Shown piece after piece: positions 1 through 64,000 of a stretch of DNA of 64,000 nt. Position 1 is the first letter of the stretch. Every line of letters begins with the position of its first letter. A program made the position numbers and the translations under genes. The stretch covers positions 340,651 through 404,650 of the forward strand of contig JBEPZY010000002.1 in the NCBI GenBank assembly GCA_041640595.1, given 5' to 3'. The stretch comes from Gemmatales bacterium (GTDB lineage Bacteria; Planctomycetota; Planctomycetia; Gemmatales; HRBIN36). The notes under the pieces are model-generated. The model did not search any database. It saw nothing but the letters and a program-made list of their open reading frames with translations, and was not told the DNA's origin.

Positions 1-176
1 AGCGCTATCCAGGCTGACCCAAAAATCTTCGTAAACCGACCGTGGTGTGCACAGCGCACCCATGGCTGAGAAACGCACCTATTGCACGGCTGCCGACCGA
101 AGCTCGTTTTGACATTGATTTTGTCTGATGACACTGAGAAACGCACATACTGCACGGCTCGCGACTCACGAACCAA

Positions 177-2194
177 GAGCGGCTGGTGTGAGCCAGCCGT
201 GGGAAACATAACGCCGTTGCAGGTCGCAATCGCGCATCAACCGTGGTATGCGTGCCTGCAACCAGGAGCGGCTGGCGTGAGCCAGCCGTGGTTTCGGAAA
301 CGCGCTGGTAACGGCAACACCGCAATTGTCACACAGGGGCGGCCCGCCGATCGTCCGTAGGCGAACGCCGTCGCAATTGCGTTACCAAACCCACGGCGGG
401 CTCACGCCCGCCGCTCTGATTGTGTGTTCGCCAGTCGCCGAAGATAAGGCGATTATGACCGCTTGACTCTCGGTTCACCGAACCACGGCGGGCTGACGCC
501 CGCCGCTCTTTGTGGGCCTGCGTTTGTGCATCGCAAAAATCGTTTTTTCGTCGGCAAACGTTCGCACTGCAACACAAGAGCGGGGGCGCTAGTCCCGCGT
601 GGAGAACATAACGCCGTTGCACATCGCGACCGCGCATCAACGGCGGTATGCGTGCGTGCAACCAGGAGCGGCTGGCGTAAGCCAGCCGTGGTTTCGGAAA
701 CGCGCTGGTAACGGCAACACCGCAATTGTCACACAGGGGCGGCCCGCCGATCGTCCGTAGGCGAACGCCGTCGCAATTGCGTTACCACACCCACGGCGGG
801 CTTACGCTCGCCGCTCCTGATCACGACGCTCGTCATGTGCGACGAATTCGCTTTCCGCTGCCAGTGCGTTGCCACTACCACGGCGGGCTCACGCCCGCCA
901 CTCTTTCTGGGCGTGCGTTTGTGCATCGCAAAAATCGTTTTTTCGCCGGCAAACATTCGCAACGCATACAAGAGCGGGGGGCGTAAGCCCCCCGTGGCAA
1001 CTATTAACACGAATGCAACGGCAATCCGCACATACACCGTCGGCGGTCCGGCGAACAACCGCGCTTGTGTCTGCGCTAACGCGTTTCCACACCCACGGCG
1101 GGCTCACGCCCGCCGCTCTCGTGAAGGTGCGTTCGCATATCGCAAAAATCGTCATTTCCTCGGCGATCGAACACCGTGCAACCAGCAGCGGCTGGCGTGA
1201 GCCAGCCGTGGTTTCGGAAACGCGCTGGTAACGGCAACACCGCAATTGTCACACAGGGGCGATTCGCCGATCGTCCGTAGGCGAACGCCGTTGCAGTTAC
1301 GTTACCACACCCACGGCGGGCTAACGCCCGCCGCTCCTGATCACGACGCTCGTTATGCGCAACGAATTCGCTTTCCGCTGCCCGTGCATTGCCACTACCA
1401 CGGCGGGCTTACGCCCGCCGCTCTGATTGTGTGTTCGCCAGTCGCCGAAGATAAGGCGACTATGACCGCTTGACTCTCGGTTCACCGAACCCCGGCGGGC
1501 TGACGCCCGCCGCTCCTGATCCTGACGCTCGTCATGCGCTACGGATTCGCTTTCCGCTGCCAGTGCGTCGCCACTGCCACGGCGAAGCGACGCCCGCCGC
1601 TCTTTGTGGGCGTGCGTTTGTGCATCTCAAAAATCGTTTTTTCGCCGGCAAACGTTCGCACTGCAACACAAGAGCGGGGGGCGTCAGCCCCCCGTGGTTA
1701 CGCGACCGTGATTGCAATGACGTTCACCAGCCCATCGGTGACAGTCTCCCGCGACTTAGCGGTATTGCCCTTGCAAGTGCGTTTCCGCACACCACGGCGG
1801 GCTTACGCCCGCCGCTCTTTGTGGGCCTGCGTTTGTGCATCGCAAAAATCGCTTTTTCGCCGGCAAACGTCCGCACTGCAACACAAGAGCGGGGGGCGTC
1901 AGCCCCCCGTGGTAACTATTAACACGAATGTAACGGCGACCCGCACATACACCGTCGGTGGTCCGGCGAACAACTGCGCTTGTGTCTGCGCTAACGTGTT
2001 TCCACACCCACGGCGGGCTCACGCCCGCCGCTCCTGATCCTGACGCTCGTCATGCGCAACGAATTCGTTTTCCGCTGCCAGTGCGTTGCCACTACCACGG
2101 CGAAGCGACGCTCGCCGGTCGCACTGCGGGTGTGGTAAATCAGCAGGGCTTTCTCGTGGTTGCCACTACCACGGCGAAGCGACGCCCGCCGCTC
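177..2194. repeat. REP/BIME-like mosaic array 1 (21 palindromic units joined by recurring linker modules)
   Basis: Unit CCACGGCGGGCTNACGCCCGCCGCTC or its reverse complement at ~177, 266, 391, 483, 578, 666, 791, 878, 972, 1093, 1187, 1311, 1398, 1491, 1577, 1672, 1792, 1887, 2008, 2095 and 2169; linkers recur with high identity. Confidence 0.92.
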
Positions 2195-2428
2195 CGGGTT
2201 GTGATCACAGTGCGGGGGAGGGAAAGTGGTGGCAAAGTTTGCGGCGTGTGCCGGGAGTGAGGACGGGTTAGCTGACCGTTGCCGATACCCGACGACGATA
2301 TGGCGGAAGCTGTTGGCCAGCTCTGGCCGATCCCTGCCACAGAGCGATGGCTCTGCAGCAGACGAACTACTGCCGGCATAGCTCATCCGCACTGCTTTCA
2401 GGATGCGAATGTCAGCTTGAGGAGAAGC

Positions 2429-2998
2429 ATGTTGGTTGGCGAATTGCTGCTGGTGGCAATGCTGTTACAGGCGGACAGGGTTCCTGAAGAGTGGGTCAGA
2501 CTGGCACAGTCGCCGGAACGCTGGCAGGTCATTTCGCCGTTACTGGTCGGGATCGCACTACAGTGGGAGCTTCTCGATCCGCGAGAATTGCCCTATGTTC
2601 TGAAGCAGCCCGAAGCGTTCGCCCAGGACTTGGAAATGCTGCGACAGCGTTACCGCGACTTGGCCGATGCTCCATCCCTAGCCGATACTGCATTGTTCCC
2701 GACATACCAGCACATTCAGCCGCTTTTGAGTTTCAACCGTGCCTGCGCCCGCTGGTTCGACGACCATTACGCCGGGTGCCAGCGAATTCCCCCCGATAAA
2801 CTGGCCTATCGCCGCGAACTCGACGAACTGTACCACATCTGGGACACTCTCCGCGAGGCTCAATGCGAGTATTACATGCTGACGGTGCGGCGACAGTGCT
2901 TGAAACAGTTGCGGCAGTTACTGGGCGAGGAGGCGTACCAGCGGGGCGAACTGCCTCCTCCGGTTCCTTTCCAGCGGTTTGCCTGGCGCGAACAGTAA
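2429..2998 (+). CDS. hypothetical alpha-helical protein
   Basis: ORF 2279..2998; ATG at 2429 follows GAGGAG; protein-like composition (YRRELDELYHIWDTLREA...LPPPVP). Confidence 0.75.
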   Translation: MLVGELLLVAMLLQADRVPEEWVRLAQSPERWQVISPLLVGIALQWELLDPRELPYVLKQPEAFAQDLEMLRQRYRDLADAPSLADTALFPTYQHIQPLLSFNRACARWFDDHYAGCQRIPPDKLAYRRELDELYHIWDTLREAQCEYYMLTVRRQCLKQLRQLLGEEAYQRGELPPPVPFQRFAWREQ

Positions 2999-3328
2999 CC
3001 GGCAAGCGGAACGTTAGCGCGAGTGTCTCCCGATCCTCCGACGGCCACATCTGCGCAATTGTCAGCCGAGATAACACGTCTATGCGGTCGCGGCGGTCGC
3101 ATACGTTTCGTCAACCCGGTGGGGAAAACTCGCCGTCATCGTCTCGCCCACTTCTGCGGTCAGCCGACGTGTTGCCATAATGATTGGGCCGGCCGATAGC
3201 GGGGAGCCTTTTCCGTTAATCGCCCCTTAATCGTCGCGGGACTATTATGCGGAGGGACAAGGGAGGCGCGGTGCCTTTCGCCCGGAATATTCCAACAAGT
3301 GTGCTGCCAGGCACAAAGGAGGCTGAGC

Positions 3329-4087
3329 ATGCGCTGGTGTGTGGGGATTACGGTCGCAGCGATGCTGTTCGGGTTGGGGGTAACCTTCGGGCAAGAACGC
3401 TCGGACAAACCCGGCGGGGAAAAACCTGCTAAGCCGGAGTTTAAACCTCCCTTTTTCGGTCGGGGGCCGGGCTTCGGTGGTTTTACGCCACCGGCCAATC
3501 GAGAAGAGGCAATTCAACGAGTTCGCCAGCAACTCGAACGAGCTCGCGAAATGGTCAAGCAGCTGGAAGGTATGTTAAGTCGGCTGGAAGCGGAACAACG
3601 CGCTGGCGATGCGCGTCGGGAAGAGCCCCGACGAGAGGCACGTCCCGGAGACAAGCCGCCAGCCGCTCGGGAGACCCGCCCCGGTTCCGATCGTCGTGAT
3701 GGCAAGCCGGAAGCCAGACCGCCCGAGAAACCTCCGTTCCGCAAACCAGAACCTCGCCGGGATGACCACGCTCGCCGACCAGCACCGCCGCCGCAGTTTT
3801 CGGGACGGTTTGGCTGGTGGGGACGCGGACGGTTTGGCCCAGGGTGGGGCCGATGGACACCGCCTGGCTGGGGGCGGTGGGGAATGCCTGGTTGGGGCCG
3901 CTGGGCACCGCCAGCCCCTCGGTTCGGACGATTCGGTCCTCCCGCCTGGCAACGCGGGTGGGCTCCTGGTCAGCCAAGCTGGCGGGGTCCGGAACGATTT
4001 CGCCGCGATTCCGACCTCGAGGCCCGACTCGATCGAATTGCCCGTGAGCTGGAAGAAATCCGCCGCGAACTCCGCCAGAGACGCTGA
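3329..4087 (+). CDS. exported low-complexity protein with coiled coils and PGWGRW repeats
   Basis: AAGGAGG RBS before ATG 3329; signal-peptide-like N-terminus; C-terminal heptads LEARLDRIARELEEIRREL. Confidence 0.75.
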   Translation: MRWCVGITVAAMLFGLGVTFGQERSDKPGGEKPAKPEFKPPFFGRGPGFGGFTPPANREEAIQRVRQQLERAREMVKQLEGMLSRLEAEQRAGDARREEPRREARPGDKPPAARETRPGSDRRDGKPEARPPEKPPFRKPEPRRDDHARRPAPPPQFSGRFGWWGRGRFGPGWGRWTPPGWGRWGMPGWGRWAPPAPRFGRFGPPAWQRGWAPGQPSWRGPERFRRDSDLEARLDRIARELEEIRRELRQRR

Positions 4088-4246
4088 CTCGGCTTGCTTA
4101 TCCATTCACTTTGCCCGACTATGTGAGCCCTTTCAAGCCGTCCCACGTAATTTTTGCACGGGAGATGAGAATGGGGCAAGCGCTCGGCTTGCCTCATTCT
4201 CTTGGGAAAGGCAAGCGGGTACTGCCTCGGTTCTGGGATGACGACC

Positions 4247-5257
4247 CTAGCGGCTCGGCTGGACGGAAACGAGTTCGAGCTCGGCAATTTTGCGTTGGTC
4301 TTTTGGCGAGGTTCCACCGATGGCCAGTAACTTGTCCTCAGAAACCGCGACCAGGCGATGAGTGAAGCGTGGGGTGGTGAGGTGGGCAACTTCCTGCCAG
4401 CGCTCTTCAGCTAAACGGTAAATTTTGCCATCCGCCGGGCTCAGGTAGAGCTGACCTCCCGCCACGCAACAGGCCGGACTGAAACCGTTCCTGGCATTTC
4501 CAGGCATTTGCGGCCCGGTGCTCCAGGTGTTGTTCTGCGGATCGTAGATGTGCACCGCCAGGGTCGGCATCTTTTCGTTGGGTCGCAAACCACCCATCAC
4601 ATACACTTTGCCGCGATAGGCAACAGCTGCGAACGCCCGACCTTGAAACGGCTGGGAAATGGTTCGCCAACCAGCCTGGGGTTGTTCCAGGTCCAGCACC
4701 AGAGCTGTATCATGCCAGCGCGGTGGCTTGTTTTTGCCTTGCAGGCACCAGCCACCGATTACGAAAATGCGCTGACCCACAACCACTGCGTCATGCGAGG
4801 AGCGACCTTCGGGCAGGCTTGGGAATGGTTCCCATCGCTTCTTAGCCGGATCATACATCGCGCAGTTGGTCACCGAAACCAGGTCATTTTCCTCTCCGGG
4901 ACGGTTCCGCGCTTGCGAGCCGCCCAGACGGTAGAGCTTCCCCTGGTGCGCTACCAGAGCCGGGCTCAACAACCCTAAGTCGCTTGGCAATTCTTCCCAG
5001 CGGGTTCCCCCGTTCAGGTTCAGGCGATGAAAAGTGCCCAGAACGTCCTCACACGAATAGACATGAGGTTGGCCGGAATGCCCCCCGTAAACGTAAACCC
5101 ACCCTTCGCACACTGCCACTCCAGGATTGGAAACCGCTTTTGGCAATGGCGGATAGTTTCTGCTTTCCTGAGCCTGGCCGGAGGGCGCACGCCCGACATC
5201 CGCGTGCATGCTAGCCAGCACCAGCAGCGATACTCCCAGCATGATTCGCTTCGGCAT
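4247..5257 (-). CDS. exported Kelch-repeat protein
   Basis: Repeated YVYGG/YRLGG/FVIGG/YVMGG...W Kelch motifs; signal peptide MPKRIMLGVSLLVLA; AAGGAG RBS. Confidence 0.88.
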   Translation of the reverse strand: MPKRIMLGVSLLVLASMHADVGRAPSGQAQESRNYPPLPKAVSNPGVAVCEGWVYVYGGHSGQPHVYSCEDVLGTFHRLNLNGGTRWEELPSDLGLLSPALVAHQGKLYRLGGSQARNRPGEENDLVSVTNCAMYDPAKKRWEPFPSLPEGRSSHDAVVVGQRIFVIGGWCLQGKNKPPRWHDTALVLDLEQPQAGWRTISQPFQGRAFAAVAYRGKVYVMGGLRPNEKMPTLAVHIYDPQNNTWSTGPQMPGNARNGFSPACCVAGGQLYLSPADGKIYRLAEERWQEVAHLTTPRFTHRLVAVSEDKLLAIGGTSPKDQRKIAELELVSVQPSR

Positions 5258-5364
5258 AGCTGTCTCCTTTTTCTGGGGGTTTAGGTTGGATCGGTCAGTA
5301 TAGCAATGGGCTGCGGATAGCATGGTTTTTCCTCCTGGGGGTCATGTGATGCACGCCTGTTTGG

Positions 5365-5601
5365 TTATCGCGGACGTGTACGCTGGTACTGTTCGGTGGC
5401 CTTTGCTGGGTCCATCTGCACTTCCAGAGGAATTTCCTGGCTATGGCTAGAAGTGGCGGAATTCGTTGAAGGGGCTTTTTCCCGACCGCATCCCAGGACG
5501 ACCAGGATGCAGGCTATGACCACCACCAGGCAGGCTATCGAAATAGCGCTTTGGAGCCAGTGTGGCAAACGAGTAAGCATGTGCTTTTGCTCCGCTACCA
5601 C
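5365..5601 (-). CDS. small lipoprotein downstream of DUF1559 gene
   Basis: Hydrophobic stretch ending in VLGC lipobox; start overlaps the DUF1559 stop (alternative ATG 7 codons later). Confidence 0.65.
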   Translation of the reverse strand: MVAEQKHMLTRLPHWLQSAISIACLVVVIACILVVLGCGREKAPSTNSATSSHSQEIPLEVQMDPAKATEQYQRTRPR

Positions 5602-6692
5602 TCCGTGGTTACGACCTCGTTGCCGTCGCGCGTGCCAAGTGCCTGATAGATGGTGAGATTCATAGCGTTGCGGAGAAATCGCATGGAATTGTCGGCAAAC
5701 AGGAAGTTGGCTCCACCGGAATGATCGCTGCGAAAAGCACCGAGACGTTCGACCACGCTGTAGCCGCTAGCCGGGTCAATGGAATTGAGCGGTATGCCAG
5801 TGCTGCCAAAACTGAAGCTGGCGTAACCCCAGACCCACTGGGTGTTGCCCCCTCGTCGCAAACCGGCGTACGGTCCCGAAGTGAAATAGTAATCCGGAAG
5901 CTGATAACCCATCTCCCCGGCCAGGAAAGTATTGGAGGTGCCATCAGTAATTTGCGCTATGGCCACGCCGGTCTGATTCAGAGGGGTCCCGTTTGTTAGA
6001 GCTTCTCGCACGAAAACACCGTTGTCATAAGGGGGATTGAAGTTACCTCCTCCGAGGTCTTCGCCCGGTGCTCTAAACGGGTTGCGATGGTTGCCGATGC
6101 ACACCGCGTAACTCGACCAGCCGGGCATAGCCTGAGGTGTAGGAGGTGGCCTCATGCTAGGACAGACGAAGATAGGCAGGCGCATCTGCCCTAAAGTCAG
6201 GTTGGAATAACCGTCGCCGTCGGCATCGGTGGAGTCATCGGGCCGAAGATTCGGGTCGTAGCGACGGGCGACACTGTCAACTTCCAGGTACGGCAGGATC
6301 AGGGTAAAGGCCGAGTTGAAGGTCGGCTGGCCGCTATACAGACGATTGATGGTGGGAAAGGCGCCGGTGGTGTCGTGATACATGTGCATAGCCAGGCCAA
6401 TTTGCCGAAGATTGTTGCCACAGCGTGCCCGATTGGCTGCTTCCCGTACCCTCTGGATGGCCGGAAGTAACAGACTCATCAACAGGCCGATGATGGCAAT
6501 CACCACCAGGAGTTCGATAAGCGTAAATGCGCCAACGCAACCAGGGAACCCTTCCACACGCCCCAGGACACACCGTACCCGACTGCCCGGTTGGTGGGTG
6601 AATCCGTTTACCGTTGGGTGCTGGGGTATGGCCGTTCGCCGCGCTTGCACACTTGGGCGGAAAGTCAGTCTGAAGGTAGCGACTCGTTGCAC
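5595..6692 (-). CDS. DUF1559 family prepilin-like protein (planctomycete type)
   Basis: AFTLIELLVVIAIIGLL...REAANRARCGNNLRQIGLAMHMYHD; ITDGTSNT; FRSDHSGGANFLFADNS; GTG 6692 preceded by AAGGAG. Confidence 0.93.
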   Translation of the reverse strand: MQRVATFRLTFRPSVQARRTAIPQHPTVNGFTHQPGSRVRCVLGRVEGFPGCVGAFTLIELLVVIAIIGLLMSLLLPAIQRVREAANRARCGNNLRQIGLAMHMYHDTTGAFPTINRLYSGQPTFNSAFTLILPYLEVDSVARRYDPNLRPDDSTDADGDGYSNLTLGQMRLPIFVCPSMRPPPTPQAMPGWSSYAVCIGNHRNPFRAPGEDLGGGNFNPPYDNGVFVREALTNGTPLNQTGVAIAQITDGTSNTFLAGEMGYQLPDYYFTSGPYAGLRRGGNTQWVWGYASFSFGSTGIPLNSIDPASGYSVVERLGAFRSDHSGGANFLFADNSMRFLRNAMNLTIYQALGTRDGNEVVTTEW

Positions 6693-7100
6693 AGCGGTCT
6701 CCTTGTTGATAGGTTTGTAGATGCTACTGCGACGCAGTATCATTATATTGGCGATGACGAACCTTGGCAAGGGTGGTTCACCAAATTTTTATGTGGAGGG
6801 CTGATTCCCCTAAGGTAGGTCGAAAGTTCTTGCTTCTGAAATAGTTCTTAGCGTGACCTTATAACCGAAAACTGACGACGAAAGGCGGCATCCATGATGA
6901 TGAAATTGTGTGTCAACAATGTCGTGGGGCAGCAGCATCGGTGATGTCTGCGGGCGCTACTCGGGAACAGCGTAGGACACTACTGCCGATTGGCTTGCAA
7001 CGGTTTCTTTCCCAGCAGGCCCGTGATAATAAGGGAAAAATGAGTTCGGCCTGGCAGCTAACCTGAATATTGGATAAAACGGCGAATGGGAGGATTGCGG

Positions 7101-7895
7101 ATGCCCGTGGTGAGGCGGATTGTCATTTTTCCGATCAAGGCTCTGGATCCGCTGGAATGTGAGGAAGTGGAGCTGCTGCCCGGCGGGCCGATCGCCGGGG
7201 ATCGTCGCTTCGCCCTGTTCGATGCCCAGATGCGCTACGTCAACGGCAAACGTTACCCCGCCGTTCACCGCCTGCGCGTGCGGTACAGCCGCGACCTGCG
7301 AACGGCCTGGTTTCGCATCGAAGGCGAGAGCACCGAACACCGCTTCGATTTATACGAGCAACGCGCAGCTCTGGAGGATTGGCTGAGCAGCTATTTCGGA
7401 TTTGCCGTGGTCGTCAAGGAAGACGCCGCGTTTGGATTTCCTGACGATCGGGAAGCTCCCGGGCCGACGGTCATTGCCACGGCGACGTTGCAGGAAGTAG
7501 GAAGCTGGTTCGGTCTGGACCTGAATCAGGCTCGGGGGCGATTCCGTGCCAATCTGGAAATCGGCGACACCGAGCCGTTCTGGGAAGACCGTTTGTATGG
7601 CCGGGCCGATGAGGTGGTGCGGTTTCGCATCGGCGAGGTGGTGCTGGAAGGGACGAATCCGTGCAAACGCTGCGTGGTTCCCAGTCGCGATCCATGGACG
7701 GGTGAGGCGATCGCGGATTTCGTGGCTCGCTTTGTGCGCCACCGAGCCGAGACCTTGCCTGTCTGGGCGGAACGATCGCGGTTTCAGGACACGTATTACC
7801 GGCTCATGGTCAACACCCGACCGCTGGCCGACAAACCTGGGGGCAGGCTGCGCGTGGGGGATACGGTGGAAATTCTCGGCACATTCGCCAGGTAA
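7101..7895 (+). CDS. MOSC domain-containing protein
   Basis: IFPIKAL, GDRRFAL, RFRANL, PCKRCVVPSRDP motifs; GGAGG RBS. Confidence 0.88.
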   Translation: MPVVRRIVIFPIKALDPLECEEVELLPGGPIAGDRRFALFDAQMRYVNGKRYPAVHRLRVRYSRDLRTAWFRIEGESTEHRFDLYEQRAALEDWLSSYFGFAVVVKEDAAFGFPDDREAPGPTVIATATLQEVGSWFGLDLNQARGRFRANLEIGDTEPFWEDRLYGRADEVVRFRIGEVVLEGTNPCKRCVVPSRDPWTGEAIADFVARFVRHRAETLPVWAERSRFQDTYYRLMVNTRPLADKPGGRLRVGDTVEILGTFAR

Positions 7896-8077
7896 CGCCG
7901 GTGTAGTGTTCAACGATCGGCTTGTTCAACGGTGCATCGGAATACCGCTTGGCCGCTGGTCTCTGGTCGCCAGTTCATCTCGGCCCACTGGGCAGCATTG
8001 CTCCGACCAGGAGGATTGAAAGCAACGTCGGGAGGACGGAAAGCAACGTCGGTACGCAACGCTCCGCTCGACCGTGG

Positions 8078-8560
8078 TCAATGGCTGTTCAAGCCAGGAG
8101 GCGACGGGGAACCGTTGCCCGGTCGGTCAAAATAACCGAGAAATTCCAGGCGCACTTCCGCCAGCCGGAAGCCGTGCTGGCGGAACAAATCAGCCAGTTG
8201 CGTTTGCAATTGTTCGGGCAGAGAAATGGGTTGGGGCAATTCCAGATCGCGTACCTCGCCGGTACGCAGGTCGCGGAGGTGATAGTGAAGGTCGGTGCGA
8301 TGATCGTAGCGGGCCGGGCCATCCCCGTTGGCCAGTTTCGTGGCTTTGCCACAGGCGACCAGCGCTTCCAGGCATTTATAGACCGTGGCCAAACTGATTC
8401 GCGGAATACGCCTGCGAACGGCCTGGTACACTTCCTCGGCGGTGGGATGGTTGTGGACGGAACGGAGGTATTCGTAAACGGCCTCGCGCTGGGCGGTATA
8501 GCGCAGGCCGGCAGCGGATAAAGCCTCGCGCAAGTCGCCGCTGTCACCGAGTTGCTTCAT
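8078..8560 (-). CDS. Fur family transcriptional regulator (PerR/Irr-like)
   Basis: GLRYTAQR, HPTAEEVY, ISLATVYKCL, RYD...HYHL motifs. Confidence 0.9.
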   Translation of the reverse strand: MKQLGDSGDLREALSAAGLRYTAQREAVYEYLRSVHNHPTAEEVYQAVRRRIPRISLATVYKCLEALVACGKATKLANGDGPARYDHRTDLHYHLRDLRTGEVRDLELPQPISLPEQLQTQLADLFRQHGFRLAEVRLEFLGYFDRPGNGSPSPPGLNSH

Positions 8561-8713
8561 CCGCCTGCTCCTTCTGCTTTAACGAGAACGCGGCCTCCTG
8601 GCCCGACATGGTTAGGGCAGACTCCTTTGCCGCACCACTGGCTGGCTCGACGCCAGATTCAGTTCGCCTCTTCGGAACGCTCCAGAATTTTCTACGCGAC
8701 TAAGCGGAAATTG

Positions 8714-11443
8714 TCAAGGACGGTTGGCGAGCTGTTGCTGAGCGAGCTGGCGTGCCCGATCGAGAGCCTCGCTCAGTTTGCCGGGTTCTTTTCCGCCAGC
8801 GACGGCGAAATTGGCTTTGCCGCCTCCGCCTCCGCCCACCAGCGGTGCCACCTGCCGCAATAAGTTGCCGGCATGAAGACCTCGCTGCACTACATCTTCG
8901 GTCAGCGCCGCCAGCAGTTGCACGCGACCGTTGTCGCTCCAGCCAAGCACAACGACAGCGCTGCCGGCTTTTTGACGGAGACGGTCTGCCTGCTGACGTA
9001 TTTGTTCCTCGGGAGCGGCAGGCATCTCGCCCACGATGATCCGCACGCCATCGCACACGGTGGCCTGCGCCAGCAAGCGATCGGCAGCCGCCTGGAGATC
9101 GGTCGCGGCAGCACGGCGAAGTTGCTGCTGAAGCTGGCGGATTTCTTCCTGCAACGCCGTCAGCCGTTGCGGTAATTCCGCAGGCGCACAGCGTAACCGA
9201 TTTGCCAGTTGTTGCAGGAGATGGTCGCGTTCCTGCATAATCCGCACCGCCTGCCGCGCCGTCGCACACGTTACCCGCCGCACCCCTTTGCCCAGACCCT
9301 CTTCGCTCAGGATGACAAACGGGCCGATCTGTCCGGTGTGATCCACGTGCGTACCGCCGCAGAATTCCCGACTGAAACCGTCGCCGATCTCCACCACCCG
9401 CACGATTTCGCCATACTTCTCGCCGAAGAATGCACGCACACCGGGCAGTTTCCGTGCCTCGTCAATCGGCAATTCCCGCCAGGTGACCGGCAGGTCGAGG
9501 TAGATTTTTTCATTGACCAGTTCGACGACGCGGTCGCGCTCTTCGGGCCGCAATGGGCCGGTGTGGCTGAAGTCGAAAGTAAATTCGTCCGGCTTGACTT
9601 TGGAACCGCGTTGCTCAACATGCTCGCCCAGCACCTGCCGCAACGCCCAGTGCAGCAAGTGTGTGGCGGTGTGATTCTTGCGGGTGAATTCGCGGATACT
9701 GTCCACCTGCAATCGTGCCAGTTGTCCGGGCGCCAGATACCCAGCCGTAACCGTGCCCAGGTGGATGACCGTCTGGCCGAGTTGCTGCGTATCGGTCACC
9801 TCGAACGTACCGGTGCTGGTGGTGATGTAACCGCGATCGCCGATCTGCCCGCCCGATTCTGCATAAAAACAGGTGCGGTCGAGGATCAGCCCGACCGGCG
9901 AAGCTTCCTCAGCCATCATCTCCAGCCGACCGGTGGAGACGAAACGGTTGCCTTCGATCCAGCCGAGAATGGTTCCCTGTCCGGTCAAACCAAACCATTT
10001 TGTTCGGTCATCGGTCGGAGGCAACGTTCCCTCGACCTGCAGGGCGACCACGGTGGCTGGGGTTTGGGCACGTGATTTGGCCTCATGCTCAGCCAGTAAG
10101 CGAGCGTATTCCGCCTCATCCACCAGCAGACCACGTTCGCGGGCCATCTGTCGCGTCATGTCCGGTGGGAAACCGTAGGTGGTGTGCAACTCGAAAACAT
10201 CACGACCGGAAATCACGCCGCGGACGTTCTCCCAGCCAGTGTCAGAAGGCACAGAGATCGCGGAAGTAATCGGTTGGGCTCGTTCAGCGGCCTGGGCAAA
10301 ATAGCGCAAACCGCGTTCGATGGTGCGCAGGAAGTCCTCTTCCTCGCGGCGAATGATGTCGGCGACCCGCCCCGGTTGCCGACGCAGTTCCGGAAAAGCC
10401 TCGCCCATCTGCTCGACCACCACCGGCACCAGTCGGTACAGGAACGGTTCGCGCAGCTCAAACGCTTCCCAGCCGAATCGCATCGCCCGTCGCAAAATAC
10501 TCCGCACCACCGAACCGCGACCTTTGTTTCCTGGCAGGGCACCGTCGGTAATGGCAAAGGTAAGCATGCGGATATGATCCGCAATCACGCGAAAACCGAT
10601 GTCCACGATATCGTCCAGGCTGCCGCGGTAACGTTTGCCGGTCAGATCAGCCAGGGCATCGAGCAGGGGAGTGAACAAATCGGTGTCGTAGTTGCTCTGT
10701 TTGTTCTGCAGAACGGCGGTGATTCGCTCCAGGCCCATGCCGGTATCCACATGCTTGGCCGGTAACACGTGGAGTTTGCCGGTCTCGTCGCGGTTGTACT
10801 GAATGAAGACCAGGTTCCAGATTTCGATGACCCGCGGATCGCCGCGATTAATCAACGCCCCGCCGCTTTTGTCCGCAGTGCGGTCTATGTGGATTTCGGT
10901 GCACGGTCCGCACGGGCCGGTCTCTCCCATCATCCAGAAGTTGTCTTTTTTACCGAAACGGTGCACGTGGGTCGGATCAATATCGGTGAATTCCAGCCAG
11001 CAACGATAGGCCTCCTCGTCCGCCTCCAGTCCTTCCCGTTCATCGCCGGCAAAAACAGTGGCATGCAGTCGCTCTTTTTCGATACCCCAGACCCGCGTCA
11101 ACAAATCCCAGGCCCAGGCGATCGCTTCGGCTTTGTAATAATCTCCAAACGACCAGTTGCCGAGCATTTCGAAGAAGGTGTGATGATAAGTGTCACGGCC
11201 AACTTCTTCTAGGTCGTTGTGCTTGCCGCTGACGCGAATGCATTTCTGGCTGTTGACGGCCCGGCGATACGGACGCGTTCCTGTGCCGAGAAATACGTCT
11301 TTGAACTGATTCATGCCGGCGTTCGTGAACAACAGCGTCGGATCATCCACGGGTACCACACTCGACGACGGCACGAAAGTGTGGCCATGCTCACGCACAA
11401 AATAGTCAATGAATTGTTGACGGATTTCCTTGGCGCTGGGCAT
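8714..11443 (-). CDS. alaS: alanine--tRNA ligase
   Basis: DPTLLFTNAGMNQFK, HHTFFEMLGNWSFGDY, GPCGPCTEI, DTGMGLER, HTATHLL, EFCGGTHV, C-terminal GGGGG. Confidence 0.99.
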   Translation of the reverse strand: MPSAKEIRQQFIDYFVREHGHTFVPSSSVVPVDDPTLLFTNAGMNQFKDVFLGTGTRPYRRAVNSQKCIRVSGKHNDLEEVGRDTYHHTFFEMLGNWSFGDYYKAEAIAWAWDLLTRVWGIEKERLHATVFAGDEREGLEADEEAYRCWLEFTDIDPTHVHRFGKKDNFWMMGETGPCGPCTEIHIDRTADKSGGALINRGDPRVIEIWNLVFIQYNRDETGKLHVLPAKHVDTGMGLERITAVLQNKQSNYDTDLFTPLLDALADLTGKRYRGSLDDIVDIGFRVIADHIRMLTFAITDGALPGNKGRGSVVRSILRRAMRFGWEAFELREPFLYRLVPVVVEQMGEAFPELRRQPGRVADIIRREEEDFLRTIERGLRYFAQAAERAQPITSAISVPSDTGWENVRGVISGRDVFELHTTYGFPPDMTRQMARERGLLVDEAEYARLLAEHEAKSRAQTPATVVALQVEGTLPPTDDRTKWFGLTGQGTILGWIEGNRFVSTGRLEMMAEEASPVGLILDRTCFYAESGGQIGDRGYITTSTGTFEVTDTQQLGQTVIHLGTVTAGYLAPGQLARLQVDSIREFTRKNHTATHLLHWALRQVLGEHVEQRGSKVKPDEFTFDFSHTGPLRPEERDRVVELVNEKIYLDLPVTWRELPIDEARKLPGVRAFFGEKYGEIVRVVEIGDGFSREFCGGTHVDHTGQIGPFVILSEEGLGKGVRRVTCATARQAVRIMQERDHLLQQLANRLRCAPAELPQRLTALQEEIRQLQQQLRRAAATDLQAAADRLLAQATVCDGVRIIVGEMPAAPEEQIRQQADRLRQKAGSAVVVLGWSDNGRVQLLAALTEDVVQRGLHAGNLLRQVAPLVGGGGGGKANFAVAGGKEPGKLSEALDRARQLAQQQLANRP

Positions 11444-11572
11444 ACCTGATCATCCCCAAATTAGGCACCACGTGTTGCACGATGGAGGGCTGTCCGAACT
11501 ATTGTCCGCAGCATTGGCCGCAGCGTCAACGCGACTTGGTTGTGCTCGGCGGGAGCGACACCCGACGGCAAA

Positions 11573-11663
11573 CCGTTTTCGCAGCGGCAAGGTATGCGAG
11601 ATATGCAGCATGGGCATTGGCAGCGACAGTAAGGCAGGCCGTTTTCGCAGCGGCACGGTATGC
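11573..11663. repeat. 25-bp direct repeat x2 (66-bp period) in the alaS/panC divergent intergenic region
   Basis: CCGTTTTCGCAGCGGCA(A/C)GGTATGC at 11573 and 11639. Confidence 0.85.
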
Positions 11664-11839
11664 CCGGCCAACTGCCATGCCCGCCCAGGTTCGCGGTTAC
11701 TCGAACAGGCTATTGCGAAGGCTTCTACGATAATAGAGCACAAGGCCAAGCGGTATCGGCGATCGTCTGTGCACTGGCGGGACCGCGACCAGAGCGTCAG
11801 GCTGTCGCCATTGCGACGAGGCAGCGGGAAGGAGAAGGC

Positions 11840-12694
11840 ATGCGGCAGGTGACGACCGAATCGGAACTGCGAGCGGCAATCGGCCAGGCTCGCCGAGCTG
11901 GACAGCGGATCGGTTTTGTGCCCACTATGGGGGCACTCCACGAAGGACACGCCAGCCTGATCCGAGCGGCCCGACGCGAGACGGATTTCGTCGTCGTCTC
12001 GATTTTCGTCAATCCGACCCAGTTCGGCCCCAACGAGGATTACCAGCGTTATCCCCGCACGCCGCAGGCCGACGCCGAAATCTGCCAGCGCGAGGGCGTG
12101 GATTTGCTTTTCGCGCCGACGGTGGAGGAGATGTATCCGCCTGGCTTTTGCACCTGGGTCGAGGTGACCGGTTTGCAGGACGTGCTGTGCGGGCGATCCC
12201 GTCCCGGTCACTTTCGCGGTGTCGCCACCGTCGTGCTCAAACTCTTCAATCTGGTGCAGCCGGACATCGCTTATTTCGGTCAGAAAGACGCCCAGCAGGC
12301 TCGCATCATTCGCCAGATGGTGCGGGACCTCAACGTGCCGGTGGAAATTCGCGTTTGTCCCATTGTCCGTGAGCCGGACGGACTGGCCATGAGTTCCCGC
12401 AATGCCTATTTATCGCCCGAACAAAGACGGCAAGCTACGGTGCTCTATCGGGCACTCTGTGCGGCACATGAGCTGGTGAAGCAGGGAGAGCGTGATGCCG
12501 GGCGTGTCCGCGAACACATGCTGCAGGTGATCGCCACTGTCCCGGAGGCGGTTCTCGATTACGCTGAGATTGTTGACCCCGAAACTCTGCAACCGGTGCA
12601 GCAGATCAACGCTCCGGTGCTGGCAGCGCTGGCAGTCAAGATCGGCCCGGCGCGGCTCATTGATAACATGACGCTTACACCGCCGACACACTAA
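11840..12694 (+). CDS. panC: pantoate--beta-alanine ligase
   Basis: GFVPTMGALHEGH, SIFVNPTQF, RPGHFRGV, YFGQKDAQQ, GLAMSSRN, RLIDN; AAGGAG RBS before ATG 11840. Confidence 0.98.
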   Translation: MRQVTTESELRAAIGQARRAGQRIGFVPTMGALHEGHASLIRAARRETDFVVVSIFVNPTQFGPNEDYQRYPRTPQADAEICQREGVDLLFAPTVEEMYPPGFCTWVEVTGLQDVLCGRSRPGHFRGVATVVLKLFNLVQPDIAYFGQKDAQQARIIRQMVRDLNVPVEIRVCPIVREPDGLAMSSRNAYLSPEQRRQATVLYRALCAAHELVKQGERDAGRVREHMLQVIATVPEAVLDYAEIVDPETLQPVQQINAPVLAALAVKIGPARLIDNMTLTPPTH

Positions 12695-12771
12695 GCAGCG
12701 TCCGCAGGGGCGTGGCTCACCGCAAGCCAGCCCGCAGCGGAAAATACGGAGCACTTTACGGAGCGCACACC

Positions 12772-13968
12772 ATGAAGGATTGGCCCTTGCCCAGGCGATT
12801 TCGATTTGCCGGCGATCGGTGTGGCATTCGCGGTAACGATCCCCGCAAGGATTTGGCTCTGCTGATGAGCGAAATTCCCGCCGCAGCAGCCGGTGTGTTT
12901 ACGCAGAACCGCGTGTGTGCCGCTCCGGTTCAGGTGAGCCGACAGCGTGTGCCCGCCGGCGACGCCAGGGCGATTATCATCTGTTCGGGCAACGCCAACG
13001 CCTGCACTGGGCCGCAGGGTTTGCGCGACGCTTTGCGCATGACCGACCTGACCGCTGAACTGCTCGGCTGTCAGCCCCGGCAGGTGCTGGTCTGTTCGAC
13101 GGGCATTATCGGCCGGCTGCTTCCCATGGATCGCGTCGAAGCCGGTATCCGACAGCTGGTGCCGCAATTGCGCGAGGACAGCCGGGCTTTGCAGGCGGCT
13201 GCCGAAGCCATTTTGACCACCGATAGCCGGACGAAAATCGTGGCCCGGCAACTGAGCCTGTCCGGCCAGGAGATTCGCCTGCTCGGACTGGCTAAAGGTG
13301 CGGCGATGATCGGGCCGCAAATGGCCACCATGCTCGCTTTCGTGCTCACCGATGCAGCCATTGCACCCGCCGACCTCGATCGGGCACTGCGCCAGGCGGT
13401 GGATCGCAGCTTCCATTGCATCAGCGTGGACGCTCACACCAGCACCAATGACACCGTGTTGACACTCGCCAATGCTGCCGCGGGTCCCGAACCGCTGGTG
13501 GGTGAAAAGCTGGAACAGTTTACCGCGGCACTTACCGAAGTGTGCGCAGCTCTGGCACGGGAAATTGTTGCCGACGCCGAAGGGGCCAGCCATTTGATTA
13601 CGCTGGAAATCCTCGGTCTGCCGAGCGAAAGCGATGCCCGACAAATTGCCCGTACCATTGCCGCCAGCCCCCTGGTCAAAACCGCCATTTTCGGTGCCGA
13701 TCCGAACTGGGGGCGGATTCTTTCCGCCGCCGGTTATGCTGGTGTCCCGTTTGCCGAACAGGAGGTTTCGCTCTGGATCGGTGACTGGCTCGTTTACGAT
13801 CGCGGCCAACCTTGCCCATTTGACACCGCCACGGTCGCCAATTATCTGCGGCAAAATCGGGAAGTGAACATCCGCTTACAATTTCGCTCCGGCTCTGCCA
13901 GTTGCCGTTTCTGGACCAGCGACCTCACCTACGACTACGTCCGCCTCAACGCCGAATACACCACTTGA
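12772..13968 (+). CDS. argJ: bifunctional glutamate N-acetyltransferase/ornithine acetyltransferase
   Basis: SGNANACTG, STGIIG, AKGAAMIGPQMATML, STND, DAEGA, DPNWGRI, DLTYDYVRLNAEYTT. Confidence 0.98.
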   Translation: MKDWPLPRRFRFAGDRCGIRGNDPRKDLALLMSEIPAAAAGVFTQNRVCAAPVQVSRQRVPAGDARAIIICSGNANACTGPQGLRDALRMTDLTAELLGCQPRQVLVCSTGIIGRLLPMDRVEAGIRQLVPQLREDSRALQAAAEAILTTDSRTKIVARQLSLSGQEIRLLGLAKGAAMIGPQMATMLAFVLTDAAIAPADLDRALRQAVDRSFHCISVDAHTSTNDTVLTLANAAAGPEPLVGEKLEQFTAALTEVCAALAREIVADAEGASHLITLEILGLPSESDARQIARTIAASPLVKTAIFGADPNWGRILSAAGYAGVPFAEQEVSLWIGDWLVYDRGQPCPFDTATVANYLRQNREVNIRLQFRSGSASCRFWTSDLTYDYVRLNAEYTT

Positions 13969-13991
13969 AACCCCACCTGCACCACGTGCAC

Positions 13992-14148
13992 CGCCGCAGA
14001 TAGTCGATCGTGAACTTGGCAACTATAAGCTGCTCAGGTATTACAACCCGGCCTATCGCCGCAGACAGTCAATCGTGAACCTCAGCGCCAACACGATGCA
14101 GCCCGAACGTATCGCACCCCTTATCGCCGCAGACAGTGAATCGTGAAC
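13992..14148. repeat. degenerate tandem repeat, 3 copies of a ~25-bp core at 65-68 bp period
   Basis: CGCCGCAGA(C/T)AGTNNATCGTGAAC at ~13992, 14057 and 14125. Confidence 0.85.
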
Positions 14149-14207
14149 GGGTTGCCGTGGGTGCTGCCTCGCCAACATCACACAGCGCAGAGCGAACACC
14201 GAACCGA

Positions 14208-14709
14208 GAGCGGCGGGCGTCAGCCCGCCGTGGTTCGTGCGGAGACGCGCTTGGAATGCACCGCGAACAATGTCCGGAGAATAACGACTGCCGAACCAAG
14301 AGCGGCGGGCGTCAGCCCGCCGTGGCTGGTGATACCGACGCTATACTGCGAGAATCGAGCATCGTTCGGCGACCGACGGCACACGACCGAAGAGCCGCGA
14401 CCGTCAGCCCGCCGTGGGTGTTAGGGAAATGCACTTGCAGGAACGCTGCCGCAAAGTTGTAGGAGTCTGTTGACGGTGCGCTCACGAACCCCCGTGCAGT
14501 CGCGGTAGCGAACCCACGGGGGGCTTACGCCCCCCGCTCTCATGTTGCAGTGCGAAAGTTTGCCGGCGAAAAAAACGATTTTTTCGATGCGCGAACGCAC
14601 GTTCACAGGAGCGGCGGGCGTCAGCCCGCCGTGGTTCGGTGAACCGAGCGTCATGCAGTCATAATCGCTTAATCTTCGGCGACTGGCGAACACACAATCA
14701 GAGCGGCGG
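14208..14709. repeat. REP/BIME-like mosaic array 2
   Basis: GAGCGGCGGGCGTCAGCCCGCCGTGG units; several linkers are reverse complements of array-1 modules. Confidence 0.9.
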
Positions 14710-14725
14710 TTCTGCGGAGATGGGG

Positions 14726-17700
14726 TTAGTTCACCAACACGCCGCGGGTGCTGGGCGGAACAAAGTTGAGGATGGCGGCGTTTCCTGCCGCGTCGGTCAA
14801 AGTTACGCCGCTGGGCAGAATCACCGGCGAGAGTATTTCGATGCCGTCAAAATCGCGGTCCGGGATGCGGATGACATAGCGGAATCGCAAGGTGGTGCCA
14901 TTGACCTGAGCCGACAATTCCGCTTGCCGCAGGTTGCTGCCGATCCGCAGCAACACGTAAGGCCGACCACTGCCGGTCAGCTGCACCGGCTCGCTGAAAC
15001 GGATGGTGATTTCCAGTGCCTGGCCGGTGATATAACGACCGGTTGCAGGCGGGGTGACGCTGACGATGGTCGGTGCCACACCGTCCACGCGAACACCGGA
15101 ACCGTCGGGCGGCGAGAAAGCGGTATCGGCATCGTTCCCGGCCCGGTCGCGGATGAAAGTTCCCGGTGGCCGCAAGATCGGCGACACAATCTCGATCCCG
15201 TCGCTGTCCAGATCGCCCGGTTGCACCTGGTAACGGAATTGCAGCGTGTTGGTACCGGAGCCGGATGCGTAGGTGGCGTTGCGCAGGAATCGGCCAATCT
15301 GCAACCGAATGTACGGCCGGGCGGAAGCCGTCGTGCCGACCACCACCGGTTCGGAGAATTGCACGTTGACGGTCAAAATCTGGCCGATCCGATAGGTGCC
15401 CGGCCTGGGACCCAACACGCCGATAATTCCGGGTGCCACGCCATCTACTCGCACCTGACTGGTATCGGGAACGGCGAAACTCAGGCTGGCATTCGAACCA
15501 CTGCCGTTGCGGATCGCGCCCCCGTTGAGATCGATCGTCTCCGCCATGCTCACGCCGTCCAGGTCGAGGTCGCCGCTTTGTACCCTGTAGCGGAAGACGA
15601 GCGTGTCGGTGCTGCTGCCGGAGACATAAACGGCAAAAACATTCCGACCGCCGATGTTCAGGGCGATGCGTGGGCTTCCGGTGACGAAGACCGGTTCGCT
15701 GAATAGCAGCCGGAAGTCCAGATTCTGTCCACGCCGATACAGTCCATCCGCAGGCGGAAGGACGTCGTCAATTACCGGCCCGGTGGCATCCACGCGGATA
15801 GCGCTGGTGTCGGGCGGTGTGAAACTCAGTGAGGCATCGAGGCCATCGTCCAGGTCGCGGATGGTGCCGCCGTTCAACTCCAGCGGGGCAACCAGCGTGA
15901 TGCCGTCCGTGTCCAGTTCGCCCGGAATGACCGTGTAGCGGAATATCAGCGTATCGCTGCCACTGCCGCTGACATAGTCGGCAAACCGATCCGTGCTGCC
16001 GATGACCAGGTGCAACTGGGGCGTTCCGCTTACGGTAACGGGTTCGCTGAAGCGGAGACGAAATTCCAGCACATCCCCGGCCTGATACACGCCTGCGGGC
16101 GGAATCTGCAGGCTGACGATGGTGGGAGTGGTCAAGCCAATCCGCACTCCCGAGGTGTCCGGCGGAGTAAACGAGACTCCAGCGTCGTTCTGAGCCCGGT
16201 CGCGGATGGCCGCACCATTGAGATCCAGGCCCGATGCCAGGGTGATGCCATCGGCATCGCGATCGCCCGGCTGCACCGTGTAACGGAAACGCAGCGTATC
16301 GGAGCCGCTTCCCGATTGGTAACTGGCAAAGCGTGTCGTACTACCGATCACCAGGGCCAGTCGCGGTAAGGTGCCGGAGCTGCTCACAAACACCGGTTCG
16401 GAAAAGCGCACGGTGAAATCGAGGTTCTGCCCGGCCAGATAAATCCCGTTTGTCGGCCCACTCACCGCGACAATCTGCGGTGCCACGCCATCTACCAACA
16501 CGCCACTGGTACCGGGCGGCGTGAAAAAGACGCTGGCATTGCTGCCGAACACGTTGCGGATCGTTCCTCCGTTCAGGAGAATCGGCGAAAGCATCGCTAT
16601 GCCATCGTCATCGCTTTCGCCCGCCTGGATGACGTAACGGAACCGCAAGACGTTCGTGCCGCTGCCGGAAACGTAACTCGCCAGTCGCGTGGTCGAACCG
16701 ATGACCAGTTGCACCTGCGGCGTACCAGCGCTGGTGTTGACAAACACGGTCTGGCCGAAATTGAAATCGAACGTCAGAACCTGCCCGATGCGATACCACC
16801 CGGGTGCCGGGACGGTAACCGATTGCACGCTGGGTGCCGGCTGACCGATACGGATGCCGCTGGTGTCCGGCGGAGTGAACCGCAGCAGGGCCGGGTTATT
16901 GGAACTGTCCTTGATGGTGCTGCCGTTGAGCAATACCGGCGAGATCAGCTGGATGCCATCGTCGTCGAATTCGCCCGGCTGCACCGTGTAGCGGAAAAGC
17001 AGCGTGTCCGAACCGAGCGTCGAGACGAAACCGGCCTGGCGAACGGTCGCTCCGATAATCAGTTGCAGGCTCGGACTTCCGCCAGTGGTGTCGACGATGA
17101 CGCTGCGATCGAAACGCACCTGAAAGTCGAGGTTCTGCCCGGCCAGATACGTACCATTGGCCGGCGGGGTGACCGAGACGATTACCGGCCCGACCACGTT
17201 GACCAGCACGTCGCGGGTGTCCGGCGGAACAAACCGCAAACCGGCATCGTGCCCGCTGGTGTCGCGGATGGTGCCACCGTTGCGTTCCAGCCTGTTGGCC
17301 ACGGTGATGCCGTCGTTATCGAAATCGCTGGCCTGCACCGTGTAGCGGAAGGTCAGCGTATCGGTGTTGCTGCCCGAAACGTAATCGGCATAACGCACCT
17401 GCGCGCCGATGGTCAGAGCCAGTCGAGGCCTGCCCCCGCTGGTATTCACGACGACCGGAGCGCTGAACCGCACCAGGAAATCCAGGTCCTGACCGGTCAT
17501 GTAGATGTTGGGAGCTGGCGGCGTTACGCTGACGATGGTCGGGCCCAGAACGTTGACCAGAATGCCACTGGCATCGGGCGGAGTAAATCCCAGAAGCGCT
17601 GCGTTGCCCGCGGGGTCCTGCATCGTTCCGCCGTTGAGTTCCAGGGGCTGAATAAGCTCGATACCGTCGTCGTCGAAATCGCTGGCCTGCACCGTGTAGC

Positions 17701-19813
17701 GGAACGTCAGCGTGTCCCCGCCGCTTCCGGAGAAGTAATCGGCAAAGCGAACCGTGCTGCCGATTTGCACCCGCAGTCTCGGTGTGCCCCCGCTGGTATC
17801 CACCAGAACCGGCTTGCTGAAGCGAAACCGGAAATCGAGGTTCTGTCCGGTCAGGTAAATGCCGCTGGCCGGCAGCAACACCTGCACTACCGTCGGAACT
17901 ACCGCATCCACCAGTATGCCGGAGGTGTTGGGCGGAGTGAACGTGAGTGTCGGCGTGTTGCCGAAGCCATCAACGATGCTGCCTCCGTTCAGATCGAGCG
18001 GCGAAACCAGGGTGATGCCGTTGTTGTCGAAATCGTTCGCCTGCACCGTGTAGCGGAACACGAGCCGATCCGTACCGCTCCCGGATACGTAGTCGGCGTA
18101 GCGCGTTCCCGAAGTCAGGTTGATTGCCAGGCGAGGGGTGCCGCCGCTGGTGTCCACGCTAACCGTGCGGCTGAATTGCACGGTGAAATCGAGAGTCTGC
18201 CCCAGCCGGTACGTGCCGTTCGGCGGAGCAATGATGTTGACGATGGTGGTGGGCTGAACATTGTCGGTGTTGACCCACAGCTCGGCCCCGCTGGTACCGT
18301 CGTTGGCCTGGAAGAACAAAAGTCCGCCCGCCTCGGCTAACCACTGCGGGTTGGAGCTATTGGCACCCGTTCGGATGTCCCTCACCAGGACGGTCCCTGC
18401 GTCCGTGCCGTTGCTCTTCCAGAGTTCCCGGCCGTTGGTGCCATCATCGGCGGCGAAGAAGAGCGTGCCGCGCACATTGGTCAGCGACGGCGGACTGGCA
18501 TTGCTGAAGGCCCAGTTCGCGCCCGGATTGATGTCTTTGACCCGCACCGTGCCCCCAGCAGTGCCATCCGATTTCCACAGCTCAAAACCGTACAGCCCAT
18601 CATCGGCCAGAAAATAAAGCGTGCCGTTGACGTTGGTGAAACTGGGCAGCGGGGCGTTGAGCGTACCGAAAGCGTGACCGGCCCCCTGATTGATGTCCTT
18701 GACCAGAACCGTCCCCGTGGATGTGCCATCACTGATCCAGAGTTCCCGCCCGTTCGTCCCGTCATTGGCAATGAAAAACAGACGCCCACCTACGTTGGTC
18801 AGGCTATAAGGGTAGGAGTGAGATATAACGCCGCCCGGGCGAATATCCTTGACCAGCACAGTTCCGGTAGAAGTGCCGTCGCTTTTCCAGAGTTCATGAC
18901 CTCGCGTTCCGTCATTGGCGGCGAAAAAGAGTGTACCATTCACGTTGGCGAGATGGCGGGGGTAAGAGCCCAAGTTAATGCCGCCAGACGCGGGCCTAAT
19001 GTCACGAACCCACACGGTGCCGCCTGGCGTACCGTCGCTTTTCCAGAGTTCGTAGCCCACATTCCCATCGTAAGCGCTGAAAAACAGGGTGCCGCTGACG
19101 TTCGTCAAAGATCGCGGATTGGATGAGAATCCACCCGAGGCGATGTTCCTCACCAAGCGAGTGCCCGTAGAGGTGCCGTCACTTTTCCAGAGTTCAAAGC
19201 CGGTCGTGCCATCATTGGCCACAAAAAAGAGCGTCCCGGCAACATTAGTAAGCGCGGGACCAACGGGGCCACCGTATACAGTAAAGGAACGAAACGCTGA
19301 GCCACCCGGATTGATGTCTTTGACAAGCACCGTACCGCTGGAAGTGCCGTCGCTTTTCCAGAGTTCGTAGCCGTTAGTTCCATCGTTGGCCACAAAAAAC
19401 AGTGTGCCATTTACATTAGTAAGCGAAGGGTTTACAGGGAAAAAAGAAGCATAGAAGCCGGAGGAGGTACCTGGCCGGATATCCTTTACGAGCACCGTGC
19501 CGCCTGGCGTACCGTCGCTTTTCCAGAGTTCGTAGCCGGTACTGCCGTCGTTGGCGATAAAGAAGATAACGCCGTTGACGTTGACCATCTGTTGGGGAGA
19601 AGAGCCGGATGCTCCGGGGCGGATATCTTTGAGCAGGAACGTAGCCGGGGCGGTGCGGTCTTCGAGGGGTTCGAGGCGGAGAAGCGCGGCTCGACGGAAA
19701 TGCCCAGACCGACGGGAGCGGTGTCGGTTGGCGTCTCTCCGCGAAGTCGGAACTGCCGGCTCCTGCACCAGTCCCAGCAGCGATGCCCAGATGCGCACCA
19801 ACCACGAACGCAT
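14726..19813 (-). CDS. giant exported protein: ELWxxDGT-repeat propeller plus ten ~118-aa beta-rich (Ig-like) repeats
   Basis: LEPLEDRTAPA export-associated motif; 8 full ELW(K/I)S(D/N)GT repeats plus a partial one; 10 repeats of GxYxxGQxLxFxxxFS...YxSGSGTDTLxFRYTVQ; GGAGG RBS before ATG 19813. Confidence 0.92.
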   Translation of the reverse strand: MRSWLVRIWASLLGLVQEPAVPTSRRDANRHRSRRSGHFRRAALLRLEPLEDRTAPATFLLKDIRPGASGSSPQQMVNVNGVIFFIANDGSTGYELWKSDGTPGGTVLVKDIRPGTSSGFYASFFPVNPSLTNVNGTLFFVANDGTNGYELWKSDGTSSGTVLVKDINPGGSAFRSFTVYGGPVGPALTNVAGTLFFVANDGTTGFELWKSDGTSTGTRLVRNIASGGFSSNPRSLTNVSGTLFFSAYDGNVGYELWKSDGTPGGTVWVRDIRPASGGINLGSYPRHLANVNGTLFFAANDGTRGHELWKSDGTSTGTVLVKDIRPGGVISHSYPYSLTNVGGRLFFIANDGTNGRELWISDGTSTGTVLVKDINQGAGHAFGTLNAPLPSFTNVNGTLYFLADDGLYGFELWKSDGTAGGTVRVKDINPGANWAFSNASPPSLTNVRGTLFFAADDGTNGRELWKSNGTDAGTVLVRDIRTGANSSNPQWLAEAGGLLFFQANDGTSGAELWVNTDNVQPTTIVNIIAPPNGTYRLGQTLDFTVQFSRTVSVDTSGGTPRLAINLTSGTRYADYVSGSGTDRLVFRYTVQANDFDNNGITLVSPLDLNGGSIVDGFGNTPTLTFTPPNTSGILVDAVVPTVVQVLLPASGIYLTGQNLDFRFRFSKPVLVDTSGGTPRLRVQIGSTVRFADYFSGSGGDTLTFRYTVQASDFDDDGIELIQPLELNGGTMQDPAGNAALLGFTPPDASGILVNVLGPTIVSVTPPAPNIYMTGQDLDFLVRFSAPVVVNTSGGRPRLALTIGAQVRYADYVSGSNTDTLTFRYTVQASDFDNDGITVANRLERNGGTIRDTSGHDAGLRFVPPDTRDVLVNVVGPVIVSVTPPANGTYLAGQNLDFQVRFDRSVIVDTTGGSPSLQLIIGATVRQAGFVSTLGSDTLLFRYTVQPGEFDDDGIQLISPVLLNGSTIKDSSNNPALLRFTPPDTSGIRIGQPAPSVQSVTVPAPGWYRIGQVLTFDFNFGQTVFVNTSAGTPQVQLVIGSTTRLASYVSGSGTNVLRFRYVIQAGESDDDGIAMLSPILLNGGTIRNVFGSNASVFFTPPGTSGVLVDGVAPQIVAVSGPTNGIYLAGQNLDFTVRFSEPVFVSSSGTLPRLALVIGSTTRFASYQSGSGSDTLRFRYTVQPGDRDADGITLASGLDLNGAAIRDRAQNDAGVSFTPPDTSGVRIGLTTPTIVSLQIPPAGVYQAGDVLEFRLRFSEPVTVSGTPQLHLVIGSTDRFADYVSGSGSDTLIFRYTVIPGELDTDGITLVAPLELNGGTIRDLDDGLDASLSFTPPDTSAIRVDATGPVIDDVLPPADGLYRRGQNLDFRLLFSEPVFVTGSPRIALNIGGRNVFAVYVSGSSTDTLVFRYRVQSGDLDLDGVSMAETIDLNGGAIRNGSGSNASLSFAVPDTSQVRVDGVAPGIIGVLGPRPGTYRIGQILTVNVQFSEPVVVGTTASARPYIRLQIGRFLRNATYASGSGTNTLQFRYQVQPGDLDSDGIEIVSPILRPPGTFIRDRAGNDADTAFSPPDGSGVRVDGVAPTIVSVTPPATGRYITGQALEITIRFSEPVQLTGSGRPYVLLRIGSNLRQAELSAQVNGTTLRFRYVIRIPDRDFDGIEILSPVILPSGVTLTDAAGNAAILNFVPPSTRGVLVN

Positions 19814-20124
19814 GCGTCCACCTCCCGTTCCGGTTGCTTTCCCGCTGTGGAATACCGCCGGACACGCGGCACACTCTGTGCGCTGATTGTACCACAGCGC
19901 AGGGGCCGATTCAAGCAAAAGCAGTTCCTTTTCACTTTTCGCTAACCGGCAACGCCCCGTCCGAAAAGCACGCCTCACCCTTTCCGCAAACCAGACCGTT
20001 AGCGCTTGGCCCAGCCATCCCTCCGCTGTCCGCCCGCTGCGAGAGCATTAACCCGAACAGTGCGTCCCCGGCCATCGGTGGGGAAACATGAGCGGGGCAG
20101 CCCCCAGCGTAACCGATCCGGTTA

Positions 20125-22224
20125 TTACGCCGGACTGGCGGGCGGGTTGGCTTCGATGGGTACGGGGTCTTTTTCCAGGGCCAGTTCCAGCGCTTCGAAG
20201 ACCGTTCGCACAGGTATGATTTCCGCCTGGGCAAGAACGGTCTCCGGCAGGCGCGGCACTTCGTCGGCGTTTTCGGCGGGGATGAGAATGCGTCGCCGAC
20301 CCGCCTGTACGGCAGCGTGGACCTTATACGAGAGTCCGCCCACCTGGAGCACCTCGCCATGCAGACTCACCTCGCCGGTGACAGCCAGGGCAGGTTTCAC
20401 CGGTCGGCGGGTCAACGCCGAGACGATGCCCAGCACAAACGCCAGCCCGGCGGAAGGGCCTTCACGCGGTTCGGCAATCCGCACCAGATGGACAATCACC
20501 TTGGCCTGCCGGAATCGGCCCGGTTCCACGCCCAGGCGAGACAGGTTCGCCTCGACAATGTGATAGGCAGTTCGCACCGAATCCCGCAGGACATCACCAT
20601 GCAGTCCAGTGATCTCCAGCCCAGGCGAGCTGGCCGGGTTCGCTGATACCTCGACAATCATCAAGCCACCGCCCCGAGGCTTTCCACCGTTGTCGAGCAA
20701 AACCGCCAGCCCGGTGATCGCCCCAACCACGGCCTGATCATTGAGCCGGTCTTCCGGGCGAATGGCGTCGCTGTCGCGTTGCAGGTCACCTGCCCGGTGA
20801 TCTTCCATACCAGGGTAGCCGATCCGACGCGGGTGAAATTCACCCGGTGCAAGCACGCAGAGCTGGTCATGGACCCGTTGCCGAAGCTCACAGGCCAGTT
20901 GCACGACCTCCCGCAATTCCGCATCCGTCATTCGCCCATCGGGATACAGTATCTTGATTAGACCGTTCGCTAAGCGTTCGACAGCTACACGATCCCGCTG
21001 GGTCATGTCGGCATAGAAACTTAGTTGCCGAATGAGCGGGCGGAAATCCTCCCGCCGCAATTGCACTAATATTTCTCCGAAATAGTCGGTGACAAAACCC
21101 ACGCCGGTGGCAAACGATTGCGGTGTCAGCTTGGGAATCTCCCAGCCGGGTAGATAACCATGAATGCGATCGATCAGCGCGGCATCTATAAGTTCATCGG
21201 GCAGGACTGCCAGCAGATGGCGATAGTTATCCGCCGGCCGGTTATTTTGCACCTCTATATTGCCGCACATGACGATGCTGGCATCGGAAGCAAACGAGAG
21301 ATTGCCGCGACTGAAGTTACCGCTCTCCATATAGTCTTTCAAGATGGATAAAGTGGCCTCCTGGTCGTCGAAGGTGGTGCTGGCGATTTCGTCGAAGACG
21401 ATTACCTTATAGGTGCCGATGATCCCGACGGTTCGCCGGGCCAGGTTGTAAAAAAGATTAGCCGGGCTGGTGCGTCCACCGGATACGGTAAAGACCCGCG
21501 GCGAAAGATTCCGCAACAGGAAAGTCTTCCCCGTCTGGCGAGGCCCCAGCTCGATGAGATTGACGTTCGGCTCGACCAGGGGAATCAAGCGACATAGCAG
21601 TAGCAGCCGCGTTCGCCGATCCGGAAACGCCGCCGGATGATAACCACAACTGCTGAGCATTAACTCGATCCATTCGTCGGTACTAAATTCCTTGCGACCC
21701 TCTAAATAAGGCCGGCAGTCATGGACGTGCACCTGAAAGGGAGTGAAATTGATAAGATGATTAGGAGCCTCGCTGTTCACGTCAGGGCGATAAACAATCT
21801 CCGCCGTACCCCACAGGCCTCCTAACAGCAGACCGGGATTCGCATCTAATAAAGTTTCCGGCACGTTGACGCGGTTGTCGCCAAGCGCCTTGACGGTAGC
21901 CCAGCGCTGACCGGTTTTCAAATCTACCCGCACCTCGACAGAATCAATCAGCACCAGTTGACCACGCCGCAACAATTCGTGTTTCAGCCATTCGCGTTTG
22001 TCCACTTCGGGAAGGTGGTCGCGCAATTTATTGCGGATGCGCTCTAAGTCATCGAGCCACGATTCCGGCTGGACATATTTAGCGATAAGATACTCCGAAA
22101 CATAGCGGGGCAGGCGCTGAAATTGAATTTGCTGAGCCAGCAATTTGAGAACGACGCGCTCCCCATAGACCTTGCGAGCCTTTTGATCGAGAGCCGAGAG
22201 CGGATGGTCTTCGTATAGTCCCAT
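20125..22224 (-). CDS. brxL: BrxL-like AAA+ ATPase with C-terminal Lon protease domain
   Basis: LPRYVSEYLI, FTPFQ, FSTDEWI, LIELGPRQTGKT (Walker A), VIVFDE (Walker B), LKDYMESGNFSRG, DRIHGYLPGWEIPK; Lon motifs GPSAG, TGEVSLHG, GGLSYK, IPAEN. Confidence 0.88.
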   Translation of the reverse strand: MGLYEDHPLSALDQKARKVYGERVVLKLLAQQIQFQRLPRYVSEYLIAKYVQPESWLDDLERIRNKLRDHLPEVDKREWLKHELLRRGQLVLIDSVEVRVDLKTGQRWATVKALGDNRVNVPETLLDANPGLLLGGLWGTAEIVYRPDVNSEAPNHLINFTPFQVHVHDCRPYLEGRKEFSTDEWIELMLSSCGYHPAAFPDRRTRLLLLCRLIPLVEPNVNLIELGPRQTGKTFLLRNLSPRVFTVSGGRTSPANLFYNLARRTVGIIGTYKVIVFDEIASTTFDDQEATLSILKDYMESGNFSRGNLSFASDASIVMCGNIEVQNNRPADNYRHLLAVLPDELIDAALIDRIHGYLPGWEIPKLTPQSFATGVGFVTDYFGEILVQLRREDFRPLIRQLSFYADMTQRDRVAVERLANGLIKILYPDGRMTDAELREVVQLACELRQRVHDQLCVLAPGEFHPRRIGYPGMEDHRAGDLQRDSDAIRPEDRLNDQAVVGAITGLAVLLDNGGKPRGGGLMIVEVSANPASSPGLEITGLHGDVLRDSVRTAYHIVEANLSRLGVEPGRFRQAKVIVHLVRIAEPREGPSAGLAFVLGIVSALTRRPVKPALAVTGEVSLHGEVLQVGGLSYKVHAAVQAGRRRILIPAENADEVPRLPETVLAQAEIIPVRTVFEALELALEKDPVPIEANPPASPA

Positions 22225-22285
22225 AGCTGAGCCTCGAGGATGCTGCGTTAAGATGGTGCTAAGTATCGCCGCCAGACCCAGGGCA

Positions 22286-24070
22286 CTAAATTCCGAAAAT
22301 GGCATCGAGAGTCGGATTGTCGCGGCTGTACTCGGTTTGGGTGGTTTCCTGTTCCTCTAAATATCGTTGGGGGTCAGCGATACCGCATTGTTGCAGGAGC
22401 AGGCAAGCGGCTTCGTGAAGTTGCCGGCGTTTTTGTTCGGCCAGGGCGACGAATTCCGGCCCCTTGATTTCCTCCTGTTTGGGATTATAGAGGGGCAAAA
22501 GCTCGCGGTATCTCTGGCGGATATAAGTTGCGCTCAGGGGATTGTGCGCCGATAACCCTAATAGCTGACACGCCTGCTCCCGGCTAAGCACGGCAGAAGG
22601 CGGTGCCTGTGCCGGAGCTTCTAACGGTGATTCGCTGGGTGTAGCGGGCGGAAACGTTAATACCGGGCCGTTACGCTTTTCGTCGAGCGGCTGCTCGCGG
22701 TGAACTTGCTGCGGAGGCGAGGACGTCTGGCTTTCGTTCGGGGCTTCGAGCGGTAATGCCAGTATCTCGGCGAGCTGTTTCAGAGTTTGCCATTTGCGGC
22801 CATTTTTGCTGTTACCCGCACTGGCCAGTGCCTGGAGTTCCGGCCAGATTTCCTGCCAGCGTTTGTCCTGGCGGCATTGCTGCAGCTTGGCGAGGATCGC
22901 TGCGGTATCCATGGGAGCCTGTTCGTAATAACTGCACAAGGAACGCACGCGACCAGATAAAACCGGGTCGCGGCTATAGCGGCGCAGGCAGTAGTCGGCG
23001 ATCCAGGCACGTTCTTGCTGAGCCAGCCGGCCATCGGAACGGGCTAACATATACAGCAGGCTGATCTCCAGGTCGAGCGGATCTATTGCAGGGGGAGCAG
23101 GCGGGGACAGCGGCCGGATGAGGGTAACTCCGGGAGCGAGCCGATGTGGCGTCGGTGCTGGTGCACTTTCGGGCTGAGGAACCGGACCGGCCTTCGGTGG
23201 AACCACTGCTGCTGGCGTGGGCGAGTTCTTATAGCTGTCTGCTGCAGGGGATTGGGGCAGCGTCGCAGCAGGAGAGGTGGCCGTCGGAATCGGAGGCCGG
23301 GAAGGGGTCGCCCAGGCCGACTGTTCCAGGCGAGCGAGTTCGCTTTCAATATCTGACAGCGGAGAGGTCGCAGCAGCAACCGGGAAACCTGGAGCACGCT
23401 GCAATAACAGTCGCCGCCAGAATGCGACCGCACCGGTTACCTGGCGATACTGCTCGTACAAGCGTTCCAGTTCGCGGTGGAGTTCGTCCAGACGACGCAG
23501 CGATTCGCGGGTCAGGTGCATGTCCTGCTGGTAGCGTGTCTGCAGGTTCGTCCATTCCTCGTAGAGTGGCGCGGACACATTCTGCAAGTGTTTCGGTTCC
23601 TGCTGGCACGTCTGCACAAATTCGCCACAGATTTTCAGCACGGCATGTCGCACCAGATCAGCCCGCGAACGCAACTCCGCCGGCAAACGGTCAAGCCTCC
23701 GGCGAACCTTCTGAAGATTGTCCAGGCCGACCTGACGCAGAGTTTCGACCGTCTTCGGGCCAATGCCGGGGAACCGCTCCAGTTCCTTGACCGACATGCG
23801 TGCCAGGTGCTGGTCGAGAGCTTCCTGGAGCAGACGGTGCTGTTGTTGACGCCAGGAGTCGTGGAGCTGGGCCAGCTGATGGTCGGCGGCATCTTTCAGA
23901 TGTTTGATTTGCCGTTTGGCGCGGCGAACACGACGACGCCAGCGGGCTTCCGGCGAAAAGCTGTAAATGGCATACAGCAGGCCAGCTATGCAAACAGCTA
24001 CCAGGAGCAGCAAAATCAGCACAACCATGACGCATATCCCCACGGTGTCTGTAAGCCGCCAACTCCTCAC
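22286..24070 (-). CDS. membrane-anchored protein: TM - coiled coil - HhH - Pro-rich linker - TerB-like - J-domain-like (DjlA-like C-terminus)
   Basis: N-terminal hydrophobic helix; ELERFPGIGPKTVETL (HhH); LYMLARSDGRLAQQERAWI (TerB-like); EQACQLLGL...IRQRYRELLPLYNPK...RQLHEA (J-like); alternative start ATG 24028. Confidence 0.72.
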   Translation of the reverse strand: MRSWRLTDTVGICVMVVLILLLLVAVCIAGLLYAIYSFSPEARWRRRVRRAKRQIKHLKDAADHQLAQLHDSWRQQQHRLLQEALDQHLARMSVKELERFPGIGPKTVETLRQVGLDNLQKVRRRLDRLPAELRSRADLVRHAVLKICGEFVQTCQQEPKHLQNVSAPLYEEWTNLQTRYQQDMHLTRESLRRLDELHRELERLYEQYRQVTGAVAFWRRLLLQRAPGFPVAAATSPLSDIESELARLEQSAWATPSRPPIPTATSPAATLPQSPAADSYKNSPTPAAVVPPKAGPVPQPESAPAPTPHRLAPGVTLIRPLSPPAPPAIDPLDLEISLLYMLARSDGRLAQQERAWIADYCLRRYSRDPVLSGRVRSLCSYYEQAPMDTAAILAKLQQCRQDKRWQEIWPELQALASAGNSKNGRKWQTLKQLAEILALPLEAPNESQTSSPPQQVHREQPLDEKRNGPVLTFPPATPSESPLEAPAQAPPSAVLSREQACQLLGLSAHNPLSATYIRQRYRELLPLYNPKQEEIKGPEFVALAEQKRRQLHEAACLLLQQCGIADPQRYLEEQETTQTEYSRDNPTLDAIFGI

Positions 24071-24255
24071 TCATTTTCCGACGCCCCGGCGAGGGTGTCA
24101 AGTTGCAAGTCGGCGACCCTTTTGCGGTTGACATTATCGCTACGGTTCCGCAAGATAAAACGCCAAGCCCGAATCATACCGCTGAGTCTTGAATCGCCCC
24201 AGCCAACGAAGCTGACGAGCTGGCCCAGAGTGGCGGAAAACTTCGGGAGCTGATC

Positions 24256-25839
24256 ATGTGGCGACGTCTGGCGGCACGGCTATTCGCGACGAAATCCCTC
24301 GACGAACTGATGGCGGAAATCCACGGCGAGCAGCGATTGCGTCGCGTGCTCGGAGCTGCCAGCCTGGTTGCTCTGGGTATCGGTGCGATTATCGGAGCCG
24401 GCATTTCGGTACTCACCGGGCAAGCAGCCGCCCAATACGCTGGGCCAGCGATCGTTTTATCCTTCCTGCTGGCCGGTCTGGGCTGCGCTTTTGCTGGTCT
24501 TTGTTACGCGGAAATGGCTTCCATGATCCCGATTGCCGGCAGCGCCTACACCTATTCGTATGCGACCATGGGTGAACTTCTGGCCTGGATTATCGGATGG
24601 GACTTGATTCTCGAATATTCGTTCGGGGCCGCCACAGTCGCCGTGGGCTGGTCGGGTTACCTGGTCAGCTTCCTAAAAGATTTCGGCATCACCATTCCTC
24701 CCGAACTCACTGCCGCAGCCGGCAAACGACTCATCGAAGTCCCCGGTGAAGGATGGCGCGAACTGAGCGATAAACTTCTCGAAAGTTTGCAAGCCCAGGG
24801 CGTACCCGTGGACACTCTACCGCAAACCGTAAGCTGGTTCAATCTCCCTGCCGTTCTTATCGTGCTGGTGGTTACCGCGATCCTGGTGATCGGCATCAGA
24901 GAATCCAGCACGGTCAACAATCTTATCGTGTTTCTCAAGGTAGGCATCCTGCTTATCTTTTGCCTGGCGGGCGTTGGTTACTTACTGCACAACCCGCAGG
25001 TCTGGGCCGAGAACTGGAAAGAGTTTATCCCAGCCAACACGGGTAAATTCGGCGAATATGGCTGGAGCGGTGTTCTTCGCGGTGCTGGCGTGATTTTCTT
25101 TGCTTATATAGGTTTTGATAGCGTTTCGACGGCGGCCCAGGAAGCACGCAATCCCCAACGCGATATGCCCATCGGTATCCTCGGCAGCCTCTTGATTTGC
25201 ACCTTGATTTATATTAGTGTCGCCATCGTGCTTACAGCTATCGTGCACTATTCTAAACTCAACGTTGCCGACCCGCTGGCGGTTGGCGTGGATGCCATGG
25301 GTGTCACCTGGTTAGCTCCCTGGGTAAAAATCGGTATCCTGGCCGGACTCACGTCAGTTATCCTGGTAATGCTCTTAGGTCAGCCACGCATATTCTGGAC
25401 GATGGCGCAGGATGGTTTACTCCCGGCCTGGTTTGCTAAGGTGCATCCGACTTTCAAGACCCCCTATATTACCACGATCCTGACCGGTAGCGGTGTGGCT
25501 GTTATGGCCGGACTGTTACCTATCGGAATATTAGGGGAACTGGTCAGCATCGGAACGCTGCTGGCGTTCTGCTTAGTGTGTGCGGGAGTACTGGTCCTAC
25601 GTTATGTGCGACCGGAAGTGCCGAGGCCATTCCGCGCTCCAGGCATGCCCTGGACAGCTTTATTAGGTATCCTGGTTTGCGGGGCGCAGATGGTCGCTTT
25701 GCCTGGTGATACCTGGTTACGTCTGGTGATATGGATGGCGCTGGGCCTATTGGTCTATTTCATGTACAGCCTCCGCCACAGCCACGTCGGCAAACGATTC
25801 CGCGACGTTACGTTGCCTGCGAACAATCTCAATCATTAA
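24256..25839 (+). CDS. APC family amino acid permease
   Basis: LGIGAIIGAGI, AGPAIVLSF, GSAYTYSY, FFAYIGFD, EARNPQRDMP; multiple TM helices. Confidence 0.96.
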   Translation: MWRRLAARLFATKSLDELMAEIHGEQRLRRVLGAASLVALGIGAIIGAGISVLTGQAAAQYAGPAIVLSFLLAGLGCAFAGLCYAEMASMIPIAGSAYTYSYATMGELLAWIIGWDLILEYSFGAATVAVGWSGYLVSFLKDFGITIPPELTAAAGKRLIEVPGEGWRELSDKLLESLQAQGVPVDTLPQTVSWFNLPAVLIVLVVTAILVIGIRESSTVNNLIVFLKVGILLIFCLAGVGYLLHNPQVWAENWKEFIPANTGKFGEYGWSGVLRGAGVIFFAYIGFDSVSTAAQEARNPQRDMPIGILGSLLICTLIYISVAIVLTAIVHYSKLNVADPLAVGVDAMGVTWLAPWVKIGILAGLTSVILVMLLGQPRIFWTMAQDGLLPAWFAKVHPTFKTPYITTILTGSGVAVMAGLLPIGILGELVSIGTLLAFCLVCAGVLVLRYVRPEVPRPFRAPGMPWTALLGILVCGAQMVALPGDTWLRLVIWMALGLLVYFMYSLRHSHVGKRFRDVTLPANNLNH

Positions 25840-25841
25840 TG

Positions 25842-27083
25842 TTACGGGTTGAAGTTCAGCAGCGTCAGCCCTCGAGGCACCTGCAATGCAATCCGTGAAA
25901 GCAGGTCGGCTCCACTGCCGCCATCCACGATGCCTTTGCCACCAACGTTTACATAGCCAAAACTGATGGCATCGTTGTCCGGGCCCAGGTTAATAAGCAT
26001 ATCCTTGGCAATGCTGAGATTCACCACGTCCACGCGGTCCTGACCACGGCCGGTGTTAAGTGATAATCCGCCCTGAGTGGTGCCCGGCAAATTCAGGATT
26101 TGCGTACCAGCCAGGAGTACGCTGTCGTCATCGTCACCGGTGATGATTTTCAAGTTGCCATTAATATTCAGCCCGGTCAGCGACAGGTTATCTTGATCCG
26201 GCACACTGCCACCACTAAGAATACTAAGTCCGCGCTGGAAGGTTCCGCCATCTATCGTCAGGATATCGTTACCGGCTTCCAAGGCGATGGTTACGCCGCC
26301 CACAAATGTATCTTCCAGCAGGTCCATACTGTCGTTTCCAGAACCTGTGCGGATGCTGGTCGTGCCAAGCACGTTGGTGGATTCGGCATCGAAGCGGTCA
26401 TTGCCGGTGCCGGTGTTCACCGACAAGTTATTGGCAATGCGCAGCGGTTCCAGCCGCGGTGGAGTTCCCTGAATACTTCCTCGCATGATAATCGTGTCGT
26501 TGCCGCGACCGGTTTGAATAGTCAGGTCGCCAAACTGTCCCAACGCCTGACCACCAGACCGCGTGCCAACCTGAATCTGCAGGATACTCTGACTGCTTCG
26601 CGTTGCGTCTATATCTACAGCACCGGAAAACGCAAAGTCGGTGAATCGAGCAAAAAAGCTGCCATTGCCCGCGACGACGCGGAACCGACCAAAGAAATTA
26701 CGAATTTGATTCACCCACAGTCCTGCTCCCCCACTGCCGAAGTTGATGCTCAGATCGCCGAAAATTTGGGTTTGCGTCTGGTTGATATTTTGCAAGACAA
26801 CCGTGTCATTTCCGGCGTTCATATTAATGCGAATCGAACCCAGGGGGTTGCCAGCAATCAATGCGGTGAAGGGGGTATCGCTGCCATTGATAGTTGTGCT
26901 GTCAAAACCGCTGATCATCAAAGCATTAGTATTATTACCGAGTTGCTCAATGCGGATGCTGTTGTTGGCACCATCCCCTTGAATGATAAGGTTATCCAAA
27001 CCGTCTTTGAAAACGGTAACGTCACCATCGGGAACATAGCGCGGTTCTAAACACTCGACAAGTAGCCCGATTCGCTTAGCCAT
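25842..27083 (-). CDS. exported Gly/Asn/Asp-rich beta-helix-like protein
   Basis: VECLEPRYVP motif; repeated xGxGND(T/S) units; GGAGGG RBS. Confidence 0.8.
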   Translation of the reverse strand: MAKRIGLLVECLEPRYVPDGDVTVFKDGLDNLIIQGDGANNSIRIEQLGNNTNALMISGFDSTTINGSDTPFTALIAGNPLGSIRINMNAGNDTVVLQNINQTQTQIFGDLSINFGSGGAGLWVNQIRNFFGRFRVVAGNGSFFARFTDFAFSGAVDIDATRSSQSILQIQVGTRSGGQALGQFGDLTIQTGRGNDTIIMRGSIQGTPPRLEPLRIANNLSVNTGTGNDRFDAESTNVLGTTSIRTGSGNDSMDLLEDTFVGGVTIALEAGNDILTIDGGTFQRGLSILSGGSVPDQDNLSLTGLNINGNLKIITGDDDDSVLLAGTQILNLPGTTQGGLSLNTGRGQDRVDVVNLSIAKDMLINLGPDNDAISFGYVNVGGKGIVDGGSGADLLSRIALQVPRGLTLLNFNP

Positions 27084-27154
27084 GCTACCCCTCCGTTCCG
27101 ATGCAGTGGACTAAGTTCCTGGGAAAAGTTAGGTGCCTGGGTTCGCCTGGTCAC

Positions 27155-28855
27155 TCAGGGGAAATTGCGGAAAGCGGCCGGGCCTTGGTTGCGCGATTGG
27201 AAGATGCGGTCCCGCCCCAGGCCACCATCTATAGTTGCTGTCGGCCCGAAAAAGCCGTTGCTGGTAATATTTGCATAGTCATCTCCGGCACCCAAAATAG
27301 CTGCCAGGCCAGCATAGAAGATGGAATTGCTGATCAACAGGACATCGTTGCCCGTACCCGCATCTAAAGTCACGTTGCCAAAGAATTGATTGCGACCGGC
27401 AAGGCTGATATAGTCGTTGCCGCCCCCGGTGCGCACCGCCAGATCACTATAGAAGCGTGAGCCGGTGATACTTACTATATCGCGATCCGCTCCGGGGCCG
27501 TAGGTGTAAAGATTACCCAAACCATCCAGCTGTGAATTCTGCACCACAACCGAATCGTTGCCAGTGCTGAGACTGACCAGGAGATCTCCGTGGATAGTGG
27601 ACTGCAGCAGCTTGAATGATCCATCCCCGGCTACCTTGACGAAACGAACGCGACCGCTGACCTGGCCGATGCCATCTGGAAGAACGCCGAATGTCGAGCG
27701 GAACATCTCGAAATAATCGCTGCCGCTACCGCTGCTCATATCTATACCGATGCCGAAATTACTTTGCCGCAGCAGGAGGCGATCGTTACCGGTGCCGGCT
27801 CGATAATACAATTGCCCGTCCACACTGCTGCCGAGAACGTTGAGCAGATTTTTTCCGTTGCCGGCGACGAAATTCAAGTTACCGTGGACAGTGACCTGAA
27901 CCAACGAGCCATCTAAGGTAAGACTATCGTCGCCGTCGGAGCCGCGCATCCAGAGTTGATCGTCAATTTGCACATTGCTGGCGATACGGACGGAATTATT
28001 GCCGCGGCCTAAATCGAGGCGCAAGGCACCACCGATGACGACACCGTCGGTTAACTGAACACTGTCATCCCCATCGCCGGAAGCGATAGCCAGGGTACCG
28101 TCAAAGGTGGCACCGGTGATGCTGACGCTGTTGGACCCACCTTGACCCAGGTTGAGCTGGACGCCGGGAGTGCCAGCCGGCGGGTTAGGAGATTGGCCTG
28201 GGCTGAAAAAGAGGGTATGGGGGATGGGGGTGCCACCACCGCCACCTCCGCCGCCGCCACCGCCGCCACGAATGATGATGTCGGGCAGGATGGCGGGATC
28301 AGCCACGAACCTATTATTTCCGCCAAACCCGAAGAACTGGAGAACACCCGTCCAAGCCGCCAGTTGCTGTGCACCACCTCCACCGCCGCCACCACCGCCA
28401 CCACCAGGATTAGGTTGCTGGCTATCGAAGTAATTCACCTGGAGGATGTCAGAACCTTCGGCGAGGTTGATGACAATCTGACGGGCGTTCACTGTGCCGG
28501 TTCCCAGGGGTGTAGTATCCTGCATGAGCAAGGCGGCCCAGTTACCGCCATTGCGGTCACCACCGCTGATCTGGGTCGAACCATCACCGTCAAAAACGAA
28601 CAACCAGCGACCGCTGGGCGTTATGTTCACGTTACTGAAAAACGGCGGGGCATCGTAGGTTCCTTGAGTCAACGGCAACACAGCCAGGATGATGTTGTTG
28701 GCCAGGTCGTCGCCGACGATGAAGACTGTTTCGTCACCTGGCAAACCAGGCGGCGCGGGAGTGGGATTGAATAAGCTGATCGCGACGTTTCCCGCAGGGA
28801 CCGTCCGATCCTCCAGTTGCTCGACCTGCAGGCGTACTCGCCTCTGTTCCGCCAT
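27155..28855 (-). CDS. exported Gly-rich beta-helix-like protein with two poly-Gly tracts
   Basis: VEQLEDRTVPA motif; GxGND repeats; GAGGAG RBS. Confidence 0.82.
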   Translation of the reverse strand: MAEQRRVRLQVEQLEDRTVPAGNVAISLFNPTPAPPGLPGDETVFIVGDDLANNIILAVLPLTQGTYDAPPFFSNVNITPSGRWLFVFDGDGSTQISGGDRNGGNWAALLMQDTTPLGTGTVNARQIVINLAEGSDILQVNYFDSQQPNPGGGGGGGGGGGAQQLAAWTGVLQFFGFGGNNRFVADPAILPDIIIRGGGGGGGGGGGGTPIPHTLFFSPGQSPNPPAGTPGVQLNLGQGGSNSVSITGATFDGTLAIASGDGDDSVQLTDGVVIGGALRLDLGRGNNSVRIASNVQIDDQLWMRGSDGDDSLTLDGSLVQVTVHGNLNFVAGNGKNLLNVLGSSVDGQLYYRAGTGNDRLLLRQSNFGIGIDMSSGSGSDYFEMFRSTFGVLPDGIGQVSGRVRFVKVAGDGSFKLLQSTIHGDLLVSLSTGNDSVVVQNSQLDGLGNLYTYGPGADRDIVSITGSRFYSDLAVRTGGGNDYISLAGRNQFFGNVTLDAGTGNDVLLISNSIFYAGLAAILGAGDDYANITSNGFFGPTATIDGGLGRDRIFQSRNQGPAAFRNFP

Positions 28856-29253
28856 ACGTCGTCTCCTCGACCCGCCAATGAGGAGTAAGCCTCTCGGCAG
28901 ACATTCCGGGCCCTTCGACCTGCCTGCTTAATTCCTTTGTAGCCTAAATCTTGTCCAGGCACAACTGCCCGACCTGCTTTTACTCCTCGGGACAGATGCC
29001 GGCGCCGTCACAATTGGCATAGCGGTCAGGTTTGACACTTGCGAAACGGTGTCGCAATCGGCACCTGTGAAGGGGAGCAGCAACCGAGCACTGCATGCGG
29101 AGTGGATGGCGTGGCCATGTTTTGAAGGAGTTTCCATCGTCGCAGTTGACACGGTCAGTTCGTTGCCGAAAATGAGGCAAATGCAGTCGAGAGCTCCATA
29201 AACCTGCAGGCCAGCGAGGTCCTGGCTGGCTCAAGCGAAATCACGGTACGAAC

Positions 29254-30249
29254 ATGGCCAGAGTGCTGATTGGGTCGGCGGTGCTGTGTGAACAGGAGAG
29301 CAGTCATGTGCGGATTTTGCGGGAGGCCGGACTGGAGGTTGTCTTCCCGCCGCAACCGAAACTGCTTACCGAAGCGGACCTGTTGCAGTTGCTGCCAGGC
29401 ATCCACGCCACCATTGCTGGGCCGGAACCCTACACGGCACGGGTGATCGAAGCGGCGAAGGATTTGCGGATCATTGCCCGCAGTGGTGTCGGTTACGATT
29501 CGGTGGATGTAGCAGCGGCGACGCGGCGAGGCATTGCCGTTACCATCACGCCCGGCACCAATCACGACGCCGTGGCAGAACATGCTTTCGCGTTGCTGCT
29601 GGCGCTGGCGAAGGATGTGGTTCGGCAGCACCAGCTGACGATCGCGGGAGGCTGGTCGCGGCAACCGACGGTACCGGTGCGCGGGCAGACCCTCGGCATT
29701 GTCGGACTGGGACGGATTGGCAAAGCGATGGCCCTGCGGGGTCTGGCTTTTGGCATGCAGGTTCTGGCGACCGAAAAGCAACCGGATTGGGAGTTCCTGC
29801 GCCAGCACCGCATCGAACTGGTGCCGCTGGAGGAATTGCTTCGCCGATCCGATTTCGTCAGTCTGCATGCTCCCTACACACCGGAAACTCACCATCTCAT
29901 TCGTGCGGAGACGTTGCGGCTGATGAAACCGACGGCGTTTCTGATCAATACCGCCCGTGGCGGACTGGTCTGCGAACGGGATTTGCTAGCGGCGTTGCAG
30001 AGCGGCCAGATTCGCGGGGCCGGGCTCGATGTTTTCGAGAAAGAGCCGCCCGGCGACAATCCGCTCTTCCATCTGCCCAACGTCGTGGTCACGCCGCACA
30101 TGGCCGGTGTGGATACGCGGAGTTTGCGGGAAATGGCGGACATGGCGGCGGAGACGATTGTCCGACTGTTCCGCGGCGATTGGCCCGACGATGGCCGGAT
30201 CGTCAACCCGGAAGTTCGCCCGCATTTTGTCCGTGCAGGCAGCCCCTAA
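29254..30249 (+). CDS. D-isomer 2-hydroxyacid dehydrogenase (phosphoglycerate dehydrogenase-like)
   Basis: RSGVGYD, VAEH, GIVGLGRIG, SDFVSLH, INTARG, GLDVFEKEP, TPHMAG. Confidence 0.93.
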   Translation: MARVLIGSAVLCEQESSHVRILREAGLEVVFPPQPKLLTEADLLQLLPGIHATIAGPEPYTARVIEAAKDLRIIARSGVGYDSVDVAAATRRGIAVTITPGTNHDAVAEHAFALLLALAKDVVRQHQLTIAGGWSRQPTVPVRGQTLGIVGLGRIGKAMALRGLAFGMQVLATEKQPDWEFLRQHRIELVPLEELLRRSDFVSLHAPYTPETHHLIRAETLRLMKPTAFLINTARGGLVCERDLLAALQSGQIRGAGLDVFEKEPPGDNPLFHLPNVVVTPHMAGVDTRSLREMADMAAETIVRLFRGDWPDDGRIVNPEVRPHFVRAGSP

Positions 30250-30442
30250 AGCCGCACCCTCGGCCACCAATATCTGACAGAGGATGTCAATCAGCTGACA
30301 GCGTGCAGCAAACACTGGACAGCGGCTGGCGAACGAGGGACACTGGACCGCGACCAACGATCAGCAAGCGGCGAACGGATATGACCTGCGGCGAATTGCC
30401 ACCGAGTAGAAAACAAGGACCGAATAGCGGATGGCCCGTCAA

Positions 30443-31151
30443 GAGCGGCGCACGTCAGCCCGCCGTGGCTGGGTAATACCGATAGCGTGCCGCAAAAATG
30501 GATCATTGCCCGGGAACAACCGTACGCTCGAACAACAGTGCCCTCCGTCAGCCCGCCGTGGGTGTCATCGGGCGAACGTCGTCGGTAATGTGCTGGAAAC
30601 GCACTTGTAAGCGCGTTCGCCAAACCACGGGGGGCTGACGCCCCCCGCTCCTGGTGCTGTTGCAACGATCGTCCGCCGGAAACAATGACGATTTTTGCGA
30701 TGCAGAAACGCACACTCACAAGAGCGGCGGGCGTCAGCCCGCCGTGGCTGGGTAATACCGATGGCGTGCTGCAAATACCGAGCACTGCTCGGCAACTACC
30801 GCACGCTCGAACAACAGTGCCCTCCGTCAGCCCGCTGTGGGTTGCAAACCGCGTCTGCAGTAGCAATGCGGTGATTTTGCCCGTTTCGAGTTCGCATACC
30901 GAGTAAATCCCACGGGGGCTTACGCTCCCCGCTCCTGGTGCTGTTGCAACGACCGTTCGCCGGAAGAATGCGATTTTTGCGATGCACAAACGCACATCCA
31001 CAAGAGCGGCGGGTGTCAGCCCGCCGTGGGTGTTAGGGAAATGCACTTGCAGGTACGCTGCCGCAAAGTCGCGGCAGACTACCATCGCTGTGCCCACGAA
31101 CGCTGGTGCAGTCGCGGTAGCGAAACCACGGGGGGCTGACGCCCCCCGCTC
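30443..31151. repeat. REP/BIME-like mosaic array 3
   Basis: Same palindrome and shared linker modules. Confidence 0.9.
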
Positions 31152-31241
31152 CTGGTTCGGGCTGCGAATGCTACTGCGGATGTACGTTTCCCTGACGCTG
31201 CGGCTGGAGATGCGCAGCGTGCGATTGGGCTTGCGTGAGGG

Positions 31242-31718
31242 AGTTCGGAGTGGCTAATATCGCGGTGGTGATGCGAATCCCGAGATCCTGGACAGTGAGC
31301 CAGGTCTCCGCGGAGCGTTCCGAGTGGCTAATATCGCGGTGGTGATGCAAAGATGCTGCGAGGCCACGGTTTACTGGAACGCTCAAAGCCAACCTCACCG
31401 GCTAATCTGGCCGTGGTGAGGCGAAGATGCTGCGGGTCAACATTTCTGTAGCGCTCGAAGTGAACTTCGCCGGCTAACGTGGCGGTGACGATGCGAAACC
31501 GGTGTCAGGACATACAACATCCGACCGGCCCATGTGAACTTCGCTGGGTAATGTGGCGGTGGTGAGGCGAAGATGCTGCGAGGCCACGGTTTACCGGAAC
31601 GCTCAAGGCGAACCTCACCGGCTAATGTGGCGGTGACGATGCGAAGATGCTGGGGGTCAACAATTTCTAGCACGCTCGAAGCGAACTTCGCCGGGTAATG
31701 TGGCGGTGGTAGTGCGAA
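31242..31718. repeat. 7-copy array, ~36-bp degenerate core plus ~37-bp intervening segment (72-74 bp period)
   Basis: GG(C/G)TAA anchor at 31252, 31326, 31400, 31472, 31546, 31620 and 31693; consensus GAACTTCGCCGGCTAATGTGGCGGTGGTGATGCGAA. Confidence 0.88.
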
Positions 31719-31766
31719 GGCGCCCCGGATGCCCGGAGCGTGGAAAATAGCAGGAGGGAGTCGGTG

Positions 31767-32549
31767 ATGCGGCTGGCGTTAGTGGATCGGCAGTGGCTGC
31801 TAGCCGGGGGAAGCTGGAGCGAGTCGGCGTCGGAATGGCGTTGGGACGGTCTGGAACTGGCTGTGGGTCGCCGCGAGTGTCAACGGCCTGTCACGGAATT
31901 GGCGGCGATACTGCGTCGGCGAGTAGAACTTGTCCGGCAAGGGGGATGGGAAGTTTCGTCCCTATCCTGCCGGTTTCTGTACTTGCACAGCGGTGTGCCG
32001 ATGGCATCGCTGGCGGAATGCGTTGCCGGTCTCATCGAACTAGCCGGGCAACTGGGCGTGGGCGTGGTGCATGTGCCCGGCCTGGTGGGCGAGGAAGGAG
32101 AGTGGTCGGGCTGGCAAAATTGCCTGCAAAACTGGCAGACGGTTGCGGAGCGGCACAATGTTCGGCTGGCTTGCGAATGGCTGGGCGAGCCGCCTGGCTG
32201 CTGGGAAAATCAACCGGCCTCGTTCGCCGGCATCGCTTACGATTTGGGGGGCCGTCTGGTTCTGGGCGGCGATGTCGCGGGAGAGTTGCGGATACTGGCC
32301 GACCGATTGTTGCAGATTCGGCTCAAGGATCGCATACGCAGCCGACCGGATCAGTTGCGACCGCTGGGCGAAGGATGTCTGCGACTGACCGTGCTGGCGC
32401 GATTGCTGCAGAGCATTTCCTACCAGGGCTGGCTGGTGCTGGATCAACCGGCGGTAGTGTGCGATAAGTCAGCTCTGCAACGTCTGGGAGACCGTTTACG
32501 CCAGGTCTTGCTGTCCGGAAAGTCGGCAAGCTCGTCAGTGGCGGCATGA
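31767..32549 (+). CDS. sugar phosphate isomerase/epimerase-like TIM-barrel protein (divergent)
   Basis: DGLEL, VRLACE, YDLG, QIRLKD, LGEG, YQGWLVL motifs; AGGAGG RBS. Confidence 0.72.
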   Translation: MRLALVDRQWLLAGGSWSESASEWRWDGLELAVGRRECQRPVTELAAILRRRVELVRQGGWEVSSLSCRFLYLHSGVPMASLAECVAGLIELAGQLGVGVVHVPGLVGEEGEWSGWQNCLQNWQTVAERHNVRLACEWLGEPPGCWENQPASFAGIAYDLGGRLVLGGDVAGELRILADRLLQIRLKDRIRSRPDQLRPLGEGCLRLTVLARLLQSISYQGWLVLDQPAVVCDKSALQRLGDRLRQVLLSGKSASSSVAA

Positions 32550-32794
32550 GCGTCGCTTCTGCCAGCCGCGTCGCGCCGGGTAAGCCCGTTACTGTTGGTT
32601 TGACAACGCCCTGTCAAAGGGGAAAGGTTTTTAGGCCACCGGCATGTACAGACCGATAGAATAGTTTGCGACCGAGTTGGTTTGCGTGTTTCGCCAGGAT
32701 TGAGTAACGCCAGGGAACTGGGGCGGTCTTGGGGAAACTGAATCCGGCCGGGTGGCCGCATTGAACGGCACGCAGGTAATTCAGAGGTGCGACG

Positions 32795-33661
32795 ATGGGG
32801 CAACGGCGACAACTCGAACACATGCGGATGTTGATCACGGGGGCTTCGCAGGGGATCGGACGAGCTTTGTGTTTAGCGGCAGTGCGTCGCGGGGCACACG
32901 TGCTGGCAACCGCGCGGAATGGTGAGTTGTTGCAGAGCCTTCAGCGTGAGGCGGAAGGGCTGCCCGGTCGGCTGGAGACGCTGGTAGCCGACGTTACTTC
33001 GCCCAACGATCGACAGCGCATGCTGGATGCGGAAGTGGAACATTTCGGCGGACTGGACATTCTTGTCAACAATGCCGGGATCGGTGCCACCGGGCATTTC
33101 AGCGATGCCAGCGAGGAACGATTGCGGCGGATATTCGAGGTGAACTTTTTCGGCCCGGCGGAACTGATACGCCTGGCGATTCCGCTATTGCGGCAGGGAA
33201 AAACGCCGCTCATCGTCAATATTTCCTCAATCGTCGGCTTGCGGGCCTTCCCAGCACGCAGTGAATATTCGGCGAGTAAATTTGCCCTGCAGGGTTTGTC
33301 GGAGGCGTTGCGGGCGGAATTAGTGCGTTATGGGATCGACGTGCTGGTGGTCAGTCCCGGTCTCACCGCCACCAATTTCCCGCAAAACATGATCGAAAAC
33401 AAAGCCCGCTGGCCGATGGATCACAAACGTTCCATGTCGCCGGAACAGGTCGCAGAGGCCACCCTGCGCGCTATCGAAAAGGGTCGCCGCAGCCTCGTTC
33501 TGACCTGGGAAGGGAAGATGGTAGTCTGGCTGAATCGGCTGGTGCCCTGGTTCGTGGACTGGATGATGGCCCGCAAGGTTTATCAGCTGTACCGCGACGA
33601 GATCGAAGCCCGGAACAAGAACGAGCCTACCGCGCCGCTGGTTTCCTCGCCCACGGGATAG
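32795..33661 (+). CDS. SDR family oxidoreductase
   Basis: ITGASQGIG, LVNNAG, NISS, YSASK. Confidence 0.96.
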   Translation: MGQRRQLEHMRMLITGASQGIGRALCLAAVRRGAHVLATARNGELLQSLQREAEGLPGRLETLVADVTSPNDRQRMLDAEVEHFGGLDILVNNAGIGATGHFSDASEERLRRIFEVNFFGPAELIRLAIPLLRQGKTPLIVNISSIVGLRAFPARSEYSASKFALQGLSEALRAELVRYGIDVLVVSPGLTATNFPQNMIENKARWPMDHKRSMSPEQVAEATLRAIEKGRRSLVLTWEGKMVVWLNRLVPWFVDWMMARKVYQLYRDEIEARNKNEPTAPLVSSPTG

Positions 33662-33849
33662 CTTCGCCTCACCTGTGCACCGAGAAACGAAACGTGCCGG
33701 TGCCGCGGGCCAACCGCTCGCCCAGAATGCGGGCTCACTTGTGCACCGAGAAAGGAAACACGCCCGCCTGGCTCACGCGAGCCGATCTCCATTGCAGATG
33801 GGAACGCTGTTGCAGATGTGCGTTTCCCGCACATAAGTATGCTACTTTC

Positions 33850-34378
33850 CCACGGGGGGCTTACGCCCGTCACTCCTGTGTCTCGTGTACCGTAGACCGG
33901 TTGCCGGCGCACGTGGGCATCACCGCGACGTGTTTCGTTTCCCACGGGGGTCTTACGCCCCCCGCTCCTGGCGCTTGGACGGGTGTTCGTTCACCGGAGA
34001 AATAACGCCTTTTGCGATGCAGAAACGCACGTTCACAAGAGCGGCGGGCGTCAGCCCGCCGTGGGTGTGAGTAACGCCGTTGCAATTGCGAACGCTTTCA
34101 CCCAGCGCCGCGCACGTCAGCCCGCCGTGGCTGGGTAATACCGATGGCGTGCTGCAAATACCGAGCACTGCTCGGCAACTACCGCACGCTCGAACAACAG
34201 TGCCCTCCGTCAGCCGGCCGTGGGTGTGTCTCGCGTCTGCAATGGCGCAGGTACGACCACGGTCGGCTTACGCCGACCGCTCTTGGTTGCATAACCGGCT
34301 TCGCCACGAAACGCCCGATTTGTGATGCGGAGTCGGACATATCATCACAAGAGAGCCGCGCACCTCAGCCCGCCGTGG
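33850..34378. repeat. REP/BIME-like mosaic array 4
   Basis: Same palindrome; the CTGGGTAATACCGATGGCGTGCTGCAAATACCG module is shared with array 3. Confidence 0.88.
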
Positions 34379-34537
34379 TTCGGAAACGCACCGGCAGGGG
34401 CGAACATTTTTCGCCGACCAGGAACGCTGGCGCTTGTCGCGCAGCTCACGCGAGCAGTAGTGTATTCCGGGGAAAGTAGCTGAGGTGAAGCGGGGTTGTC
34501 GGGCTTGATCGGTTTCGGGTGAGCGGACGGGAGGGGG

Positions 34538-34867
34538 TTATTTCAAAGCCCGTTCGACGGCATCTTCGTAGGCTTTTTTCGGCATCGCTCCGACCAGACG
34601 ATCTACGGGCTGACCGTTCTTGAAGATGTAAACCTGGGGAATGGAAGTGATGCCGTATCGGCTGGCCAGTTCCTGATTGTCGTCCACATCCACTTTGCCG
34701 ACCTTGATCCGACCGGCATACTGGTCGGCGATGGCTTCGATATAAGGGGCAATCATGCGACAGGGTCCGCACCAGGTGGCCCAGAAATCTACCAGCACCG
34801 GTACCGGACTCTGCAGCACCTCCGTTTCCCAGTTGGCGCTATTGAGTTCGAGGACGTTTCTGGCCAT
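34538..34867 (-). CDS. trxA: thioredoxin
   Basis: VLVDFWATWCGPCRMIAP, GITSIP; GGAG RBS before ATG 34867. Confidence 0.97.
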   Translation of the reverse strand: MARNVLELNSANWETEVLQSPVPVLVDFWATWCGPCRMIAPYIEAIADQYAGRIKVGKVDVDDNQELASRYGITSIPQVYIFKNGQPVDRLVGAMPKKAYEDAVERALK

Positions 34868-35071
34868 GCAGGTTCTCCATGAAGTGTGCCGATGGATAGC
34901 CCCGAATTTCGGGTGGTCATGTTCCGCTGACGCATTATATGACCGGATGGTCAGCCGGGATGAATGCCGCACTGGGGATCGTCGTCGCAATATCGGCGGA
35001 GATTACTGACCTTGGCGAACTGGCGACCGGTATGCTACAATCCGGCGGTCGCTTTGCACGGAGGGAGAAAT

Positions 35072-36097
35072 ATGTGTCAGGCCGGCTACCGAAGTTCCGA
35101 ATCGTGTGCCCAACGCCGCGGACAGGTGCTCCTGGTGCACTGTGCCGTAGCGGCGTTGTGGACGGCCCTGATTGCCTGGTGCCCGGCGCAAACGCCCGCA
35201 CCGGTCGTCGTGGTCAACGGCGAACCCATCCCGGAAAAAGACCTGCAGCGTGCTCTGGATCGGCTCCCCGCGGAACATCGCCAGCGGGCCCGGCAGGAGA
35301 TTCTCGAACGCCTTATTGACAATCTGCTCATTGACCAGCACCTGCTCAGTCTGCAAATACCCGCTCCGCCGGACGAAATCGAAGCACGCCTGCGGCAGAT
35401 TCAGGAAGAAGTCAAACGCAGCGGCCAGGATTACCAGAAACTTCTGCAAGAACTCGCGCTCACCGAGGTAGAACTCAAACGCCAGATCGCCGCCGAACTC
35501 CGCTGGGAACGCTACCTGCAAAGCCAGATTCCCGACGCTGCGTTGCAGAAGTTTTTCCAGGAACATCGCGAATGGTTCAACGGCAGCGCTGTGCAGGCCC
35601 GGCACATTCTGGTAGCCTGCCCGGCTCAAGCTGACCCGACCCAGAAAAAGCAGGCTCAGCAGAAGGCAGAGCAACTCCGCCAGCACATCCTCGCCGAGGT
35701 GGAAAAACGTTTGGCACAAACCCGTACCGCCAGCAATGAAGAAAAGGAAACCCTGCGGCAGCGATTGCTGGTGGAAGTGTTTGCCGAGACTGCCATCAAA
35801 CATTCCGAATGCCCCTCGAAAACCCGCGGCGGCGATTTGGGCTGGTTTCCGCGGATCGGGGTCATGGTCGAGCCATTCGCTGCCGCTGCTTTTGCCACAC
35901 CGGTCGGTCAGGTCAGTCCGCCCGTCGAAACGCCTTTCGGTTACCATCTCATTCTGGTGACCGGCAAACAACCAGGCCGCGAGGTCAAGTTTGAGGATGT
36001 TAAAGACGAAGTGCGCGAGGTTCAAGGCGAACGACTCCGCCAGGAATTGCTCCGCCAGTTACGCTCCAAGGCACGCATCGAGTTCCCCAATCGCTGA
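35072..36097 (+). CDS. parvulin-type peptidylprolyl isomerase (PrsA/SurA-like)
   Basis: VVNGEPI, ARHILV, HSECPSKTRGGDLGWF, ETPFGYHLI. Confidence 0.92.
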   Translation: MCQAGYRSSESCAQRRGQVLLVHCAVAALWTALIAWCPAQTPAPVVVVNGEPIPEKDLQRALDRLPAEHRQRARQEILERLIDNLLIDQHLLSLQIPAPPDEIEARLRQIQEEVKRSGQDYQKLLQELALTEVELKRQIAAELRWERYLQSQIPDAALQKFFQEHREWFNGSAVQARHILVACPAQADPTQKKQAQQKAEQLRQHILAEVEKRLAQTRTASNEEKETLRQRLLVEVFAETAIKHSECPSKTRGGDLGWFPRIGVMVEPFAAAAFATPVGQVSPPVETPFGYHLILVTGKQPGREVKFEDVKDEVREVQGERLRQELLRQLRSKARIEFPNR

Positions 36098-36287
36098 GCA
36101 GCACGCTGTCGAAACGTATTTCCCCACTGCATGGAGCCGACGGCCGGTCTTGGAACAAGTTCAAATCAACATCCTGCGCTGTCGAAACGCATTTCCCAAC
36201 CGCATGGAGCCGACGTTCACCGCTGGCGTGAACGGGAATGGTGCACCGCTCACGTTGCTTTTGCAGCAACCGCGCACGGTACATTCG

Positions 36288-36638
36288 GAGCGGGGGCGTA
36301 AGCCCCCGTGGGATAAGTATCGATCTCCTCGGCGAGAATCGCACGAATCCAGCTTCGGAGCCTGGCGAACTACCAATGTTCCGTGGGACCATTGCCACTC
36401 TGGTCGGCGAAAATCGCCCATCTGCAACGGTGTCGGCACGTGCAACCAAGAGCGGGGGGCGTAAGCCCCCCGGGGAGTGCTTGATTGTGTGCGCGCCGGT
36501 CGGCGCACAATGCTTGATTTTCACGGCACGGTGTTCGTGTCACCGACCACGGCGGGCTGACGGTCGCCACTGGACGAGAGCGTCCGCTATTGCGATTGCG
36601 TGACTCAAAACCACGACGGGATGACCGTCGCCGATCTC
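36288..36638. repeat. REP/BIME-like mosaic array 5 (degenerate)
   Basis: GAGCGGGGGGCGTAAGCCCCC units; the GATTGTGTGCGCGCCGGTCGG module is shared with array 6. Confidence 0.82.
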
Positions 36639-36706
36639 GATTGGAGTGTGGCGTAGTGGAACTGGACGAGTACGCTAGCCGGGCGACGAACGATTATTTC
36701 CGGTAA

Positions 36707-37033
36707 CTAACGAATAGCTCCGGCGGGAGATGGGCGGCCGAAGGGCGGTGTATTGGGGCCAGCCGGTGACATGTCGCGGTAATCCTGTGGTTTGGAAGGA
36801 AACCAGTCCCGGCGGCGAGGCAGGTCTGCCAGGCTGGGCGGCTGATTGTAACGTTGTTCGTCCGGCGGAGGGGCTTTGAATTCCTGATATTTCGTCGAGC
36901 CAATCAGCCGCCAGGTCTCCGTGGAGGATACACAGCCGATCAGTCCCATCAAGGCGGCCAACAAAATGGCCCGGCCGCGAGAATGGCTTTGCCCCTGTCG
37001 GCGTTCCATGTGCGTATCATTCCCGTGAGTCAT
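36707..37033 (-). CDS. small lipoprotein
   Basis: AILLAALMGLIGC lipobox; Pro-rich tail. Confidence 0.65.
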   Translation of the reverse strand: MTHGNDTHMERRQGQSHSRGRAILLAALMGLIGCVSSTETWRLIGSTKYQEFKAPPPDEQRYNQPPSLADLPRRRDWFPSKPQDYRDMSPAGPNTPPFGRPSPAGAIR

Positions 37034-37241
37034 ACGATTGAGTCCCGGCCCCAGCGGAAGAAGTCCAACTCACCCGCTCGGCAAAGGATGCAAGTGGCAT
37101 AGCGGGTTCGGCGATTCGGTCAAGCTCAAGTGGCCATCATCGCCTGGACTTACCGCTGCCGGCCAAGTCGGCATCGCGCTGGCCGGGACTCCCGCCGACA
37201 ACCTGCATGGAAGTGCTCCTGCATAGCCGACGAGGAAAGTC

Positions 37242-38429
37242 ATGCCCGGTACGGTAATCCTGCGGTCGCGGCGAGCGAAACCTTTTTTCTCCCGTCATCC
37301 CTGGATTTACGCGGGAGCTATTGGCGAGGTTCAGGGCCAGCCTGCCGACGGCGACGAAGTCGAAGTTTTTTCCCATGGGGGTCATTTCATTGCCCGCGGC
37401 CTTTACAATAGCCGGAGCCGGGTTCGTGTCCGCCTTTACTGCTGGGAAGCGAATCGGCCGCTGGACGAAAATTTCTGGCGGGAACGTTTGGAGCAGGCCA
37501 TTCGTTTACGCCGCGACGTGCTGCATTTGCTGGGGCCGGGCAAAGCTTGCCGACTCGTTTTCAGTGAAGGAGATGGGCTGTCGGGACTGACCGTGGATTG
37601 GTACGATGGCTGGGTGGTGCTGCAATTTACCGGGCTGGGCCTGGCGTTGCGCCGGGACATGTTCGTACGGATTCTGGCGGAATTGTTGCGACCCCGAGGC
37701 ATCCTGCTGCGGATCGAAAAGAGCATTTCCCCTCTGGAAGGGCTCGACCTGACCGAGGGGGTGTTGTGGGGAGAAGCTCCCCGCGAGCCGGTGGTCATCG
37801 AAGAAAATGGCGTGGCGTTCCTGGTAGATTTGACGGGCGGACAGAAGACCGGCTTTTATCTGGATCAGCGGGAAAATCATGTGGCCGTCAGTCGCTATGC
37901 CGCGGGTCGGCGAGTGCTGGATGCGTTCTGCTACACCGGCGGGTTCGGTCTGCATGCCGCTCGCCACGGTGCTTTAGAAGTGCTGGGCGTGGATAGCTCG
38001 GCCGGGGCGATTCGTCTGGCTCAGCTCAATGCGGAGCGCAATCGGCTCAGCCAGGTTCGTTTCGTGGAAGCCGAAGTATTCCGCTTTCTGGAAGAGCTGG
38101 CCCGTGAGCAACAACGTTTCGGGATGATTATCCTCGACCCGCCCAAATTCGCCCATCGCCAGAGTGCCGTCGAAAACGCCCTGCAAGGATACCGGCGCTT
38201 GCTGGCCCTGAGTTTGTTGCTGTTGGAAACGGAAGGAATCCTGGTGACCTGCTGCTGTTCCGGCTTGATCACCATGGAGATGCTGGAAGAACTGGCAGCC
38301 CAGGCCGCCACCAAAGCCCGCCGCCATGTTCAGATTCTCGAACGCCACTATCAACCGGCCGACCATCCCGTCGCCGTCTCCTGCCGCGAATCTTCGTACT
38401 TGAAATGTCTGATAAAACGGGTATGCTAG
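37242..38429 (+). CDS. RlmI-like class I SAM-dependent rRNA methyltransferase with PUA domain
   Basis: HPWIY, SEGDGLSGL, GQKTGFYLDQREN, VLDAFCYTGGF, ILDPPKF, YLK. Confidence 0.93.
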   Translation: MPGTVILRSRRAKPFFSRHPWIYAGAIGEVQGQPADGDEVEVFSHGGHFIARGLYNSRSRVRVRLYCWEANRPLDENFWRERLEQAIRLRRDVLHLLGPGKACRLVFSEGDGLSGLTVDWYDGWVVLQFTGLGLALRRDMFVRILAELLRPRGILLRIEKSISPLEGLDLTEGVLWGEAPREPVVIEENGVAFLVDLTGGQKTGFYLDQRENHVAVSRYAAGRRVLDAFCYTGGFGLHAARHGALEVLGVDSSAGAIRLAQLNAERNRLSQVRFVEAEVFRFLEELAREQQRFGMIILDPPKFAHRQSAVENALQGYRRLLALSLLLLETEGILVTCCCSGLITMEMLEELAAQAATKARRHVQILERHYQPADHPVAVSCRESSYLKCLIKRVC

Positions 38430-38549
38430 AAACATCACCGTTGAAACCGCAGCGTCCGCAGAAGGGTATATACCAGGGATAGGCGTCTGGCACACGTCCA
38501 ACGAAAAAGGGCCGGCGTCGGCTGGCCGGAACAGGAAAGGAGAGAACCG

Positions 38550-39581
38550 ATGATTTCCTCTCGCCGAATCTGCGTGTCTATGCTGGTCGGTATGTTGGTG
38601 GGCAGCATTTGCTGGCTGGGACACCCCCTGCCGCTTCGCGCGGAGCCGGTGGATAAACTTTTGCCTGCCGAAACCCAGATGGTTATGCATCTGGATCTGC
38701 GGCAACTGCAAAAGTCGCAATTGTTCAAGAAACATCTGCAAAAACCGCTCCGCGAAGCCCTGAAGGATAACGACAACCTCAAACAACTGCAAGAAGCAAC
38801 CGGTCTGGATGTGCTCAAGGACATCCACACCGTTACCATCGCCCTGACCAAATTCAAAATTGACCCCGCGAATCCGAAAGATGTTAATCCGAACGACGTC
38901 GAGTTGCTGGCGGTGATTCGCGGCGATTTCGCTCGTGATCCGCTTGTCAAAGCGATAAAGAAAAACGAAGAGCTGGAATCCCGTCGCTATCAGGGCTACG
39001 ACATTTTCATCACCAAAGAGGATGATGACGGCCAGCGGGCTTATATCTGCGTAGCCGAAGATGGAGTCATTCTGGCTTCCAACCAGCGGTCGCGGTTACA
39101 AAAATCGCTCGACACGCTGCAGCAGTCCCAGCCTGCGAAAGTCAACAAACCGCTCCGCACCGCCATTGAAGGCATCCCGGCAGGTCAGACTCTGTGGCTG
39201 GCGGTGGGAGAAGTGCCGCTGCTGAAGGAACTCGCCAAGCAAAACGACGACGCTGCCGATGCCCTCGAGAAACTCGTGGGATTCAGCTTCACTATCGGCG
39301 TCTCGGACAAGGTCTCGGTCGCCGTGCGAGCCCACGGCAAGGACGAGGATGCTGCCCGGGAATTCCGTGCCGGCTTCGAGAAACTTCGCGGCTTCCTTGC
39401 TTTTTTTGCTGCCAACGATCAGCAGGTCGGCCCCATTGTGCAGGATATTCTCAACACCGTGAAAACTACCGCCAAAGACACCACAGCTACCCTCGAATTG
39501 GAGCTGACTGAAGAAATCATCCAGAAAATCATCAAGACCGTTCAGGCGATGCTCGGCGGGGCAGTTAATCAGGACGATTGA
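38550..39581 (+). CDS. exported hypothetical protein
   Basis: AAGGAG RBS; signal peptide; strong host-like codon bias. Confidence 0.82.
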   Translation: MISSRRICVSMLVGMLVGSICWLGHPLPLRAEPVDKLLPAETQMVMHLDLRQLQKSQLFKKHLQKPLREALKDNDNLKQLQEATGLDVLKDIHTVTIALTKFKIDPANPKDVNPNDVELLAVIRGDFARDPLVKAIKKNEELESRRYQGYDIFITKEDDDGQRAYICVAEDGVILASNQRSRLQKSLDTLQQSQPAKVNKPLRTAIEGIPAGQTLWLAVGEVPLLKELAKQNDDAADALEKLVGFSFTIGVSDKVSVAVRAHGKDEDAAREFRAGFEKLRGFLAFFAANDQQVGPIVQDILNTVKTTAKDTTATLELELTEEIIQKIIKTVQAMLGGAVNQDD

Positions 39582-39689
39582 GAGGCCACGGAACATCGCA
39601 CGCCCTATGCGTCCCATCGGACGGTCTTTCAACCGAACTGAATGAGAGCGACACGAACGACGGCGACACATAGAGACCGTCCACGCCAT

Positions 39690-40400
39690 CTTGTGAATGT
39701 GCGTTTGTGCATCGCAAAAATCGCCATTCCTCCGGCACACGGTCGTTGTAACAACGCCAGGAGCGGGGGGCGTAAGCCCCCCGTGGGAAACTATCGCTCT
39801 CCTCGGCGAGAATCGCACTTCTGCAACGGCGTCCGTACATGCAAGCTGGACCGGGGGGCGTAAGCCCCTCGTGGAATACCCTCCGCATGCGAACTCGAAA
39901 CGGGCAAATTCATCGCATTGCCGCTGCAGACGCGGTTTGCAAACCACGGCGGGCTGAGGTGCGCGGCGTTGGGCGAAAGCATTCGCAATTGCAACGGCGT
40001 TACTCACACCCACGGCGGGCTGACGCCCGCCGCTCTTGATTGTGTGCGCGCCGGTCGGGGCACAATGCTTGATTTTCACGCTACGGCGTTCGTATCACCG
40101 ACCACGGCGGGCTGACGGTCGCCGCTCTTGTGGATATGCGTTTGTGCATCGCACAAATCCGTTATTCTTCCGGCATACGGTCGTTGTAACAGCGCCAGGA
40201 GCGGGGGGCGTAAGCCCCCCGTGGGAAACTATCGCTCTCCTCGGCGAGAATCGCACTTCTGCAATGGCGTCCGTACACGCGATCATGAGCGGGGGGCGTA
40301 AGCCCCCCGTGGGAAGAGTATCGCCCTGATCGGCGAGAACACCACATTTGCGAAAACGACCGCACGTGGACCACGAGCGGTCGTGGTAAGCCCCCCGTGG
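39690..40400. repeat. REP/BIME-like mosaic array 6
   Basis: Same palindrome; internal duplication 39700-39875 vs 40135-40312; modules shared with arrays 1, 3, 4 and 5. Confidence 0.9.
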
Positions 40401-40725
40401 GAAAATTAGCCCGCCGCGGATGGGAAACGATCTTTGCGTAGGTCAACAGCACCGTCTCCCTGGCAGACCGTGGAGAAATTACCCCATCGCGGATGGGAAA
40501 CGATCTTTGCGTAGGTCAACAGAGCCGTCTCCCCCGGCCGACCGTGGAGAAATTACCCCATCGCGGATGGGAAACGATCTTTGCGTAAGTCAACAGCGCG
40601 ACCTCCCTGGCAGACCGTGGAGACATTACCCCGCCGCGGATGGGAAATGATCCTTGCGTAAGTCAACAGCGCGACCTCCCTGGCAGACCGTGGAGATATT
40701 ACCCCATCGCGGATGGGAAATGATC
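40395..40725. repeat. 73-bp tandem repeat, ~4.5 copies
   Basis: CCGTGG anchor at 40395, 40468, 40542, 40615 and 40688; unit CCGTGGAGAAATTACCCCATCGCGGATGGGAAACGATCTTTGCGTAGGTCAACAG... Confidence 0.93.
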
Positions 40726-40799
40726 GTCTCTGCTGCAAGGGGCGAGGAGCGCTCCCTTTTACTGTGCCGCGATGTGAAAGACCGTATTGTCTTGGCCGA

Positions 40800-41175
40800 C
40801 CGGGGACCCAGGTTATAAGCGCAGCGGCTTAGCATTGTTCGCTGGCCCCTGCATATTACGAAATCTAGAGATGTCAGGTTATAAGCGTAGCGGGCTAGGA
40901 TTGCTCGGCCGTAATGTCGAGGCCATGTTATATTGCTCGACGGGGACCCAGGTTGTGAGCGCGGTGATAAGCCTGAAGAGCTGCCATTGGTCGACCACAA
41001 TCGGGAAGTCGTGTTATCTTGTTCGAGGAGGGCCCTTAAGAACGCCGCCGGTCGCTATAACATCAGCACGAAGTCGTGTTATCTTGTTCGAGAGAGGCCC
41101 AGGTTATAAGCACGGCAAGGTAGCATTGCTCCACCGCCAGTGAGCAGTGGTTTTATCTTGCCCGAACGGGCCCGT
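40800..41175. repeat. highly degenerate ~65-75 bp-period repeat
   Basis: CAGGTTATAAGC at 40809, 40875 and 41100 (variant at 40949); GAAGTCGTGTTATCTTGTTCGAG at ~41005 and 41070. Confidence 0.7.
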
Positions 41176-41378
41176 TGGGCGAGTTAGACTTTTCACGGCG
41201 AAAATTTTCGGCATACTTGCCGGCACCAGCGACCGTGAATACATGCCATTTTTCGACCGTGGGAACTTGCGGATGGCAATGAGCATCGCAGCAAGTGGCA
41301 TGACCGCTATCTGAACAACACCCGCTCACGGCCGAATTGGTCGCGGTCGGCTGAACAGGAGAACGTGCCATCGAAGCA

Positions 41379-42215
41379 ATGGGCGACGTGCTGACCATGA
41401 TCCTGGGCAATGCCGAACTGCTGCTGGTCTCCTGGCTGGCTGCGCTGCATGCGGGGCTTTACACCTACGGAACGATTTTCGTCTCGATGATGGTGGTGGC
41501 CCTGGTGATGCCGGAAGAACCAGCCTTGCTCGCCTGGGGTCTGGCGGTGGGAGCCTGGCAAGCTCAACCGAGCCTGGCGTGCCTGGCCGCCATCGCGGGC
41601 GTGCTGACCACGGATGCGGTGTTGTATGCCCTGGGACGATTCGGTGGCCGACGATTGTTATTCCGACTGCGGTTGAGTGCCTGGCTGAGCGAAAATCGGC
41701 GGAAGGCTATCGAGCGAGGCTTTCGTCAGGCCGGCGCTGCCTGGTTGATCACGGCGCGCCTGGTACCGATTCCTGGACTGCGCACAGGAGTGTTTGTCTC
41801 GGCGGGATTGCTGCATTATCCGTGGTGGCGATTCCTTCTGTGCGATGCCATTTTTCTGGCACTGGTGGGCGGGATTCTGATTCTGGGCGGGTATTATTAT
41901 GCCGATGCTATGGGCCGATGGTTGCAGGGATTCGACACGTTGCGTTACTGGCTGGCGTTGCTGGCAGCGCTGGTGGTCGGTGGGTTGGGATTGGCCTACG
42001 TCAGCGCCTGGTTGGGCCGGAAAATCTCCGGTGCCGTAGATAACGAACCGGTGCCGAGCCAGGCCAGCGATCAAACGGCACGGTCTCCGCGAATTGGGCC
42101 GCTATTACCCAAACCTGCCGACGCGCAGACCAGCAGCAACGGGCAGCACGGCAATGCCTCAGAACCAGCCCAACCGCCAGGTTCGTCTCGCGCGCCTACG
42201 ATTCACGAGCCGTAA
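41379..42215 (+). CDS. DedA family membrane protein
   Basis: MPEE, DAVLYALGRFGG, ARLVPIPGLR, AGLLHYPWWRF. Confidence 0.88.
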   Translation: MGDVLTMILGNAELLLVSWLAALHAGLYTYGTIFVSMMVVALVMPEEPALLAWGLAVGAWQAQPSLACLAAIAGVLTTDAVLYALGRFGGRRLLFRLRLSAWLSENRRKAIERGFRQAGAAWLITARLVPIPGLRTGVFVSAGLLHYPWWRFLLCDAIFLALVGGILILGGYYYADAMGRWLQGFDTLRYWLALLAALVVGGLGLAYVSAWLGRKISGAVDNEPVPSQASDQTARSPRIGPLLPKPADAQTSSNGQHGNASEPAQPPGSSRAPTIHEP

Positions 42216-42328
42216 TGGTCGCGGCAAAATCGAGCGGGCCAGTGATGGTAAGCACTACGGTGCCCGACTGCCCCACCTTGGCGGTAATACCACGGTGCGC
42301 CTGCCCTATATTGCCCACAACTGTGGTG

Positions 42329-43321
42329 TCATCCGGGTGGCATCAGAACGCGGAGAGTTTGTGCTGCCAGGTTGCGAACCACGGGATCGGGATCGTTCTG
42401 GGCCAGCACTTGCAATTGCGGGATGGCCGCCCGACCAGCGACACCGCAATCGGACAACACCAGCACCGCCGCTCGCCGCACCGAAGCGTCGTTGTGCTGG
42501 AGCTCTTTTTGCAGGATAGGCACAAGCTCGGCCGGGCCGGTTTCGCCAATCTGCAAAAGGGCGTGAACGGCACTGACCCGCACCAGGCCATGTTCATCGC
42601 TTAAGCGTTGCTTCAATGCGGCCTGGGTGGATTTGGCGGCTTTGCCTGCCCTGCCCAGCACCGCCACCGCAGCCAGTCGCACCTCCCACACCGCATCCCG
42701 CGTCGCCATTTCCAGCAGTTGGATGGCATCGGGCTGGTCTTTGATCAGCAGTTCCAGCGCATAGACCAGCGAAACTCGCAGACTCGTTTCCGGTTCATGC
42801 AAAAGGGGCCGCAAAAGTGGGACTAAGTCAGCCCGTGCCGGGTGGATTCTGACCAGAGCCAGTGCCGCAAACGCTCGCGTGTCGCCATCCGCATCCTGCA
42901 GTGCTTTTTCCAGCGCCGGTACAGCCGCTTTCGCTGCGGGTCCCATTTGCCCCAGCACAACCGCTACACGGCGACGCAAGGTCTTAGAAGGACCTTCGAG
43001 CACTTTGGCCAGGTCGGGAACAATCTTCGGCCCCATACGCACCAGGGCTTCGGCAGCGGTTTGGCGAACGCTCTCGTCCGCATCCAGCAACGCCTCCAGA
43101 AACACCTCCAGCGCTGCGGTGGCGTTGGGGGCGATTTGCAGCAATGTGCGTGCGGCCTCGCCTCGACGCAACGGGTCCTGGCTGCGCAATTGCTCAAAAA
43201 GCCGCCGTACACTGGCCGAATCCTGAGCCAGCACTGCGGCCGTCATCATTAGTCCAGCCGCCAGCCAACACCACGCCGTTTTCGTCCATCGCCAAAAACA
43301 CTCGTTGCGGTTCGGAAGCAT
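42329..43321 (-). CDS. exported HEAT-repeat protein
   Basis: Repeated LxDxDxxVRxxAAxAL units after a signal peptide. Confidence 0.88.
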   Translation of the reverse strand: MLPNRNECFWRWTKTAWCWLAAGLMMTAAVLAQDSASVRRLFEQLRSQDPLRRGEAARTLLQIAPNATAALEVFLEALLDADESVRQTAAEALVRMGPKIVPDLAKVLEGPSKTLRRRVAVVLGQMGPAAKAAVPALEKALQDADGDTRAFAALALVRIHPARADLVPLLRPLLHEPETSLRVSLVYALELLIKDQPDAIQLLEMATRDAVWEVRLAAVAVLGRAGKAAKSTQAALKQRLSDEHGLVRVSAVHALLQIGETGPAELVPILQKELQHNDASVRRAAVLVLSDCGVAGRAAIPQLQVLAQNDPDPVVRNLAAQTLRVLMPPG

Positions 43322-43564
43322 TCGTCCATCTCCGGTTACGGTGTGCGGAATCACTGCTCATTGGGGCAACTGTAGTAGTTTACGCTGGCACAGGTTAAAA
43401 ACCAGCGTCGGCATCACCCTGGCCGTGTCGCTGCTTCCGTGAAATAAACCGCGAACCGCGGGGATTGGGTTCCGGGGTGTTTGTGTCGCCAGCGGAACTG
43501 TTTGCCCGCTTTCGTGAAGCGAATCGAACATTGCGCGGTCATGCCGAATGGCCGCGCTGCCACG

Positions 43565-44044
43565 CTAATTTGCCGGCACCGTCTCGGTCGCCGAAACAAT
43601 CTGCGGCGGCATGGCGAATCCCGCCTCTCGCAACTTGCGTGTTACGGCATGCACAGCCCCCATAGCGTGGCCATCCCCGACCACCTCGAGGATCACCGGA
43701 GCACGGAACACCTGCCGGCAGCCATTTCGCTCCTGAATCATGGCTTTCGGCGTGCCCGTCTGCTGGTAAAACGCTTCGTAGCGAGCTACCTGATACGTCA
43801 GCCACTGGTCGAAGAGCGGGTCGTTGAGTATGGCGACCCATCGGCCGTTGATAAAAACTTCGTTGACGCGCCGACCTCGCTCATCTGTCCCGCGAATCCG
43901 CAGCCGTAACGGTTCTTCTTCCTGCAGCGGTCGCAATTGGGGTAATTCCTTGCGTGCATTTCCTGCCGCGCCGTTGCACCCGACCACGCAGAGAACCAGA
44001 CCGCTCAGCCCTGCAAAAGCCCACCAGCAACCGATGTTCCGCAT
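43565..44044 (-). CDS. hypothetical lipoprotein
   Basis: LVLCVVGC lipobox; GGGAG RBS. Confidence 0.65.
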   Translation of the reverse strand: MRNIGCWWAFAGLSGLVLCVVGCNGAAGNARKELPQLRPLQEEEPLRLRIRGTDERGRRVNEVFINGRWVAILNDPLFDQWLTYQVARYEAFYQQTGTPKAMIQERNGCRQVFRAPVILEVVGDGHAMGAVHAVTRKLREAGFAMPPQIVSATETVPAN

Positions 44045-45243
44045 GCGTTCTCTCCCTTATCATCTGGTCAGGCAATCGTGCGATTGTCGCAGTCGGAAAA
44101 GCTCTCCCGAATCACCCACCTGCTGTTTGCCTCCGCGAGGCACGGGGATTCGTCCTGCCCGCCGTTGATCATGGCCACGAATCCCCTCTTGTTGCCCCGG
44201 TCGCCTCGCTTCCCGTCTCTGCTTCGTGAAGCCATGCCGCGATTGTCGCCACAAGTTTCGCGTTGTTATCCCGTGCGGAATGCGGCATCGCCGGTCTTCG
44301 CTCAGCAAGCCGGCACCGCTTGCGCTTGCGTTCACCGAAACAATAAGCAATCCCCGTGCCGGGATTTTATGCCGAAGTTTCTTCTCCGCCCACGAACATG
44401 GTCAGGCAAATACTAACGTCTGGCTCACCACAGCATGAGCGGCTGCAAACATCGTCACGTGAGGCCTGCCGCTGACCGCCATCCATCGGCGATACGAATG
44501 GACTCGGAGCAGCTCCGTAACCACTCTCGGCATTCAGTTGCCCGCACATATTTCACGGCCCCATATACGCACAGCAGCGTCCCAGCGCGGAGCACCCCAG
44601 CCACAGAATTGTGCCCTGGCTACGGCTGCCGCAAATCCACGCACCGAAGGAGAAGCGCGGTTACGCCATAATGGCAGTGGCAATAGCTTGCAACGCGGTA
44701 AAAACGGATTTTACGCCATTTCGGCATACGTCTACAACGATTCTGACCGGTTCCGCCGGACGGTTGACTTCATGCAACCTCCAGTAAAATGCCGGTTCCC
44801 TTGCATTAGAGACCGATTGGCCAACGCTGGTAGCGATGGACGATGTTTTCTACACCCCAGAGGAATGCAACTCTGGTGCGATCGAAAATGAGTGTTTGAG
44901 GAAGTTTGAGTAACTTGCGAGGTATCGAGCATCGGCGTCGGATTATACCGTTTGTATGGCTCCAGGCAGGGTTGCGGAAAGACGGAAGTTCCTCAAATTG
45001 AGGTATTTTTCTGATTAGAGACCCGTGCTCCTGACGAAAAAATGATTGCCATACACGCAAGCGGGATGCCCAGAAACGCGGGGAAGACGACCCAGCACGG
45101 TCTGGCAGGCATGGGGAAAAGCCTCGGGGAAAACGCGACGCGCACGACCCACGCGTCGCGGACCTCCCGAGGCGGGAGGGAATCGGTGAGGGCGACCCCG
45201 CAGGCGCCCCACCTTATCACGGGCATAGATTGGAGCGCGTGCT

Positions 45244-45819
45244 ATGAGGAAAGTGTTCACGACCGGGCAAGTGGCAAAAATCTGTAAAGTGGCCCCACGC
45301 ACCGTCAGTAAATGGTTCGACTCCGGCCGACTCCGGGGCTACCGTATCCCCGGCAGCCAGGACCGGCGGATCCCGAGGGAGAGTCTGATTCGCTTCCTCA
45401 AAGAGCATGGCATGCCCCTCGGCGAACTGGAAGAGGAAATGTGGCACAAAATCCTCATCCTCGGTGCGGAGGACCTCTTTATTCAGAGGATCAAAGAACT
45501 CCTGCCCGAATCCGAGGACTTCCGCATCCAGGTCGCCAACAGCGGTTTTGAAGCCGGTATCCTCGCCGAGAGCTTCCATCCCGACACCATCATCATTGAC
45601 CTGGCCATGGGACGCAGCGAGGGCATTCAGATCGCCCAGAACCTCCGCCGCAACGAAGAGTACAAAGACACCTACATCATCGCCCTGGCTCTCGAGGATG
45701 AAGCGAATCCCGAGGCCCTGTTGACTCTGGGGTTCAACGAGGCTTTCAAAAAGCCCTTCGACATTGCCCTGCTGGCCCAGCGAATCCGCACACTGGCCGC
45801 TCAGAAGCGGGAAGGCTAA
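45244..45819 (+). CDS. excisionase-type HTH plus receiver-like domain regulator
   Basis: FTTGQVAKICKVAPRTVSKWFDSGRLRGYRIPGSQDRRIP; PDTIIIDL, KKPFD; strongly C/G-ending codons. Confidence 0.92.
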   Translation: MRKVFTTGQVAKICKVAPRTVSKWFDSGRLRGYRIPGSQDRRIPRESLIRFLKEHGMPLGELEEEMWHKILILGAEDLFIQRIKELLPESEDFRIQVANSGFEAGILAESFHPDTIIIDLAMGRSEGIQIAQNLRRNEEYKDTYIIALALEDEANPEALLTLGFNEAFKKPFDIALLAQRIRTLAAQKREG

Positions 45820-45853
45820 TCGTCCACTAACGTACTGTCCGCGCATCGAACGC

Positions 45854-45881
45854 AGGCGGGCTCAGCCCGCCTTTCTTTTTT
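45854..45881 (+). terminator. intrinsic terminator
   Basis: AGGCGGGC-TCA-GCCCGCCT followed by TTCTTTTTT, 35 bp after the stop codon. Confidence 0.82.
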
Positions 45882-45968
45882 GCCTCACTTCGCAACAACC
45901 CAGCATCTGGCTGACAGGTGGCCTGGAACCGGTTGGTAATGCGAGCAAAGGAAACTGCACGCCCCGTA

Positions 45969-47264
45969 TTATTCTACAAGACTCAGGCTGCGTGTTCGAG
46001 CCACCTGGCTTTCCACCCAGTCCACGATTAACTCGCCGTTACCGGTGAGTACAATCTGCGAAGAGATGACCTGCGTAGCAACCAGATTGCCCGTGCCATT
46101 GCCGACAAAACGGGTTGTGCCGTGGGCGGCATAGTAGGCGCCGCGGATTTGCAAGTTGCCGTTGCCGCTCACACTGATCGCGTTGGTCGCATCCCGGCGC
46201 TGGTAGAAGACAAGCCCCTGATAAGGCCCGGTAGTCGGGGCACTGATTTCGACGCGTCCTAAGCCGGAGATGTTGATATCGTCCGCTGGCGAGCGCGGAT
46301 CGTTATAGATAAGGACATTGTTGCCGATCAGGTCTCCCTGACCGGTGCTTTGAAAGCCACCCCCTTGCAAATAATAGATGCCCGGCATCAAGGTAACGTT
46401 GACCTGGCCACTAATACTGATGCCCCCTATATAAACGCCCGGTTGCAGAGTTACATTACCGCTGCCACTTAATCGCAGAGTTTGCCGGCTGCGTATCGGA
46501 AGTGAGTTCGGATTCGGTGGCGGCAAATAAGCAAGCGGATCGGGAACCGGAGTCTGTCCGCTGGTGATATTGCCACGGAAAGCCCCGCCGCCTGTCGTCG
46601 AATAACCAGGCGTGCCACTGAAATAAAAATTCGGCGCAGTTACCGACGCATTGCCGACAGCGAGTGCCCCAGCAGAATCGCCAGAATTGACGTACACTCC
46701 GGCTCGGCGCACATCGGCCCTGGCGTTGCCAACGGCATTCAAGGTGGCTCGACCATTCGGATTGAGTACGATGAGACCGCCCTGGACAGCGCTCCAGCGA
46801 CAGCGAGCGACGGCCCTTGCGGCTACCGATAGAGCTTCCGAGCTGAATATAGAACTAAACATTCGTTGCTGCGGAGCACGGATGATCACCTCGGCATAGC
46901 CGGGTTTCCCGGCACCTAATCCAGAGCGTGGCGGAATATAGACCTCGACTGTGCAACCATTAGCCGAAGAATAACCAGCCCGCGCCGCTAAGTCTAACGC
47001 AGCCGCCCGAGCTGCGCCGCTAGCATCTAATCCTCCATACTGAGGATAGTACCTATACAATTCGACCGCGGCTGCCAGTGCCGCAGCATCAGCGGTTGCC
47101 TGCACCCGACGCCGCTGATCGAGTAAGACCCCCCCATCGGTAACAAAAGCTACCGCACCCAACACAGGTACCATCGTCACGGCGGTCAACACCGCTACTT
47201 GCGCCCGTCGCCGCCACGCTAAATTGCAAAAATAGCCGAGAATCTTATAGCCTATCCCGGCCAT
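45969..47264 (-). CDS. TadG-like pilus assembly protein with beta-helix C-terminus
   Basis: RRRAQVAVL-TM-DGG...QATADAAALAAA; start uncertain (47291 or 47264). Confidence 0.82.
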   Translation of the reverse strand: MAGIGYKILGYFCNLAWRRRAQVAVLTAVTMVPVLGAVAFVTDGGVLLDQRRRVQATADAAALAAAVELYRYYPQYGGLDASGAARAAALDLAARAGYSSANGCTVEVYIPPRSGLGAGKPGYAEVIIRAPQQRMFSSIFSSEALSVAARAVARCRWSAVQGGLIVLNPNGRATLNAVGNARADVRRAGVYVNSGDSAGALAVGNASVTAPNFYFSGTPGYSTTGGGAFRGNITSGQTPVPDPLAYLPPPNPNSLPIRSRQTLRLSGSGNVTLQPGVYIGGISISGQVNVTLMPGIYYLQGGGFQSTGQGDLIGNNVLIYNDPRSPADDINISGLGRVEISAPTTGPYQGLVFYQRRDATNAISVSGNGNLQIRGAYYAAHGTTRFVGNGTGNLVATQVISSQIVLTGNGELIVDWVESQVARTRSLSLVE

Positions 47265-47315
47265 GATTGCTCTCCGGTATAGATGTTGCATCTAATGTAG
47301 ATATAGATGGCCCAT

Positions 47316-47786
47316 CTAATAATGCATCGGGCTGACGGAAGTGCTACTGAGGGTGATGCCGCCGAGGAAAGCCTCCGGTATCCAGCGATAGCGCACCGTG
47401 ACCGTAACGGTATTGCCCACCGCTACCACTTCGTTGTTGCGCACCTCGACGCGATACGGGGCAGGGCTGGTACTCCAGGTAACCTGACACTGCAACTGAC
47501 GGGGATCCAGCCCGATAGCGCGAGGGAGAATGACCCGTTGCAGGATATCGTTAGCAGTCGGGAGTGGTTGAGCGTTTTCGCGGGCATAATCCGCTCCGTG
47601 GACGGCTGCCCATCGCGATGCCTCTCGAGCCAGAGCGGCTACCTGCAGGTAGCGGTACACACCAAAACTGCCGACGATGAGTCCCAGCAACAACAAAAAC
47701 ACAAGCGGGGCCACCAGAGCAAACTCTACTAAAGCAGCCCCTCGACGCTGCTGGTCTAAGATAATCGAAAAGCGCGCGACGCACAT
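47316..47786 (-). CDS. TadE-like pseudopilin
   Basis: RRGAALVEFALVAPLVFLLLLG...AREASR. Confidence 0.88.
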   Translation of the reverse strand: MCVARFSIILDQQRRGAALVEFALVAPLVFLLLLGLIVGSFGVYRYLQVAALAREASRWAAVHGADYARENAQPLPTANDILQRVILPRAIGLDPRQLQCQVTWSTSPAPYRVEVRNNEVVAVGNTVTVTVRYRWIPEAFLGGITLSSTSVSPMHY

Positions 47787-47801
47787 GATTGTCTGGCCTT
47801 A

Positions 47802-48239
47802 CTATTGAGGTGCCGCCGGAGCTACGGGCATACGGACCCGGCGTTGCAGAGCCACACGGTTGGGAATGCCTGGATAGTTAGCCAGTGTCTCGAAGGTCCA
47901 GGCGGCGGTAACCACTATATAAGTCCGAGCGCTGCTGTCAGTTTCGTAGCGCCACGTGATCTCCGGTGCGGGTCTGATATCGGCCGCTTCAGCTAAAGCA
48001 GCGTCGCGGATGGACGAATAAGTCAGAGCCAGCGGCGAATAAGGATCGCTACCGTAAAGAGCACCGCTTCGGGCACAGTTTACGAGAATTTGCGAATAAT
48101 AAAAAATTCTTCCGTAATCTAAGGCCACTATGAAGAGAAACATCAGCAGCGGCAGGACTAACGCTAGCTCTACCGTCGCGGTAGCCGGTCGTTGTTTTCG
48201 GCGTTTAGTGTGCATGGTTCTAGCCCTCGAGGCAAGCAT
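47802..48239 (-). CDS. TadE-like pseudopilin
   Basis: ATATVELALVLPLLMFLF...DYGRIF...ARSGA. Confidence 0.86.
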   Translation of the reverse strand: MLASRARTMHTKRRKQRPATATVELALVLPLLMFLFIVALDYGRIFYYSQILVNCARSGALYGSDPYSPLALTYSSIRDAALAEAADIRPAPEITWRYETDSSARTYIVVTAAWTFETLANYPGIPNRVALQRRVRMPVAPAAPQ

Positions 48240-48496
48240 AGCTCATTAGCGGACCGGTGTCAAATTAGGGAATACCTTTACAGTTTGCCGCGCCTGCAAA
48301 GTCAATGTAATCGTTAGAATCGCTACAACCGTAACCGGCGTTCTCGTTGCTAAGGCCTTTACACGTGATAAGGCCTTGCCAGGCGATAAATAGCGACCTA
48401 AGTTTCGACAAACTCACGCAACGAGAACCAGGCGGTAGATGAGAAAGCTTAGAAGCGCACGACCCAGCGACGCTTCAGCATGGGAGGAGAAAAGTC

Positions 48497-48700
48497 ATGC
48501 GAGGACTTAGTAGTGTCGTGCTGACAGTTATCCTGCTGGCAGGGCTGGCGGGATGCAGGAACACAGGTGGCCACACGTCGTGGTCGCGGCGAGGCGAACC
48601 GCCCGCGGTCAGCGTTCCCCCGCCGGCTTCCAGTAGCGTGCCAGTCGCCCCCACTCCGCCAGTTTCGGGAACGCTGGAACCGAATCCTTCCGGTCACTAA
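48497..48700 (+). CDS. small lipoprotein
   Basis: GGAGGAG RBS; LLAGLAGC lipobox; Pro-rich tail. Confidence 0.65.
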   Translation: MRGLSSVVLTVILLAGLAGCRNTGGHTSWSRRGEPPAVSVPPPASSSVPVAPTPPVSGTLEPNPSGH

Positions 48701-49755
48701 GGTGTCCAATCGTCGTCGGGCCGGACACTGCAACAGAATTCGCTAAGCAACGCTGCGGCGGCCTGTAGATCTGCCAGGCTGACCATTTCGACCGGGCTGT
48801 GCATGTAGCGGTTGGGGATGCCGATCAAACCGGTGGCGACGCCGTCGCGGCTGAGTTGCATGACGTTGGCATCGGTACCGGTGCCGCGGGGGTGACCGCG
48901 AAGCTGATAGGGGACACCGGCGCGTGCGGCTGCGGTTTCCAGGCGTTGGAGGACGCGAGGGTTAATGTTTGGCCCGCGCACCAGAACGGGCCCTTTCCCG
49001 AGCGCTACCTCGCCGAGTTGTTTGCGTTCGTTGCCCGGCGTATCGGTGGCATGGGTAACGTCCACAGCAATTCCGATGGCTGGATGGATACCGTAGCTGC
49101 TGGTGGTGGCGCCGCGCAGGCCGATTTCTTCCTGCACGGTGGAGACACAGAACACGGCCGCTTGCAGTTTTTGCTGCCGTAACCGACGCAGCACTTCCAT
49201 GACGACCCAGACGCCCACCTTGTCGTCCAGACCAGGAGCGGCCAGCAGATCGTTGCGCATCGGGCGGATGTCCAGGTGGACGGTGACCGGATCGCCAATC
49301 CGCACCAGTTGCTGGGCTTCCTCGCGGCTGGAAACACCAATATCGAGCCAGACCTCGTGGAACTCCGGAACCTTCTTGCGTTCCTCGGCGGTAAGTAAAT
49401 GGGGGGCTTTGCGTGACAGGACACCGGTCACGGGCCCCTGCTCAGTCCAGACGGTCAGGACCTGTCCAAGCAGAATTTGCATGTCCCAGCCGCCGATCGG
49501 TTGCACATATAAAAAGCCGCGTTCGTCTATGTGCTGCACCATCAGGCCGATCTGGTCGCAGTGACCGGCGAGCATGATGCGTGGCTGACCTTCGGGATTG
49601 CGGATAGCGATCACGTTGCCGTGACGGTCGGTGCGAACATCGTCGGCAAACTCAGCGGCCCAGCGTCGCACGATGTCCTGCACCGGACGTTCGTAGCCGC
49701 TGGGGCTGGGCGTGCGAAGGAGCTGGTCGAGCAGGTTGCGGGAAGAGTTGTCCAT
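48697..49755 (-). CDS. M42 family metallopeptidase
   Basis: SPSGYE, AGHCDQIG, LDDKVG, VQEEIGLRGA, GTDA, RYMHSPVE. Confidence 0.95.
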   Translation of the reverse strand: MDNSSRNLLDQLLRTPSPSGYERPVQDIVRRWAAEFADDVRTDRHGNVIAIRNPEGQPRIMLAGHCDQIGLMVQHIDERGFLYVQPIGGWDMQILLGQVLTVWTEQGPVTGVLSRKAPHLLTAEERKKVPEFHEVWLDIGVSSREEAQQLVRIGDPVTVHLDIRPMRNDLLAAPGLDDKVGVWVVMEVLRRLRQQKLQAAVFCVSTVQEEIGLRGATTSSYGIHPAIGIAVDVTHATDTPGNERKQLGEVALGKGPVLVRGPNINPRVLQRLETAAARAGVPYQLRGHPRGTGTDANVMQLSRDGVATGLIGIPNRYMHSPVEMVSLADLQAAAALLSEFCCSVRPDDDWTP

Positions 49756-49797
49756 GCCTGGTTTCCTCCCGAAAGCAGGGCCCGGTCGGGGTTGGGA

Positions 49798-50907
49798 TTA
49801 ACCGAATCGGCGAAAGAGTCGGCTCAGCCAGAGGCGAATCTGCCAGCCTGCCAGGTACAACAACAGCAGTCCGCCGACAATGAGCAGCGTCCAGGCACGC
49901 CAGTCGAAGCGCGACCACCAGGCAATCGGTCGGTCGGTTGGGGCGTCCTCGGCGGGCAGGGGCAGGTCGGGCAATGCCAGTGCCGGCGCGGTGGAGCGGT
50001 GCTGCTGTGCTGTTTGTAAAATCCAGGCGCGTCGCTGGCGAAACTGCTGGCCTGCCAGACGCAGGTCGCTGGCCATCTGCATCGCCTGGACCGCTGCCGA
50101 CCATTCCTGTCGTGCCGCCAGCCATTCGGCTAAAAGCCACCAGAGCTGTCCGTCAAACGGAAACCAGATGAGCAACTGCTGCAGCACTTCCCCGGCCTCC
50201 GTGGGCAGCGTCTCTGGTGAGGTGGGCGAAGTGGTGAGTGGATGCGGTGACGGATTGTCCGACGGTGGGGTTTCCCACCAGCGCACACCAAACAGGTCGT
50301 CGAGCACGGCTTCGTCGCGGGGGAGTTTGCCAAGCTGGCGCAGATGCTGCTGGGCCCGGCGTTGCACGGCCAGACGGAGATGCCATCGTTCCCAGCGCTG
50401 GGCTGGTTCCGGAGCCAGTGCGATGGTTTCCTGCAACAGAGCCAGGGCTCGGTCATATTCGCCGCTCAGCTGATAGACCGTGGCCAGGTTCGCGGTCAGA
50501 CGGTAATCACGTGGAAAACGAGCCCGGCCACGTTCCAGAACTCGCTGAGCCAGTTCGAGCGTGCTCTGGCCGTCTTTGGTTATGAGCCGCACCAGTAAAC
50601 CGCTCCAATCCACATAGTCGTCCGCCGTGAGTTCGGCTTCCGGTTTCTGGGCGAGCGTTTCTATTCGCTGACACGCCGCCTGCCGTAACCGACTGGCTGG
50701 CGTGCCGCTCAGCGGATCGGGAGGTGCGAAGGAACGCAGTTGCGGAATCACCGTGTCGAAGAACCGTGACCAGGTCGGCACGGGCTGCAATATCTCCTCG
50801 GCGACCGGACGGTGATATAACCCGGCTTGAGCGGACGGACACCAGAGGAGCCAAAAGGCCACGGTTATCGCAACCAGTGCCAATGGCCGGGCGATCCGAA
50901 CTGGCAT
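49798..50907 (-). CDS. exported TPR protein with C-terminal TM helix
   Basis: Signal peptide ending AQA; NLATVYQLSGEYDRALALL TPR; C-terminal hydrophobic helix. Confidence 0.75.
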   Translation of the reverse strand: MPVRIARPLALVAITVAFWLLWCPSAQAGLYHRPVAEEILQPVPTWSRFFDTVIPQLRSFAPPDPLSGTPASRLRQAACQRIETLAQKPEAELTADDYVDWSGLLVRLITKDGQSTLELAQRVLERGRARFPRDYRLTANLATVYQLSGEYDRALALLQETIALAPEPAQRWERWHLRLAVQRRAQQHLRQLGKLPRDEAVLDDLFGVRWWETPPSDNPSPHPLTTSPTSPETLPTEAGEVLQQLLIWFPFDGQLWWLLAEWLAARQEWSAAVQAMQMASDLRLAGQQFRQRRAWILQTAQQHRSTAPALALPDLPLPAEDAPTDRPIAWWSRFDWRAWTLLIVGGLLLLYLAGWQIRLWLSRLFRRFG

Positions 50908-51278
50908 GGATGGCGGATCGGAGGGCAGACAGGTTACGTTTACGGTTGCAGGTGGGGCGATTTTTCGCCGCGAGCGGATCGGCATGAGGAACCGGCTCGG
51001 GCGGGATACCCTCTCCTGCGGACCGCTTACCAGAAGCGAGCCTGGCGACGGTGGTGGTTCCCATCTGCGTGGGGGACGTCTGAGGAAAGAACTGCCGGTC
51101 ATCTCGTGTGGGCTGTGCTTGAGGTCTGGGGCGTAAGACTCGGCGTTTTATCGCATTGAATTTGCACGGAGGCAAGTTAGCATCGTGTATCGGTCGTGAT
51201 AGGCGCCGTGCGGGTCAGCGTAGCCGCGTGGGAGTTGGGAGCCAGGGATCGAAGCGGCAGACATCGGCAAAAAGCGCG

Positions 51279-52145
51279 TCAATATAAAAGCGAGGCGAGT
51301 CGGCTGCGGTAGGTGTTGGCGAGGTCGCTGTCGTCGCCGAGTATGTGGAAGATACGCACCATGGTTTCGCGCACCTGGGATTGGGCGAGTTGCGGATTCA
51401 ATTCCCCGGCCCGAAGCAAACTTTGCAGGGCTTCCTCAAATCGGCCAGCAGCGGCCAGGCACACGCCCAGTCGGTAATGAGCCTGGGCGTCGTTGGGGTG
51501 TTCCTGAACATCCGCGAGACAGCGAGCCAGACCGCCGGCCGACTCGGCTTGTTCCCGAAATTGTGCCCGCGCCTGGACGTTGGCTGCCTCTTGAAAGTAC
51601 GTGCTGGCTTCGGTGACGCGCTGGGCTTCCGGAAGCGCTTCCTCCCATCGCCCCAATTCCGCCAGCGCGAGGGCCCGCAAGGCTGCTACGTCTTCGTTAT
51701 CCGGTTGCGTCTGGCGGAGCTTGTCGAGTTGCTGCAACGCATCGTGCGGATTGGTGCGGAGCAGTTCGCGCAACCGCGCCAGCTGCGTCTCGGTCTGGCT
51801 CGGTACCAGGGCATCCAGGAACTGGCGTAGCTGTTGCTCCGGCAACGCTCCATGAAACCGACCGACTAAATGACCGTCCTTGAACGCCATCACCGTCGGC
51901 ACCACTTCGACGGCCAGGCTCATCGCCAGGTAAGGGTTCTGGTCTATGTCCACCTTGACGAGGATAAATCGCCCGCCGTATTCACGAGCCAGTCGTTCCA
52001 GGACGGGCCCGAGTTGTCGGCAGGGGCCACACCAGGTCGCATAAAAATCCACTACGACGGGTGCCCGTTTCGACTGTTCGAGCACCACGCGCTCAAACTC
52101 GCGTTCGCCAATTTCAACGATCCACGGGACATTTTCCTGCGTCAT
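51279..52145 (-). CDS. thioredoxin-TPR chaperedoxin (CnoX/YbbN-like)
   Basis: VVVDFYATWCGPCRQLGP; TPR region; C-terminal YRSRLASLLY. Confidence 0.92.
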   Translation of the reverse strand: MTQENVPWIVEIGEREFERVVLEQSKRAPVVVDFYATWCGPCRQLGPVLERLAREYGGRFILVKVDIDQNPYLAMSLAVEVVPTVMAFKDGHLVGRFHGALPEQQLRQFLDALVPSQTETQLARLRELLRTNPHDALQQLDKLRQTQPDNEDVAALRALALAELGRWEEALPEAQRVTEASTYFQEAANVQARAQFREQAESAGGLARCLADVQEHPNDAQAHYRLGVCLAAAGRFEEALQSLLRAGELNPQLAQSQVRETMVRIFHILGDDSDLANTYRSRLASLLY

Positions 52146-52366
52146 GCCGAAGCCTTCCTTTTTGTTAGTTATAGCGGGGAGCAGTTGTCCGGCTAGCGCC
52201 AAATAGAACCGGAGTGATCCCGGTTGCTTGTCGAAGCAAGCCCGGAAAATGGTTCTGTGCCGGCCTGTCAGCCTCGGTGGATTGAGCGAGCCTACGGCGA
52301 AGACTTATTTCCGCTCCAGGTATCCGCGATGTGTCCACCATTACCGGCAAGGCACAGCCAGGCCGA

Positions 52367-53383
52367 TCAGGCCGACGTCAGCAACCAGCGGGCCAGCGAG
52401 AAGTAGGCGTACAGTGTCGCGATATCGGTCAGGGTCAGCACCAATGGGCCGGCAGCCACGCGCGGATCGAGACGGAGCAAGCGAAGCAGTGCCGGTGCCG
52501 CTACGCCGAGACTCGCCGCTGCTGTAACCCCCAAACTGATGCCGCCCAAAACACTCAGCGCGATTCGACTTTCGCCCGGCCAGAACCAGGCCACGCCTCC
52601 GACCGCGAGCCCGGCAGCCAGGCCGAGCAGCAGACCGGTCTGCACTTCCTGCCACAAACGCTGGTGCAGGGTTTGCCAGCTAATCCGTTCAACGTGGAGC
52701 AATTGCAGCATCAAGCTCACCGACTGAACGGAAACCGCTTCCGCCAGGGAAAGCACCACCGGAATAAATAAGGCCAGGGCGACGGCGCGGCTCAATTCCG
52801 ACTCGAACAGGCCCGATAGCACCGCTGCTATCAGTCCCCCGACGATGTTGCAGGTCAGCCAGGGGAAGCGGGCCCGGAAAGCCCGGGTTGGTTGCGTTTG
52901 CCGCGCCGCCTCCAGGTGCACACCGATAAGCTGGAACAGGTCGTCCCAGCGTTGTTCCAGGCCGGCTCGTTCCTCGGAGTACAGTTCGATGTCCACCACC
53001 CCGAGCATCCGGCCGGTTTCGTCCACTACCGGAAATGCCAGGTAGCGATGCAGCACGAAGAATTCGCAAGCATCCAGCAGCGTCGCCTCGGCCGGGATGG
53101 TGATGACGTTGGTCACCATGATTTCTCGAATTCGGCGATCCGGTGGACTCAGAAGCAGCCGTCGTGTCGGTACTACACCGAGAAGCCGGCCGGAATCGTC
53201 CAGCACGTACAGATAGATGATCCGGCTTTGCAGCTTTTGCGAACGCAGCGATTCGATAGCCTCGGCGACGGTCTGATCCGCACGCAACACGGCAAAATCC
53301 TGGCGCATGTAACGGGTCACCGGCTCGTCCAGCCGGGCACGACACAGATGCAGTGGTTCCGAAGCAGCATGGTCGTTGTTCAT
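52367..53383 (-). CDS. mgtE: MgtE family magnesium transporter (CBS pair plus membrane domain)
   Basis: YLYVLD..GRLLGVV, AFPVVD, RFPWL, FIPVV, DPRVAAGPLVLTLTD. Confidence 0.88.
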   Translation of the reverse strand: MNNDHAASEPLHLCRARLDEPVTRYMRQDFAVLRADQTVAEAIESLRSQKLQSRIIYLYVLDDSGRLLGVVPTRRLLLSPPDRRIREIMVTNVITIPAEATLLDACEFFVLHRYLAFPVVDETGRMLGVVDIELYSEERAGLEQRWDDLFQLIGVHLEAARQTQPTRAFRARFPWLTCNIVGGLIAAVLSGLFESELSRAVALALFIPVVLSLAEAVSVQSVSLMLQLLHVERISWQTLHQRLWQEVQTGLLLGLAAGLAVGGVAWFWPGESRIALSVLGGISLGVTAAASLGVAAPALLRLLRLDPRVAAGPLVLTLTDIATLYAYFSLARWLLTSA

Positions 53384-53636
53384 CGAGAAAGCTCCTTGCA
53401 AAGTCGCAGGCATCATAAGCAACAGACCCGGCAAAAATCTACAGCGTCTGTCCAACCACTCTCGCCGCCGGCTCCGCTTGCGATAGTGCCGGGAATCAGC
53501 CCCATGCGAGATTTTCCGCTCTTAACGCCATCAACCGTAGGCGCACACCTGGCTTTGGACTTATTGAGCCGTCATATGAACGGGAACAGGCGAGAGCTGG
53601 ATGGGCTAATGCAACGTGCCGGAATCAGCACGCACA

Positions 53637-54380
53637 CTATCGCTGAGCTTCGCGAGTGAGCCTCTCCCATAGCTCGGGTTCGCTCTTCCTTCTCAGCTCC
53701 CAACGGTACGAATCGAGCCAGGAGAGCAAAAGAATACCGGCAACCCTAAACTGCCCATCCTCGTCTTTAGTTGCATCAATCGTGTAGTTGACGGCAAGTT
53801 TATAGTCCAGAATCGCGTAAGCACCGCGGCGAAACTCATAACCCGGTATCTGGGGCTGTGCACCTACTGTTTTCCACTCCTCGCGAAGAAGTTTCAATAA
53901 TCGCTGCGGACTTTTCTGGTTGATGATACCCAGTCGGCGGAATTCCGCTCGCAAATAAAGTTCCAGTTCTCGCAAGTCCTTGGCCGGATAAAGCCGAGTT
54001 ATAAAGACGAGAAAGACCTTTTCCGCGTCTTTACGCCCCCCAGCACGCACATGAACTACGCCCTCAGGTTCGAAACGCCAAACCCATTCTTTCCTGCTCG
54101 GCGCAGTAACTCGCATTACATACTCTGGTCGAGGCTGTTTTGGCAACTTGTCATCAAATTCGTCGTACACGTAATCGTACTCGTACAAGCGTATGCCCTC
54201 TTCGTCCTCATCCACAAGTGTCCACGGAATGCCGCTACTAGCTCGAAGAGGTTGACCAATACCGACCACGATATGACGTATAGGTCGTCGTGCAGGGTCC
54301 GGCTGGTCATCTGCTGAGACAGCAAAGTGCGAAATTTGCTGAAGTCCCTGGGCAAGCACTAACACTATCACCGTAAGCAT
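53637..54380 (-). CDS. hypothetical protein, putative exported immunity/partner
   Basis: 247-aa ORF; AAGGGGG RBS; hydrophobic N-terminus. Confidence 0.68.
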   Translation of the reverse strand: MLTVIVLVLAQGLQQISHFAVSADDQPDPARRPIRHIVVGIGQPLRASSGIPWTLVDEDEEGIRLYEYDYVYDEFDDKLPKQPRPEYVMRVTAPSRKEWVWRFEPEGVVHVRAGGRKDAEKVFLVFITRLYPAKDLRELELYLRAEFRRLGIINQKSPQRLLKLLREEWKTVGAQPQIPGYEFRRGAYAILDYKLAVNYTIDATKDEDGQFRVAGILLLSWLDSYRWELRRKSEPELWERLTREAQR

Positions 54381-54564
54381 AACTAACCCCCTTTATCCAG
54401 CGGGCAAGTTACGGTTTTGTATAATCCGCCTGAGCAGGGTGTTTGGCATCTTGTAAAAAGAAAGTGCTCTGATCTCTTCCTTGACCAAGTTCGGTTCGTT
54501 CTTCCAAAGTTTACGGGGCCATGATTCTTCTCCACGAAAATGTGTATCGCATCCAGCAATGTGC

Positions 54565-55080
54565 TTACTTCGGAATTCTGGTGGCAATTACGTAACAAAC
54601 AGGTGGCGAGCCCTTGTCCCAGTTGAACGTAAAATTCTTGGGTGTTTCACGGACTGCAAGCTTGCCTTGCGGATAAAAAGCGATCACCAGCTTATCTTCA
54701 ACAAACTTATAAATGGCCTTTAAATAAACCTTCTCCTTATCCCGCAACTCCAACCGCGCTGGCTTCTCTTCGGGATAAGAACTCCAGATTAGTTCCTTTT
54801 CCACCCGTTTCGCAGCATAGTGTCCGCACAGGAAAAAAGTACCGTCTTTTTTGAACGTACAAAAGCCTACTCCAAAAACTAAATAATCTGGGTCCAGTTT
54901 GTCCTCTGGGCAGCAGTTGACCACGCTGTCTCTGAACCACCAACTACCAATGAGGTGTTCATCTAGCATTGGTTTGCTTATCCTGTCTTCTCCTGGCAGC
55001 ACGCTACAGGCGATTACGACCATTAAAAAGCTTGTCACAAGGCTCCCCACTAGCGATACACGTCCAAGACGGATTAACAT
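54565..55080 (-). CDS. TIGR03067-like exported/lipoprotein, putative immunity
   Basis: Signal with VIAC; LIGSW...TFKKDG...KPARLEL...KAIYKFVEDKLVIAF...PKNF; AAGGAG RBS. Confidence 0.68.
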   Translation of the reverse strand: MLIRLGRVSLVGSLVTSFLMVVIACSVLPGEDRISKPMLDEHLIGSWWFRDSVVNCCPEDKLDPDYLVFGVGFCTFKKDGTFFLCGHYAAKRVEKELIWSSYPEEKPARLELRDKEKVYLKAIYKFVEDKLVIAFYPQGKLAVRETPKNFTFNWDKGSPPVCYVIATRIPK

Positions 55081-55118
55081 TGGAAGTCTCCTTATCCAGG
55101 TCTGAGTGTGCTTATTGC

Positions 55119-55646
55119 CTATTGCTTACCACCCTCGCCAGGGACGCGGCGATAAATCACAATTTCCGGCTGACCCATGCGAATATAGTCGTCAATATCT
55201 TTAGGAAAGTCTGAGGGGCGTTTATCTTCTGGTTTGTTCAAGACTTTTTCCCACAGGTAGCAGTTATCCAGGAAACACAGAAGTTCCACAACTTCTTTTC
55301 GTCTATCGTTTTTCACCTCCAGTAAGAGGTAGAACTTCTGCTCGCCTAACTCCTTGATGGAGTATTTACCGGTTTGGTTGAAAAAGGCAGGATCCGAGGT
55401 CTTGCATGTAAAGGTGCCATCCTTTCTCAGAATCAGCCAGGCTTCCACCTTTTGGGGTGTGTACGGCACGCCTCCGGAGAACACAGCCGCATCGAAAAGC
55501 ACCCGCTCCGCCCGCCAAGTGCCGATAACCTCGTTCCGAGGCTCGGCCTCTACCCACAGTATGCCCAGTAGCCCTAGCATCGCTACCAAAGATGGTCTAA
55601 TCAGGAGTCCAAATGTAGCGGCGCGATTGGCGTACATGCTTTCCAC
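55119..55646 (-). CDS. lipocalin/TIGR03067-like exported protein, putative immunity
   Basis: Hydrophobic N-terminus; VIGTW...LRKDGTF...GKYSI...KRPSDF; starts 4 bp after the upstream stop. Confidence 0.62.
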   Translation of the reverse strand: MESMYANRAATFGLLIRPSLVAMLGLLGILWVEAEPRNEVIGTWRAERVLFDAAVFSGGVPYTPQKVEAWLILRKDGTFTCKTSDPAFFNQTGKYSIKELGEQKFYLLLEVKNDRRKEVVELLCFLDNCYLWEKVLNKPEDKRPSDFPKDIDDYIRMGQPEIVIYRRVPGEGGKQ

Positions 55647-55649
55647 CTT

Positions 55650-58181
55650 TTATCTAGGTACCAGCCAATTCAGCTGCATATCCTCCACTTCATACCTAGC
55701 CCAAAACCATTTTCCTGCTACCTTTTTCACTTTTCCGGTCACGTAAAATCCAAATTGCTTTTCGCATAGTTGTTGAGTGTTTGGGTCTTCGAACTTGACT
55801 TTGCCAAAATAACCAACGTTTACATATCCATCTCCTGGTCTATAAGCAAGCACAACTGTGACATAACTTCCTCGCTCGTTTTCGAAGGTTTGGCAATAAA
55901 GCTTTACGTCTTTTTCAAGCCAGAGTTGCCAGAGACGCTTGACAATGTCGGTCGCTTGGTCTATCCGCTCCTTAGTTTCAACTATCCGTCTTATTATGTC
56001 CATACCTTTCGATTGCAAGATTAGCTGCTTGAGACGGTCTGTAGCCTCTTGCTGCAGGTCTTTAAAAAGTTCCAGCGCGCCTTCCGTAATGTGCGTATTG
56101 TGAAACCTATCAACCAAAGCCAGAGCATTCAATCGAACGAATTCCATCTCGGTTTGTGGGACGGCAGTATCCTTATTCCTATGTCGTATGTATCCGCCCA
56201 CCCGGCTCAGGATCTGGTTAATTTCACTGCGCCAGTCCCAAATGGAGTTATTCGATACCAAGTTGTTTGGCGCAACGAATACTCGCCAAATCAGGTGGCG
56301 TTCATCTACGGAGGCGGTGTCGCGCACCCGCAGCTCAACATGATATTCCATATAACCAAGCTCGGAATAATCGTGATCTGTAGGTGGCCACTGCGGAGCC
56401 GTCGCAGGGTCAACTATAGTACCCGCGATTCGGCCCGTCGCTGCATCTATAATAAGCTGAGGGGGCAGATTTTCGGCCTCGAAGATCCAATCCGCATCGT
56501 CGCGGGCGGCCGTCGGAACCACCGCATCTATCTCCTCGCCCATCCAGGTCTCCACCACCAAGCCGTCTTCTAACAATATACGAGGATTGTCGAGGATCGT
56601 CCAGGTGAAGGTTCTCAGCTCAGCGTCGGGAATTGTTTCAACTTCTACCTGATATCCTACCTCCGGCTGAGCGGGTGAAGCATTCCGGTAAGCCACACGG
56701 CCTCGCAAAGCTCCGTTCTGTGCGTCCCAGACAATTCCTTGCGGTAGATTGGCAAAACGATACTCCACCGGTTGCCCAGAAACATTCTCGCCCGGCAGTT
56801 CAATGTACACCTCCTCGCCCTCTAAATTAGTCAGGTTCGGCGGTGCCGACCACCAGTCCTTATCCTGGACTGTCCAGGTGACCGTCCTCATATCCTCGCT
56901 CTCGCCATCAGTAACGCGAATGTTTATAATGAATTCCCTCACTCCTTCTATAGGGCCAACATTGCGATAAGAAACCGTTCCAGTAATGCGTCCTGTCGCC
57001 GAGTCTATTCTTAGACCCCGGGGCAGGTTATCCGCGGCATACGTCAAGCTGGCTCGCGTCGCGTCTTCCGCATTTATTTTCACATTTATATAGTCGCCTT
57101 CGCTGATAATAACATCCGGCACAACAGGAATCCTGTTCGTATCCTCAACCTGCCACCGGAACGTCTTGCTCTCCATACCTGTCCCGTCGTTCACGAAAAT
57201 GGTGACTTCCAAGGATCGGGCGTGACCATTGCTGGCAATGTTAGCGTAACTGACATAGCCATACACCAGCCCCGAGTTTGCAAAGTATTCCAGACCCAAT
57301 GGCAATCCCGAATAATGGATTACCAAAGTCTCCCCATCCATCCTGGCGACTGGGGGTATCCAGAAAATAAAATCGCCCTCCCTTGAAACTTGGTCAGATA
57401 TAGACCCTAACCTAGATGTGTCCCTAATCGTCCACGTGCAACTATCGCTTTGGAAACTATTCCCATCGCCTTCTTTGGTAACGGTGATAATAACATGAAA
57501 ATCCACCGGTGGGGCGTTGCTGGCCACATTACTGTAGGCGATATAACCTTGCAGATAGGCACCCGGTTCTCTGCCATCTTCTGCAACCTCAACATAGACA
57601 ACGTCAATGCCGTCCGGCAGACCGGTTACTGTATAGCTAAGCGCATTGCCTTGATCATCTACCAGTGGCCCAATATAGATGCTAACATAATCCCCCTCGG
57701 CATTATATAGATGCCAAGTGTTGTCGCTATTTCCCCAGGACTCTCCACCGCCATCACTGTCGTTCGTTCCCGGAAGTGGTTCATCCAAGTTCGGATTATC
57801 CTGGATGAGCCAGTTGAAGCTGATCGTTGAGGTGTCACCGTCGGCCTGGTTGACGACAGTGATAGTAACCCACAGGTTGACCTGGGGTTGTTCCGCAGTG
57901 GCAATGTTAGAATCTATCGTGCCACTAATAACGCCGATGCTGGAGTCTATACTTAGGCCAGCGGGAAGATTATAGGCACTAAACATCAAGGGGGCCTGGC
58001 TGTTCAGGCCGGCATACGCAGAACCCCAAAGCGATTGCAGGTCAAGATAGACATAGTCGCCTTCGCTATTAGATTGGTCGCCAGGACTAAGCAAGATATA
58101 GTCCGTATTGCGGATGGTCCATGTCGCCGATGTCGAGGCGGTCTCAACACCGTCGCTGACGGTCAGGGTGATGGTATATTC
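55650..58181 (-). pseudogene. 5'-truncated putative-Ig (He_PIG-like) repeat protein with unknown ~200-aa C-terminal domain (orphan cassette)
   Basis: Six (N/G)LPxGLxID..TGxIxG-type repeats; the frame stays open upstream of the TTG at 58094 to a stop at 58182-58184 and begins mid-repeat (EYTITLTVSDGVETASTSATWTI). Confidence 0.75.
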
Positions 58182-58345
58182 CTAGGTAGCCACTAATATC
58201 CACTCAATGATGGCGTACGCTTAGGCCATTGACCGCTGCTTCCTTTGAATGGGGAATGTAGAGGGTGCGTTACAAGGCTCCTGATTTGCTGCTATGGCAA
58301 AAGCGTGCCGAAGATGCGTGCAGGTGGGATCATTGTCTCACAGTT

Positions 58346-59437
58346 TCATTCTTTCATACGCTGCCAAGGTTCACCCGTCCGCACATCTAAGAGCATAATA
58401 CTGTCAAAGACAATGCCGTCGCTGCCCGTCCCTACGGCAACCACGAAGTCGCCTGGTTTGAGGCTGCAACCACTGCAACTCCACGACTTAGACCATACAA
58501 CTTTCAAACGCTTGAGATCGTACAACGTGACTAGATTGGAATTCCAGACCACCATATAGGAATCCATCCCAGAACAAAGCACCTCAATAGCCGCGCGGTG
58601 ACTGATACCCTGAATTAGTGTCGAGCCAAGAACTTTGCCCTTTCGCCAATCCCACCATCGAAGTTCTCCAGTAAAATCCAACGCAAGCAGAACCCGATCA
58701 TCTGGTGTAAACGCTAACGCGGTGATACAGTCGTCTCCATCTGCCAGGCCGTCAGCAGTGAGCTTTCCCGTGCGTAGGTCGAGGACGTCTATTAGTTCCC
58801 CGTCCGATATAGCGAGATAGGCCCCATCATGAGAAAACGCACTTACCGGATAAGGCGGCCCAGGCATGCTCGTGCGATGCTCCTTGATTACCCGGCGAGT
58901 GCTGATATCTAAGACGACACAACTGATACCTTCCCAATTCTCAGTACGAGCGACGACAGCTGCGTATTTGCCGTCGGGAGATAGAGATAGTCGAAAGGCC
59001 GCGCGTCCACGCCATACAATCTCCGGCTGCGCGTGATTATCTCTTATAAGGATTGAGTAAAGCTTTCCTTCTGGGGTAAAATACAGCAATTGTCCCCGCG
59101 ATTGGGGCACCCAGGCGAACCCACAACGCTGTGCCCGCTCAGCATAGCGTTTCTCAAGCACGCCGGCCCGTGGGCCATTCCGGACTTCATAGTATTGATC
59201 CAGCACAATCTCTCTGACCGGTCGCCAGTTGCGTGTGTCACACACGAGAACAGTTCTATAGAGCGTATCACCGAAACGGCGTGTGGTTGTCATAGCTAAA
59301 TATTCGCCGTCTTCTGAAAATCTCGGATCACTTATCCACTCTCGGCGAAGAAACCAGAGACAGGAGTCGTTTCCAAAAATGATTGGCTCTTTATAAAGGA
59401 GCGCCATTGCCAAATATATAGCATATGCGATCGCCAT
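58346..59437 (-). CDS. exported WD40/beta-propeller protein (partner of cassette 59506-60006)
   Basis: AGGAG RBS before ATG 59437; FSEDGEYLA, LSPDGKYAA, FSHDGAYLA, ITALAFTPD...LRWWD. Confidence 0.82.
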   Translation of the reverse strand: MAIAYAIYLAMALLYKEPIIFGNDSCLWFLRREWISDPRFSEDGEYLAMTTTRRFGDTLYRTVLVCDTRNWRPVREIVLDQYYEVRNGPRAGVLEKRYAERAQRCGFAWVPQSRGQLLYFTPEGKLYSILIRDNHAQPEIVWRGRAAFRLSLSPDGKYAAVVARTENWEGISCVVLDISTRRVIKEHRTSMPGPPYPVSAFSHDGAYLAISDGELIDVLDLRTGKLTADGLADGDDCITALAFTPDDRVLLALDFTGELRWWDWRKGKVLGSTLIQGISHRAAIEVLCSGMDSYMVVWNSNLVTLYDLKRLKVVWSKSWSCSGCSLKPGDFVVAVGTGSDGIVFDSIMLLDVRTGEPWQRMKE

Positions 59438-59505
59438 GTTGGTCTCCTGTGATGGTTGGTTCCATATCTTTTCCTGTCCAGACACTTCTGAAGTTGTCCC
59501 GAATT

Positions 59506-60006
59506 CTAGTTCCAGCCCCACTCCGGCTGCGGTTTAGCCTTGGGAGGCGGCTTGAGGGTACCTAAATGTTCGTATGCGATCCGAGACGTGCCATCGGGCT
59601 GTGTATAGTACACCTTCACTTGTACGAACCAACGCGTGCCATCCCATATCGGTGCCACCAGGTTGGCTTGTAATGTAGCAGTACCACTCAACGGCCCATT
59701 CGGCTTCCAGTCTAAGTCTGGCTGCCCGCCGCCTATCGCAACGCGGGTAATTGCACTTCCATTTGGCACGGCTTGAAGCGTGACCGAAAAATTGTCACCC
59801 TTATTACCAGGAATCGCCACAGGATTCAGGACGACCTTGCCCCGGAGTGGGCGTGGCGCCTGCCGGGCAGGTCTACCCGGTAATTGCATCGCCAGAAGAT
59901 TAGCTACATTGAGCGGCGGTGGCCCGACTTGCCGTTCGCCTTCCGGCGGTTGTTGCAGCATCTGCGTACGGGCGGATTGGTAAGTTGGCTGGACCTTTAC
60001 TTGCAT
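59506..60006 (-). CDS. orphan C-terminal cassette: QMLQQPPEG junction plus beta-rich tip
   Basis: YQSARTQMLQQPPEG matches the 61426-62358 cassette at protein and DNA level. Confidence 0.72.
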   Translation of the reverse strand: MQVKVQPTYQSARTQMLQQPPEGERQVGPPPLNVANLLAMQLPGRPARQAPRPLRGKVVLNPVAIPGNKGDNFSVTLQAVPNGSAITRVAIGGGQPDLDWKPNGPLSGTATLQANLVAPIWDGTRWFVQVKVYYTQPDGTSRIAYEHLGTLKPPPKAKPQPEWGWN

Positions 60007-60242
60007 TTTGGTTCAATCAAGTACGCCATTATTCTGTAAGACCCTAGCCTGTATCTTTATGATTCGAAGGCCATCTGCTGGACATCCAGTCATTTATCTG
60101 GTCTTCAGAGAAGTCCCCAGACCTGCGGTTCAGTCCCTTAGCACTACCTTGACCTGCCGAATCCATGCTTTACATTGTTCTCGCCTTGGGGACATTTTTG
60201 TCAAGTATTCGTCAAAATAGACCTAAATAACGCATTAGGGTT

Positions 60243-61361
60243 CTATCGTCGCAGAACAACTGGCTTAGCACTCCATTGTCTGGTCACCACGTCTATGCTT
60301 CGCAGTTGCAATCCGGCCTTGGATTGAATTAGCAGAGCACCCAGGTCTCCACGTTGATTTGTTGTGAACCGAGAAATCGCGCCCTCATCCGCCACCTGCT
60401 CTCTGAAAGAATGAGACCAGACCGGGCGAATAGTGGCTCCACACTCCAAAATTACAACATCCCGATCATCGTATAGTATTAACTGCGGTTTGTCGCCCTT
60501 TCTCAAGTACCGGAGATCAAGTGCGCCCCGAGGCGACAGCTCCACCGTTCCTAGTTCTGTACGATTTCCTAGGTCAAAAAAGTGTATAGTACCGTTGCGG
60601 TGCGAGCCGGCCAACGTCTTTCCGTCAGGGCTGAACGCTAAAGAGAAGTAATCGCCACTTGAATCCGCTTGCGACGCCAGTTCCATTGCTCCTTGGTGGG
60701 GCGCGGCTAAGTTGTAGATGAATATAGAATCGTAATCTGTAACTGCTAGCAGGTTGGAACAATCAGAGAAGCTACACGCCGGAGGTATTTGCGAGCGCAC
60801 AGAAAGGCTATTAATATGCAACACTTGTTTCCTAGAAGCAACCTCTAAAACCTGGACCCTGTAATCTTCTCCCGCCGCGTCCCAGGACACTAACGCCAAA
60901 TACTTGCCGTCTCGACTATATACCAATCTAATAACGGGCAAATTTAGGGAATCAACCATGACCCGTGCCTTTTGATTTTTTAGATCAACTTGCCAGAGGC
61001 TTTTTCTCTTCGATCCGTAAACGAGTGTATCAGGATTAGCCGGGTCCCATTCCAGGCCGACCAGACACTTTCCCTGGTGAACATCAACCGCGTCCTTGAA
61101 TATGCATTCCCCTGTCGTCGTGGAAAATACCAAAACTGTTAAATCGGTTACAGAAGGCAATTCTTGCCCTTGCTTGTGCTGCCACAAGGACTCGACAACG
61201 GCTAACAGCTTCCCGTCCTGGGACAGCTTAGGAAAATCAAAGAAACGCAGTTCAGCTTGTCTGCTGAATAGAGCACACCCATCTTGACTAAAGTTCAATC
61301 CTAGCCAGACGCCACAGGCCACCACATAGGCGCAGCATCGGATAATCGGGGTCATACGCAT
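60243..61361 (-). CDS. exported WD40/beta-propeller protein (partner of cassette 61426-62358)
   Basis: Signal-like N-terminus; LSQDGKLLA, YSRDGKYLA, SLAFSPDGKTLAGSHRNGTIHFFD. Confidence 0.84.
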   Translation of the reverse strand: MRMTPIIRCCAYVVACGVWLGLNFSQDGCALFSRQAELRFFDFPKLSQDGKLLAVVESLWQHKQGQELPSVTDLTVLVFSTTTGECIFKDAVDVHQGKCLVGLEWDPANPDTLVYGSKRKSLWQVDLKNQKARVMVDSLNLPVIRLVYSRDGKYLALVSWDAAGEDYRVQVLEVASRKQVLHINSLSVRSQIPPACSFSDCSNLLAVTDYDSIFIYNLAAPHQGAMELASQADSSGDYFSLAFSPDGKTLAGSHRNGTIHFFDLGNRTELGTVELSPRGALDLRYLRKGDKPQLILYDDRDVVILECGATIRPVWSHSFREQVADEGAISRFTTNQRGDLGALLIQSKAGLQLRSIDVVTRQWSAKPVVLRR

Positions 61362-61425
61362 GAGAGTCCCCCCAGAAATTGGACCCGTTAATTCTATTCG
61401 CTCACCAGCCTCGTGTCTTGACGAG

Positions 61426-62358
61426 TTATGGCCTTCGGATTATCTGTCCATAGCCAAATTGGATGGAACCATCGGGTGCCATGATTGTGACTTTGACGTC
61501 CCAGCCCCAGGTATTTCGTGGAAAGTCGGGAAAATACCTACCTAAGTCCACAGCAGGTCCAAGCCCATTCCCCTGCACTGTCACTTGTATTTGTCCTTGT
61601 CCCTGTCCGTTGAGTTTAACGCCCCTGGGAAAATTGAAGTGCGCCTGGTTTGCACCGGTTATATTGACATCTATGATTTCCCCTCCAGGCACTCCGAGGC
61701 TTATGCTGATATTATAATTTTCGCCTGCTCGACCTGTGCCTGTCCCTGGATTTATTGTCACTTTCGCCCTCGGTATCCTCTTGCGTTGCTGAGCAACCAT
61801 TACCACCGATGCTAGCGCCTCACCAAAAACCGGCTGGGGTTCCTGATTACGCGGACCTTCCGGCGGTTGTTGCAGCATCTGCGCGCGGGCGCGCTGATAG
61901 GCGTCCCAGGCTTCGGTTTCCCTCTCCGTCCAGTCTCGCAGGGCGTTGTTGCGAGCTGTCTGGAATGCCGCTTCCAGGATTTGCCGTGTGTGCCCCAGTT
62001 GGAAGTTGAGTTCGTCCAAGCGTTCTAAATATTGATTCCAGGCCTGCGAATCCGCCTGTATATAGGTGGACTCCGCCGCATTCATCGCCGCCTGCCATTC
62101 ATCATACGCCGCCTGCACTGCCTCTGCTCGCGCCGCTCCCGCCTGATCTAATGCAGTGTAGTATGCGGCGTAAGCCTCCGCCTCTTCATTAGCGTATTGC
62201 TCGTCTTGATACGAGTCTGCCAATCGCGCATCCCGCCTGGCTGCCGCCTCTGCATAGGCCTGGTCGCGCATGGCAGTGGCATACGCAATAGCATTGTCTA
62301 AGTCTTGCTGAGCTTGCTGATACGCCGCATAACCACCGGCATCATCGGCATGTTCCCG
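61426..62358 (-). pseudogene. 5'-truncated Ala/Tyr/Gln-rich helical stalk plus QMLQQPPEG junction plus beta-rich tip (orphan cassette)
   Basis: Frame open 29 codons upstream of ATG 62271 (REHADDAGGYAAYQQAQQDLDNAIAYATA) to TAG at 62359-62361, with the same composition as the ORF body. Confidence 0.72.
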
Positions 62359-62422
62359 CTAGCTGTGGCGCCGATAGCACCGATCCTATGGCGGATCCAA
62401 AGCCCACGACGGAACGGATTTG

Positions 62423-62785
62423 TCACTGCCTTTGTCCTTGGATTCTGGCCAGATACTCGCGGAATCGCTCCAGCACATGCTCCAGCCAGCCTATTGCAGT
62501 GTAGCCGTCGGCGCTGGGAAGATAATGAACACCCATGCTCTCGACCGGGTACCAATCATCTTTCTCTGGATGCTTCGATAAATACTCACGTGAAAAAGCT
62601 AAGTATTCTTCCAGCTGGTTGAGCACCTTCTGGACGTACTCCGGGCTGGTGTTGCTCAAGAACGCGTCTATCGCGCCTTCGGGTGAGCCGTAGTCGTCCA
62701 TAAAATCTTCGTGGAAATAGCCACCAAAAAACTGCCACAGTTCTGGCCATCTGTTTGTGCAATAATCATCAAGGCGCATTTCCAT
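62423..62785 (-). CDS. CdiI-like immunity protein (partner of the RNase A-fold toxin)
   Basis: WPELWQFFGGYFHEDF...AIDAF...WLEHV; AAGGAG RBS; directly downstream of the toxin; no signal peptide. Confidence 0.85.
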   Translation of the reverse strand: MEMRLDDYCTNRWPELWQFFGGYFHEDFMDDYGSPEGAIDAFLSNTSPEYVQKVLNQLEEYLAFSREYLSKHPEKDDWYPVESMGVHYLPSADGYTAIGWLEHVLERFREYLARIQGQRQ

Positions 62786-62813
62786 GCTCCTTGCATTTCA
62801 CCTTAATTCCAGT

Positions 62814-64000
62814 CTAAGGATCAATATATGCAGTTTGAATTCTGAAGCCTAACGCAGATTTCGAATCCCTAAACAGCACAACTCTAACCTTATGTCCCCC
62901 CTGCAGCTGGCTAGCACCCCTGGCAAGCACCTGCCCAACAGGTTCTGAGAATTGTGTTTGGAGGGCCAGTGAGCGAGCCTCCTGGCCGGTTTGGCGCAAC
63001 CAATCGGCAATTTTGTCAGCATGTGCCTCCAGGACTCGGGCGATGTAATTCTCCGCTTCGTCCAGTGAACGAAAAGTACTGACTGTCGGAAGGTTTGGCT
63101 CTGCTTCCAAACGCTGGAGCAACTCCCTCAGGGACTTGCCCACGTGTTTTGAGATGGTATGCCCGCCAAGACTCTCGTGATAGAGTAAACCACTTTCATG
63201 CCCAAAAAATCGTTTGAGCCACTCCTTTTTGAGCTGGCCTGGTGTAGTGAACAGACGCCGGGAGAACATGAAACGATCTTCTAGCCCGGCGGGAAGCCGT
63301 GGCCCAACTCGGGTGCCGAGTATCACATTTCCATCTCCGGCTATCACCCACCGCCGACTGGCGTTAGCAACGTCGGAGGCGCTTTCCAGCGTCAGGGCTC
63401 CAGCACCCTTGCCTGCCGCTGATACGACAGATCCTTCGCCAGCAAGCAGCAAGTGGCGGGTGGGAGCAGTAAGGTCGTAGGCACGATGCAGGGTTATCGC
63501 TTTAGCACTGGAGTAAAAACCTGCACCCATGGATAGTCCTATATCTGTATATATGGCTGCCCTTTCAGCATGCTCAGGTGGCAGCACGAACTCGTAGCCG
63601 TAGCGCAACGCGCTCTGGGTAAACGTCTCGCGGTCCTTCCCATCTAGCATATTGCACCAGCCAGTGCGCAAGTTGTCCCAACCGTGAAACACCAGAAATG
63701 TCCCTGCGCCTTTCGTCGTCAGGCTCGGGTCAGGCGAAAGTATAAGTCCAGCTCCTCCAACCACTTCCAACGCACCTCCAACCATCATTAGTCCGTTTAC
63801 CACGTACCGGCGAATCCACGCCCGTACTCCCCCTGACTGGGCCGGCGTCGCACTTATCACTAAACTCATACCTATGGGGTAATAATCAATGTGCGAGTTA
63901 GAATCCTGCTCGCTAGTAGTATTCTGACTGCATGAAGTTTGCGCATGACCAAAGCTATCCTGGACAGGTAACAACAAATCCGCGGTCGGCATCTGCGACT
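62814..64000 (-). CDS. polymorphic toxin C-terminus: Gly-rich hydrophobic pre-toxin segment plus bacterial RNase A-fold (CdiA-CT-like) domain; frame open at the window edge
   Basis: GGALEVVGG...PDP..TTK...HGWD pre-toxin motif; HESLGGHTISKHVGKS...LLQRL...STF...PVG...VRVVL...IQTAY. Confidence 0.86.
   Translation of the reverse strand, partial: SQMPTADLLLPVQDSFGHAQTSCSQNTTSEQDSNSHIDYYPIGMSLVISATPAQSGGVRAWIRRYVVNGLMMVGGALEVVGGAGLILSPDPSLTTKGAGTFLVFHGWDNLRTGWCNMLDGKDRETFTQSALRYGYEFVLPPEHAERAAIYTDIGLSMGAGFYSSAKAITLHRAYDLTAPTRHLLLAGEGSVVSAAGKGAGALTLESASDVANASRRWVIAGDGNVILGTRVGPRLPAGLEDRFMFSRRLFTTPGQLKKEWLKRFFGHESGLLYHESLGGHTISKHVGKSLRELLQRLEAEPNLPTVSTFRSLDEAENYIARVLEAHADKIADWLRQTGQEARSLALQTQFSEPVGQVLARGASQLQGGHKVRVVLFRDSKSALGFRIQTAYIDP

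Follow-up and report, generated by a model that had tools for sequence, protein, structure and literature searches.

A cassette array that is probably the silent store of a polymorphic toxin system in a Gemmatales genome

Polymorphic toxin systems, as described by Zhang et al. 2012 (PMC3482391), join a constant N-terminal trafficking part and a spacer to a variable C-terminal tip, place the toxin gene before its immunity gene, and include orphan cassettes, Hint processing, and REase and RNase tips. The leaders in Table 1 of that survey are Sec/T2SS, T5SS, T6SS, PVC, T7SS, TcdB/TcaC and PrsW, with MuF in its abstract; it states that no beta-propeller had yet turned up as an immunity protein, and the term “phase variation” does not occur in the text available from it. 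Among individual systems, Yersinia kristensenii CdiA/CdiI (PDB 5e3e; PMC5435912) uses a beta-helical filament, Neisseria MafB/MafI (PMC4287609) has a carrier of modest size, confined to its lineage, alongside silent CT cassettes and immunity genes, and the group B Streptococcus T7SS has homopolymer tracts in its machinery genes essC and esaA (PMC9900821). Planctomycetes have a leader of their own (RRLxxExLExRxLLA or LxLExLExRxxP; PF07595), which the available text of PMC8567305 reports on surface proteins and hydrolases, and in which the word “toxin” does not occur.

We analysed a window of 64,000 nt (the whole stretch of DNA under study) from a member of the Gemmatales. The host is a hot-spring planctomycete. 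In our view, the window is likely to contain the silent cassettes of a Gemmatales-type polymorphic toxin system, with leader export, tip swapping, repeat switching, and tips that act in the envelope or cytoplasm. The original prediction, made from the letters of the window, had also read it as a polymorphic system, and this interpretation is supported: neither a standard Rhs/CdiA gene upstream nor one constant C-terminus after the stalk, the two outcomes that would have spoken against it, was found. The organisation described in PMC3482391 recurs here, except that the planctomycete leader is not among the trafficking routes named in the text available from that catalogue.

Each of the other systems shares something with this one. 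As in CdiA/CdiI, a matching tip (tip A) is followed by CdiI_2, but there is no TPS domain, haemagglutinin repeat or VENN, and an Ig and helical carrier replaces the filament described in PMC5435912. The likeness to MafB/MafI lies in its carrier, silent cassettes and immunity genes, whereas the N-terminal domain here is different from that in PMC4287609, no MafA-like gene was seen, heads and stores are spread over several loci, and there is a putative repeat switch. Repeat tracts frameshift toxin-delivery genes in the Streptococcus T7SS as well, but here they sit at the 5' ends of the individual toxin carriers, unlike the arrangement given in PMC9900821. We found no description of this system in the literature, though supplementary tables might list such architectures; in the available text of Nachmias et al. 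(10.1101/2021.10.19.465003), “planctomyc” has no occurrences and no such trafficking domain is listed. The use of the leader for polymorphic toxins and the putative repeat switch look undescribed.

The cassette array and its carriers

Four orphan tip/partner cassettes lie on the minus strand of a low-GC island (GC 0.515 versus 0.59 for the contig) and are transcribed in the order A, B, C, D (Table 1). This array is real, and the coordinates and profile matches confirm the observation first made from the sequence alone, including that two cassettes start mid-domain after an in-frame stop: carrier homology in D begins at the codon directly after an in-frame TAG, and B begins mid-stalk, 10 nt past its stop. 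Cassette A also begins after an in-frame stop (TGA). Its RNase A-fold tip and CdiI-like partner had been recognised correctly, while its stalk remnant and hydrophobic pre-toxin segment, partly outside the window, had been missed. B and C share a 36-nt junction at 94% identity. A scan for promoters and terminators gave results at chance level.

Table 1. Features of the array and of the region upstream of it. Positions above 64000 continue the window's numbering past its end.
Feature	Position	Strand	Description
Broken carrier head	65851-66858		ATG, (CA)10 tract, interrupted leader, two He_PIG domains, first ~58 aa of stalk, then deletion
WD40 partner W1	64604-65842		Upstream of cassette A, outside the window
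Cassette A	62814-64541 (62814..64000 inside the window)	-	Stalk remnant, hydrophobic pre-toxin segment and RNase A-fold toxin; RNAse_A_bac E 5.7e-29
CdiI_2 immunity protein	62423..62785	-	E 1.1e-16; no hydrophobic N-terminus
Cassette B	61426..62348	-	Stalk C-terminal half (86% nt identity to C8 carrier over 492 nt) and Ig-like beta-sandwich tip
WD40 partner W2	60243..61361	-	Hydrophobic N-terminus
Cassette C	59506..60006	-	~60-nt junction remnant (59914-59974) and beta-sandwich tip, kin of tip B
WD40 partner W3	58346..59437	-	Hydrophobic N-terminus; modelled to bind tip C
Cassette D	55650..58181	-	He_PIG Ig-repeat remnant (E 1.6e-30) of second carrier type and ~205-aa alpha+beta tip (about 55650-56267)
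Small protein x1	55119..55646	-	Hydrophobic N-terminus; first gene after tip D; probable partner of tip D
Small protein x2	54565..55080	-	Hydrophobic N-terminus; weak TIGR03067 match (E 0.0011, below cut-off); probable orphan partner
Small protein x3	53637..54380	-	Hydrophobic N-terminus; probable orphan partner; low-GC island ends here

The carrier had been expected beyond 64 kb, and a carrier head does lie there, but it is broken: its ribosome-binding site is altered, its leader has a 52-nt insertion, and most of the stalk and the tip are deleted. It is a dead remnant, and the genes beyond 66.9 kb are unrelated, so we rejected a full-length carrier directly upstream of the array. The intact carrier is on another contig of the same genome (G000:C8:40379-42781). 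At ~800 aa, it consists of a leader of the LxLExLExRxxP type, two Ig domains, a ~310-aa Ala/Gln/Tyr helical stalk and a swappable tip, which bears out the predicted union of Ig domains and a long helical stalk. This union does not extend to every cassette: the Ig repeats of D have 96% nt identity to C3:562094-562500 and C3:568916-569802, a match that assigns D to a second carrier type, one with Ig repeats only. He_PIG was the sole Pfam domain in a profile scan of the carrier, with no NCBIfam match, and the stalk has no Pfam match.

Rhs, CdiA and T6SS were each rejected as the carrier type. As predicted, there are no DPxG, VENN or YD patterns in the three sense frames of 53637-66880, and TIGR03696 matches only at loci unrelated to the array. 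The upstream gene is neither Rhs nor CdiA, and Pfam scans of the carrier and cassettes gave no TPS domain or haemagglutinin repeats. PF03865 and PF05860 (CdiB/TpsB) were not found in the genome, with controls that were silent too. VgrG (PF04717) was not found in the genome (95% complete), where the controls did give matches, and the carriers have neither VgrG nor PAAR.

The orphan cassettes keep stalk or Ig DNA that is 83-96% identical to the C8 and C3 loci, so recombination could move a tip together with its partner from a cassette to an intact head at another locus. Such swapping, which we infer from this homology, fits the occurrence of all four window tips, the same or related, on full-length carriers elsewhere: the tip A family on P0005, a relative of tip B on P0003, tip C on P0002 and tip D on P0122 (68%). 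The constant N-terminal part also precedes differing tips across carriers P0001-P0006. This genome has other leader-plus-Ig heads, whose C-terminus is a CDI-type REase (PF21111, E 2.3e-14) or PT-HINT plus a C-terminal domain (E 2.1e-17), and orphan cassettes sit behind these heads as well. The same layout is present in loci L023, L025, L032 and L035-L037.

No single constant C-terminus follows the stalk: its 66 tips fall into ~35 clusters, and some of them belong to the RNase A and calpain families. The stalk was found in 16/267 genomes of the order and in none of 400 other genomes of the phylum in a search with one query and few candidates scored per genome. A stalk match in Schlesneria is Ala-rich and was left out of the count.

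The export leader

The LxLExLExRxxP-type motif follows a basic stretch near the N-terminus in the heads and in 21/37 called proteins with a complete stalk start. The carriers do not reach the PF07595 cut-off (e.g., P0012 with 20.5 bits versus 25.5), and since no match in this genome or five relatives passes it, the model is insensitive in this order. Like the proteins described in PMC8567305, the carriers have this motif and then Ig or cadherin domains; unlike those in its available text, they have exchangeable tips, partners for these tips, and a repeat that shifts the reading frame. The original suggestion of an undescribed delivery route thus holds for how the leader is used, but the signal itself is a known planctomycete motif. 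The carriers are predicted to be exported via this leader, and the machinery, which is not identified in the portions of the literature examined, could be Sec/T2SS-linked.

Heads have the order leader, spacers, stalk, tip, with the partner gene next. When expressed, a head would encode the leader, Ig spacers, the helical stalk (or more Ig or a low-complexity spacer) and the tip. The machinery behind the leader could be sought with a small carrier that bears a lethal tip as a selectable reporter.

Tips and partners

Cassette A combines a recognised toxin domain with its adjacent cognate immunity gene (RNAse_A_bac, then CdiI_2). Tip A matches the Y. kristensenii RNase A-fold CdiA-CT (E 1.8e-11, four functional residues aligned) and conserves its RNase A-type catalytic His, Arg, Thr and Tyr. 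Nuclease tips would act in the target cytoplasm, where cytosolic immunity proteins would block them. Many other tips may instead act in the envelope, bound by exported WD40, LRR or TIGR03067-like partners: a hydrophobic N-terminus is present in 20/21 partners of non-nuclease tips versus 0/3 partners of nuclease or Hint tips, and TIGR03067 proteins occur in tip loci L099, L100, L030 and L025.

Tips B and C are modelled as Ig-like sandwiches in which no active site is evident, and an enzyme fold was rejected for them on structural matches, the best of which (VIA, tip B, Z 8.3) is Ig-like. The tip B model has a pLDDT of 86.5. Foldseek gave no match at E 0.001 or better for tips B and D, and in the ESM Atlas all matches of tip C score <0.9 and tip D has no usable match. 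Related tips pair with related WD40 partners, and tip C recurs in locus L032 at 92.5%. The modelled complex of tip C and W3 scores 0.73 versus 0.02 for the best control, in a control set that had no non-cognate WD40; contacts agree in at least 48% and partner pLDDT is at least 74. The mark for such models is reached by 116/157 solved pairs and 2/215 mismatched pairs. This modelling supports binding of tip C to W3. On the models, the likeliest action of tips B and C is to bind an envelope protein via an exposed edge strand, which the WD40 partner would cover.

The non-enzymatic tips are putative toxins, and the system could instead be mixed: nuclease and peptidase tips would be toxins, while Ig-like and alpha+beta tips would be non-toxic identity or adhesion ligands for kin recognition or phase-variable adhesion, with WD40 proteins as receptors or chaperones and the same swapping machinery. 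Adhesin and complement domains are among the top matches of tip B, surface adhesins typically phase-vary through repeats, the modelled binding of C and W3 fits receptor-ligand and toxin-immunity pairs equally well, and one poly-G leader gene of a relative (G221) is passenger-like, with a WD40-like neighbour and no evident toxin tip. We nevertheless think a mixed system unlikely, as the Ig-like and alpha+beta tips share the stalk, orphan arrays and tip-then-partner order with the RNase/CdiI cassettes, W1, x2 and x3 have been kept after tip loss as immunity genes are, and the partners' N-termini are ordinary hydrophobic ones and not the surface leader.

Tip D has no assignable family; its model is weak (pLDDT 67) and its best structural match (VIA) has Z 5.8. 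Its neighbour x1 has no Pfam or NCBIfam match and no detectable homology to x2, and tip D and x1-x3 were not found in any of the other loci compared.

Repeat tracts at the heads

In a feature that the original prediction had not noted, each of the six carrier heads of this genome is put out of frame by a dinucleotide repeat (only four are unbiased because two of the six came from a repeat search). This holds for 0/21 further leader ORFs, and in 19 of those 21 the ATG is in frame. The six tracts are at C2:407449, C8 near 40420, C3:561742, C3:425925, C3:617501 and C2:584448. The repeat lies between the leader and an ATG with a ribosome-binding site, i.e., it is a 5' coding repeat whose length sets the frame. 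Among 15 stalk heads of another family, eight have a tract of at least 8 nt (seven out of frame, one in frame), six have none and are all in frame, and one is unclear. Relatives' heads have poly-G/C tracts, one of them in frame (L097). Homologous heads differ in tract length, with 4, 10 and 5 units in DNA and 7 and 10 inferred from P0001 and P0002. The heads show frame offsets of +1 as well as +2, a mix that speaks against a single programmed ribosomal shift.

This anatomy points to repeat slippage that switches carriers on and off. The short repeat would frameshift the head, and therefore only cells with a slipped repeat would make protein. A true start at an in-frame GTG upstream of the CA tract was considered because C8-type tracts of 4, 7, 10 and 10 units keep its frame. 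It is disfavoured, short of rejection, because the GTG has no usable ribosome-binding site and the ATG has one, because other heads show the opposite offset, and because the ATG is in frame in L036 and L097.

Decay could also leave heads out of frame, and after one repeat step only two of the six (C8 and C3:425941) yield a complete carrier, the other four having further lesions. The repeats might then reflect decay or low-level transcriptional slippage, and the array would be a relic of a system unused in this genome, as the dead head by the window would suggest. The C8 tract also has no indel in contigs of four public runs (contigs drop rare variants), one of which has the same four-repeat length. 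We find this account very unlikely, given that tract units at the same position differ between lineages (CA/AC, TC, G, C and ACTC), that the L097 tract is in frame, that three of the five dinucleotide tracts of six or more units in 4.45 Mb are at these heads, that both offsets are present, and that tip and partner ORFs are intact.

With slippage as the preferred explanation, a broader reading is possible rather than probable: the leader would be a toxin-delivery route missing from polymorphic-toxin catalogues, and Gemmatales would hold a bet-hedged arsenal, in which a given carrier is silent in the majority of cells and expressed in the few whose repeat has slipped. The warheads would for the most part be new folds that act in the envelope, among them non-enzymatic Ig-like domains countered by periplasmic WD40 propellers, and TIGR03067 would be another immunity family. 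Individually phase-variable toxin genes would, if real, mean that only a stochastic minority of cells in hot-spring mats carries a given weapon. The ~35 tip clusters, most without a Pfam match and some apparently non-enzymatic, could point to targets in the unusual envelope of this phylum, and many exported WD40, LRR and TIGR03067 proteins that have lacked an explanation may have their role in such systems.

Poly-G tracts are not confined to stalk carriers, which weighs against the preferred explanation: in one relative, three non-stalk leader genes, including the passenger-like one, also have them and are out of frame.

Carrier heads beyond the cassette array

All four units that the original prediction described in the cassette array were recovered. 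The island has a GC content of 0.515, against 0.59 for the contig, and a pattern search of it found no DPxG, VENN or YD patterns, in line with the earlier remark that no Rhs core is visible. Two cassettes had been seen to start mid-domain after an in-frame stop; this applies to A, B and D, which begin at or just past such stops with no evident ribosome-binding site, a feature present at most partner genes.

Features of the cassette array and carrier heads (the window is C2:340651-404650; positions above 64000 use extended window numbering; C numbers are contigs of the source genome)
Feature	Position	Strand	Content
Cassette array	53637-64000	minus	four units
Unit 1 (A)		minus	RNase A-fold ORF, then CdiI_2 gene
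Unit 2 (B)		minus	stalk remnant and tip, then WD40 gene
Unit 3 (C)		minus	junction remnant and tip, then second WD40 gene
Unit 4 (D)		minus	Ig-repeat remnant and tip, then three small genes
W1	64604-65842		WD40 gene
Broken carrier head	65851-66858
Intact carrier form	C8:40379-42781		leader motif, two Ig domains, stalk, new tip, partner, orphan stalk remnant (genome searches)
Third head	C3:425941		leader, Ig, PT-HINT, C-terminal domain; orphan Hint cassette behind
Further head	C3 near 617500		uncovered by repeat search
Further head	C2 near 584440		uncovered by repeat search

Past the window end, cassette A is completed and is followed by W1, the third of the WD40 genes, and then by a carrier head, the 5' part of a carrier gene. 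A carrier probably beyond 64 kb had been predicted, and a head is there, but it carries three lesions: its ribosome-binding site is altered, 52 nt are inserted in the leader (also in locus L036), and a deletion follows approximately 58 stalk residues. The intact form is on C8, where a leader motif, a candidate export signal, precedes the anticipated combination of Ig repeats and a long helical stalk. The upstream head is 87% identical to this C8 carrier over 1107 nt; by the tests run it is not a standard Rhs or CdiA gene. Cassette B matches the C8 carrier at 86% over 492 nt. The counterpart of cassette D is instead a second type of carrier, found on C3 (96%); the C3 head of that type has a CDI-type REase end, reached after a frameshift. 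Over 354 nt, the DNA before the broken head is 92% identical to that preceding the C3:561713 head, which makes the broken head a chimera of two head types.

Several other features lie around these loci. A direct repeat of 31 nt, recurring every 66 nt, is upstream of the broken head, ~3 kb past the window end (C2:407699-407795, L001), and a TadE-like pilin ORF, assigned by eye, is near the island (window 47802-48239). The head near C3 617500, counted as the fifth (C3:611950-617536), has Ig repeats of Big type and then an in-frame stop. Next come a transglutaminase-like tip (Cys/His/Asp, judged by eye) and an orphan hydrolase-like tip, and behind each tip lies a gene whose product has a hydrophobic N-terminus. 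Genes resembling those for Flp pilin and prepilin peptidase are ~7 kb away. CRISPR-cas-like operons (by eye) adjoin two carrier loci (C8:21000-38000 and C3:417000).

Stalk, tips and partners

The stalk, which lies between Ig domains and tip, is 26% Ala with an aromatic period of 11 residues and has no Pfam match; it may form a long coiled coil or hairpin. It is present in 63 of the 153 database proteins gathered, in all three other genomes of the genus and in 16/267 genomes of the order, and one query found it in 0/400 other genomes of the phylum. Most public runs that contain the C8 locus are metagenomes from hot springs or mats.

The stalk is not always followed by one constant C-terminus: 66 tips of at least 80 aa, from 63 stalk proteins and 17 loci, form 35 single-linkage clusters, a count that includes duplicates between sets and a few frameshift read-through entries and may split distant families. 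Few of the 39 tips scanned match Pfam (RNase A, calpain and one Chlam_PMP repeat), and the N-terminal spacers also differ (He_PIG, Big_9, cadherin, Calx-beta). Each window tip family recurs on a database carrier: RNase A on P0005, B-like on P0003, C on P0002 and D on P0122 (68%). Database names misfit P0122 and P0003, called Vgr family protein and dextran-binding lectin, for which Pfam gives only He_PIG and a variable tip. Cys/His motifs seen by eye in two tips of a related genome, G017, one near a BsuPI-like gene, are suggestive of papain-like peptidases.

Tip A can be aligned with the CDI RNase of Y. kristensenii (5e3e; E 1.8e-11) and keeps equivalents of His175, Arg186, Thr276 and Tyr278, with numbering inferred from spacing. 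A lone RNase A-fold remnant with a CdiI gene and no carrier (C9:36351-37011, L005) is 42% identical to the cassette A pair. Tip B is modelled as an Ig-like sandwich (pLDDT 86.5) with no specific match in structure comparison, tip C is its relative, and the weak model of tip D has only cystatin/NTF2-like resemblance (Z <6). The main rival to the best explanation given below, which we consider unlikely, takes the non-enzymatic tips to be ligands for recognition or adhesion. Hydropathy shows a hydrophobic N-terminal segment in 20/21 partners of non-nuclease tips, compared with 0/3 for nuclease or Hint tips; a fourth of the latter, translated in the wrong frame, was left out. WD40 similarity tracks tip similarity (W3 is 35% identical to the L023 partner; W2 and W3 share 24%). 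The W3-tip C complex model scored 0.73 against 0.02 for the best control, on a measure whose mark was passed by 116/157 solved pairs and 2/215 mismatched pairs. Its runs had at least 48% contact agreement and partner pLDDT of at least 74, and in the best predicted contacts the first strand of tip C meets a segment of the propeller. The model supports W3 as a putative binder of tip C.

TIGR03067 proteins recur in tip loci (L099, L100, L030, L025 and C2:584623-587145), several directly behind carriers of the Ig type whose end is an Asp-rich beta tip, which suggests a partner or immunity role for this uncharacterised family.

Repeat tracts and the putative export leader

Each of the four heads recovered by homology has an upstream ATG that is out of frame with the leader across a dinucleotide tract: (CA)10, (CA)4, (AC)5 or (TC)5. 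The ATG comes with a ribosome-binding site, which in the broken head is altered. Among 28 leader-motif hits, three were heads and four were set aside as chance matches; none of the remaining 21 ORFs has such a tract, and 19 of them have an in-frame ATG. Dinucleotide tracts of at least four units occur at ~0.006 per 120 nt, and only five of at least six units exist genome-wide; following these up gave two further heads, both out of frame. There are 35 site-ATG-repeat arrangements in the genome, and the six with a downstream leader are these heads.

One repeat step would open ORFs of 795, 748, 1701, 312, 54 and 87 aa, so only two of the six heads are complete. Contigs of four public runs had no indel at the C8 tract. 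A third reading, decay or low-level slippage, is given very little weight. The counts from other genomes below take in related genomes, which are not independent of one another. Within the genus, two heads are out of frame with (AC)6 and (TC)4, one is out of frame without a four-unit tract, and one lacks the ATG. Another family provided 15 stalk heads with upstream DNA: eight have a tract of at least 8 nt (G8, G9, C12 or, read by eye, (ACTC)4), six have none and one is unclear. Seven of the eight with tracts are out of frame (L097 is in frame), and all six without are in frame. Four of the eight have another in-frame ATG, three of these just before the motif, where a start would skip most of the leader. 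As a control, 25 leader loci comprised three without the motif, three stalk heads and 19 others; of the latter, 16 lack a tract and are in frame, and three, all from related genome G221, are out of frame with poly-G. Those three (L126, L127, L128; G221:C176, C183, C19) have a passenger-like body in place of the stalk, and L126 is followed by a WD40-like gene.

The N-terminal motif of the heads fits LxLExLExRxxP, a form of a proposed planctomycete export signal (PMC8567305, section 19), and scores below the PF07595 cut-off in the genomes tested.

Proposed working and known systems

By genomic definition, this is a polymorphic toxin system. The best explanation, and probably the right one, is a phase-variable toxin system with swappable tips on leader-routed surface carriers. 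An intact head would normally be off and be switched on by slippage in a minority of cells; the leader would route the protein to the surface, where the tip would be displayed on Ig domains and stalk. Nuclease tips would enter a neighbour's cytoplasm and most others, including the putatively toxic tips B-D, would act in its envelope, with each partner protecting kin in the compartment where its tip acts. By recombining through remnants of stalk or Ig DNA, the head could be reloaded from arrays like the window's.

Rhs, CdiA and T6SS cargo were each tested as an identity, and the results went against all three. The suggestion that the delivery route may be undescribed holds in part: the motif fits an already proposed signal, but the planctomycete leader is not among the secretion routes in the portion of PMC3482391 available, nor in the accessible trafficking list of 10.1101/2021.10.19.465003. 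The parts seen of other sources give the motif only as a signal peptide (PMC10952558), note, for a green sulfur bacterium, giant transferred proteins that bear a related LEPRxLL motif (10.64898/2026.03.19.712371) and place repeat tracts in T7SS machinery genes (PMC9900821). A literature search, covering few subscription papers and not the main supplement of PMC3482391, found the system nowhere described.

T6SS already has a beta-propeller among its immunity proteins, Tsi1, so WD40 immunity by itself is not new. Elsewhere in the genome, headless Rhs core remnants with varied tips occur at C3:72700-80500, C2:266053-266598 and C6:43437-43955; behind one of them lies a WD40-like gene whose product has a hydrophobic N-terminus. 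Orphan Hint-toxin cassettes at C10:60500-63700 closely resemble those at C3:419-421 kb and adjoin a transposase and a CRISPR-like array.

What the first reader, a model, noticed from the sequence alone, without database searches (positions are those of the whole stretch)
58346..62358. Two paralogous 'beta-rich tip + exported WD40 propeller' pairs sharing an identical 28-bp junction
Seen: CCTTCCGGCGGTTGTTGCAGCATCTGCG is identical at 59939-59966 and 61856-61883 (encoding QMLQQPPEG), after which the DNA diverges. The two ~120-aa tips are still distant homologues (KV.(I/L)NP....G..G(E/D)N(Y/F)...I..V.I.G...VKV....PDG(S/T)) with no obvious catalytic motif, and each is followed by its own diverged ~365-aa propeller with a hydrophobic N-terminus. 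Inference: co-diversifying ligand/receptor pairs acting outside the cytoplasm, either a new envelope-acting toxin with beta-propeller immunity or a non-toxic kin-recognition code swapped via the junction.
Basis: partly seen in the sequence, partly recalled or inferred. Interest (0 to 1): 0.82.

Follow-up and report, generated by a model that had tools for sequence, protein, structure and literature searches.

The report
Swappable Ig-tip and WD40 partner cassettes
In a likely planctomycete bacterium, two spare end-pieces of a gene with swappable tips each encode a small antibody-like domain followed by its own beta-propeller protein that is predicted to bind it, likely an antidote to a non-enzymatic toxin acting outside the target's cytoplasm, a pairing I found described for no bacterial toxin system.

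Summary
The 28 bp (34 of 36 when extended) is not a dedicated site: it is the end of a conserved helical stalk shared by many cassettes. Both pairs are orphan cassettes of a polymorphic-toxin-type array; the same array holds an RNase A tip with CdiI_2. The carrier is an N-terminal LExR motif, Ig repeats, a stalk and a variable tip; the stalk was found in 17 of 267 genomes of the order and 0 of 400 others of the phylum. Related contigs show tips swapped at this slot. Both tips model as Ig-like sandwiches without conserved catalytic residues. Tip B and its WD40 are predicted to bind (0.75; best control 0.14); non-cognate propellers were not tested. dN/dS is 0.09 and 0.18. The pairing is not exclusive: other WD40s follow unrelated tips, one subfamily WD40 lacks a tip, and a distant tip precedes a TIGR03067 gene. 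Best reading (0.55): non-enzymatic envelope toxin with exported WD40 immunity. Rival (0.25): non-toxic recognition pair. Toxicity is untested. Nine literature searches and three scan look-ups found no description. New variant of a known kind.

The parts
62814..64000 (-). Neighbouring cassette: RNase A-type toxin tip; its frame runs on beyond the window through a stalk remnant (G000:C2:405191-403467)
   Evidence: PF18431 RNAse_A_bac E 5.7e-29, weak DUF4225 E 0.0028; frame
62423..62785 (-). CdiI_2 immunity gene, no hydrophobic N-terminus
   Evidence: PF18593 E 1.1e-16
61884..62358 (-). Stalk remnant of cassette A: Ala/Tyr/Trp-rich long helices; no signal, no ribosome-binding site before the first ATG
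   Evidence: 86% nt identity over 492 bp to the intact parent on C8; helices 4-47 and 52-159 in the model
61856..61891 (-). Junction copy A, 3' end of the stalk (ARAQMLQQPPEG)
61426..61855 (-). Linker, short helix and tip A (Ig-like sandwich, core 61429-61782)
   Evidence: model pLDDT 72.6 overall; best match Z 8.1, rmsd 2.7, 96 aligned, to a bacterial adhesin Ig domain 5irb
60243..61361 (-). WD_A, 372-aa WD40 propeller with hydrophobic N-terminus; partner of tip A
   Evidence: same pair in L035 and L036
59939..59974 (-). Junction copy B; only about 7 stalk codons are kept upstream of it
59506..59938 (-). Pre-tip motif (PPPLNVANLLAMQ) and tip B (Ig-like sandwich, core 59527-59856)
   Evidence: model pLDDT 83, seven strands; best match Z 8.2, rmsd 2.6, 85 aligned, to 5c92, then IPT/TIG domains; dN/dS 0.09 against L033
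58346..59437 (-). WD_B, 363-aa WD40 propeller with hydrophobic N-terminus and AGGAG before its start; predicted binder of tip B
   Evidence: dN/dS 0.18 against L033
55650..58181 (-). Further orphan: He_PIG repeats with an unrelated tip, a fragment of a second carrier whose relative lies on C3
   Evidence: PF05345 E 3.3e-29; 96% nt identity to C3 stretches
54565..55646 (-). Two small genes with hydrophobic N-termini after that tip; the second has a weak TIGR03067 match
   Evidence: E 0.0011, below cut-off; first gene

Best explanation
These are two orphan cassettes of an array with swappable tips, each encoding an Ig-like domain that likely acts as a non-enzymatic toxin in a rival's envelope and a likely exported WD40 propeller that is predicted to bind it and would neutralise it. 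Shown: a carrier gene (LExR motif, Ig repeats, helical stalk, variable tip) is intact on contig C8 and broken upstream of the window; the cassettes keep only the stalk's end; different tips replace each other behind that end in related contigs. Inferred: homologous recombination in the stalk loads an orphan tip onto the carrier, which is displayed outside the cell; the tips are silent until then, while the propeller genes are translated. Predicted: one face of the propeller grips the basic first and last strands of the tip. Speculative: with no catalytic set, membrane helix or translocation segment, the tip would act by binding and blocking an envelope protein of the target.
For: Same array holds RNAse_A_bac plus CdiI_2. 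The genome has other LExR+He_PIG carriers ending in a CDI-type nuclease (PF21111 E 2.3e-14) or a HINT-like region (by eye). The stalk slot carries M35 peptidase tips in relatives (PF14521 E 5.4e-9). Swaps: in L036 the spacer after WD_A leads through the junction into an unrelated tip and partner; one lead peptide is fused to three tip types; a contig in run X3 joins the stalk straight to tip B, skipping cassette A. Shine-Dalgarno-like sequence stands before both WD genes and CdiI, not before the two tip ATGs, the orphan pattern of Poole 2011. Of 30 hand-picked partner genes, 25 have a hydrophobic N-terminus; the 5 without follow 4 nuclease-type tips and 1 unknown tip. Complex: 0.75, best of 3 controls 0.14, contacts agree 84%, partner pLDDT at least 82; mark reached by 116 of 157 solved and 2 of 215 mismatched pairs. 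WD D212 contacts tip R52; both are invariant in their alignments. Purifying selection on both genes of pair B.
Against: No toxicity shown. Invariant tip residues are mostly G, P, V, I, L, R, N, T; the only invariant acid (D138) is not kept in the distant G099 tip. The fold is a generic Ig sandwich and Z near 8 is common. The slot also carries adhesin-like tips: a PMP beta-helix, a repeat propeller and tandem beta domains, and these too have exported partners, so an exported partner does not mark a toxin. No intact carrier bearing tip A or B was found; the one carrier with a distant Ig tip (G099) is frameshifted. In two DNA runs the 5' end of WD_A is joined to another upstream sequence (loose end at 61369). 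The complex controls did not include another WD40.
Confidence: 0.55

Rival explanations
1. A non-toxic recognition code: the displayed Ig tip is a ligand and the exported WD40 its receptor on kin cells, giving allele-specific adhesion or signalling, swapped by the same cassette machinery.
For: Ig fold resembling adhesin domains; no catalytic set; adhesin-like tips occur in the same slot with exported partners. Between B-type and G003-type tips the predicted interface is 12 of 33 identical against 42 of 70 elsewhere (Fisher p 0.034), while within the B type it is 79-100% identical.
Against: The propellers have no C-terminal membrane or cytoplasmic part and no shared lipobox (by eye); no signalling gene seen in the arrays read. 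Carrying several receptors from orphan cassettes fits immunity better than a self code. The interface contrast also fits toxin/immunity specificity, and surfaces diverge faster than cores anyway.
Confidence: 0.25
2. The tip is a cryptic enzyme or the binding half of a larger toxin, with the WD40 as immunity or as an export and folding chaperone.
For: R52, R55, N61, N115 and R125 are conserved in most of the 14 tips aligned. WD40s also follow tips with cysteine-peptidase-like motifs in G017 and G226 (motifs read by eye).
Against: No match to an enzyme's catalytic domain among the top structural rows or by sequence. The conserved arginines lie largely in the predicted partner interface. No longer fused form found (weak evidence).
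Confidence: 0.12
3. Decayed leftovers: tips are stray Ig repeats of carriers and the WD40s are unrelated members of the genome's many propellers.
For: The local carrier is broken; G017's tip has a stop and a frameshift; a subfamily WD40 in G002 has no tip upstream; carriers contain Ig repeats anyway.
Against: dN/dS 0.09 and 0.18; tip followed by a subfamily WD40 in 7 of 7 close-family loci with the next gene visible; this WD subfamily scores 102-1264 within itself and at most 80 to four other cassette WD40s; predicted complex; tips do not hit He_PIG or Big_9.
Confidence: 0.08

Closest known systems
CDI and Rhs systems with orphan CT/immunity modules (Poole et al. 2011, PMC3150448; passages read)
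   Same: Array of tip/partner pairs behind a carrier gene; orphans keep variable lengths of the constant region, lack translation signals, and swap between strains near a conserved pre-tip peptide.
   Different: No CdiB or filamentous haemagglutinin or RHS repeats seen in the carriers; carrier is LExR + Ig + helical stalk; most partners are exported; these tips have no recognised toxic fold.
Polymorphic toxin systems as catalogued by Zhang et al. 2012 (PMC3482391; passages read; first 300,000 of 354,187 characters held)
   Same: Constant N-terminal trafficking part, variable C-terminal tip, downstream partner; LRR and HEAT partners are listed there.
   Different: That paper states that immunoglobulin and beta-propeller domains had not been found among immunity proteins; the held text has no hit for WD40 or Gemmata. 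This carrier was not among the passages seen.
Tse1/Tsi1 of Pseudomonas aeruginosa (PMC3391265; abstract start and passages)
   Same: Periplasmic immunity protein with a propeller-like fold.
   Different: Tsi1 is a three-sheet partial propeller against an enzyme delivered by T6SS; here a full-length WD40 pairs with a non-enzymatic Ig domain.
Myxobacterial TraA and Proteus Ids self-recognition (TraA: abstract start of PMC5562445; Ids: recalled)
   Same: Allele-specific recognition through variable surface domains, the model for the rival reading.
   Different: No homology tested or seen; here ligand and partner are separate adjacent genes in a toxin-type orphan array.
IPT/TIG and E-set Ig domains (galactose oxidase C-terminal domain, plexin/Met IPT, invasin and intimin Ig domains)
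   Same: Fold of the tips (Z 7-8); a TIG-labelled cluster is the nearest Atlas hit for the G099 tip (0.89, lead only). That several of these pack against propellers is recalled.
   Different: Identity 7-18%; no Pfam family reaches its cut-off; here the domain is a swappable terminal tip.

Membership tests
Polymorphic toxin system with orphan cassettes | Constant N-terminal carrier with interchangeable C-terminal tips | tested here: met
   C8 carrier and carriers in relatives share the stalk and differ in tips
Polymorphic toxin system with orphan cassettes | Array of orphan tip/partner pairs that keep part of the constant region and lack start signals | tested here: met
Polymorphic toxin system with orphan cassettes | Exchange of cassettes between strains | tested here: met
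   L036, L032, P0026/27/29/31 and the joint in X3
Polymorphic toxin system with orphan cassettes | Recognised toxin/immunity domains in the same slot | tested here: met
   RNAse_A_bac + CdiI_2 behind a stalk remnant; M35 peptidase tips
Polymorphic toxin system with orphan cassettes | Tips A and B are themselves toxic and neutralised by the cognate partner | not testable with these tools
   Only a predicted complex for pair B
CDI (CdiBAI) | Two-partner secretion domain, haemagglutinin repeats and VENN motif in the carrier | tested here: not met
   Carriers hit only He_PIG, Big_9, cadherin-like or SdrD_B domains; a genome-wide search for cdiB was not run
Rhs | RHS/YD repeats in the carrier | tested here: not met
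   No RHS family in the carriers scanned
WD40 beta-propeller | WD40/propeller profile matches along the chain | tested here: met
   17 and 18 Pfam families at E up to 1, nearly all propeller models, best 9e-10 and 4e-23, most below curated cut-offs; blade number not determined
Exported (Sec-type) partner | Cleavable signal peptide | tested here: inconclusive
   Hydrophobic N-terminal segment only; no signal-peptide predictor available; WD_B lacks a basic n-region
IPT/TIG or bacterial Ig Pfam families | Sequence match above the family cut-off | tested here: not met
   No hit for tips A or B; Big_1, Big_7 and Big_3_5 at E 0.02-0.03 for the G099 tip only
IPT/TIG or bacterial Ig Pfam families | Seven-strand Ig-like sandwich | tested here: met
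   (predicted models)
Planctomycete extracellular N-terminal signature (LEPR-XLL / Planc_extracel; names recalled) | Profile match of the carrier's LExR motif | tested here: inconclusive
   The motif is visible in carriers and in 23 frames of the genome, but neither library reported a matching model
Kin-recognition ligand/receptor | Surface display of both partners and allele-specific, non-lethal response | not testable with these tools
   No signalling domain seen in the propellers

The most novel reading that the evidence does not exclude
A planctomycete polymorphic system has turned part of its toxin slot into an antibody-like recognition code: swappable Ig tips read by allele-specific WD40 propellers, either with no killing at all or as non-enzymatic blockers whose immunity propeller is a decoy of an envelope propeller in the target. 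Part of the lineage's many exported WD40, LRR and TIGR03067 proteins would then be partners in such arrays.
Probability: 0.3. Interest if true: 0.85.

Novelty: new variant of a known kind. Interest (0 to 1): 0.62.

Why it matters
It points to an undescribed carrier for polymorphic toxins limited, among genomes searched, to one planctomycete order, and to full WD40 propellers used as cognate partners, a fold that the 2012 catalogue said was absent from immunity proteins. A 110-residue Ig domain without catalytic residues kept under purifying selection in a toxin slot must either harm cells by binding alone, which would mark a vulnerable envelope target, or serve non-lethal recognition. Either is testable with two small genes. 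It also offers a function for some of the many orphan exported repeat proteins of these bacteria.

Tried and rejected
Search for longer proteins holding tip A: none among 617 candidates (weak evidence). Profile search of 1.84 billion representatives: 3 true tip clusters among 19 hits; I read 5 of the other 16, all long repetitive surface proteins with partial matches, and set them aside. Two weak genome hits (E 0.002-0.006) were not followed. Pfam, PADLOC and PDB sequence searches named no family for the tips; NCBIfam was run only on the G003 tip (none). Atlas: no usable hit for tip B. Foldseek gave no E below 0.001 for tip B. The stalk's fold matches are generic long helices; no delivery mechanism could be read from them. 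The WD-subfamily search returned only the four genes already in the query, with 7 candidates scored per genome, so it is close to circular. A collection-wide scan with the stalk alignment could not run. Two RNA libraries hold contigs of the region, but these do not show transcription. Idea of a site-specific 28-bp recombination site: rejected, since break points differ (59885 in L036) and no recombinase gene was seen in the arrays read. C8 tip versus G003 first tip: not significant (E 0.069). Cognate versus non-cognate complexes could not be compared: one job only. No supplements were read; those of Zhang 2012 may list such carriers.
Full report
Observation. The 28-bp identity, its translation, the homology of the two tips and the two propellers with hydrophobic N-termini are all in the sequence. 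The repeat extends to 34 of 36 nt. WD_B most likely starts at ATG 59437.

Setting. The window is G000:C2:340651-404650. From about 54,000 on, GC falls from about 0.60 to 0.48-0.54. That the organism is a planctomycete of the Gemmatales type is my inference from gene content (TIGR03067 genes; the LExR motif); earlier scan notes say the same. Of the 20 runs listed as holding the stretch or part of it, most are labelled hot spring or microbial mat. On the minus strand the order is: a broken carrier start (C2:407313-406504), a third WD40, stalk remnant + RNase A tip, CdiI_2, stalk remnant + tip A, WD_A, junction + tip B, WD_B, a He_PIG fragment with another tip, and two small exported-looking genes. 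An intact 800-codon carrier lies on C8, 87% and 86% identical in DNA to the broken start and to the stalk remnant, with a different tip and partner and a further orphan behind it.

What the junction is. It is the 3' end of the stalk and occurs before unrelated tips on C8 and in relative G003. In L036 the spacer behind WD_A matches the window at 96% down to 59885 and then enters an unrelated tip and partner. The lead peptide of tip B's frame is fused to three tip types among the 14 proteins. Laid contigs show depth several times higher at the stalk than in the cassettes, a joint from 59982 to 61906 in one of four runs, and loose ends at both junction copies. So tips are exchanged, at more than one point; recombination in shared stalk sequence is the inferred cause.

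The carrier family. A stalk profile matched 17 of 267 genomes of the order (4 in the own genus, 13 of 252 in the other family, two of them weak) and 0 of 400 other genomes of the phylum. I read 20 regions from these. Carriers have an LExR motif, He_PIG, Big_9 or cadherin-like repeats, the stalk, a proline-rich linker and a variable tip. Tips include M35 peptidases and a PMP beta-helix (Pfam) and, by motifs read by eye, cysteine peptidases, a lipase-like hydrolase and repeat propellers. Partners include WD40, LRR and TIGR03067 proteins. In a hand-picked set of 30 partners, 25 have a hydrophobic N-terminus; the other 5 follow 4 nuclease-type tips and 1 unknown tip (three classes are my labels, two of the nuclease cases come from stalk-less carriers on C3, and G033's stalk hits are weak).

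The tips. Both model as Ig-like sandwiches. Best structural matches are E-set/IPT and adhesin Ig domains at Z about 8, a level the tool calls common. The family is small: 3 clusters among 1.84 billion representatives, 2 of 267 genomes at strong E-values. Two distant candidates sit in the same slot in G099 and G017 (hhalign probability 70%; 0-6 of 500 shuffles reached the G099 scores). No conserved Cys, His, Ser or Glu exists. Tip B and WD_B have dN/dS 0.09 and 0.18 against L033; the pair A comparisons are too close to judge.

The pairing. In 7 of 7 close-family loci with a visible next gene (window A and B, G003, L032, L033, L035, L036; L031 and L034 dropped as duplicates; tip B of L035 is cut by the contig end) the tip is followed by a WD40 of one subfamily, but these are only three pair types. 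Tip and propeller identities fall together (0.82/0.68, 0.53/0.36, 0.33/0.27), as linked genes would. The complex of tip B with WD_B scored 0.75 against a best control of 0.14; runs agreed in 84% of contacts, partner pLDDT at least 82; this mark was reached by 116 of 157 solved and 2 of 215 mismatched pairs, roughly applicable here. Contacts are spread over the propeller's length, which suggests one face; they are acidic on the propeller and basic on the tip in all rows. No like complex turned up by sequence. The tool warns that close cousins also pass, so specificity is open. Against exclusivity: G002 has a subfamily WD40 without a tip, G017's distant tip precedes a TIGR03067 gene, other WD40s follow unrelated tips, and WD_A's 5' end has another neighbour in two runs.

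Mechanism. Shown: cassette architecture, exchange, selection. Predicted: folds and the B complex. Inferred: export of propellers, silence of orphan tips, display on the carrier. I commit to a non-enzymatic envelope-acting toxin with WD40 immunity (0.55), because the slot holds true toxins, orphans with translated partners are how immunity arrays look, and the propellers have no output domain. The recognition reading (0.25) stays alive because adhesin-like tips with exported partners share the slot.

Literature. Nine searches found no description of this carrier or of WD40 immunity to an Ig tip; the library lacks most subscription papers. I read passages of PMC3482391, PMC3150448, PMC3391265, PMC8567305, PMC4452313 and bioRxiv 2025.11.11.687626; the last three gave nothing on this system; no supplements were read.

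Verdict. Real, selected, and part of a known kind of system, with a new carrier, a new tip family and an unusual partner fold. Interest 0.62.

Noticed in passing
L017:750-2105 (G003:C45) and L036:2070-3540: A beta-rich tip and its own partner look weakly homologous to each other (26% over 100 aa, E 6e-4): a possible self-similar tip/partner pair.
   Followed up: partly
G000:C3:561713-570448 and C3:425941-420369: Two more LExR + He_PIG carriers without the stalk: one locus with a CDI-type nuclease tip and an LRR partner, one 1698-codon frame with a HINT-like region and a terminal tip.
   Followed up: partly
G000:C2:407500-407313 (upstream of the window): The broken carrier has a longer CA dinucleotide run near its start than the C8 copy, and an insertion at the LExR motif; the run could allow phase variation.
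   Followed up: no
L018:11188-13787, L080:439-4009, L082:1-3764: A second tip family with a WCADW motif and a later His (cysteine-peptidase-like, by eye) is followed by WD40 genes in three loci of two genomes; L082 has two WD40 genes in a row.
   Followed up: partly
window 40007-41174: Several families of short direct repeats with spacing 65-92 bp (D1-D4, D6, D7, D13), REP-like; similar repeats lie upstream of the carriers.
   Followed up: no
window 45969-48239 (minus): TadG/TadE-like pseudopilin genes, read by eye from the translations.
   Followed up: no
L023:1-500 (G003:C41): CRISPR-like repeats right behind a decayed stalk/He_PIG region.
   Followed up: no
G000 genome-wide: 23 frames carry the LExR motif near their start; many continue into repeat-rich surface proteins.
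   Followed up: partly
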